Source of the DNA: Paracoccus suum
GTDB lineage: Bacteria; Pseudomonadota; Alphaproteobacteria; Rhodobacterales; Rhodobacteraceae
Length of the DNA stretch: 32,000 nucleotides
Assembly: GCF_003324675.1 (NCBI RefSeq)
Contig: NZ_CP030918.1
Span: forward strand, 3,060,001-3,092,000
Direction: 5' to 3'
In this document: piece after piece, positions 1 through 32,000 of the stretch
Numbering within the stretch: the stretch's first letter is position 1
How the letters are laid out: each line of letters starts with the position of its first letter
The notes under the pieces: model-generated
Database searches by the model: none
Told to the model about the DNA's origin: nothing
The model's input: the letters and a program-made list of their open reading frames with translations, nothing else
Position numbers and translations under genes: made by a program

Positions 1-169
1 TCATCGGATAGACCATGGCCCAGATCAGCACCGCCACCACCAGATTGACGCTGGCCACTTCTGCTGCTGCCACGGCCTCGACGAGCCCGGGCGCCGTGGC
101 CCCGATTCCGATACCCAAGGCGATCGCAAGTGCAATCCAGAGGGTGAGATAACGTTCGAAGACACTCAT
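1..169 (-). CDS. acr3: ACR3-family arsenite efflux transporter, N-terminal 56 codons only; the gene runs off the left window edge
   Basis: Reverse-strand ATG at 169..167 overlaps the arsJ stop (ATGA). Translation [28 protein letters not shown]...[16 protein letters not shown] matches the conserved ACR3 N-terminus (FxRYLTLWI ... IW.M.YPMM). Last gene of the ars operon. Confidence 0.8.
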
Positions 170-1443
170 GCCAGGCTCTCCTGCGGGCGGTCCGGGCTGA
201 GGCGGCCGACAGCGAGCGCAGACGCCGCCACCATCGCCGCCGCCGTTCCCAGCATCAGCACCAGCCCGCCGATCTGATAGGTCAGGCCCGAAAGCAGCGT
301 GCCGAGGAGGCGCCCGCCCGCATTGGCCATGTAGTAGAAACCCACATCCATCGTCACCCGTTCGGCCTTGGTAAAGGCGAGGATCAGATAGGAATGCAGG
401 GATGAGTTCACCGCGAAGACCGCGCCGAAGACCAGCAGCCCCAGGACCAGCGTTGCCGTCAGCCATGGCTGCGGCCCGGGCGAGATCAGGGCGGCGGCGG
501 TCAACCCGGCCGGAATGGCGGCCAGCGACCACGCCCAGCCACGCGCCGCGTCGATCAAATCGCCGTCGGATCTTTGCGCCGCACGCAGGAGCCGGGGTGC
601 TGCCGCCTGCACCGCTCCATAAAGGATGGTCCAGACCGCCATGAAGCTACCGATCATGAAGAAGGCGGCCCGGTTGCCCTCGACGGTGCCGTCCGACAGC
701 ACAGCGTAGAAATAGATCGGAATGCCGACGACGAACCAAACGTCGCGTGCACCGAACAGAAATACCCGCGCTACCGACAGCCAGTTCACGTTCGCGGACT
801 TCGAAAAGACCTCGGAGAACTTCGTTCCTTTGCGTCCCTTGGGCAGTCCTTGCGGCATGGCGATCAGGACGGCTAGCAGAATGACCGCAAGCACCGCTGC
901 CATCGCAAGGACCGCCGGGACAAAGCCCAGCGTGGCGAGCAGCACCGCACCCAGCAGGAAGCCCAGCCCCTTCACCGCGTTCTTCGATCCGGTCAGCAGC
1001 GCGACCCAGCGGAAGAGCCCGCCATTTTCCCGTGGCGCCAGCAGCTTCACGGCAGATTTTGAGGACATCTTGGCCAGATCCTTTGCTACGCCGCTCCCGC
1101 CCTGCACGATCATGACATAGGCGACCGAGAACCCGATGGCCCAGCCGGGATCCAGTTGCGCCAGCGCCACCAGCGCGATGACCTGCAAGCCCAGTCCAGC
1201 ATAAAGGGTCGAGGTCAGCCCGAACCGAGCCGCGATCCATCCAGCCGACAGGTTCGTGACCATGCCCGCGATTTCGTAAAGGATGAACAGATAGGCCAGC
1301 TGCACCGGGCTGAACCCCAGCCTGTGGAAATGCAGCAGGACCAGCATCCGCAGGGCGCCGTCGGTCAGCATGAAGGCCCAATATGCGGCAGTGACTGCAA
1401 TATAGGCTGACAGGCCCTCCGGGCGCGGTCGGGCAACGGTCAC
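166..1443 (-). CDS. arsJ: ArsJ-type MFS transporter (organoarsenical / 1-arseno-3-phosphoglycerate efflux permease)
   Basis: 425-aa polytopic protein with an MFS-like N-terminus ([46 protein letters not shown]). Lies directly after a GAPDH gene with a GTGA start/stop overlap, the established gapdh-arsJ pairing. Start is GTG at 1443. Confidence 0.85.
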
Positions 1444-2438
1444 AGCGAGGCCCCGACCATCAGCGCCACGTCCACCAGACGGTGCGCGTAGCCCATCTCG
1501 TTGTCGTACCAGGCGTAGATCTTCACCTGGGTGCCATTCACGACCATGGTCGAGGGCGCGTCAATGATGCCCGATCGTGTGTCGTTGGTGTAATCGGCGG
1601 AGACAAGCGGGCGCTCTTCATAGCCGAGGATGCCCTTGAGCGGACCTCTCGCGGCGGCCTTGAACAGTTCGTTGACCTCCTCCGGCGTCGTCGGTCGCTC
1701 CACCTCGAACACGCAATCGGTGATCGAGGCGTTCAGCAGGGGCACGCGGATGGCATGGCCGTTCAGTCTGCCCTTCAGTTCCGGATAGATCAGCGTGATC
1801 GCGGTGGCGCTCCCCGTGGTGGTCGGGATCAGCGAATTGAGCGCCGAACGCGCTCGTCGCAGATCCTTGGCGGGGCGGTCCACGATGGTCTGCGTATTGG
1901 TCACGTCATGGATCGTGGTGATCGATCCATGCCGGATGCCGATGGCTTCGTGGATCACCTTCACGACCGGGGCGAGGCAGTTGGTCGTGCAGCTTGCCGC
2001 CGTGATGATCCGGTGTTCGGCCGGATCGTAGATGTCGTGATTGACGCCATAGACGATGTTTGCCGCGCCACCGTCCTTGACCGGGGCCGAGACAACCACC
2101 TTCTTCACCCCCGCCTCGAAATACGGAGCCAATTTCGCTTCGGATTTGAAGACGCCGGTGCAGTCGATGACCACATCAACTCCCGCGAGCGGCAACTCGG
2201 ACAGGTCTTTCCTTCCGATGAAAGGCAGCCGCGTGCCGTCGATGGTGACGCTCTCCGCGTCGTGCGAGAACGCCGCATCCCACCGCCCATGCACGGTGTC
2301 GAACTCGAATAGATGCGCATGCATGGCTGGGTCGCCCACCGCGTCATTGATCCAGGCGATCTCCGCTTCGCGTTCAAGAAGCGGCTTGAGGGCAAGCTTT
2401 CCCATGCGGCCGAGGCCGTTCAGAGCATAGACGGTCAT
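1440..2438 (-). CDS. gap: Glyceraldehyde-3-phosphate dehydrogenase, ars-operon-associated copy
   Basis: 332 aa. N-terminal Rossmann motif NGLGRMGK and catalytic SCTTNCLAP motif. ATGA overlap with the upstream arsR-arsC gene and GTGA overlap with arsJ. Confidence 0.9.
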
Positions 2439-3280
2439 GCGGGCGCTCCGGCATCCTTACGGCCGAGGTCGTCCACGGCCTTTTGCAGCGAGATGCGGTC
2501 CAGCGAGGCGACGGGCAGCGCCGAAAATGCCTTGATGCGGTTGTGCAGCGCCCCATAGGTCTGTTGGAACGCGAGGCTCTTTTCTGCGTGAGTACCTTCG
2601 GCCTTCACCGGATCGGGCATGCCCCAATGCGCGCTGACGGGCTGGCCGCTCCATGCCGGACACTCCTCGTTCGCGGCCTGATTGCAGACCGTAAAGACAA
2701 AATCGAACCTCGCTGCGGCCGGCCCTTGAAACTCACCCACATTCTTCGATCGCAGGACCGAGACATCGTGCCCCTTCTGCTCCAGCACCTCGAGGGCAAA
2801 CGGGTTCAGCTCCGAGTGGGGCCGGGTACCGGCGGAATATGCCTCGAACCGATCGCCTGCCTCCTTGCGGAGGATGGCTTCGGCGAAGATCGAGCGGGCG
2901 GAGTTTCCGGTGCAGATGAACAGCACCTTGTACTTGCGGTCGGACATGCCGGTGGTTCCTGATATCGTTGGCAGGGAGACGGGCGCGCAGAGATCGGGTC
3001 GACCGCGGCAGCAGTCGAGGATGAGATAGTCGAAGGTGCGGCGCACCTCGGCCATGGCGATGGAATAGCGGAGCGAGGTTCCCACCCGCTCCTGCGTCAC
3101 CAGCCCCGCCTGCATCAGCGCGGAGAGATAGGCCGACAGTGTCGACGCCTTGAGGTCCAGCGCATCGGCGATCTCACCCGCTGGCACCCTGTCCGGATAG
3201 CGCCGCATGAGCAGCCGGAAGAGGGCGAGACGCTGCGGGTGGCCCAAGGTCGACAGGCGGGAGGGAATCATTTCTTCCAT
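2435..3280 (-). CDS. ArsR-family HTH repressor fused to an LMW-PTP-type (thioredoxin-coupled) arsenate reductase ArsC
   Basis: N-terminal winged-helix region ([11 protein letters not shown]...[25 protein letters not shown]). Cys cluster [11 protein letters not shown] in the linker. C-terminal LMW phosphatase fold with the CTGNSARS P-loop and the second Cys pair [12 protein letters not shown]. An alternative start is possible at the second Met (3271). Confidence 0.85.
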
Positions 3281-3300
3281 ATTTCGTGGATATCAGAAAT
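3281..3300 (-). promoter_or_regulatory. Candidate ArsR operator: inverted repeat ATTTC-N10-GAAAT abutting the arsRC start codon
   Basis: Sequence atttcgtggatatcagaaat. The outer 5-nt arms are reverse complements and there is an internal GATATC palindrome. Sits in the AT-richer 60-nt gap upstream of the ars operon. Confidence 0.25.
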
Positions 3301-3343
3301 AAAGGACACGACGCAATCCTCCTTCGGTGCTGTTGAAGGCTTC

Positions 3344-3412
3344 TCACCCGCGAGCCCGTGCCTGATCCCGCATGACGCTGTGGTCGGCAAGCATCTCGGC
3401 GATGGCCGACAC
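3344..3412 (-). pseudogene. Remnant of an Rz1-like o-spanin gene (3' end only)
   Basis: Minus-strand translation ...VSAIAEMLADHSVMRDQARARG* aligns with the C-terminus of the intact o-spanin at 13049..13312 (...SIIAEMLSDYAVMREQARACSLETS*). That is 13/17 identical residues in the core and roughly 70% nucleotide identity by eye. There is no upstream coding body; the 325-aa ORF containing it is otherwise Arg-rich junk. Confidence 0.5.
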
Positions 3413-3592
3413 TCCTGTTCGGCGGGGTGCCGCGCGAAGTTCCTGGCCGAGCCGGAGCGTCATCTCGATCCGGCGGTGACGGTGGCATCGGCCGAGCCGG
3501 CGCCCGAAGGAACGATCTGGAGATGGGCGGGCAGTTCCTCGGCCTGGACGGCTACATGAACCAGCTGCCGACCTTATCGGCGGTTCCCCCGT
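3412..3592 (+). pseudogene. Remnant of a copA-like P1B-ATPase 5' region (YHS-domain end plus first TM region), with an internal deletion and a frame break
   Basis: gccgcgcgaagttcctggccgagccgga is identical to copA 7152-7179. [34 protein letters not shown] parallels Cop[35 protein letters not shown]. It then jumps about 177 nt to EMGGQFLGLDGYMNQ (Cop[16 protein letters not shown]) in another frame. The ORF-track entries 3427.. and 7150.. share the same [10 protein letters not shown] start. Confidence 0.7.
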
Positions 3593-3636
3593 GCGGATAC
3601 GAATGCCAGTTGCCTGCGCCCGAGGGCGCCTCCCTC

Positions 3637-4077
3637 TCAGCGCGTTGCTGTGATCTTCTCCTGATAGCTCCGCTCGCGTTCCGGCCACGTGCTCTTGATG
3701 TAGGCGAGCACGGCCCGGACCTCGGCGTCGCTGAGGACATCGGCAAACCCGGGCATGTCGCTCTCGTATCCGCCTCCCACGATGGCGGCGGTGCCTTCCT
3801 TGACGATCCGGAACAGCATGTCGTCCGGATGATGCCATGTGTGGCCGGTGGCGTCGTGCGGGGGAGCCGGCAGGCGCCCGGAGGGCAGAGGCATTTGCCA
3901 GTCCGGCTGCCCTTCGAGCTCCGCGCCATGACATGCGGCGCACTGGGCCTCGTAAATACTGCGGCCCAGCGCCATCGTCTCGGCATTCTCGGCGTGCGCC
4001 CGCAACTCGACAAGGATCCAGGTGGCGATGAGCGCGGAGGCGGTGAGGCCGATGATGGTTGGTATCCGGAGCATCAT
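3637..4077 (-). CDS. Membrane-anchored mono-haem c-type cytochrome
   Basis: 146 aa. N-terminal hydrophobic anchor (IPTIIGLTASALIATWILV), CAACH haem-binding motif and a distal Met region (ESDMPGF). Confidence 0.8.
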   Translation of the reverse strand: MMLRIPTIIGLTASALIATWILVELRAHAENAETMALGRSIYEAQCAACHGAELEGQPDWQMPLPSGRLPAPPHDATGHTWHHPDDMLFRIVKEGTAAIVGGGYESDMPGFADVLSDAEVRAVLAYIKSTWPERERSYQEKITATR

Positions 4078-4232
4078 TTGGCATGCTGGGCGAGCCAGTC
4101 CTGCAGGAACACGATCCGCGCGCGCAGTTCGTCGCCGGTGACTTTGGCAAACTGGAGGCAGAAACGGTCTGAACGCATGTCGGCAGCACCATGATCAGCG
4201 GAACACTTCGCCCTCTCGGCCGTTCCCACAGG

Positions 4233-4652
4233 ATGCAACGGTGGACTCCCCGGACGAAAGCCGGATTCGTCTGGCAGAAGCTTGCGAGTGCACTGGCGCT
4301 TCTCGCAACTGCCATGCTCATCGCCCATGGAGCGGCGGCCGGAAGTCTGGTGCCCCACAGTCATGCCCACATCTCCGTCCACGCCGAATCTTCGCCGACC
4401 GCGACGAACGTGGCGGACCCCGTCCCGCATCACGCTCCTTCGATGGCTGTGGGGGAGGAGCCCAGCAATGACAACCATGACACGCTCGCCTGTTGCGGAG
4501 ATGCGTGCCTGGCAGCGCTGATCCCCGGCCGAACGCCTGATCTGAAAGAGCCGCGCAGGAACGATCAGAAGTTTGTGATGCCGGTCTCGCTGCTCAGCGG
4601 GCTTGCCCCGGATGGGCCGCGCCGTCCCCCGCGGGACGTCCATCTGATCTGA
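4233..4652 (+). CDS. Small His/Cys-rich protein with an N-terminal signal/anchor helix (paralog 1), unknown family
   Basis: Start chosen at the internal Met of ORF 4191..4652 (MQRWTPRTKAGFVWQKLASALALLATAMLIAHG). His-rich stretch HSHAHISVH..PHH, motif LACCGDACLAALIP and C-terminal PDGPRRPPR. Same architecture and motifs as 10100..10510. Assigned to the plus strand because of that paralog. Confidence 0.6.
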   Translation: MQRWTPRTKAGFVWQKLASALALLATAMLIAHGAAAGSLVPHSHAHISVHAESSPTATNVADPVPHHAPSMAVGEEPSNDNHDTLACCGDACLAALIPGRTPDLKEPRRNDQKFVMPVSLLSGLAPDGPRRPPRDVHLI

Positions 4653-4829
4653 TCGTTACCCATCGAGAGCGCGTGTCGCGCCTTGCTGCCTGGCGTCGCT
4701 CGCGCCGGAGGGATGAGAAGACGGTCTGAAGACGCCAGGAAAGTCTTTTCGTGTCATCGCTGGCTGCGAGTGCCGAGCGCCACGCTTGCTGCTTCTCTTC
4801 CCGGCGCTTTCCGAAGATGGAGAATACAA

Positions 4830-5162
4830 ATGCACCAGATGTCCCCTGAAATGCAGAGCTGCATCGACGAATGCCTGAGCTGCCACAGCACTTGCCTCAG
4901 CATGGCCATGAACCATTGTCTTGAGGCAGGTGGCCGGCATGTCGAGCCGGAGCACTTCCGGCTCATGATCGCCTGCGCCGAAATTTGCCAGACCGCGGCG
5001 AATTTCATGCTGATCGGCACCAGTCATCACAAGCATCTCTGCCGTGAGTGTGCCGAGATCTGTGAGGAATGCGCCCGGAGCTGCGAGCAGGTCGGCGACA
5101 TGCAGGAATGCGTGGATGCGTGCCGCCGGTGCGCCGAGAGCTGCCGGAAAATGGCGGCCTGA
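4830..5162 (+). CDS. Cys-rich four-helix-bundle copper-binding protein (DUF326 / Csp3-like)
   Basis: 110 aa with about 18 Cys in repeated CxxxC/CxxC helical motifs (CIDECLSCHSTC, CAEIC, CRECAEICEECARSC, CVDACRRCAESC). GGAG RBS 8 nt before the ATG at 4830. No signal peptide. Confidence 0.85.
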   Translation: MHQMSPEMQSCIDECLSCHSTCLSMAMNHCLEAGGRHVEPEHFRLMIACAEICQTAANFMLIGTSHHKHLCRECAEICEECARSCEQVGDMQECVDACRRCAESCRKMAA

Positions 5163-5199
5163 TCCCCACCGAAACCAGTTACATCAAAGGAGAACCCTT

Positions 5200-5697
5200 A
5201 TGCGCAAGTTTGAACTCGCCGCCGTCGTTGCTGCCCTTCTCGCCGCGCCCGCGGCTTTCGCTCAGGAGAGCGGGACAGGCGGGCAGGCTGGCCACATGGC
5301 GGGACAGGGAGGTCCCATGCCCGACCTGTCGATCCTGCCGCAGGGCTGCCAGGACGCCATCCAGCAGTCCGGGATGCCGGGGATGATGCAGGGCATGGAC
5401 ATGTCCGCCATGATGGGAGGCATGGAGGGCATGGATGAGGCCCAGCAAGCCTCCATGCAGGCCATGATGGAGATGAACGGTCCGATGATGGCCACCCACA
5501 CCATCGAGGATCCCGACCTCGCCTTCCACTGCGGGATGATCGCGCATCATGCGGGCGCCATCGCCATGGCAGAAGTCGAGCTGAAGTATGGCGACGATGA
5601 GGAGTCGAAAGCGATGGCTCAGAAGATCATCGACGCCCAAGGCCCGGAAATCGAGGAGATGACCGCCTGGGTCGAGGAGAACGCGGGCCAGCAGTAA
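5200..5697 (+). CDS. Periplasmic DUF305-family protein with a Met-rich insert (CopM-like candidate copper binder)
   Basis: AAGGAG RBS. Signal peptide MRKFELAAVVAALLAAPAAFA. Met-rich tract GMPGMMQGMDMSAMMGGMEGM. DUF305 hallmarks FHCGMIAHHAGAIAMA and IIDAQGPEIEEMTAW. Confidence 0.85.
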   Translation: MRKFELAAVVAALLAAPAAFAQESGTGGQAGHMAGQGGPMPDLSILPQGCQDAIQQSGMPGMMQGMDMSAMMGGMEGMDEAQQASMQAMMEMNGPMMATHTIEDPDLAFHCGMIAHHAGAIAMAEVELKYGDDEESKAMAQKIIDAQGPEIEEMTAWVEENAGQQ

Positions 5698-5704
5698 GGA
5701 CTCG

Positions 5705-5733
5705 GGCCGCCGGAGCTTGGAGCTGCGGCGGCC
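5705..5733 (+). terminator. GC-rich hairpin downstream of the DUF305 gene (possible terminator/attenuator, no U-tract)
   Basis: ggccgccggagct-tgg-agctgcggcggcc gives a 13-bp stem with one mismatch. Confidence 0.35.
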
Positions 5734-5781
5734 TCAACGACCGCGACGATGCATGATGCGCGGTCAGCAGGAGGCGAACCC

Positions 5782-6769
5782 ATGTCGATGTCTCACGGCA
5801 GCCATACGGGCCACCTGCCCGCGAGCGGTGATCGCAAAGCGCTTGTCATCTCCGGCTGGCTCACCGGCCTTTACTTCATCGTTGAACTCGGGATCGGCAT
5901 CTGGACGGGCTCAGTCGCCGTCATGTCGGATGCCTTCCACACCTTCTCGGCCGTCGGCGGCGTGCTCATCGCCTTGGTCGCCATGCGCCTGAGCGAGCGG
6001 AAGTCCAGCCCGGCGCGCACCTTCGGCTACATTCGCGCGGAGATCCTCGGCGCCCTCTTCAACGGCCTCTTTCTCGTCGGAATGGCCATTTTCGTGCTGT
6101 GGATGGGCGCGATGCGCCTCATGGAGCCGATCGAGTTGGCCACCACGCCGATGCTGATCGCGGCAGCGGGGGGCATCGCCACCGAGCTTGTCGCCCTCTG
6201 GCTCCTGTACGAGCGCCAGAAGGACAACCTGAACATGCGGGGCGCCTACTGGCACATCCTGCAGACGTTCGTCGGCAGCTTCCTCATCATCATCTCGGCC
6301 CTGGTGATCCGCTTTACCGGCTTCCTCGCCGTCGACCCGCTGCTCGGCATGGCCTTCGGACTGGTGCTGCTCTGGGCTTCCTTGGGGCATCCTGCGCGAG
6401 TCGCTGCACATCCTGCTGCAAGGCACGCCGGAGGACCTGGATCTCGAGGCTGTGATCGCGGCCATTCGGGAGCTGGAGGGCGTGACGGACGTGCATCACG
6501 TCCATGCCTGGAGCCTGACGTCCGGGCGCAACGTGTTCTCGAGCCACGTCTGCGTTCGAGACTGGCAGGATGGCGAGCGGGTGCTGAGGGAGGTGAACAA
6601 CCTCCTGCGCGACCGGTTCAAGGTCTACTTCTCGACCACGCAGATCGAGGAATACTGCCTTGCCGTTGAGGAGGGAGCTGCCGAGATCGATGTTACGCGG
6701 CCGAAGGCGAAGTCCCGGCAGGCCGTGCGGGCAAGACCGGAAGAAGGGAGCGCCCAGCATGAACACTGA
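5782..6769 (+). pseudogene. czcD: Cation diffusion facilitator (CzcD-like) transporter interrupted by a +1 frameshift near 6381-6384
   Basis: The N-terminal 200 aa (frame of 5749..6669) carry CDF TM motifs (SVAVMSDAFHTFSAV, GYIRAEILGALFNG, AYWHILQTFVGS). After GLVLLWAS the frame turns into Arg/Gly junk. The next frame reads WGILRESLHILLQGTPEDLDLEAVIAAIRELEGVTDVHHVHAWSL..., the canonical CDF C-terminal domain (ORF 6452..6769). AGGAGG RBS before the ATG at 5782. Confidence 0.8.
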
Positions 6770-6798
6770 CGCCGCGGCTTCCGCCTGGCGGCTTACTC

Positions 6799-6829
6799 TT
6801 GACCTTCCAACGACAGGAAGGTGCAGGAC
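6799..6829 (+). promoter_or_regulatory. CueR/MerR-type operator-promoter upstream of copA
   Basis: TTGACC (-35-like, 6799-6804) overlaps a perfect dyad ACCTTCC-N7-GGAAGGT (6802-6822). This mirrors the E. coli PcopA CueR box (CTTGACCTTCC...GGAAGGT). Located 40-70 nt before the copA ATG. Confidence 0.65.
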
Positions 6830-6868
6830 GAATGAGGACGATTCTCGGGCACTTCCCGGACGAGGTAC

Positions 6869-9343
6869 ATGATGGCCAGCAAGAGCAAAGACCAACACCC
6901 TGCCCCCCTCCACATGGAGAGCAGTTCTCGCGTCGGCGGCCATGAGCATCGCGGGCCGGGACATTCTCACGAACACGGGCATGCTCACTCGGGGCACCAC
7001 GGGACGGAGCATTCGCACGCTGCGGAGGCGACTCCGACAGACAGCGTGCATCGGGTCAAGGACCCGGTCTGCGGCATGATGGTCGATCCCCATGCGACGC
7101 AGCACAAGGCCGAGCATGCGGGGCGGCCGTATTACTTCTGCTCGGCCGGATGCCGCGCGAAGTTCCTGGCCGAGCCGGACCGCTACCTCGACCCGGCCGC
7201 TGCGGCGGCAAAGGCCGAGCCCGTGCCCGAGGGGACGATCTACACCTGTCCCATGCACCCAGAGATCCGGCAGGTGGGGCCGGGATCCTGCCCGATCTGC
7301 GGCATGGGGCTGGAGCCTGTGCTGGTCAGCCTCGAGGCGGAGCCCAATCTCGAACTGATCGATATGCGGCGCCGCTTCTGGATCGGGCTGGTGCTGACGG
7401 TCCCTGTATTCATTCTGGAAATGGGCGGCCATTTCCTCGGGCTGGACCGCTACATCGATCAGCAGACCTCGAACTGGATCCAGCTGCTCTTCGCGACCCC
7501 GGTCGTCCTGTGGGCCGGGTGGCCCTTCTTCCAGCGCGGCTGGCAGTCGCTGGTCACGCGCAATCTCAACATGTTCACCCTGATCGCCATGGGCACGGGG
7601 GCGGCGTGGATCTACAGCGTCGTTGCGACGCTCGCGCCAGACATCTTCCCGGACGCCTTCCGCCAGCATGACGGGTCGGTCGCGGTTTATTTCGAAGCCG
7701 CAGCGGTCATCACCGTGCTCGTGCTGCTCGGACAGGTGCTGGAACTCCGGGCGCGGGAAAGCACCAGCGGCGCAATCCGGGCGCTGCTCGATCTCGCCCC
7801 GAAAACCGCACGGGTCATCCGTGATGACGGCACCGAAGAAGAGGTGCAGCTCGACACTGTCCATGTCGGCGACCGCCTGCGGGTGCGGCCGGGCGAGAAG
7901 GTGCCCGTGGATGGCGAGGTGCTGGAAGGCCGCAGCGCCGTCGACGAGTCGATGGTGACGGGCGAATCCATGCCGGTGACCAAGGAGGTCGGCTCGCGGG
8001 CGATCGGGGGGACCATGAACCAGTCCGGCGCGCTGGTGATCGAGGCCCGCAAGGTCGGACGCGACACCATGCTGTCGCAGATCGTCCAGCTTGTCGCAGA
8101 GGCACAGCGCAGCCGTGCCCCGATCCAGCGACTTGCCGACCAGGTGTCGGGCTGGTTCGTGCCGGCGGTGATCGTGGTCGCGGTGCTCGCCTTCATCGCC
8201 TGGTCGATCTGGGGCCCGGAGCCGCGCTTCGCCTATGCGCTGGTCGTGGCGGTTTCGGTCCTGATCATCGCCTGCCCCTGCGCGCTGGGTCTGGCGACGC
8301 CGATGTCGATCATGTTCGGCGTCGGCCGCGGCGCGCAGAATGGCGTCCTGATCAAGAACGCCGAGGCGCTCGAGCACATGGAGAAGGTCGACACGATCAT
8401 CGTCGACAAGACCGGCACACTGACGGAGGGGCGTCCCGCCGTCACGGCCATCGTTCCCGCTGCCGGTCTTACCGAGGAGGAGGTGCTGCGCCTGGCCGCC
8501 AGCGTCGAGCGGGCGAGCGAGCATCCGCTGGCGCTCGCCATCGTGCGCGCGGCAGAGGAGCGGGGGATCGCGACCGCACCGGTTGCGGATTTCGACTCGC
8601 CGACCGGGAAGGGCGCCTATGGCACGGTCGAGGGCAAGCGCATTCCCCTCGGCAACGCAAACTTCCTGGCCGAAGAAGGGGTCGATGTGACGCCGCTGGC
8701 CGCGCAGGCTGACCGGCTGCGCCAAGACGGGGCGACCGCGATCTTCATGGGCGTGGACGGAGAGGTCGCCGCAATCTTCGCCATCGCCGATCCGGTCAAG
8801 CCCTCCACGCCTGAAGCGCTTGCCGCGCTGAAGGCCCAAGGCATCCGCGTGGTCATGCTCACCGGCGACAACTGGACCACAGCGAAGGCGGTCGCCCGAC
8901 AGCTGGGCATCGACGAGGTCGAGGCGGAGGTCCTGCCGGACCAGAAGAGCGAGGTCGTGCAGCGGCACAAGGCGGCGGGCGAGGTGGTGGCGATGGCGGG
9001 CGACGGCGTCAACGATGCCCCTGCGCTCGCGGCCGCGGATGTCGGCATCGCCATGGGCACCGGCACCGACGTGGCGATGGAGAGCGCGGGCGTCACCCTC
9101 CTGAAGGGCGATCTCACCGGCATTGTTCGGGCGCGGCGACTGTCTCAGGCGGTGATGCGCAACATCCGCCAGAACCTTTTCTTCGCCTTCATCTACAACG
9201 CGCTCGGTATCCCGATCGCCGCGGGGGTGCTTTATCCGTTCTTCGGCATCCTGCTGTCGCCGATCATCGCGGCAGCCGCCATGGCGCTATCCTCGGTCAG
9301 CGTGATCGCGAATGCGTCTCGGCTGCGGGGCGTGAAGCTGTGA
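6869..9343 (+). CDS. copA: Copper(I)/silver-translocating P1B-type ATPase with His-rich, YHS/TRASH and CPMHPE-type N-terminal metal-binding modules
   Basis: 824 aa. Motifs: His-rich [43 protein letters not shown]...[30 protein letters not shown] transmembrane motif ([13 protein letters not shown]), DKTGTLT, MLTGDN and [10 protein letters not shown]. Confidence 0.95.
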
Positions 9344-9462
9344 TGTCCGGGTGGCATCGTGGGCCGTTCCCGCGAGCGCATCTGACAGGCGACATCATGC
9401 CGCGGGACGCCGGCGCATTCTCACCCGTTCGTGGGTCGCGCTCCGGACTAGCCGGTGAGATC

Positions 9463-9975
9463 ATGGAGTCCACGAAGAAAGGTTTGACGATGCGGAACGA
9501 TCACACCATCGGCCGGCGGGCCGTTCTCGCGGCCGCCGCCGCACTTCCGTTCCTGCTGTCGATGCCGGCGTGGGCGCGGGCCGAGGCCCTGCCGCTCGTG
9601 ACCGTCACCAAGGATCCGTCCTGCGGCTGCTGCGACGGCTGGATCGCGCATATCGAAGCCGCGGGCTTTCCGGTGCGGGTCGTGGACTCGGACGACGTGT
9701 TCAGCCTCAAGGAGCGGCTCGGCGTGCCGGCCGAGCTGACCTCCTGCCATACGGCCGAGGTGGACGGCTATGTGGTGGAGGGTCATGTGCCAGCTGCCGC
9801 GATCCGCCGCCTGCTGGCCGAGCGGCCCTCCGGGACGGGACTTGCCGTTCCCGGAATGCCTGCCGGCTCGCCCGGCATGGATTTTTCCGGGGTCGAACCC
9901 GAGCCCTATGAAGTGCTCCTGTTCGGTCCGACCACCCAGACCTTCGGGCGCTACCTCGGCGCGCAGGAAATCTGA
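9463..9975 (+). CDS. copG: DUF411 / CopG-family periplasmic copper-resistance protein with a Tat-type signal
   Basis: Twin-arginine signal (TIGRRAVLAAAAALPF), CGCCDGW Cys motif, and TSCHTAEVDGY plus MPAGSPGM motifs typical of DUF411. The alternative start ATG 9490 is equally plausible. Confidence 0.85.
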   Translation: MESTKKGLTMRNDHTIGRRAVLAAAAALPFLLSMPAWARAEALPLVTVTKDPSCGCCDGWIAHIEAAGFPVRVVDSDDVFSLKERLGVPAELTSCHTAEVDGYVVEGHVPAAAIRRLLAERPSGTGLAVPGMPAGSPGMDFSGVEPEPYEVLLFGPTTQTFGRYLGAQEI

Positions 9976-10099
9976 GCCAGGCGCCTCCACATGACCGTCC
10001 ACCTTGCCGCCGATCCGATGCAGCTCAAGCCGCGAGCGATGGCCTTGCCCGCGTCAGCAGCGCATCGGCCCGGCTCGACACCGAGAAGGCAGGTGGCTC

Positions 10100-10510
10100 A
10101 TGAGCGGGCGCTTCAGAGTTGCGTTCGCGGCGAGATGCGGCCGATTGCGCCAGTTCGCGATCGGCATCCTGTTGCTTGCCATCAGCTCCCTCGTTCTGCA
10201 GGGCGTAGCGCATGCCAGCCCGACCGGACACGCCCTCCACCGCGAACAGAGCGCGGCCACGGCGAGCCACTGCGGCCAACATCACCTGCCCGGCGATCAC
10301 GGGGCAGAGACATCTGCAGGCTGCGAGAGTGATGACGGCGGCCAGATGCTGGCCGACTGCTGTCAGACCTGTCTGATCGCCGCCGTTCCCGTCGGGCCGC
10401 TGACGTTCGGGCCGTCCGTGAATGGTGAACTGTTCAGGGTCATGCACCGTGACCCGTGGGAACGATCCCCCGAAGGAATCCTGAGGCCGCCTCGTCTGAT
10501 TGCTGCGTGA
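10100..10510 (+). CDS. Small His/Cys-rich protein with an N-terminal signal/anchor helix (paralog 2), unknown family
   Basis: AGGTGG RBS. MSGRFRVAFAARCGRLRQFAIGILLLAISSLVLQG. His-rich stretch (GHALH, HCGQHHLPGDH), motif LADCCQTCLIAAVP and C-terminal PEGILRPPR. Shares motifs with 4233..4652. Confidence 0.6.
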   Translation: MSGRFRVAFAARCGRLRQFAIGILLLAISSLVLQGVAHASPTGHALHREQSAATASHCGQHHLPGDHGAETSAGCESDDGGQMLADCCQTCLIAAVPVGPLTFGPSVNGELFRVMHRDPWERSPEGILRPPRLIAA

Positions 10511-10621
10511 CGGCCGCTCCGGCGCGACCGCCGGCAGCGCGCACTTCGAGCCCAGACGAACTTTCGGAGACCCGCGTCCGCGAATGTGACGCCGGCCCTC
10601 CGGTGCCAAGGATGAAAACCC

Positions 10622-12148
10622 ATGAACCGAACTGCAATCGTTCTTTCCGTCAGCCTGCTGGCGGGCCTGCCGGGCGCTGCTCTCGCCCAGGCCGAACATG
10701 ATACCCACCACCCGGGAACCCCGCCCGCCCAAGCGGAACAGGCTCCCGCGCCCACGTCTCCCTCGGACCGGATGCCCGGCATGCAGGGCATCCCCGAGCA
10801 TGGCCAGGCCATGATGCAGGCGATGCAGCAAATGATGCAGGGGGGCATGCACGGCGGAATGGCCGCACCCGGCGCTGACGGCGCCCCAACGAGCCTTTCC
10901 AGCGCTCCCGACTTCACGCAGGCCTACGTCGCCGCGATGAATGAAATGCACGGACCGATGATGGCAGGCGTCATGGCCGATGACCCGGACGACGCCTTCG
11001 TCCGGGGCATGATCCCGCATCATCAGGGTGCGATCGACATGGCGAAGATCGTCCAACAATACGGCGACGATCCGCAGACCCGGGCATGGGCGGAGCAGAT
11101 CATCGCGGCGCAGGAAGGCGAGATCGCCGAGATGCAGGCATGGCTGGAGACGAACGCTGGCGAGGCACCAACCGCCCTCGGTCAGACAGGCGGGACCGTC
11201 TACTCCGCCAACGAGGGCGGCAATTCCATCAGCGCCATCGATCTCGGCACGGGTTCGGTCGAGACCGTTGACGTCGGCGTGTCGCCGCACAATGTCGATC
11301 TGACGCCGGACGGAAATCTGCTGCTCGCGGTCGGGAGCCCTGCCGCCGATCACGCTCACGGATCGGCTGACGATGGACATGCCGACACCGATGCGGGCGG
11401 AGGGGTTCTGGTGGTGCTCGATCCGGAACGACTGTCGCAACCCGTCGCCACTCTGGAAGTCGGGGCGCATCCGGCGCATGTCGTCGCCGACGGCAACGGG
11501 CGCGCCTATGCTTCGCTTTCCGGCGGGAACGAAATTGCGGTCGTCGATCTCGCGGCGGCTTCGGTGATCGAACGCATCGCGACCGGAGCCTATCCGCACG
11601 GGCTGCGCCTCAGCCCGGATGAGAGCGAGCTCTATGTGGCCAATGTCGAGGACGGCTCGGTCTCCGTCATCGACACGCAGGACCTGACGGAAGTTGCGCG
11701 CATCCCGGTGGGCGCAGCGCCTGTACAGGTCGGGTTCACGCCGTCTGGCGATCAGGTCTACGTCTCGCTGCGCGACGAGAACCGGGTGGCCGTCATCGAC
11801 ACCTCGTCCCGCGAGGTGACGAACAGGATCGACGTCGGGCCGAACCCGATCCAGATGTTCGCGACCCCGGATGGAGCCTACGTCTACGTGGCCAACCAGG
11901 GCACCGACGCGGAGCCGAACGACACGGTGTCCGTGATCGACACGGCGACGGGAGAGGTCGTGAAGACGATCACCACCGGGGGTGGCGCCCATGGCGTGTC
12001 GGCATCGGCGGACGGGGCTTACGTGTTCGTAACGAACATTGCGGACGACACAGTGTCGATCATCGACGTAGAGAGCCAGGACGTCGTCAGGACGGTGCCC
12101 GTCGGCGATCGGCCGAATGGCATCGTGTACGGCGGATCGAGCCGCTAA
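10622..12148 (+). CDS. Secreted fusion protein: Met/His-rich DUF305 domain plus a YVTN/YncE-type beta-propeller
   Basis: Signal peptide (IVLSVSLLAGLPGAALA). Met-rich QAMMQAMQQMMQGGMHGGM. DUF305 core (GMIPHHQGAIDMA ... IIAAQEGEIAEMQAW). About 320 aa of repeated blades follow (YVAN/YVSL/VYVAN..., IAVVD, VSVID, VAVID, VSVID, VSIID). Confidence 0.85.
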   Translation: MNRTAIVLSVSLLAGLPGAALAQAEHDTHHPGTPPAQAEQAPAPTSPSDRMPGMQGIPEHGQAMMQAMQQMMQGGMHGGMAAPGADGAPTSLSSAPDFTQAYVAAMNEMHGPMMAGVMADDPDDAFVRGMIPHHQGAIDMAKIVQQYGDDPQTRAWAEQIIAAQEGEIAEMQAWLETNAGEAPTALGQTGGTVYSANEGGNSISAIDLGTGSVETVDVGVSPHNVDLTPDGNLLLAVGSPAADHAHGSADDGHADTDAGGGVLVVLDPERLSQPVATLEVGAHPAHVVADGNGRAYASLSGGNEIAVVDLAAASVIERIATGAYPHGLRLSPDESELYVANVEDGSVSVIDTQDLTEVARIPVGAAPVQVGFTPSGDQVYVSLRDENRVAVIDTSSREVTNRIDVGPNPIQMFATPDGAYVYVANQGTDAEPNDTVSVIDTATGEVVKTITTGGGAHGVSASADGAYVFVTNIADDTVSIIDVESQDVVRTVPVGDRPNGIVYGGSSR

Positions 12149-12155
12149 GGAGTTC

Positions 12156-12183
12156 GGCGCCGGAGCGGTCTCGCTCCGGCGCC
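12156..12183 (+). terminator. Perfect 12-bp GC hairpin immediately after the DUF305-propeller gene
   Basis: ggcgccggagcg-gtct-cgctccggcgcc, 8 nt after the stop codon. No clear U-tract. Confidence 0.5.
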
Positions 12184-12327
12184 AGACTTGGAAGCATGGA
12201 TATCATGTCCGCCAACACAGTCAGCGCCGGCCTGCGCGCAAGTGCAGGGCTTCTCCAAACGGTACTCGGTGCATCGGAATCACCGCCGCCATCGCCCTCG
12301 TGGCTATCCAAGAGGTGAGAAGAGACA

Positions 12328-12930
12328 ATGAGACTGATAGTGTTCGGACCACCGGGAGCAGGGAAGGGAACGCAGGCGCAGCGCCTGGCCGAACGCCACT
12401 CGATCCCTCAGCTTTCTACAGGAGATATGCTGCGCGCTGCTGTGACCGAAGGCACCGAAACCGGGCGGCGGGTCAAGGCGATCATGGATCGCGGCGAACT
12501 CGTACCCGACGATGTGGTCAACCAGATGGTATCCGACCGGATCGATCAAGAGGATTGCCGCAAAGGGTTCATTCTCGACGGCTTTCCCCGGACAGTCGCG
12601 CAGGCGGAGTCCCTGACGGCCATGCTGGAGCGAAGGGGCGTCAGGCTTGACGCAGTGATCGAACTGAAGGTCGATCAGACCTCGCTCATCGAGCGAATGG
12701 AAAAGCGCGTCGCCGATACGCTGGCCGCTGGCGGCACGGCTCGTAGCGACGACAATCGGGATACCTTTGTCAGACGTCTCGACGCATACCGGAACAAAAC
12801 GGAGCCGCTACTGGACTACTATCGCCGAAGGAATGAGCTCATTACGGTTGATGGAATGCAGGGCATCGACGACGTGGCGCGCGAGATTGAGGACGTACTG
12901 ACCCGGCGATCCTCGGGATCACGACGCTGA
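12328..12930 (+). CDS. adk: Adenylate kinase (short-lid form), orphan accessory copy
   Basis: P-loop [29 protein letters not shown], and a LID region without a Cys4 zinc site. Visibly more A/T at third codon positions than neighbouring genes. GAGGTGAGAAG RBS-like stretch upstream. Confidence 0.9.
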
Positions 12931-13048
12931 TCCTGGCGACAAGGAACGGTGAGGGACACCACCTGGCCGCTGCGTCCAGCGATCGAATCGGCATGCGGCC
13001 TGTCGCCATATCGGTGCGGATTGCAGACCGCAGGCGCTCAGGCTCTTG

Positions 13049-13312
13049 CTAGCTTGTCTCAAGAGAGCAGGCCCGAGCCTGCTCTCTCATCACTGCGTAG
13101 TCGCTCAGCATTTCCGCGATGATCGAGCCTTCCGGCAACGATGCCAGTTCCTCGGCGGCCCGCGCCTGAAGCTCACGGCTGTACTCCACAGCCGGCGGGC
13201 ACAACGCGAGGCCGCCGTTTTCAGAACCGGCCGTTGCGCAGCCGGTCAGCAAGCTCGGCGCGATCGCGAGGACGGCGAGCGGCAGCCTCCAGCATCCGGC
13301 GTTGGACATCAT
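13049..13312 (-). CDS. Rz1-like outer-membrane lipoprotein (o-spanin candidate)
   Basis: 87 aa. Signal plus lipobox LLTG|C. Small Pro/Cys-containing mature part. The start lies inside the preceding gene in another frame (about 92-nt overlap), the overlapped spanin architecture. Confidence 0.6.
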   Translation of the reverse strand: MMSNAGCWRLPLAVLAIAPSLLTGCATAGSENGGLALCPPAVEYSRELQARAAEELASLPEGSIIAEMLSDYAVMREQARACSLETS

Positions 13313-13478
13313 TGGTCTTCTCCGTGGTTTCAAGACGCTCGGCGAGGCGGCCGGTGCGCTCGCCGGAACGCCGGAGCGCGAGCAGGAACAGAAGCACGCT
13401 GAAGCCAACGGCGCCGTAGCGCAGCGCGGCCCGCATCCATGGGCTGGCGGCAATGCCGCTCAGCAGCGCGGCGATCAT
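13221..13478 (-). CDS. Rz-like inner-membrane protein (i-spanin candidate)
   Basis: 85 aa. ATGA overlap with the endolysin stop. N-terminal TM (AALRYGAVGFSVLLFLLAL) followed by a charged helical region (ERLETTEKTNDVQRRMLEAAARRPRDRAELADRL). Confidence 0.5.
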   Translation of the reverse strand: MIAALLSGIAASPWMRAALRYGAVGFSVLLFLLALRRSGERTGRLAERLETTEKTNDVQRRMLEAAARRPRDRAELADRLRNGRF

Positions 13479-14149
13479 CGACGCCCCCGCTTCCAGTCGT
13501 CGAGCCGCGCGTAGATGGTCACGGCGACGCCCGCGAGTGCCACGGCGATGAACACCCAGCGCAGCGTTTCGAGATAGGACACAAGCGGCAGGATGGCGGA
13601 CTGGGTCTCGGCCAGGACGCTCTGCGCAACCTCGACACCCGCGGCACCCAGCGTCGCCACACCGGCCGCGCCGCCGCCCTTCATGGTGCGGCTGTCGGCC
13701 AGAACCTCGCGCGCTGGTGGCGTTTCTTCGGCGAAGGCAGTCGGCCGGACCGGGAACCGCTCGCCCCACTGCCGCGCGGGCCCAAGGTCGACATGCATGA
13801 ACCCCGAGCGCGGATAGAAGCCGAAGCCGAGGAAACCGACCTCCCGCGCCACCGCCTCGAAGGCCACCGGATCGTGGTTCGCCATGGCAATGTCGAAGGC
13901 GGTGCCGTCGAGGTGTTTCGACCGGGTCGCGCCGCCGACGGCGCGGTTGTGCTCGGGGCTGCGATAGGCCGAGCGGACGATCAGCGGCTTGCCCAGCCGG
14001 TCGCGCAGCGCCTGCAGCCTGTCAAGCGCGGGTTCGTTGATCAGCAGCTTGCCGGTGCCCCGGCAGGCGATCTCGGCGGGCGAGAAGTTCGGCCAGCGCC
14101 AGGCATTCTTCGGCACGTCACGCCAATGGCGGTGGAAGGTCGTGGTCAT
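13475..14149 (-). CDS. Peptidase M15A-type (D-Ala-D-Ala carboxypeptidase-like) endolysin with a C-terminal hydrophobic extension
   Basis: TGGAGGA RBS. Zn-ligand pattern SAYRSPEHN ... SKHLDGTAFD ... MHVD. The C-terminal 70 aa hold a Gly/Ala-rich segment and a TM helix (WVFIAVALAGVAVTIYA). Confidence 0.85.
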   Translation of the reverse strand: MTTTFHRHWRDVPKNAWRWPNFSPAEIACRGTGKLLINEPALDRLQALRDRLGKPLIVRSAYRSPEHNRAVGGATRSKHLDGTAFDIAMANHDPVAFEAVAREVGFLGFGFYPRSGFMHVDLGPARQWGERFPVRPTAFAEETPPAREVLADSRTMKGGGAAGVATLGAAGVEVAQSVLAETQSAILPLVSYLETLRWVFIAVALAGVAVTIYARLDDWKRGRR

Positions 14150-14163
14150 GGGGTCCTCCAAAC

Positions 14164-14188
14164 GAAAAAACCCGCCTCGAGGGCGGGT
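14164..14188 (-). terminator. Canonical Rho-independent terminator on the minus strand, between the small TM protein gene and the endolysin RBS
   Basis: Minus-strand RNA reads ACCCGCC-CUCGA-GGCGGGU followed by UUUUU, a 7-bp GC stem with a 6-U tract. The endolysin GGAGGA RBS and ATG follow immediately. Confidence 0.7.
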
Positions 14189-14222
14189 CATGATGGGCTG
14201 ACAGATCGGAACGAGACGACGG

Positions 14223-14510
14223 CTACGGGCCGTTGCCGAAGATCTTGAGCTTGATGGCGATGCCCGCCAGCAGCGCCAGCACGACGCCGGTGGTGATCAT
14301 GCGAACTGCAGTCTGCATCGCGGTGCGGCGCACCAGCCGGATACAGTCCACCAGCGAGCGCAGATCGCGGATGTCGAGCGCGGCCTCGTCGCCGTCGAGC
14401 CCGACATCGGCGAGCGCGCGTTTGGCGCCTTCCTCGGCCGCCCGGGTCAGGATCGCCTCGAACTCGGCGTCGGGCATGCGCACGAAGCCCTCGGATCGGG
14501 GTGGGTTCAT
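14223..14510 (-). CDS. Small protein with one C-terminal TM helix (holin-like / lysis-associated candidate)
   Basis: GGAGGA RBS 5 nt before ATG 14510. 95 aa with an acidic soluble N-terminal part and the helix MITTGVVLALLAGIAIKLKIF. The longer 166-aa ORF-track version overlaps the fibre gene and is Arg/Pro-rich junk upstream. Confidence 0.5.
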   Translation of the reverse strand: MNPPRSEGFVRMPDAEFEAILTRAAEEGAKRALADVGLDGDEAALDIRDLRSLVDCIRLVRRTAMQTAVRMITTGVVLALLAGIAIKLKIFGNGP

Positions 14511-14529
14511 CAGATCCTCCTTGCGCCGC

Positions 14530-15606
14530 TCAGCCGATCTTGCAGCCCCAGAAGGACGTGTGGTCGGCGGCGAAATACCCGTCCGCGACCCGGAAATATC
14601 CCTGCAGCTCCACGGTATCGCCCACGGTGAGCGGCACCACGGTCTGAAGCCAGATCGCGGTGGCGAGCGAGACGTGGGTGGCGGAGATTTCGCCGAGGGA
14701 GCCGCGGATTTCCGTCGTGCCATTCAGGACGAGCCGTCCGCGCATGCGGGCCGTCGCGCTGGCGTTGATCTTGTAGAGCAGCGTCGCGCCGAAGAGGTAG
14801 GTGCCGTCCACGGGGGCGACGAAGTGGTTGTTCGCGGCGTCGAACGCGCCCTGGTCGTTGTAGTCGGTGTTGTTGAGGCCGATCTTCGTCCAGGTTCCGA
14901 CGCCGACATAGTTGTCGTAGTTCGTGTACGCCTTGAAGCGGGGCAGCCGGGGCTGATCGACGATGCCGGTGGCGTTGTCGACGCTGAGCCCGTCGAAGAA
15001 GGTGCTGCCGTCGGCCGAGACTGCGAGGCGGAAGCGGTCGGAACCGAACAGCCCAACCAGCGCCTTGGTCACGAAGTCGGTCTGCAGGGTCAGCCCGAGA
15101 TCGTCACCCGCAGCCTCCTTGTTCATGGTGTAAAACAGATCGCCGGTGCCACCCTCGGCGACGGTCTTCGCCGTCCAGAGTGCGGCGTTAAGCTTGGCCG
15201 AGAACGGGTTCGACCCATCCGCCGTGGTGCCGAGCCCCAGCAGCGCAAGATTCTGCAGCGCGTTTGGCGTGGTGCCGACCCAGCCAGCGCCGTCGTAGAC
15301 CAGCAGCAGGCCCTCGTCCTCGACCCACGCCCGCCAGCCGGTGCGCGGCGGCAGGTGCAGCCAGGCGCCATCGGTCCAGAGCGCGACGTTCAGGTCCCAG
15401 CCGGCCCAATCGCCCGTCGCGCCCGAGGCGACGATGTAGCGGTCGCCATCGGTGGGGCTTCCGGGCGGACTGGTCAGGTCCCGATCGAGGGTCGAGAGCT
15501 GGACGAGCCCGTCGAGGATCCTCAGCGCCTCGTTGTGGGTGACATGCTTCTGGGCCTGCGCCGCGAGGATGTAGGGCAGCAGGAGATGGATCGTGGCGTC
15601 GGACAT
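14530..15606 (-). CDS. Tail fibre / receptor-binding candidate: DUF2793-like N-terminus plus a C1q/TNF-like jelly-roll C-terminus
   Basis: 358 aa, directly after the g15-like gene. The N-terminus LPYILAAQAQKHVTHNEALRILDGLVQL...GDRYIV...GAW resembles the DUF2793 pattern seen in GTA/phage fibre proteins. The C-terminus GTYLFGATLLYK...GRLVLNGT...TVGDTVELQGYF resembles C1q globular heads. Confidence 0.7.
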   Translation of the reverse strand: MSDATIHLLLPYILAAQAQKHVTHNEALRILDGLVQLSTLDRDLTSPPGSPTDGDRYIVASGATGDWAGWDLNVALWTDGAWLHLPPRTGWRAWVEDEGLLLVYDGAGWVGTTPNALQNLALLGLGTTADGSNPFSAKLNAALWTAKTVAEGGTGDLFYTMNKEAAGDDLGLTLQTDFVTKALVGLFGSDRFRLAVSADGSTFFDGLSVDNATGIVDQPRLPRFKAYTNYDNYVGVGTWTKIGLNNTDYNDQGAFDAANNHFVAPVDGTYLFGATLLYKINASATARMRGRLVLNGTTEIRGSLGEISATHVSLATAIWLQTVVPLTVGDTVELQGYFRVADGYFAADHTSFWGCKIG

Positions 15607-15617
15607 GGGAAAGGCCT

Positions 15618-18600
15618 TCAGAACAAGAGCGTGGCGGTCTTGGGCGCGCCCCGCCCGACGAGGGCGGAGAGCTGGTAGATGCGAATGTCGAGCGTGTCGC
15701 CGGGGTCGAGCGGACCGCCCCAATCGGCGGTCTGCTGGGCGGCCGTGTAGACCGCGCTGGTCGTGGTCGCGCTCAGCACCCGCTTCACAGCAAAGCCGTC
15801 GAGGATCTCGATCTCATAGGCTTCCAGTTCCTCGGCCAGCGGCACCTCGAGCCCGCCCCAACTGTCGGCTGCGAGCGCGCGGGACCGGCGTGTCCAGCGG
15901 ATGGTCAGGTCGCCGGGCGCGCGAGGCCTGCGCCACGGCTGCTCGACATGCGCGACCGAGAACGGCCGCAGCCCCACGCCCTCAGGCGTGAAGGTCTGCC
16001 CCACATAGGTCTCGTCGCTGATCGGGCGGCTCGCCGGGCCGATACGCCAGTTCCACGGAATGCCGAGATCGGCCTCGGCGATCGGCAGGGACGCCAGCGC
16101 AGTGTCCAGCACGACGACCCGCACGCCTGCCGGAGCCGGATTGCCCATTGCACCCTCGGTGCCGCGCTGCCCCCGCAGCAAGCGGGTCAGCCGATACCGG
16201 CCGGGCGCCAGAAGCTCCGCGGCGCTCGCCTGCACGATTTCCCAGACGCCGGGCGCACTCTCGATCGCGAGCGCGTTCGCCCCGCCGAACAGGGTCAGGT
16301 CGGTGACGCTCTCCAGCGTGCCGGTCAACAGGTCGACGACCAGCGCATTGCCGAGGTCGAAGCGCGACGTCGGTCCCGCGAAGAAGTCGGAGACCAGCGT
16401 GCCGAGCCGAGCCCGCGTTCCGAAGGTGGTCAGCAACTCGAAGCCATCGGTCGAGGGACTGCGGAACACCGCCATCTCCCCGGGCCACGGAACCGCGTGC
16501 GCCGCCGCAAATGGCCGATGTGCCGGTTGGTCCTCGGTCAGCTGCGGCAGATCCATCAGCACTGCATCCGGCGCGCCGAACACGACCGCGCGGGTCAGCG
16601 AGGCTGCGCGGGGATCGCCGGGCGGCAGGTCGTAGGTCGCGCGATCCTGGCGGACCGCCTCGATCCCGCGCGCCTCGGCGTCAGCGATGGAGACGAGCCG
16701 CAGATCGACCAGCCGCCCGTCATGGGCGAGCCGGATCGCGTCGGCCGGATCGAGCGCGAGGCGCGAGGGCGGCAGACGGAACGCCGCCGTCTCGCGCCCC
16801 ACCCACGCCTCCATCAGCGCGCGGCGGCAGCGCCGCTCGGCCTCCTCGGGTGGCACCGCCATGGGGAAGGACTCGGAGGCGATCCGGGTCGTGTCCACGG
16901 TGATGCGCCGCGCCTCGACGAGGGCCGCGTCGTAATCCTCGTCGGCGCGCGCGACCTGCCACTTCAGCGCCTGCGGCAGTTCGGTCTCCTGGCCGCGCGT
17001 CAGTTCCAGCACGTCGCCCTCGCGGGCCGCCACCAGCTCGTCGGGCGCGAGGGTGGCGACGGAGGCCCGGCCGCGCATGACGAAGCGGATCACGCCCTCG
17101 GTCTCGACAGCGTCGAAGCCGAAATGCCGCGACAGCGTGGTGATCGAGGCGCGCGGGCTTTCCAGGGCGGTGATGGCGTAGCCTTCGACCGCGCCCCAGA
17201 GCCCGGTGACGTCGACCCTCGCCTCGGGCAGCCCGGCGCGCAGGCAGAGGTGGCGGACGAGGGCCGCGAGCGACACCGCACCAAGCCGCCGGGTCAGCCA
17301 GTGGCCCAGCCGCCAGTTCGCGCCGTCCGTCCAGACGTCGGTCAGCGCCGGAAAGAACGGGTACGGCCGCGCGTCCCAGGTCCAGGCGGCGCATTCGGGG
17401 ACGTGTACCATTCGGCCGCCGTAGACCGAGGACAGCGGGTTGTTCGCGGCATCGCCCCACCAGAGACACGTCGCCTCGAGATAGGCGCGCTGGATCGCGT
17501 CGTCGCGCCAGCCCCGCGAGAAATGCGGCGTGAAGCTCTCGGACGACTTCGGGTCGAAGAAGACGTTCGGCTGGTTGGTGCCCCGGTCGATGGCGGGACA
17601 GCCGAGCTCGGTGAACCAGATGGGCTTGGACTGCGGCGCCCACGCCGTCGCCGTCCCGCTCTCTACGCCACCGGGGCGGTTGTAGTGCGCGTTCGACCAC
17701 CAGGCGCGCAGATCCTTGTAGCGGAAGACCCACGGCTTGCTGGCCGCGCCGTCGGCGATCGGAGTGCGCACCTGCGCGGATCTGTCGACCGCGCTGGCAT
17801 AGAACCAGTCGAAGCCTTCTCCGCCCGCGATGTTCCCCTGCAGGTAGGCGCGGTCGTAGATTGCGGGCCAGCCTTCTGCCGCGTCCGCATGCTCGAACCC
17901 GTCGCGCCAGTCCGAGAGCGGCATGTAGTTGTCGATCCCGACGAAATCGATCTCCGGATCGGCCCACAGCGGATCGAGGTGGAAGAACACGTCGCCGCTG
18001 CCGTCGCCCGGCTGGTGCCCGAAGTATTCCGACCAGTCGGCGGCATAGCCGATCTTCGTCCCCGACCCGAGGATCGAGCGAACATCCGCGAGCAGATCCC
18101 GATAGGCCTGCACGGCGGGATAAGTGCTGGCGCCCGAGCGGATTGTCGTCAGCCCCGGCATCTCGGTGCCGATCAGGAAGGCATCGACCCCGCCCGCCGC
18201 GGCACAGAGATGGGCGTAGTGCAGCACCATCCGGCGCAGACCCCAGTCGCCGGATGGTCCGGTCCACGATACCGACTGACCCGAGACGCTGAAGCTGGCG
18301 GGGGTGGCCGCGCCGAACAGCGCCGCGACCTGGCTTGCCGCCGTGGCGGTCTTGTCCACGGTCCCGGCGTAGCCCGCCGCGGGCGAACAGGTGATCCGGC
18401 CGCGCCAGGGGAAGGCAGGCTGGCCCGTCTCCGCGGCGTTGTCGGAATACGGGTTCGGCAGCGTATTGCCGGGCGGCACGTCCATCAGGATGAAGGGATA
18501 GAAGGTGACCCGAAGCCCGCGCGCCTTCATCTCCTGGATCGCCTGTACGACGGCGAAGTCGGACGGCGTGCCGCCATAGACGGGACGGTCCTGGTCGTCG

Positions 18601-19583
18601 CGGCTGACGAGGAAAGCATCGGCGCGGCTGACGCCGTTCACCGACCAAGTGGCAGGCGTGGTCGACTTGGCCGACACCTCGACGCCCGGCCGCACCTTGC
18701 AGGATCCCGCGCGCAGATCATCGCCGAACCACGCCACCACGAGGCTGACGCTCTCGACCGCAGGCGCCATCGCCTGCAGCCGGTCGAGCGCCTCCACCAT
18801 GTCCGTGGAGTCGGCCAGCGCGTTCAGGTTCTCGGGCACCGTCGCGCCGCCGCTACCCTTGCGAATGGCGTCGGTGGCATAGGTGAACTCGCCCGAGGCC
18901 GGGATCAGGGTGACGGCGCGGGTCAGCCCCTCGGCGGTGTCGGGATCGGCGAGCGGGCGGAAGACCTCGAAGGACAGCTGCGGCAGCCGGTTGCCATAGG
19001 TCGAGAGCGCTAGTTCCTCGAAGACCACATAGGCCGTGCCGCGATAGGCCGGCGTGCTGGCCGCGCCCATCTTCGCCGCGATGAACGGGTCCGCAGTCTG
19101 CGTCTCGTCGCCGGGATACCAGCGCCAGGTGACGCCGGAGAGGTCCATCGGCTTGCCGTCGGCCCAGATGCGGCCGATGCCGGTGATCGGGCCCTCGCAG
19201 AGCGCCACGGCGAAGCTGGCGTAGTACAGATACTCGGTCGTCTTGACCTTGCCGCCCCCGCCACCCTTGCCGCCGCCCTGCGTTGTGGTCTTCGTCTCCT
19301 CGCGGAAATCGGTCGCCCAGATGATGTTGCCGCCCATGCGCATCCGGCCATAGAGCCGCGGAATCACCGCGCCCTCGGTGGCCGAGGTGATGCGCAGCGT
19401 GTCGAGCCGCGCACCCTCGATGCGTTGCGTCGGCGCCAGCGACGAGATGATCCAGCTGTCGACGACCGAGCCGATGCTCGAGCCGATGAAGCCGCCGATG
19501 GTGGCGGCGCTGACGCCGAGGATCGCGCCGCCGATGCTGCCGCCAATGGCGGCGCCGGCTGCGCCGAGGACAAGCGTGGCCAT
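15618..19583 (-). CDS. RcGTA g15-like host-specificity / central tail fibre protein (lambda gpJ analogue)
   Basis: 1321 aa. Gly-rich hydrophobic N-terminus (MATLVLGAAGAAIGGSIGGAILG), then RIEGARLDTLRITSATEGAVIPRLYGRMRMGGNIIWATDF and a central glycoside-hydrolase-like TIM-barrel region, typical of RcGTA ORFg15 homologues. Position follows the g14-like gene. Confidence 0.9.
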   Translation of the reverse strand: MATLVLGAAGAAIGGSIGGAILGVSAATIGGFIGSSIGSVVDSWIISSLAPTQRIEGARLDTLRITSATEGAVIPRLYGRMRMGGNIIWATDFREETKTTTQGGGKGGGGGKVKTTEYLYYASFAVALCEGPITGIGRIWADGKPMDLSGVTWRWYPGDETQTADPFIAAKMGAASTPAYRGTAYVVFEELALSTYGNRLPQLSFEVFRPLADPDTAEGLTRAVTLIPASGEFTYATDAIRKGSGGATVPENLNALADSTDMVEALDRLQAMAPAVESVSLVVAWFGDDLRAGSCKVRPGVEVSAKSTTPATWSVNGVSRADAFLVSRDDQDRPVYGGTPSDFAVVQAIQEMKARGLRVTFYPFILMDVPPGNTLPNPYSDNAAETGQPAFPWRGRITCSPAAGYAGTVDKTATAASQVAALFGAATPASFSVSGQSVSWTGPSGDWGLRRMVLHYAHLCAAAGGVDAFLIGTEMPGLTTIRSGASTYPAVQAYRDLLADVRSILGSGTKIGYAADWSEYFGHQPGDGSGDVFFHLDPLWADPEIDFVGIDNYMPLSDWRDGFEHADAAEGWPAIYDRAYLQGNIAGGEGFDWFYASAVDRSAQVRTPIADGAASKPWVFRYKDLRAWWSNAHYNRPGGVESGTATAWAPQSKPIWFTELGCPAIDRGTNQPNVFFDPKSSESFTPHFSRGWRDDAIQRAYLEATCLWWGDAANNPLSSVYGGRMVHVPECAAWTWDARPYPFFPALTDVWTDGANWRLGHWLTRRLGAVSLAALVRHLCLRAGLPEARVDVTGLWGAVEGYAITALESPRASITTLSRHFGFDAVETEGVIRFVMRGRASVATLAPDELVAAREGDVLELTRGQETELPQALKWQVARADEDYDAALVEARRITVDTTRIASESFPMAVPPEEAERRCRRALMEAWVGRETAAFRLPPSRLALDPADAIRLAHDGRLVDLRLVSIADAEARGIEAVRQDRATYDLPPGDPRAASLTRAVVFGAPDAVLMDLPQLTEDQPAHRPFAAAHAVPWPGEMAVFRSPSTDGFELLTTFGTRARLGTLVSDFFAGPTSRFDLGNALVVDLLTGTLESVTDLTLFGGANALAIESAPGVWEIVQASAAELLAPGRYRLTRLLRGQRGTEGAMGNPAPAGVRVVVLDTALASLPIAEADLGIPWNWRIGPASRPISDETYVGQTFTPEGVGLRPFSVAHVEQPWRRPRAPGDLTIRWTRRSRALAADSWGGLEVPLAEELEAYEIEILDGFAVKRVLSATTTSAVYTAAQQTADWGGPLDPGDTLDIRIYQLSALVGRGAPKTATLLF

Positions 19584-19592
19584 GTCGGGGTC

Positions 19593-20039
19593 TCAGCGTT
19601 GCGGGAACAGGAAGGCGAAGGCGATGCGCCGCCGCCATGACGGGGTGAGCGGCTCCTCGATCACGCCGAGCCGTTCATAGGCGTGAAGGAAGGTGTCGGG
19701 CCCGGTGAGGATCCCGACATGCTTCGCGATGGCACGCGGCTTCATGCGGAAGAGGACCAGCGTTCCGGGACCGGCCTCCGCCGGGTCCACCTCGATCATC
19801 ATGCGCCGCGCGCCCTCGGCCAGCACCTCGCGCGGACCGGTCTCGCCCCAGTCGCGGCTGTAGGCAGGGATCGGGAACGGCTCGGGGCCGACGACCTCGC
19901 GCCAGACGCCCCGCGCCAGCCCGAGGCAATCGCAGCCGACTCCGCGCAAGCTGGCCTGGTCGTGGTAGGGTGTGCCCAGCCAGGAGCGTGCGATGGTGAT
20001 GACGCGCGCGGGGTCGGCTGATGCGAGAGGTTGCGTCAC
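19593..20039 (-). CDS. NlpC/P60-family cell-wall peptidase (RcGTA g14-like, lambda gpK analogue)
   Basis: 148 aa. WLGTPYHDQASLRGVGCDCLGLARGVW holds the catalytic Cys and AKHVGIL the His. GTG start in a GTGA overlap with the g13-like stop. Confidence 0.9.
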   Translation of the reverse strand: MTQPLASADPARVITIARSWLGTPYHDQASLRGVGCDCLGLARGVWREVVGPEPFPIPAYSRDWGETGPREVLAEGARRMMIEVDPAEAGPGTLVLFRMKPRAIAKHVGILTGPDTFLHAYERLGVIEEPLTPSWRRRIAFAFLFPQR

Positions 20040-20920
20040 AGCACGCCTCCCTCGTGTCCGCCATCCTTGGTGGCATAGCGCAGCACGGCGTCCTGGCCGG
20101 GGATGTGCGGGAAGCCGCGGAAGTTGGGGGTGTTCGCGAACTTGGCGCCGCAGGTCTCCATGCGCTTGTCGCAGCCCGCACGGATGGTGAAGCCGTCGTC
20201 CTCGGCGATGGACCGCACCGGCGCCTCCAGCAGGGTCAGGATCGCCACGCCGTCGGTCACCTCATGGCCCAGCACCTCGGTGCGCCGCCCCGCGTTCGCA
20301 CCGTTCGTCCAGTCCAGCGTGCCGAAGGTGAACCAGCCGGAGGCGAACCCGCCGAGCCCCGAGGCGGTGAAGGCCCGGTCGCGCAGCAGATCGATGACGC
20401 TACCAGTGCCCTTGAAGGCGGGATCCTCCAGATCGACCTCGCAGCGCGCATCTCCGAGCGCGGCGTCGCAGCTCGCCTGGAAGGTCCGCCCGACCGTCTG
20501 GCCCAGCACATGGGCGAGCGATCGGACCTCCGCGACGAAGGCCAGCCGGCCGCGCCGGATCTGGCCGATGGCCCCGCGGCGCATCAGCACGCGCTGGCTG
20601 GTGTCGGCCCAGTTCGCCCGCCAGACCTCGACCTCGGCGTTGTCCCAGCGGCCGTCGAGGATGTCGGTCTCGGTGATCCGGTCGGAGGTCAGCACGCCCT
20701 CGGCGTCCTGCGCATCGACCGACAGGTCCGAGCCCGAGCGGACCTCGGAGGCCGTCAATCCGCTCTCGGGCTCGAAACCGGTCCCATCGAAGGCGAGCGT
20801 CCGGTCGTGGTCGGTGAAGCCGAAGGTGACGGCGTCGGCGCGGCTGATGCGCCAGCACCAGGCGAGCGTCGTCGTGCCGTCGTCGAGATGGGCCTGCAGT
20901 GAGGGGTCGAGGGTCTTCAT
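20036..20920 (-). CDS. RcGTA g13-like tail hub protein (DUF2163 plus BR0599-type C-terminal domain, lambda gpL analogue)
   Basis: 294 aa. LQAHLDDGTTTLAWCWRISRADAVTFGFTDHDRTLAFDG... and the C-terminal CDKRMETCGAKFANTPNFRGFPHIPG motif are typical of this family. Confidence 0.9.
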   Translation of the reverse strand: MKTLDPSLQAHLDDGTTTLAWCWRISRADAVTFGFTDHDRTLAFDGTGFEPESGLTASEVRSGSDLSVDAQDAEGVLTSDRITETDILDGRWDNAEVEVWRANWADTSQRVLMRRGAIGQIRRGRLAFVAEVRSLAHVLGQTVGRTFQASCDAALGDARCEVDLEDPAFKGTGSVIDLLRDRAFTASGLGGFASGWFTFGTLDWTNGANAGRRTEVLGHEVTDGVAILTLLEAPVRSIAEDDGFTIRAGCDKRMETCGAKFANTPNFRGFPHIPGQDAVLRYATKDGGHEGGVL

Positions 20921-21543
20921 CGGCGCAGTTCCAGCAGCGGAATGGAGGTGATCGAGCCGAGCCGCTCGAGGTCGAGCGTTACATCAAGCGCATCGGTGTC
21001 GAAGCGGACCGGCACGTCGAAGGCGAAGCCCGCGGTGATGGCGACGCCCTCGGCTGGCGCAGTGGCGAAGGTCACCACGCCGGTGGTCGTGTCGACGGAC
21101 CAGCCGCCGAGCTGCTCTGCGCCATCGAGGGCGATCCGGACCGTGCCGGCGACCGGCTTGGTGATCGCACGCACCCATGTCTGACTGCCTGAGGCGTAGC
21201 GCTTCACCAGCTGGAACGCAGTGGTGATGCCGTCGCCGGTGCCGATCGCCTGGTCCGTCGGCCCCGGCGTGGCGGACGGCAGGCAGGATTTGTGATCTGC
21301 CCAGTCCTTGAAGCGGAAGCCATGAAGCCGCCCGTTGCGGGCTTCGAAGAAGGCGACGACCGCCGCCAGATCGTCAGCACGGCGGATGCCGTAGGCGACA
21401 TCGTAGCGTCGGCGGGAGTTCGCCCAGCTGGCGTTGCGCTCCTCGTCGCCCGAGGCCAGCTCGACGATTTGGGTGCGCCGCTCCGGTCCGCCGCGCGCAC
21501 CGCGGCTGATGTCATCCGGAAACCGGACCTCGTGAAACGCCAT
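20917..21543 (-). CDS. RcGTA g12-like distal tail protein (DUF2460 / TIGR02217-like, lambda gpM analogue)
   Basis: 208 aa starting MAFHEVRFPDDISRGARGGPERRTQIVELASGDEERNASW, the conserved N-terminus of this family. GGAGAGGA RBS. ATGA overlap with g13-like. Confidence 0.9.
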   Translation of the reverse strand: MAFHEVRFPDDISRGARGGPERRTQIVELASGDEERNASWANSRRRYDVAYGIRRADDLAAVVAFFEARNGRLHGFRFKDWADHKSCLPSATPGPTDQAIGTGDGITTAFQLVKRYASGSQTWVRAITKPVAGTVRIALDGAEQLGGWSVDTTTGVVTFATAPAEGVAITAGFAFDVPVRFDTDALDVTLDLERLGSITSIPLLELRR

Positions 21544-21592
21544 CAATCCTCTCCGAGATACGTGCCGCGCAGTCCTGTCTGCGGCGTCGGGC

Positions 21593-24016
21593 TCACATGC
21601 CCCTTCGCCCGAGCGAAACTGCGCGGGCGATATCGGCCGCGATCTGTGTGCGGGATTGGCGGAAGCTCTCGGCATCCCGCGCGTTGATCGTGACATTGAC
21701 CGTAGGCGCGCTTGCGCCGCCGTAACCGGCGGCCTCACGACGGGAGAGCACGCGCTCGCCGCGCTGCAGGATTGCCGGAACCTCGTCGGGCCTGAGGCCT
21801 GCCCAACCGCCATTGTGCATGCGCGGCGCCCCGGCGAAGGCCAGCGTCGGGACCATGCGGCCGGGGCCCGGTGCGCCGACCACCCCGCCGGCATGCAGGA
21901 CGTCGGCAAAAATGCCCTCAGCGCCGCCGAGCGCGCCGGAGAGCGCATTGGCGATCGGTCCGAGGATGAAGCGCCGCGCCGCGAGCTTCGCCAGATCGGC
22001 GATCAGCGAGGTGACAAGGTCGCGGAAGCTCAGCTTGCCGGTCTTCACGAACTCGCCGATGGCGTTCTCGGCGCCCTGAAATGCTCCGACCAGCGCAGTG
22101 CCGATATCGCCGCCGATGTCGCGCGCCTTGGCGGCGTAATCGGCAAGCGTGGCGCTGACGGCGGCCCAGCCGGTGACGGCCGTTTCCGCCCCCGCAGCCG
22201 CTTCCGCCCCGGCCTGGCGCCCGGCGGCGCCGGCGCGACCCGCGGCACCGGTGGCGCCGTCCAACGCATGGCCCAACTCGAGGGCGCCGCCCGCCGCATC
22301 ATCGAGCGCACCCCCGGCATCATCGTCAACGCCGGTCACCGCATCCTTCAGCGCCTGCCAGCTGGCCATCGGCCGCGACGCGGCATCGGCCAGCATGCCG
22401 GCCGCTTCGCGGTAGCCCTCGGCACGTCCGCGCGCGGCCTCGGCCATGGCCCCCAGGCCGGTGTCGGGAGCGGTGACATAGGTCTTGCCCATGGCGGCGT
22501 TGAAGGCATCGGCCGCAGCGGTGCCGGCCGCCGTCGCAGCCCCCTCGAAGGGATTCGCGACCCGCCCCAGCGCCACCGGGTCGAGCGTGCCGATCCGCAC
22601 CCCGCCGTCGCCGACCGCCCAGTCGGGCAGCAGCTCCAACGCGGCATTGAGCCCGCCGATGAAACTGTTGATCCGGGTGACGACGCCGTTCAGCATCGCC
22701 TCGACCCCGGAGATCAACCCGTTCGCGGCCTGGAAGGCGAAGTCGCCGATGGCGCCGGGCAGGCTCCCCCAGATCGCCACCGCGCCGTCATAGGCGCCCT
22801 GAAACACCGCGATGGTGCGGTCACCGAAACTGACCACCCCGGTCAAGGTGTCGTCGAGCAGGGTGAAGATCGTCGCCTTCAGCCCCTCCCAGGCGGCGCT
22901 GATGCTAGCCATCACCGCGTCGAGTCGCAGCCCCATGCGGTTCCATGCCTCCGCCGCCAGATCGGCGACGAGGCGGAAGGCCTCGCCCAGCCCGCCGACC
23001 TTCTGCACGACAGTCATCAGCTGGTAGATCAGTTCGCCCGCGAGCACGATCAGGGCGCCGATGCCGGTGCGCACGATGGCGCCGCGCAGCACGGTCAATG
23101 CGCCGGAAAGCGTCAGCGTGGCTACACGGGCAGCGAGGAAAGCCGCGACCCAGCGCCCGGCCATGAAGCCGGCGAAGGCGATGCCGATGGCGGCGAGGCG
23201 TTCCATGTTGTCGGCGACCGCGATCAGCGCCGTGGCGACCAGCGACGAGGCCCCGAACACCTGATCCCACGTCCCGACCAGCAGCATCGCGGCGTTGCCG
23301 ATCAGGGTGAAGGCGTCGCCGATGGTGGCGGGCATACCATCGGCTTCCTCGCGCAGCCGCTCGAGATTGCCGATCAGGGCGGTCTGGATCACCGCGCCGG
23401 TGATGCGGCCCTCGGCGCCCGCCTGGCGCAACCCGGTGACGGTGGTGCCGAGGTCCGCCGCGAGCAGCTGCGCGACGCGGCCACCCTGCGCGATCACGGT
23501 GTTGAGGTTGTCGCCCGAAAGCTGCCCCAAAGCCATGGCGCGGGCCAGCGCGGTCTGCACCGAGACGGCACGCTCGCCCTTGGCGCCCGAGACCACCATG
23601 GCGTTGTTCAGCGCCTCGGTGAAATCGAGGCTCTCGCGGGTGGAAAGGCCGAGTTCGCGCAGTGCGGTGGCGTTGGCCAGCCAGGACTCGGTCGTCTGCT
23701 CGATCCCGGAATAGGTCCGCCGCGCCATGGCGGCGAGGCGCTCCATCACCGCCGCCCCGCGCTCCTGCGAGCCGGTGGCGAGATCGACACGCGAGCGCAG
23801 ATCGGTCCAGCTGTCGGCATAGGCCACGATCTGCCGAACCGACAGTGCCCCGGCGACGATCCCTGCCAGGCGGCGCAGCACCGCGCCGGTGACGTCGGCC
23901 TGCCGCTCGATGCGCCTGAAGCTCGCCTCGCCGGCATCGCCCACGCCCTGGAACTCGGCCTTCACCTGCCTTCCGCCCTCGGCGACGAGGCGGACGGAGA
24001 CCTTCTTCTGAGCCAT
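21593..24016 (-). CDS. Tail tape measure protein
   Basis: 807 aa, Ala/Gly-rich helical protein with central hydrophobic segments. Lies directly downstream of the chaperone G/GT pair and upstream of the distal tail genes. N-terminal core RRTYSGIEQTTESWLANATALRELGLS. Confidence 0.9.
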   Translation of the reverse strand: MAQKKVSVRLVAEGGRQVKAEFQGVGDAGEASFRRIERQADVTGAVLRRLAGIVAGALSVRQIVAYADSWTDLRSRVDLATGSQERGAAVMERLAAMARRTYSGIEQTTESWLANATALRELGLSTRESLDFTEALNNAMVVSGAKGERAVSVQTALARAMALGQLSGDNLNTVIAQGGRVAQLLAADLGTTVTGLRQAGAEGRITGAVIQTALIGNLERLREEADGMPATIGDAFTLIGNAAMLLVGTWDQVFGASSLVATALIAVADNMERLAAIGIAFAGFMAGRWVAAFLAARVATLTLSGALTVLRGAIVRTGIGALIVLAGELIYQLMTVVQKVGGLGEAFRLVADLAAEAWNRMGLRLDAVMASISAAWEGLKATIFTLLDDTLTGVVSFGDRTIAVFQGAYDGAVAIWGSLPGAIGDFAFQAANGLISGVEAMLNGVVTRINSFIGGLNAALELLPDWAVGDGGVRIGTLDPVALGRVANPFEGAATAAGTAAADAFNAAMGKTYVTAPDTGLGAMAEAARGRAEGYREAAGMLADAASRPMASWQALKDAVTGVDDDAGGALDDAAGGALELGHALDGATGAAGRAGAAGRQAGAEAAAGAETAVTGWAAVSATLADYAAKARDIGGDIGTALVGAFQGAENAIGEFVKTGKLSFRDLVTSLIADLAKLAARRFILGPIANALSGALGGAEGIFADVLHAGGVVGAPGPGRMVPTLAFAGAPRMHNGGWAGLRPDEVPAILQRGERVLSRREAAGYGGASAPTVNVTINARDAESFRQSRTQIAADIARAVSLGRRGM

Positions 24017-24060
24017 GGATCAGTGTTCCTGACGAAGGGAACGAGGCTTGTGGGCCCGGT

Positions 24061-24776
24061 TCATCGCTCCGGCCCCGGCGAGGACCGGTCGCCTGACGCC
24101 CTCTGTTCGTTGAGCTTGCGGACCATCACGGCCTCGATCTCGGGCAGGCATTCGGCAGCGATCAGCGGATCGACCCCGAGCGCCCGCGCCACGGCGAGCG
24201 CCGCCGTCATGTCCCAGCCGAGCACCGTGGCGCCGCCCACCCCGGTCGCGATGCGAAGCTGTCCGGTCAGGCGCTGCGCCAGATCCCAGACCTGCCAGCC
24301 TTCGAGGGTTTGCGGCCGGTTCAGGCGCGCCGGGCAGTCCGGGCACGAGGCCCCGCCGCCCTCGCAGGGCTCGCAGGCTTTGCAATAGGCGTCGCCCCCG
24401 CCGAAGTGCCAGTCTGCGAGGGCGCGGAGGCGTTTTTTTCCTGCTCCAGCATCAGATGCGGTGCGAGGCAGCGGGTTTGGAAGGCCTCGAAGATGGGCCA
24501 GATGTCGAGAAGCGCGTCGATGCCTTCGGGGCTGACGGGGACGGGACTGCCGCTTGCATCACCGACGCCCTCCCAGCCGGTGACCACGCGGCGAGCGACG
24601 GCCTTCGCCATCACCAGTGCCTGTTCCTCCCTGCTTGCCTCTTCGGGGAGTGCTTCCACTGCCGGATCGTTGCGGGCGGCGACCATGATCGCGGTGGTGA
24701 TGGGCAGGACGTGCAGACGCAGGCCATGGCCGAGGTCGAGCCATTTCGGCTCGCTGGAAAGATCGAGACGGATCAT
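24061..24776 (-). CDS. Tail assembly chaperone -1 frameshift fusion product (gpGT analogue, about 238 aa)
   Basis: Slippery heptamer A_AAA_AAC in the zero frame at 24438..24432. The -1 frame then stays open for 123 codons to TGA at 24063..24061 and reads protein-like (RLRALADWHFGGGDAYCKACEPCEGGGASCPDCPARLNRPQTLEGWQVWDLAQRLTGQLRIATGVGGATVLGWDMTAALAVARALGVDPLIAAECLPEIEAVMVRKLNEQ...). It has no start codon of its own, so it is absent from the ORF track. Confidence 0.6.
24321..24776 (-). CDS. Tail assembly chaperone, zero-frame product (gpG analogue)
   Basis: 151 aa from ATG 24776, 2 nt after the tail-tube stop. Acidic protein located between the tail tube and tape measure genes. Confidence 0.75.
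   Translation of the reverse strand: MIRLDLSSEPKWLDLGHGLRLHVLPITTAIMVAARNDPAVEALPEEASREEQALVMAKAVARRVVTGWEGVGDASGSPVPVSPEGIDALLDIWPIFEAFQTRCLAPHLMLEQEKNASAPSQTGTSAGATPIAKPASPARAAGPRARTARRA
24432..24438 (-). other. Programmed -1 ribosomal frameshift slippery site (A AAA AAC)
   Basis: Run of 7 T on the plus strand (24433-24439). I checked the codon phase against ORF 24321..24818: AAA is 24437..24435 and AAC is 24434..24432. Confidence 0.6.
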
Positions 24777-24778
24777 GG

Positions 24779-25723
24779 TCAGTATTCCTCGATGTCGTTG
24801 ATGAGAGTGACGGTGCACATCCGTCCCAGCGTGGCGTCGCGTGCGGCCTGCCAGTCGAAGCTGGCCTGAATGCCCTGCGGCCCGCCGATCTCGATGCGCG
24901 GGCGCGGCAGATAGACGGCGTGGACGGTGAGGGTGAGGCTCTCGCCGGAAATGAGCGTCCAGGAGAACTCCAGCTCGCAGGGCGTGCCGCTGATCGCCTG
25001 GCTGACGAGCGTGCTGTCGGCGAAGCGCACCTCGGTGCGACCGGTGAGCGCGGCGATCGAGGGATCGGCGCCGTCGATCATGCCGTCCGCGCGGATGGTC
25101 TCGATCCGGTCGAGATTGTTGGCATAGGTGATCTCGGTCGAGATCACGTTGCCGAGCGCGCTGCCGTCGCGTTTGATCGAGCCGTTGAAGTGACCGAAAC
25201 GGGTCAGATCGATCTCGGCCGGCGTTCCCGCGCCGCTGGTCGTGGCGACCGTCTCGCCTTGCGCTACCAGCCGCGCGGTGGCGGTGAGCAATCCCGAGCG
25301 CTGCATCTGCCAGCTGAGCTGGTCCAGCACCACGCCGGAATACATCGCATAGCGCGGCACCTCGGGCATGGCGGTCTCGATCGCCAGGCTGGGCAGCGCC
25401 CAGCTGCCGGACTGGAAGGTATGGGTATATGGACCGGGCGAGCTTCCGGTGGTGGTCGGCGCACCGAAGGCCGCCTTCAGCCAGAAGCCGAAGGCCTCGG
25501 CGTCGATCGGCACCACGACGTCGCCGTCGGCCGTGACCGCGTCTTTGATCGGCGCCAGCGGATCGCGACCGTAGCCGAGCAATTCCGAGTTCAGCAGCGG
25601 CTGCTCCGCCCCGAGCGTCGTGCTGGCGAAGGGCATCCGGGTGAAACCGCTGGCCGGCGGCGTGCCGTAGGTCGTCTCGAACGCGAGCGCCATCCGCGCC
25701 CGCGCCCCTTGCGCGCGTGCCAT
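24779..25723 (-). CDS. Major tail tube protein (gpV analogue)
   Basis: 314 aa, beta-rich, no TM. Lies between the U-like terminator gene and the chaperone pair. The N-terminus MALAFETTYGTPPASGF..MPF resembles phage tail tube protein families. Confidence 0.7.
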   Translation of the reverse strand: MARAQGARARMALAFETTYGTPPASGFTRMPFASTTLGAEQPLLNSELLGYGRDPLAPIKDAVTADGDVVVPIDAEAFGFWLKAAFGAPTTTGSSPGPYTHTFQSGSWALPSLAIETAMPEVPRYAMYSGVVLDQLSWQMQRSGLLTATARLVAQGETVATTSGAGTPAEIDLTRFGHFNGSIKRDGSALGNVISTEITYANNLDRIETIRADGMIDGADPSIAALTGRTEVRFADSTLVSQAISGTPCELEFSWTLISGESLTLTVHAVYLPRPRIEIGGPQGIQASFDWQAARDATLGRMCTVTLINDIEEY

Positions 25724-25747
25724 GTTCGTCTCCTGTTGTCGGTTGGG

Positions 25748-26167
25748 TCAGGCCAGTTGGTCGGCCGTCGAATAGTGCAGCACCACCGGGATGACGGCCG
25801 CCTTCAGGCTGGCCGCGCCATCGACCGGCAGATCGACCGCCTGCGGGGCTTCGGCCTCGACCCAGTCGCAGAGGCCGCCGAGTGTGCGGTCGGCTGCGAG
25901 CGCCGTGCCGATGCTGGCGCAGAGGGCGTCGAAGGTGGCGTCACGATCGGCGCCTTGTACGACCGCCTCGATCTCGGCCCGGTGCTGGTAGTGGTAGCGC
26001 AGGGGCGACAGCGTCACCTCGGGCTCGCCGGGATCACCGTCGCGCAGGATCAGCAGCCCTTCGGCCGGGACGCGCTCGGGCAGCACCTCGCCGCGCAGGG
26101 CGGTGGGGGGCAACGCCGAGAGCCGCACATGCAGTGCGGCGAGGATGGTCTCGCGGGCGGTAGGCAT
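25748..26167 (-). CDS. Tail terminator / tail completion protein (gpU-like)
   Basis: 139 aa. Position and size match lambda gpU. N-terminus RETILAALHVRLSAL. GAGGGA RBS retained upstream. Confidence 0.55.
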   Translation of the reverse strand: MPTARETILAALHVRLSALPPTALRGEVLPERVPAEGLLILRDGDPGEPEVTLSPLRYHYQHRAEIEAVVQGADRDATFDALCASIGTALAADRTLGGLCDWVEAEAPQAVDLPVDGAASLKAAVIPVVLHYSTADQLA

Positions 26168-26282
26168 TCCAATCCCTCTTACGTTCTGACCCCGCCGAGC
26201 CAGCCAAGCTGTTGTACTGTCTCGCAGGATCGCCGATCATCACGACAACACCTTCATCTCTCCGTATTCGCGACCCGCCCGA

Positions 26283-26303
26283 CGGTTCAACCGATGCGAA
26301 CCG
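26283..26303 (+). promoter_or_regulatory. Candidate operator: inverted repeat CGGTTC-N9-GAACCG, 14 nt upstream of the cargo transporter ATG
   Basis: cggttcaaccgatgcgaaccg, in the lower-GC 149-nt divergent gap between the U-like phage gene and the transporter gene. Confidence 0.25.
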
Positions 26304-26316
26304 ACAGGATTTCTGA

Positions 26317-27273
26317 ATGACGCGCCTCGATCTTGAGCGGCAACAGGTCTGGATCTATCTTGCCGCCATCCTGGCAGGGCTGGGCTTGGGTCTGGTGCTG
26401 CCGGGGGCCGCCGCACATCTCGAGGCGGCGCTCTGGCCGCTTCTCGGCATCCTGATTTTCGTGACCTTCACGCAGGTGCCGCTGATCCATCTGCCGGAGG
26501 CGTTCCGCGACCGGCGCTTCATGGGGGCGATGCTCGCGGGCAACTTCGTGATCGTTCCGCTGATTGTGGCGGGGCTGCTGTTGTTCCTGCCCCAGGATCC
26601 GGCGGTCCGGCTGGGTGTTCTCCTCGTGCTGCTCGTCCCCTGCACGGACTGGTACATCACCTTCACTCATCTGGCGGGGGGCGATGCCGGCCGTGCGATC
26701 GCCGCCACGCCGGTGAACCTGATCGTGCAGATGGCATTGCTGCCCGTCTACCTGTGGTTGTTCATGGGCACGGCCTTCCTGGAGATCTTCGCGGTCGGAC
26801 CCATCGTGACCGTTTTCCTGACGCTGATCGTGGCGCCGCTGGTGGCGGCATGGGCCCTCGAGCGATGGGCCGAGGCCCGATCCGGCCGGGACGCGCTGAT
26901 CGAGCGTCTTGCCTGGTTCCCGGTACCGCTGCTTGCGCTGGTCGTCTTTCTGATCGCAGCAAGCCAGGTGCAATCGGTGACCGCCTCCCTTCCGGTCTTG
27001 CCGCAGGTGACGGGCGTGTTCGTCGGCTTCCTCGTGCTCGCCCTGTTCGCAGGACTTGCGATAACACGGGCGCTAGATCTCCCGGCGCGATCAGGACGCG
27101 CGCTGGTGTTCAGCCTTGGCACACGCAATTCCTTCGTCGTGCTGCCGCTGGCGCTGGCCCTGCCGCCGGAGTGGCGGCTGGCCATCGTGGTCATCGTGTT
27201 TCAGTCACTCGTCGAACTGTTGGGCGTGCTGGTGTACCTCAAGGCGGTGCCGCGTCTTCTGCCCGAAAGATAA
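26317..27273 (+). CDS. ACR3/BASS-superfamily transporter of the type usually annotated 'arsenic resistance protein', cargo gene inside the phage late operon
   Basis: 318 aa, about 10 TM helices. The N-terminus LERQQVWIYLAAILAGLGLGLVLPG parallels the ACR3 N-terminus at 1-169 ([25 protein letters not shown]). Contains VPCTDWYITFTHLAGGD. AGGA RBS. Confidence 0.8.
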   Translation: MTRLDLERQQVWIYLAAILAGLGLGLVLPGAAAHLEAALWPLLGILIFVTFTQVPLIHLPEAFRDRRFMGAMLAGNFVIVPLIVAGLLLFLPQDPAVRLGVLLVLLVPCTDWYITFTHLAGGDAGRAIAATPVNLIVQMALLPVYLWLFMGTAFLEIFAVGPIVTVFLTLIVAPLVAAWALERWAEARSGRDALIERLAWFPVPLLALVVFLIAASQVQSVTASLPVLPQVTGVFVGFLVLALFAGLAITRALDLPARSGRALVFSLGTRNSFVVLPLALALPPEWRLAIVVIVFQSLVELLGVLVYLKAVPRLLPER

Positions 27274-27322
27274 GCAAGCTATGTTGGGAAATCGAGCGGA
27301 ACCCCTCGCCAGAAGCAATGCA

Positions 27323-27541
27323 ATGACCGATCAACAACCGATTCTCATCAGTACCATCGCGTGTCCGGACTGCGGTTACTCGAAAAGCGAGACCATGCCG
27401 ACAGAGGCATGCCAGTGGTTCTATGAGTGCGCGGGTTGCGGTAAGCTGCTGAAGCCGAAGCCCGGCGATTGCTGTGTCTATTGCTCTTGGGGCACCGTCC
27501 CCTGTCCTCCGATCCAGGCAGGCAAGGGATGCTGCGGCTGA
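27323..27541 (+). CDS. GDCCVxC-motif small Cys-rich metal-binding protein
   Basis: 72 aa. CPDCG...CAGCG zinc-ribbon-like pairs and the C-terminal KPGDCCVYCSWGTVPCPP motif. Lies 50 nt after the transporter stop on the same strand. Confidence 0.8.
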   Translation: MTDQQPILISTIACPDCGYSKSETMPTEACQWFYECAGCGKLLKPKPGDCCVYCSWGTVPCPPIQAGKGCCG

Positions 27542-27562
27542 TGGACTGACTGATCAACTCTC

Positions 27563-28192
27563 TCAAACGCGCCCCTCCACCCAGTTCGCCACGATCAGTC
27601 CCGGCACCGCATCGCGCGCCTGCTCCGCGTCCCGCGCGAGGTCCAGCCGCTTCTTCAGCCTGACCTGCGGGACAAGCAGGAAGACCGGCACGGTGGTGAG
27701 CCCCCGGCCGGTCTTCGAGCGCGACGCCACCGCGCGACCCTTGGTGTTCAGCCGCCCCTCGGCAACCAGCAGGCTCGGGCCCCTGCGCCGATAGACGAAG
27801 CGCAGGCGCAATCCGGTGCGGCGCTCCCATTCGCCGGGGGTGATCCGGCCGCCGCGGAGGGACTTGCCGGCCGCGGCCGCGGGGATCGCCAGCCAGAAAC
27901 CGTCCTTCGAGCGGATCAGCGGCCCCGTGTCGTGAGCGCCGACGATGACCGGGGCCTTCGACCAGACCAGCGCGGCGGCGTTCAGGCTGGCCCGGCCTTT
28001 CGGGAACTGCTCGGACCGGATGGTGCGGGCGAGCCGCGCCCCCAGCCCCGCGCCGGTGATCTGGGCGCGCCAGGCGGTCTTCAGCCCTGTGCTGGCCTCG
28101 CGCATTGCGGCGGTCACCGCCTTCTCCCCGGCCAGCGTTTCCGCCTCCATGATCCGGGCGATATCGCCGACGATGTCGACGCCGAGTTTCAT
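27563..28192 (-). CDS. Tail completion protein (gpZ / HK97 gp10-like)
   Basis: 209 aa. ATGA overlap with the FII-like gene. Basic C-terminal half. Size and position match lambda gpZ. Weak by-eye resemblance in the N-terminal helix (AVTAAMREASTGLKTAW). Confidence 0.5.
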   Translation of the reverse strand: MKLGVDIVGDIARIMEAETLAGEKAVTAAMREASTGLKTAWRAQITGAGLGARLARTIRSEQFPKGRASLNAAALVWSKAPVIVGAHDTGPLIRSKDGFWLAIPAAAAGKSLRGGRITPGEWERRTGLRLRFVYRRRGPSLLVAEGRLNTKGRAVASRSKTGRGLTTVPVFLLVPQVRLKKRLDLARDAEQARDAVPGLIVANWVEGRV

Positions 28193-28500
28193 GCAGGCCT
28201 CAGTTCGACTGTCCAGACGAGCCGCTCACGGTCGCGGAGGGGCTCGCCCTGGACGAGGAAAGCCTCGCCGTCGATCTCGATGCGGTCGCCGGGGCGCGGG
28301 TTCGCCACTTCGGAAACGCGCAGATCGATCCGCGTGGTTTCCGACCAGAGCCGCGCGTCACCGAACTCGGTGACCGCATCGGCACGCCGGGCGACGGCGC
28401 GCACCAGAACGGGCGCGCCGCCGTCGGCGATATAGACAGCATCCCGGCCGATGTTCGGATCCGCGAAGAGCGTGTCGACGGCGGCGGCAAAGGCGGACAT
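28189..28500 (-). CDS. Head-tail attachment protein (lambda FII-like)
   Basis: 103 aa. The ATG overlaps the capsid gene stop (ATGA). MSAFAAAVDTLFADPNIG...VRAVARR...LRVSEVANPRPGDRIEIDGEAFLV follows the lambda FII pattern (FDNLFDAAI...VRGVFDD...VRTDEV..LRRGDTLTI..E.FWV). Confidence 0.65.
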   Translation of the reverse strand: MSAFAAAVDTLFADPNIGRDAVYIADGGAPVLVRAVARRADAVTEFGDARLWSETTRIDLRVSEVANPRPGDRIEIDGEAFLVQGEPLRDRERLVWTVELRPA

Positions 28501-29513
28501 CAGGTCCGCCGCGCCGAGCGCAGCACCTGCGGCCGCGTGCAGATCGGCAGCGGATTGCTCTCGATCTCGAGCCTGACCCATTCGTCGCGGTCCCGGTCCG
28601 GGATGGTGCGGGCGTAGAGCGGCAGACCCAGCGTGTTCACCGTCTCGAAGGTGTCGGCGGGAGCGTGATAGATCTCGAAGAGCCCCTCGACGCCTTCGGG
28701 ATAGAAGAAGGCTCTGTCGGTCGGCACGCCGAAGCCCGCGCCACCCCGGTAGCGCCGGAAGGTGATGCCGCCGAAGCTGACCTCGTCGGCCACCCGGCCG
28801 CGCAGATCGGCCGCCGCGGCGGTGTTGAGGTAGGTCTCGCGCACCTCCTTGTGCGCCACCAGATCGGCGAAGAAGGCCGAGCCGCATTCCGCCCGCACCT
28901 GGATCGCGCCTGCAGCCAGGCCGCCCATCGACGCCTCGACGTCTTCGATCAGCGCCTGGCAGCGCTTCCGGAGCGCACCCGAGGCGGGCGAGGCATTGTC
29001 GAGGTCGAAGTCGATCTCGGCGGCGGGCGTGATGCCGAACTCGGTGAAGTAGCTGACCACGGTCGCGCCGTCCTTCGGGTCCTTCACGATGCCCTGAATG
29101 CCGTTCAGCAGGTGGTACTCGAAGGTGGCCTCGGCATCCTGGCGCAGGCGGCCGAGCTTGCGCGCGACCTCGCTCTGCACCTGCTGGGCCGCAGTTTCCG
29201 AGCCGAAGTCGCGGATGCCCTGGATTTCCGAGGCCCAGAGCACGTCCTGCTTCTTGAACTGGCGGCACACGAAGGCGCGCATCTCGCGCCGCTCGGGCAC
29301 CTGGCTCTCGTAGGCCGAGCCGCGTTCGGAGAACGGGATCAGCGACAGCGTGCCGTCGCGGCTCTCGATCACGACGGTGCGGGACCGCACCCCCCGCGGC
29401 GAGAACAGGCCGGCGCCGGACAGGATCGCGGGCCTGAAGGGGATGTTTTCCAGCGCACGGGTCAGTTCGATGATGGTGAAGGCATCGCCTTCGAAGATGT
29501 CCATGGTGGCCAT
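28500..29513 (-). CDS. Major capsid protein, lambda gpE family
   Basis: 337 aa. AGGAGG RBS. MATMDIFEGDAFTIIELTRALENIPFRPAILSGAGLF...VVIESRDGTLSLIPFSERG is the conserved gpE-family N-terminus. Follows a gpD-like gene. Confidence 0.9.
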   Translation of the reverse strand: MATMDIFEGDAFTIIELTRALENIPFRPAILSGAGLFSPRGVRSRTVVIESRDGTLSLIPFSERGSAYESQVPERREMRAFVCRQFKKQDVLWASEIQGIRDFGSETAAQQVQSEVARKLGRLRQDAEATFEYHLLNGIQGIVKDPKDGATVVSYFTEFGITPAAEIDFDLDNASPASGALRKRCQALIEDVEASMGGLAAGAIQVRAECGSAFFADLVAHKEVRETYLNTAAAADLRGRVADEVSFGGITFRRYRGGAGFGVPTDRAFFYPEGVEGLFEIYHAPADTFETVNTLGLPLYARTIPDRDRDEWVRLEIESNPLPICTRPQVLRSARRT

Positions 29514-29539
29514 GGGAATGCCTCCTGCGGGGGTCGGGC

Positions 29540-29905
29540 TCAGCGGACGAGGATGCCTGCGCCCAGAAGGGCAGCGTGGGCGGCGGCGATCTCGGCCTCG
29601 CTGGGCGTGCCGGCGAAGACGAGATCGTGGCGGTTGACGATCGCGGGTCCGCGGACCACGGCGACGGCGAGCGTATCGCCGCCCGACGCGTCGGCCTTGC
29701 CCCAGAGCACCGCGCCGGCGGTCTCGGTGCCGTCGACGGCCGCGGGATCGTGGGCGGCGTATTTGCCGGAGGCGGTGATCCTGCCCAGCACGGTGCCGGG
29801 CTCGAGCGTGCCGGTTGCAACCGTGATGGTCTCGCGGGTGTAGTCGCGGAACGCCTCCCAGACGAGGAAGCCGCCCGCGTGCGTGGTCTCGGTGAGCGTG
29901 GTCAT
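29540..29905 (-). CDS. Head decoration protein (lambda gpD-like)
   Basis: 121 aa, MTTLTETTHAGGFLVWEA...GTVLGRITASGKY...DGTETAGAVLWGKADAS...AVVRGPAIV. Lies between the protease and the capsid gene. Confidence 0.85.
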   Translation of the reverse strand: MTTLTETTHAGGFLVWEAFRDYTRETITVATGTLEPGTVLGRITASGKYAAHDPAAVDGTETAGAVLWGKADASGGDTLAVAVVRGPAIVNRHDLVFAGTPSEAEIAAAHAALLGAGILVR

Positions 29906-29908
29906 GGG

Positions 29909-30946
29909 TCATCCTTTCAGCCTGAAGGTGCGGGCGACGATCTCGCCCCAGGGGCGGGTTCCCGTTGGGCGCCCCGGTTGCGCGTGATGGCCGGCAATCT
30001 CGGGCTCAGCCTCGGCTTTCGCTGCGAGCAGTGCGGCGCGGACGTGATCGAGGTCCGCATCGCTTTCCAGAAAACGCCCGGCCATCTGCGGCTGTCCGGC
30101 CAGCCGGCAGAGATCGACGACGGCGCGGGCGTGCGTGATGGCCTCGGCGCGGATCGCCGCGGGATCGGGCGGTGCGCCGCCGGACGGTGGCGTCTCGGCC
30201 GGCGGGTGTTGGGCGTTCGTCCCGGCGATCTCGTCTTCGCCGGCGCCAGAAGCCTCATCGCTCTCCGCGGCCGCGCCTGTGGCCTCGTCGGCATCGGCGC
30301 CGGCGCCGTCGTTGTCGTCACCGTCGTCGCCGCCGCTGTCGGTTGCAGCCGCGACCGCTTCCGCCAGCGCCGGCGGCGCGTTGCGGAAGCGCGCGAAATC
30401 GAAGCGCGCAGCGATCCGCACCGGTTCGGCAAGCCGGTCGGCAAAGCCGAGCGCCAGCGCCTCGCGCGCATCCAGCCAGGTCTCGGCGGCCATCAGCGCC
30501 GCAATCTCGTCGATCGAGCGGCCGGATTTGGCGGCATAGCCGGCAGCGAGGCTGCCACCCACCTTGTCCAGCGCCTCGGCCATGGCCCGCATGTCGGCGG
30601 CCGTGCCCATCACGAGGCCGGCGGGGTCGTGGATCATCAGGAAGGCATTTTCCGGCATGACGATCTCGTCGCCCGCCATGGCGACATAGGAGGCCGCCGA
30701 GGCGGCGACGCCGTCGATCCAGACGGTGACCGTGCCCGCATGCCGCTTCAGCGCGTTGTGGATCGCCACGGCGTCGAAGACCGAGCCGCCGGGGCTGTTG
30801 AGCCGCAGATCGATGGGCGTGCCCTCGGGCAGCGCGCCGAGTTCCGCAAGGAACCCCTTGGCCGAGACCCCGCAGGCCCCGATCTCGTCATAGATCGCCA
30901 CTTCCGCGCCGGTGGCCCGGGCGCGGATCGCATACCAGCTTGCCAT
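29909..30946 (-). CDS. ClpP/S49-type head maturation protease fused to an acidic, scaffold-like C-terminal half (lambda gpC/Nu3 analogue)
   Basis: 345 aa from ATG 30946 with an AGGAG RBS. LRLNSPGGSVFDAVAIHNAL...IDGVAASAASYVAMAGDEIVMPENAFLMIHDP is a ClpP-fold protease core. An Asp/Gly/Ala-rich low-complexity linker and a helical C-terminus follow. Confidence 0.9.
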   Translation of the reverse strand: MASWYAIRARATGAEVAIYDEIGACGVSAKGFLAELGALPEGTPIDLRLNSPGGSVFDAVAIHNALKRHAGTVTVWIDGVAASAASYVAMAGDEIVMPENAFLMIHDPAGLVMGTAADMRAMAEALDKVGGSLAAGYAAKSGRSIDEIAALMAAETWLDAREALALGFADRLAEPVRIAARFDFARFRNAPPALAEAVAAATDSGGDDGDDNDGAGADADEATGAAAESDEASGAGEDEIAGTNAQHPPAETPPSGGAPPDPAAIRAEAITHARAVVDLCRLAGQPQMAGRFLESDADLDHVRAALLAAKAEAEPEIAGHHAQPGRPTGTRPWGEIVARTFRLKG

Positions 30947-30950
30947 GCTC

Positions 30951-32000
30951 TCACTCCTGTTCGGTGGCGGACTCGGTCGCAGCGGCGTCGCCGTGCTCAT
31001 GCTCGCGGGCCCCATCACCGGGATCCGGCTGCGTCGCGGGCGTCGCCCGTGCCCCCTGCGTCTCGCCGGAGCCGGTGCGGTAGCTGAGACCGAGCGCCGC
31101 GGCGCGTGCCGCATCGGCCGCGTTCTCGCGGTCCACTTCCTCGATGTCGTAGCCGGTGGCCTCGACCACCTTGCGGCGCGAGGTGATGCCCGCCCCCATC
31201 GCCAGCACCTGTGCCTGGATGTCCTTCAGCGGATCGACCCAGTCCCAGCGCGGCGGGATCCACTGCACCGGCCGCGCCGCCGCGGGATCGTCGAGACCGA
31301 GCGCGCCGGAGAGCGCGGCCGCCTCCAGCCATCGCCGCCAGACCGCCCGGCAGAGCTGGTGCACGATCACGCCATGCTGCAGCTGGCCGATGCGGCGCCG
31401 GAACTCGACCAGCTCCGCCCTGAGGCTCGAATAGTTCGCCTGCCGGACATCCCCGGTGACCAGGTGATACGGCAGCCCCAGCGAGGCGGAGACCGCGAGC
31501 AGCGTCCGGTACTGGAACGCCTCGTAGCCGCCGCCCACGTCGGCGGGCGCGGAGAACTTCACGTCCTCGCCTGGCAGCAGCACCTGCATCGTCCCGGGCT
31601 CGAGGCTGGCGATGGCCGCGCCATTGAGGTCCGCTTCGACCTCGCCCAGCATCGGCTCTTCCGGGGCGGTCTTGGTGATGAAGCCCGCGAACATCGCCGC
31701 GGTCTTCTTCCGGTCCAGCTCGGCGTCGTCATACTGGTCGAGCAGGAACAGCCGCACCATCGCCGGTGCGACATGCGGCAGCCCCCGGATCTGGCCGGCG
31801 TCGATGGGCCGATAGATGTGCAGCACATCCGCGGCGGGTACGCGCACCGTCTCCGGGATCACGTCGCCGATGACCCGGCCGCCCTGATCGGTGCTGTCGC
31901 CCGGGTGACGGCGGCGGAAGTGATAGGCCACGCGGCGGCCGATGCTGTCGAACTCGATCCCGCAGCGGATACGGCTGCCCGATGGCAGCACCTCCGTCTT
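30951..32000 (-). CDS. Portal protein (lambda gpB family), C-terminal about 349 codons; the 5' end lies beyond the window
   Basis: RGLPHVAPAMVRLFLLDQYDDAELDRKKTAAMFAGFITK and WIPPRWDWVDPLKD motifs. The reading frame is open to position 32000, and the ORF-track start at 31991 is an internal GTG. Confidence 0.9.
   Translation of the reverse strand, partial: KTEVLPSGSRIRCGIEFDSIGRRVAYHFRRRHPGDSTDQGGRVIGDVIPETVRVPAADVLHIYRPIDAGQIRGLPHVAPAMVRLFLLDQYDDAELDRKKTAAMFAGFITKTAPEEPMLGEVEADLNGAAIASLEPGTMQVLLPGEDVKFSAPADVGGGYEAFQYRTLLAVSASLGLPYHLVTGDVRQANYSSLRAELVEFRRRIGQLQHGVIVHQLCRAVWRRWLEAAALSGALGLDDPAAARPVQWIPPRWDWVDPLKDIQAQVLAMGAGITSRRKVVEATGYDIEEVDRENAADAARAAALGLSYRTGSGETQGARATPATQPDPGDGAREHEHGDAAATESATEQE

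What the first reader, a model, noticed from the sequence alone, without database searches (positions are those of the whole stretch)
26168..27562. Opposite-strand metal(loid) cargo (transporter plus GDCCVxC protein) wedged into the phage head-tail operon
The minus-strand morphogenesis genes are tightly coupled, but between the gpZ-like gene (stop 27563) and the gpU-like gene (start 26167) lies a 1.4 kb plus-strand insert. It encodes an ACR3/BASS-like transporter and a 72-aa GDCCVxC Cys-rich protein. The insert has its own lower-GC upstream region with a CGGTTC-N9-GAACCG palindrome. No phage ORF is disrupted, and the U-like gene keeps its RBS. Late transcription must therefore read about 1.4 kb antisense through the cargo. 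Morons usually sit at operon ends or near lysis and immunity genes, so an antisense resistance-type pair between Z and U is atypical. It also gives this locus a third metal(loid) module besides ars and cop. Substrate is unknown; arsenite, mercury or another thiophilic species are all possible.
Basis: partly seen in the sequence, partly recalled or inferred. Interest (0 to 1): 0.75.

Follow-up and report, generated by a model that had tools for sequence, protein, structure and literature searches.

The report
Metal-resistance cargo in phage hotspot
Two host-benefit genes, an arsenite-pump-like transporter and a small cysteine-rich metal-binding protein, sit in a slot between two tail genes where nearly every related prophage carries some foreign cargo, and the transporter in this same prophage was already published in 2019.

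Summary
Between the minus-strand DUF6441 (lambda Z position) gene and the tail-terminator (U) gene lie two plus-strand genes. One is a 318-aa SBF-fold transporter. The other is a 72-aa GDCCVxC-domain protein.

The placement is not atypical. In 78 of 79 phages of this lineage, Z and U are separated by 447-4059 bp of highly variable cargo. That cargo includes toxin-antitoxins, nucleases, chromate genes and mercury genes, and most of it is on the opposite strand.

The window's prophage belongs to the vB_PcoS_PD6/vB_PsaS_PD20 group. Decewicz et al. [quoted passage not shown] They left the 72-aa gene as hypothetical.

The transporter is not a true ACR3 (42 bits against a cutoff of 283). It does keep the ACR3 TM4 Cys and TM9 Glu. 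Its relatives sit beside mer operons, MerR-family regulators or ars clusters. GDCCVxC genes usually follow MerT- or MerF-like genes.

Both genes are under purifying selection (dN/dS about 0.15-0.23). The CGGTTC-N9-GAACCG palindrome is at chance level.

Best reading: lysogenic-conversion cargo for a thiophilic metal(loid). Hg or another soft metal is slightly favoured over As(III). The substrate is untested. Interest is modest.

The parts
25748..26167 (-). Tail terminator gene (lambda U position), 139 aa. It forms the conserved right-hand flank of the cargo slot.
   Evidence: phrog_4204 'tail terminator' 5e-44. It lies upstream of Phage_tube_2. GAGG RBS is retained. It is 84-91% identical in lineage relatives.
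26168..26316 (.). 149-bp low-GC (57%) intergenic region. It holds the U RBS, the AGGA RBS of the transporter and presumably the cargo promoter. It also contains the chance-level palindrome at 26283-26303.
   Evidence: It is 86-93% identical among four diverged phage copies, although synonymous divergence of the neighbouring genes is 0.33-0.47. No consensus sigma-70 promoter was found. The palindrome is not significant. No Rfam hit or stable fold.
26317..27273 (+). 318-aa SBF/BART-fold transporter of an ACR3-sister clade that NCBI names 'arsenic resistance protein'.
   Evidence: Pfam SBF 57.8 bits and SBF_like 39.1. NCBIfam acr3 scores only 42.3 against a cutoff of 282.8. P108-C109-T110, G122 and E300 are invariant, including in a bona fide ACR3. 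dN/dS is 0.14-0.18. It corresponds to pd6_p36 'ArsB' of Decewicz 2019.
27274..27322 (.). 49-bp spacer between the two cargo genes on the same strand. They are probably one transcript.
   Evidence: The spacer is homologous in all four pair-bearing phage copies: window, L193, L198 and L202. No terminator-like site lies in the spacer.
27323..27541 (+). 72-aa cytosolic GDCCVxC-domain protein with 11 Cys. It has an N-terminal CxxC...CxxC zinc-ribbon-like half and a C-terminal GDCCVYC...C...CC half.
   Evidence: NF041374 scores 102.4 bits against a cutoff of 40. Alignment A1 has 10 invariant Cys columns and an 11th nearly invariant. There is a weak zinc-ribbon profile match. dN/dS is 0.16-0.23. It corresponds to pd6_p35 'phage hypothetical protein'.
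27542..27562 (.). 21-bp spacer between the convergent stop codons of the GDCCVxC gene and the Z-like gene. This is the left boundary of the slot.
   Evidence: The boundary is homologous in pair-bearing phages and partly in phages carrying GDCCVxC alone. Across the lineage, variable DNA begins directly after the Z stop.
27563..28192 (-). DUF6441 gene (lambda Z position, after the FII-like Phage_attach gene), 209 aa. It forms the conserved left-hand flank of the slot.
   Evidence: Pfam DUF6441 162.6 bits. phrog_6367. Annotated 'minor tail protein' in Rhodobacter phages.

Best explanation
The 1.4-kb insert is lysogenic-conversion cargo (a moron cassette). It occupies the standard hypervariable slot of a widespread lineage of Rhodobacterales lambda-like siphoviruses, directly between the stop codon of the Z-position gene (DUF6441) and the RBS of the tail-terminator gene.

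Shown:
- The slot is filled in almost every lineage member with unrelated accessory genes, mostly on the opposite strand.
- The transporter sits at the U-proximal end of the slot. Its synonymous divergence is similar to that of the neighbouring U gene.
- GDCCVxC sits at the Z-proximal end.
- Each gene also occurs in the slot without the other, so the window's cassette is a union of the two modules.
- Both genes are under purifying selection.

Inferred:
- The cassette is expressed in the lysogen from its own conserved 149-bp upstream region and benefits the host, not the virion.
- It gives tolerance to a thiophilic metal(loid). The ACR3-like transporter retains the TM4 Cys and TM9 Glu that ACR3 needs, so it would export a thiol-reactive species.
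- The cytosolic 11-Cys GDCCVxC protein would bind the same species and buffer it or hand it to the pump, in the way ArsD or CopZ serve their pumps.

My split for the substrate is about 0.4 Hg(II) or another soft metal (as a thiolate), about 0.3 As(III)/Sb(III) and about 0.3 something else or two independent functions. Phage late transcription presumably reads through the slot antisense to the cargo, as it must in most relatives.

The confidence of 0.6 is for the statement as a whole. The hotspot-cargo part alone I put at about 0.9, a thiophilic metal(loid) function at about 0.6 and the binder-to-pump hand-off at about 0.3.
For: Hotspot:
- 78 of 79 lineage loci have 447-4059 bp (median 942) between Z and U. 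Conservation ends at the Z stop and resumes at the U RBS.
- The 118 cargo ORFs fall into 89 clusters. Pfam hits include ParE/RHH, HTH plus Peptidase_M78, RNAse_A_bac, HNH, PLDc_2, ChrA plus ChrB, MerT plus MerR, TauE and rve.
- 46 GC3-supported cargo ORFs are on the opposite strand and 22 on the same strand.

Modularity:
- Transporter without GDCCVxC occurs in Tabrizicola (with an MFS gene) and in Maliponia (with merR-merTPF-merA; MerA 516 bits against a cutoff of 454).
- GDCCVxC without the transporter, with ParDE, occurs in L100 and L188-L192. It abuts Z in 10 IMG/VR contigs.
- The pair occurs in four diverged copies that share both spacers.

Selection: dN/dS is 0.14-0.18 for the transporter and 0.16-0.23 for GDCCVxC. 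The transporter's dS (0.33-0.47) is close to that of U (0.33-0.42).

Metal link for the transporter:
- The PCT Cys and the Glu are invariant, including in ACR3.
- Homologs at 62-64% identity on Rhodobacterales plasmids sit next to merR-merT-merP-merF-merA in Tni-type transposons in 4 of the 5 examined.
- Homologs at 50-53% identity are co-transcribed with MerR-family regulators.
- A 45% homolog lies downstream of a MerR-family gene beside an ars cluster. A 51% homolog lies beside arsC/arsR/arsJ.

Metal link for GDCCVxC:
- 39 of 76 genome loci have an adjacent MerT- or MerF-like gene, and 27 of 80 have a MerR-family regulator.
- It occurs on 352 plasmids, next to merF, merT, merA and HMA genes, and once directly after ACR3 in an ars operon.
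- In L079 the arrangement is merR-merT-merP-GDCCVxC, convergent with merR2-transporter.
Against: - No experiment exists for either family. No paper in the searched library mentions GDCCVxC.
- No regulator, promoter or terminator could be identified in the insert.
- The tandem same-strand pair is seen only in phages. This fits chance juxtaposition of two independent morons as well as it fits a functional couple.
- The mer-linked plasmid copies are probably one transposon family, which counts as one evolutionary event. Several of those copies look frameshifted (780 nt plus 132 nt).
- Close homologs also occur with no metal genes nearby, or next to chromate or TauE genes.
- An exporter has no role in the canonical mer pathway.
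- The MerT-like neighbours of GDCCVxC score below the curated MerT cutoffs (27-29 bits against 32.9 in Pfam and 150 in NCBIfam).
Confidence: 0.6

Rival explanations
1. It is a plain arsenite/antimonite resistance moron. The transporter is a divergent ACR3-type As(III) pump, as annotated ('ArsB') by Decewicz et al. GDCCVxC acts as an ArsD-like As(III) chaperone.
For: ACR3 is the nearest characterised family, and the TM4 Cys and TM9 Glu are conserved. NCBI, JGI and the published annotation all say arsenic. A 51% homolog lies beside arsC-arsC-arsR-GAPDH-arsJ. 40-45% homologs lie in ars islands. GDCCVxC follows ACR3 inside an ars operon on Sulfuricella pSCD.
Against: The protein scores 42 bits against the 283-bit ACR3 cutoff and is 23% identical to a true ACR3. 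In Rhodococcus it coexists with a real ACR3 in the same cluster, which suggests a different substrate. Where a dedicated regulator is present it is MerR-family, not ArsR. To my knowledge MerR regulators sense metal cations, not arsenite. The closest non-phage mobile copies and one prophage copy flank mer operons. GDCCVxC's dominant partners are MerT- or MerF-like.
Confidence: 0.3
2. They are two unrelated morons that merely ended up adjacent through recombination within the slot. Each acts alone and possibly on a different substrate. GDCCVxC might be a metal sponge or redox protein, and the transporter might move something unrelated to metals (an organic anion, as in BASS transporters).
For: Each gene occurs in the slot without the other. 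In genomes they are almost never neighbours: 3 of 80, and then convergent, not tandem. The transporter keeps its own boundary-linked upstream region, and GDCCVxC keeps its own Z-linked boundary. 70-89% homologs of the transporter sit beside TauE or ChrBA or stand alone.
Against: The tandem pair, with its 49-bp spacer, has persisted through about 10% (transporter) and about 20% (GDCCVxC) protein divergence on four phage backbones. Both families independently associate with thiophilic-metal loci. The ACR3 Cys/Glu pair argues against a bile-acid-type substrate.
Confidence: 0.25
3. The insert serves the phage rather than the host. For example it could act as a spacer or regulatory element that uncouples head-completion and tail gene expression through convergent transcription, or the proteins could act in superinfection exclusion.
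For: The slot is filled in nearly all relatives whatever the content, and mostly antisense. This could hint that the phage tolerates or exploits an interruption there. Morons inside tail clusters with exclusion functions exist in other phages (own knowledge: HK97 gp15).
Against: Slot content is unrelated between relatives, and one lineage member plus all cultured distant relatives have Z and U overlapping. Both proteins are ordinary cellular families found mainly on chromosomes and plasmids in metal islands. Purifying selection acts on the protein sequences.
Confidence: 0.05

Closest known systems
Prophages vB_PcoS_PD6 (Paracoccus contaminans RKI) and vB_PsaS_PD20 (P. sanguinis), Decewicz et al. 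2019, Sci Rep 9:7899 (PMC6536676)
   Same: It is the same phage group. DNA is 100% identical to CP020612 over window 20.5-30.5 kb, including the whole insert. The gene geometry is identical: 630 nt, 21 bp, 219 nt, 49 bp, 957 nt, 149 bp, 420 nt. [quoted passage not shown]
   Different: The paper treats the transporter as ArsB/ACR3 and leaves the 72-aa gene as 'phage hypothetical protein'. It does not describe the slot as a lineage-wide hotspot, the mer association or the GDCCVxC identity. The window's copy differs in mosaic blocks at about 19-20.5 kb and beyond 30.5 kb.
Phage morons and diversity hotspots (lambda/HK97 morons; P2-type hotspots of accessory and defence genes)
   Same: It is an insertion between genes that are adjacent in relatives. 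Its base composition differs, it is often on the opposite strand, the flanks are conserved and the content turns over rapidly. The content includes toxin-antitoxin, nuclease and resistance genes.
   Different: The site is Z/U, inside the head-tail joining and tail module, in a Rhodobacterales lineage. No promoter or terminator pair could be demonstrated. Metal-resistance cargo (mer, chr and this cassette) is prominent here.
ACR3 arsenite efflux permease (TIGR00832; BART superfamily)
   Same: It shares the SBF/BART fold family. The aligned PCT Cys (TM4), the GD motif and the TM9 Glu are conserved. It occurs in metal(loid) islands.
   Different: It is 23% identical and scores 42 bits against a 283-bit cutoff. 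It is shorter (318 against about 355 aa). Its dedicated regulators are MerR-family where present, and it frequently neighbours mer genes.
mer operons and small cytosolic or periplasmic Hg-binding partners (MerP, the NmerA domain of MerA)
   Same: GDCCVxC is encoded directly after MerT/MerP or MerF-like uptake genes under MerR-family control in about half of loci. This is the position expected for a cytosolic acceptor of Hg(II). Some family members are selenoproteins, per the NCBIfam family name.
   Different: The window's cassette has no MerR, MerT, MerP or MerA. GDCCVxC has no HMA fold. Its model suggests a zinc-ribbon-like N-terminal half and has no significant PDB match.
Metallochaperone-pump pairs (ArsD-ArsAB, CopZ-CopA)
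   Same: The inferred logic is the same: a small cytosolic Cys-rich binder is encoded next to an exporter for the same thiophilic species.
   Different: There is no homology to ArsD or CopZ, the pump is a secondary carrier and no interaction has been shown.

Membership tests
ACR3 arsenite efflux transporter (NCBIfam TIGR00832 equivalog) | Whole-protein score at or above the curated cutoff (282.8 bits) | tested here: not met
   42.3 bits, E = 5.8e-11. 23% identity to the ACR3 of Sulfuricella pSCD.
ACR3 arsenite efflux transporter (NCBIfam TIGR00832 equivalog) | Conserved TM4 cysteine and TM9 glutamate, required for As(III) transport in CgAcr3/AmAcr3 (own knowledge of the mutagenesis literature) | tested here: met
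   C109 (in P-C-T) and E300 are invariant across the clade and the bona fide ACR3 in alignment A4.
ACR3 arsenite efflux transporter (NCBIfam TIGR00832 equivalog) | Arsenite or antimonite efflux activity | not testable with these tools
   Needs MIC and transport assays.
ACR3 arsenite efflux transporter (NCBIfam TIGR00832 equivalog) | ars operon context (ArsR, ArsC) | tested here: not met
   No ars gene is in the insert. Some 40-51% homologs are next to ars genes, and others are next to mer or MerR genes.
SBF / bile-acid:Na+ symporter fold (Pfam PF01758, PF13593) | Score above the Pfam gathering thresholds | tested here: met
   SBF 57.8 bits (cutoff 24.3). SBF_like 39.1 bits (cutoff 25). Weak matches to solved BASS/ASBT structures.
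GDCCVxC domain-containing (seleno)protein (NCBIfam NF041374) | Score above cutoff, plus the GDCCVxC motif and the N-terminal CxxC | tested here: met
   102.4 bits against a cutoff of 40, covering 57 of 58 model positions. G48-D49-C50-C51-V52-Y-C54 and C14xxC17 are invariant in A1.
mer (mercury resistance) operon | MerR regulator, MerT/MerP (or MerC/MerF) uptake and MerA reductase | tested here: not met
   None of these is in the window's insert. A complete set sits in the same slot next to the 89%-identical transporter in the Maliponia prophage.
Phage moron (Hendrix/Juhala sense) | Present between two genes that are adjacent in related phages | tested here: met
   Z and U overlap by 4 bp in RcKemmy and Sc-Yong805-1, and overlap in L135.
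Phage moron (Hendrix/Juhala sense) | Nucleotide composition differs from the neighbours | tested here: met
   GC is 57-65.5% against 72%. GC3 is 0.70-0.82 against 0.87-0.91.
Phage moron (Hendrix/Juhala sense) | Own promoter and terminator, and expression from the prophage | tested here: inconclusive
   There is no consensus promoter, and no terminator-like site outside coding sequence. The 149-bp upstream region is about three times more conserved than synonymous sites, which suggests a constrained control region. Expression itself is not testable here.
Phage diversity hotspot | Conserved flanking genes with unrelated, rapidly exchanged content across many relatives | tested here: met
   78 of 79 loci are occupied. 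118 ORFs fall into 89 clusters. Conservation stops at the Z stop and resumes at the U RBS.

The most novel reading that the evidence does not exclude
The ACR3-sister transporter and the GDCCVxC protein together form an undescribed, MerA-independent resistance system based on export. A cytosolic Cys/Sec-rich acceptor hands Hg(II), or another soft metal or organometal, to a Cys-dependent secondary exporter. Temperate phages shuttle this system, alongside mer and chr modules, among Rhodobacterales through a dedicated Z/U cargo slot.
Probability: 0.15. Interest if true: 0.65.

Novelty: new member of a known kind. Interest (0 to 1): 0.35.

Why it matters
The wedged-in resistance gene is not a surprise, because it sits in a recombination hotspot and was already published. 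Three points have practical value.

1. The published and database label 'ArsB/arsenic resistance protein' is not secure. The clade fails the ACR3 threshold and travels with mer operons and MerR-type regulators.
2. The GDCCVxC family is found in at least 598 species-representative genomes, 352 plasmids and 63 viral contigs, and it has no experimental study. This prophage offers a minimal two-gene context in a culturable host (Paracoccus contaminans, P. sanguinis) in which to test it.
3. The Z/U slot of this phage lineage is a natural catalogue of lysogenic-conversion cargo (mer, chr, toxin-antitoxin, nucleases). It documents phage-borne spread of metal resistance in Rhodobacterales.

Tried and rejected
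- Palindrome as operator: rejected. It is at chance level, has an uncompensated arm mutation in L193 and is conserved only as part of a uniformly conserved region.
- Riboswitch or structured leader: no Rfam hit, and folding z = +1.16.
- Consensus promoter and terminator scan: nothing usable.
- Conserved transporter-GDCCVxC pairing in genomes: rejected, 3 of 80 loci.
- Cargo region more conserved than the phage backbone (a possible sign of recent module exchange): rejected. The whole 20.5-30.5 kb region is identical among the Paracoccus copies.
- Structure of GDCCVxC: the AlphaFold2 model is only moderate (pLDDT 71.5). Foldseek against the PDB gave no match with E below 1. The best hits are zinc-ribbon proteins. 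The profile against PDB sequences gave only a weak RNA polymerase II zinc-ribbon hit.
- Solved-structure search for the transporter: only distant BASS/ASBT matches.
- Deposited phage genomes: no DNA or GDCCVxC protein match, and one distant transporter hit in an unannotated faecal phage contig.
- Literature searches for GDCCVxC, for an SBF transporter in mer operons and for Z/U hotspots: nothing specific.
- tRNA or att site at the prophage end: no tRNA in the window.
- My first naive cargo ORF calls with a GC3 filter missed low-GC cargo. I repeated them without the filter.
Full report
**1. What is in the window**

The right-hand 19 kb of the window is the late region of a lambda-like siphovirus prophage on the minus strand. 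In order it encodes portal, ClpP-type protease, HDPD (gpD-like), Phage_cap_E, Phage_attach (FII-like), DUF6441, a 139-aa protein, Phage_tube_2, chaperones, tape measure, DUF2460, a GTA_TIM host-specificity protein, a DUF2793 fibre and an M15 endolysin.

By synteny with lambda (own knowledge of lambda gene order) DUF6441 is at the Z position. The 139-aa protein is the tail terminator (phrog_4204, 5e-44).

- 26317-27273: 318 aa, Pfam SBF 57.8 bits and SBF_like 39.1 bits.
- 27323-27541: 72 aa, NCBIfam GDCCVxC 102.4 bits against a cutoff of 40.

Z and U are intact, and U keeps a GAGG Shine-Dalgarno. The insert has lower GC than its flanks (57-65.5% against 72%). The left 13 kb of the window is chromosome. 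It carries arsJ, its GAPDH, an ArsR-ArsC fusion, a CDF transporter, a Cu P-type ATPase and adenylate kinase.

**2. The palindrome**

CGGTTC-N9-GAACCG is present at 26283-26303. One inverted repeat of this kind is what chance gives: 42% of simulated 149-bp sequences have at least one. In the homologous upstream region of L193 the right arm reads GAGCCG, with no compensating change. There is no Rfam match, and the leader does not fold better than shuffles. I therefore do not treat it as an operator.

The whole 149-bp region is 86-93% identical among four diverged phage copies. Synonymous sites of the adjacent genes have diverged by 0.33-0.47. The region as a whole is therefore constrained. It presumably contains the cargo promoter and both ribosome-binding sites. 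The consensus scan found no promoter.

**3. Is the placement unusual? No.**

More distant cultured relatives have the Z gene overlapping the next gene by 4 bp (the 11 RcKemmy-type Rhodobacter phages and Synechococcus phage Sc-Yong805-1). The insert is therefore a true insertion.

I then fetched 80 IMG/VR loci whose Z protein is 78-89% identical to the window's. Of 79 lineage loci that contain both genes (76 viral contigs, the window and two genomic prophages), 78 have 447-4059 bp between Z and U, with a median of 942 bp. Only L135 has the two genes overlapping. Sequence conservation stops at the Z stop codon and resumes at the U RBS.

The content is extremely diverse. The 118 ORFs fall into 89 clusters. 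Pfam hits include ParE/RHH toxin-antitoxins, HTH plus Peptidase_M78, CdiA-type RNase, HNH, PLD nucleases, ChrA plus ChrB, MerT plus MerR, TauE, LysR, QueC, BLUF and an IS integrase. Among ORFs with coding-type GC3, 46 are opposite to the structural genes and 22 are co-directional.

The Z/U junction is thus this lineage's regular cargo hotspot, and antisense cargo is the norm there.

**4. Already published**

The identical 318-aa protein is encoded in many assemblies (398 index blocks), always in this prophage. These include P. contaminans CP020612 at 2,606,228-2,627,184. That position lies inside prophage vB_PcoS_PD6 of Decewicz et al. 2019. [quoted passage not shown]

Their GenBank file has the same geometry as the window. 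It labels the 219-nt gene 'phage hypothetical protein'. The window is 100% identical to these copies from 20.5 to 30.5 kb. It differs only in mosaic blocks further out.

**5. The transporter**

It is not an ACR3 by the curated test: 42 bits against 283, and 23% identity to a genuine ACR3. It belongs to a sister clade that NCBI names 'arsenic resistance protein'. The P-C-T cysteine, the GD motif and the TM9 glutamate are invariant across the clade and in ACR3. These are the residues that mutagenesis showed to be essential in ACR3 (own knowledge). This points to a thiol-reactive substrate.

Contexts by identity to the window's protein:

| Identity | Where | Neighbours |
|---|---|---|
| 92% | same phage slot, Tabrizicola | an MFS gene, no GDCCVxC |
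| 89% | same phage slot, Maliponia | complete merR / merT-merP-merF-merA (MerA 516 bits, cutoff 454) |
| 89% | chromosome | ChrB/ChrA |
| 82% | chromosome | stand-alone |
| 70% | chromosome | TauE |
| 62-64% | Rhodobacterales plasmids, Tni-type transposons | convergent with merR-merTPF-merA in 4 of 5 examined; several copies apparently frameshifted |
| 50-53% | Burkholderiales | directly downstream of a MerR-family regulator gene that overlaps its start |
| 51% | plasmid | arsC/arsR/GAPDH/arsJ |
| 45% | Rhodococcus plasmid | after a MerR-family gene, next to a full ars cluster with its own ACR3 |
| 40-46% | plasmids | near merA, arsH/arsO, or nothing informative |

The family is therefore a metal(loid)-island transporter. 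Its dedicated regulators are of the cation-sensing MerR type.

**6. The GDCCVxC protein**

It has eleven cysteines in 72 residues, ten invariant and the eleventh nearly so. The N-terminal CxxC...CxxC half resembles a zinc ribbon. The AlphaFold2 model is moderate and has no significant PDB neighbour.

The family is widespread. A capped scan found at least 598 species-representative genomes. It also occurs on 352 plasmids and 63 IMG/VR contigs.

It is not normally next to the transporter: 3 of 80 loci. In 39 of 76 loci it directly follows a small MerT-like or MerF-like 'CC' membrane protein. In 27 of 80 loci a MerR-family regulator is nearby. In Bacteroidota it sits with CusAB-type genes. The MerT-like neighbours score below the curated MerT cutoffs, so 'mercury' is a lead, not a proof. 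Once it follows ACR3 inside an ars operon.

In L079 the arrangement is merR-merT-merP-GDCCVxC, convergent with merR2-transporter. No paper in the searched library mentions the family.

**7. How the cassette was assembled**

GDCCVxC abuts the Z stop, convergently, in 10 IMG/VR contigs and in L188-L192. In these it is usually accompanied by ParDE and lacks the transporter. The transporter, with its 149-bp upstream region, abuts U in phages without GDCCVxC.

The tandem pair occurs in four diverged copies: the window lineage, L193, L198 from a Phreatobacter MAG, and L202. These share the 49-bp spacer and the GDCCVxC-Z spacer.

dN/dS is 0.14-0.18 for the transporter and 0.16-0.23 for GDCCVxC. For comparison it is 0.17 for U and 0.31-0.34 for Z. 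The transporter's dS matches that of U. Both genes are therefore maintained by selection, and the transporter looks like a long-term resident of the slot. The window's cassette reads as the union of a U-end module and a Z-end module.

**8. Mechanism, with what is shown and what is inferred**

Shown:
- It is hotspot cargo with a modular origin.
- Both genes are under purifying selection.
- The transporter keeps the ACR3-type Cys/Glu.
- Both families are embedded in thiophilic-metal loci.

Inferred:
- The cassette is expressed from the prophage in lysogeny.
- The transporter exports a thiol-reactive metal(loid).
- GDCCVxC acts as a cytosolic binder or donor.

I put the substrate at about 0.4 Hg or another soft metal, 0.3 As/Sb and 0.3 other or independent functions. 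Late transcription presumably crosses the slot antisense, as in most relatives. This is untested.

**9. Verdict**

It is partly wrong: the position is not atypical, the palindrome is noise, the pair is not generally conserved and the transporter is not a true ACR3. The core of the finding is already in the literature.

What is new is modest:
- the identity of the second gene;
- the doubtful 'ArsB' label;
- the recognition of the Z/U slot as a lineage-wide hotspot rich in metal-resistance modules.

Noticed in passing
window 5749-6769: A cation-diffusion-facilitator gene appears split between two frames. Cation_efflux lies in ORF 5749-6669, and the ZT_dimer domain lies in the overlapping ORF 6452-6769. 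This could be a frameshift, a pseudogene or a sequencing error.
   Followed up: no
window 2435-3280: One ORF fuses an ArsR-type HTH to a low-molecular-weight-phosphatase-type arsenate reductase. It lies next to the ArsJ-associated GAPDH and arsJ (ArsJ 538 bits). The host locus is therefore an organoarsenical (1-arseno-3-phosphoglycerate) export module with no ACR3 in the window.
   Followed up: partly
collection-wide: The exact 318-aa transporter sequence is indexed in 398 sample blocks, always in this prophage where context could be read. It spans several Paracoccus species and many metagenomes. This is compatible with an active, recently spreading phage or with Paracoccus as a frequent contaminant.
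   Followed up: no
window 19000-20500 and 30500-32000: These are mosaic blocks. The window is 100% identical to PD6-type copies from 20.5 to 30.5 kb. Identity drops to 84-94% at the host-specificity/NlpC end and to 85-91% in the protease/portal region. This indicates recent recombination with related phages.
   Followed up: partly
L198 2197-2795, 7212-8054 and 8474-10398; L188 2643-3128: Related prophages have further cargo slots inside the structural module. Examples are a PIN toxin pair between the tape measure and the chaperone genes, a REase-ARP gene between the FII-like and cement genes, RHH/ParE plus a recombinase, and small opposite-strand ORFs.
   Followed up: no
L211, L220, L224, L242: More distant phages (Z about 36% identical, with Z and U adjacent) carry a MerT-like gene plus GDCCVxC about 1.7-2.5 kb to the far side of Z from U. 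GDCCVxC cargo has therefore entered phage structural modules at more than one site.
   Followed up: no
L181 1472-2464, L185 4501-5493, L186 2476-3468: In several Rhodobacterales mer transposons the transporter homolog is annotated as a 780-nt ORF plus a 132-nt ORF. It is probably frameshifted and decaying there, while the mer genes are intact.
   Followed up: no
L079 4857-7788: A merR-merT-merP-GDCCVxC operon, with no merA-like gene detected within 3.5 kb of GDCCVxC, lies convergent with a MerR-family-regulator-transporter operon. Import without a reductase, placed beside an ACR3-like exporter, is unexplained.
   Followed up: partly
L100 7682-8020; L188 6001-6309: In phages carrying GDCCVxC without the transporter, the gene has a conserved N-terminal extension of about 30-40 aa (RSLQ[ED]KLA.LDP.RR.RI...). 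This extension is absent from the 72-aa form.
   Followed up: no
L002 (Synechococcus phage Sc-Yong805-1) and PP438413 (Nostoc phage): Two phages deposited as cyanophages have Z proteins 62% identical to this Paracoccus prophage. They are closer than the Rhodobacter phages (47-49%), which is odd for cyanobacterial hosts.
   Followed up: no
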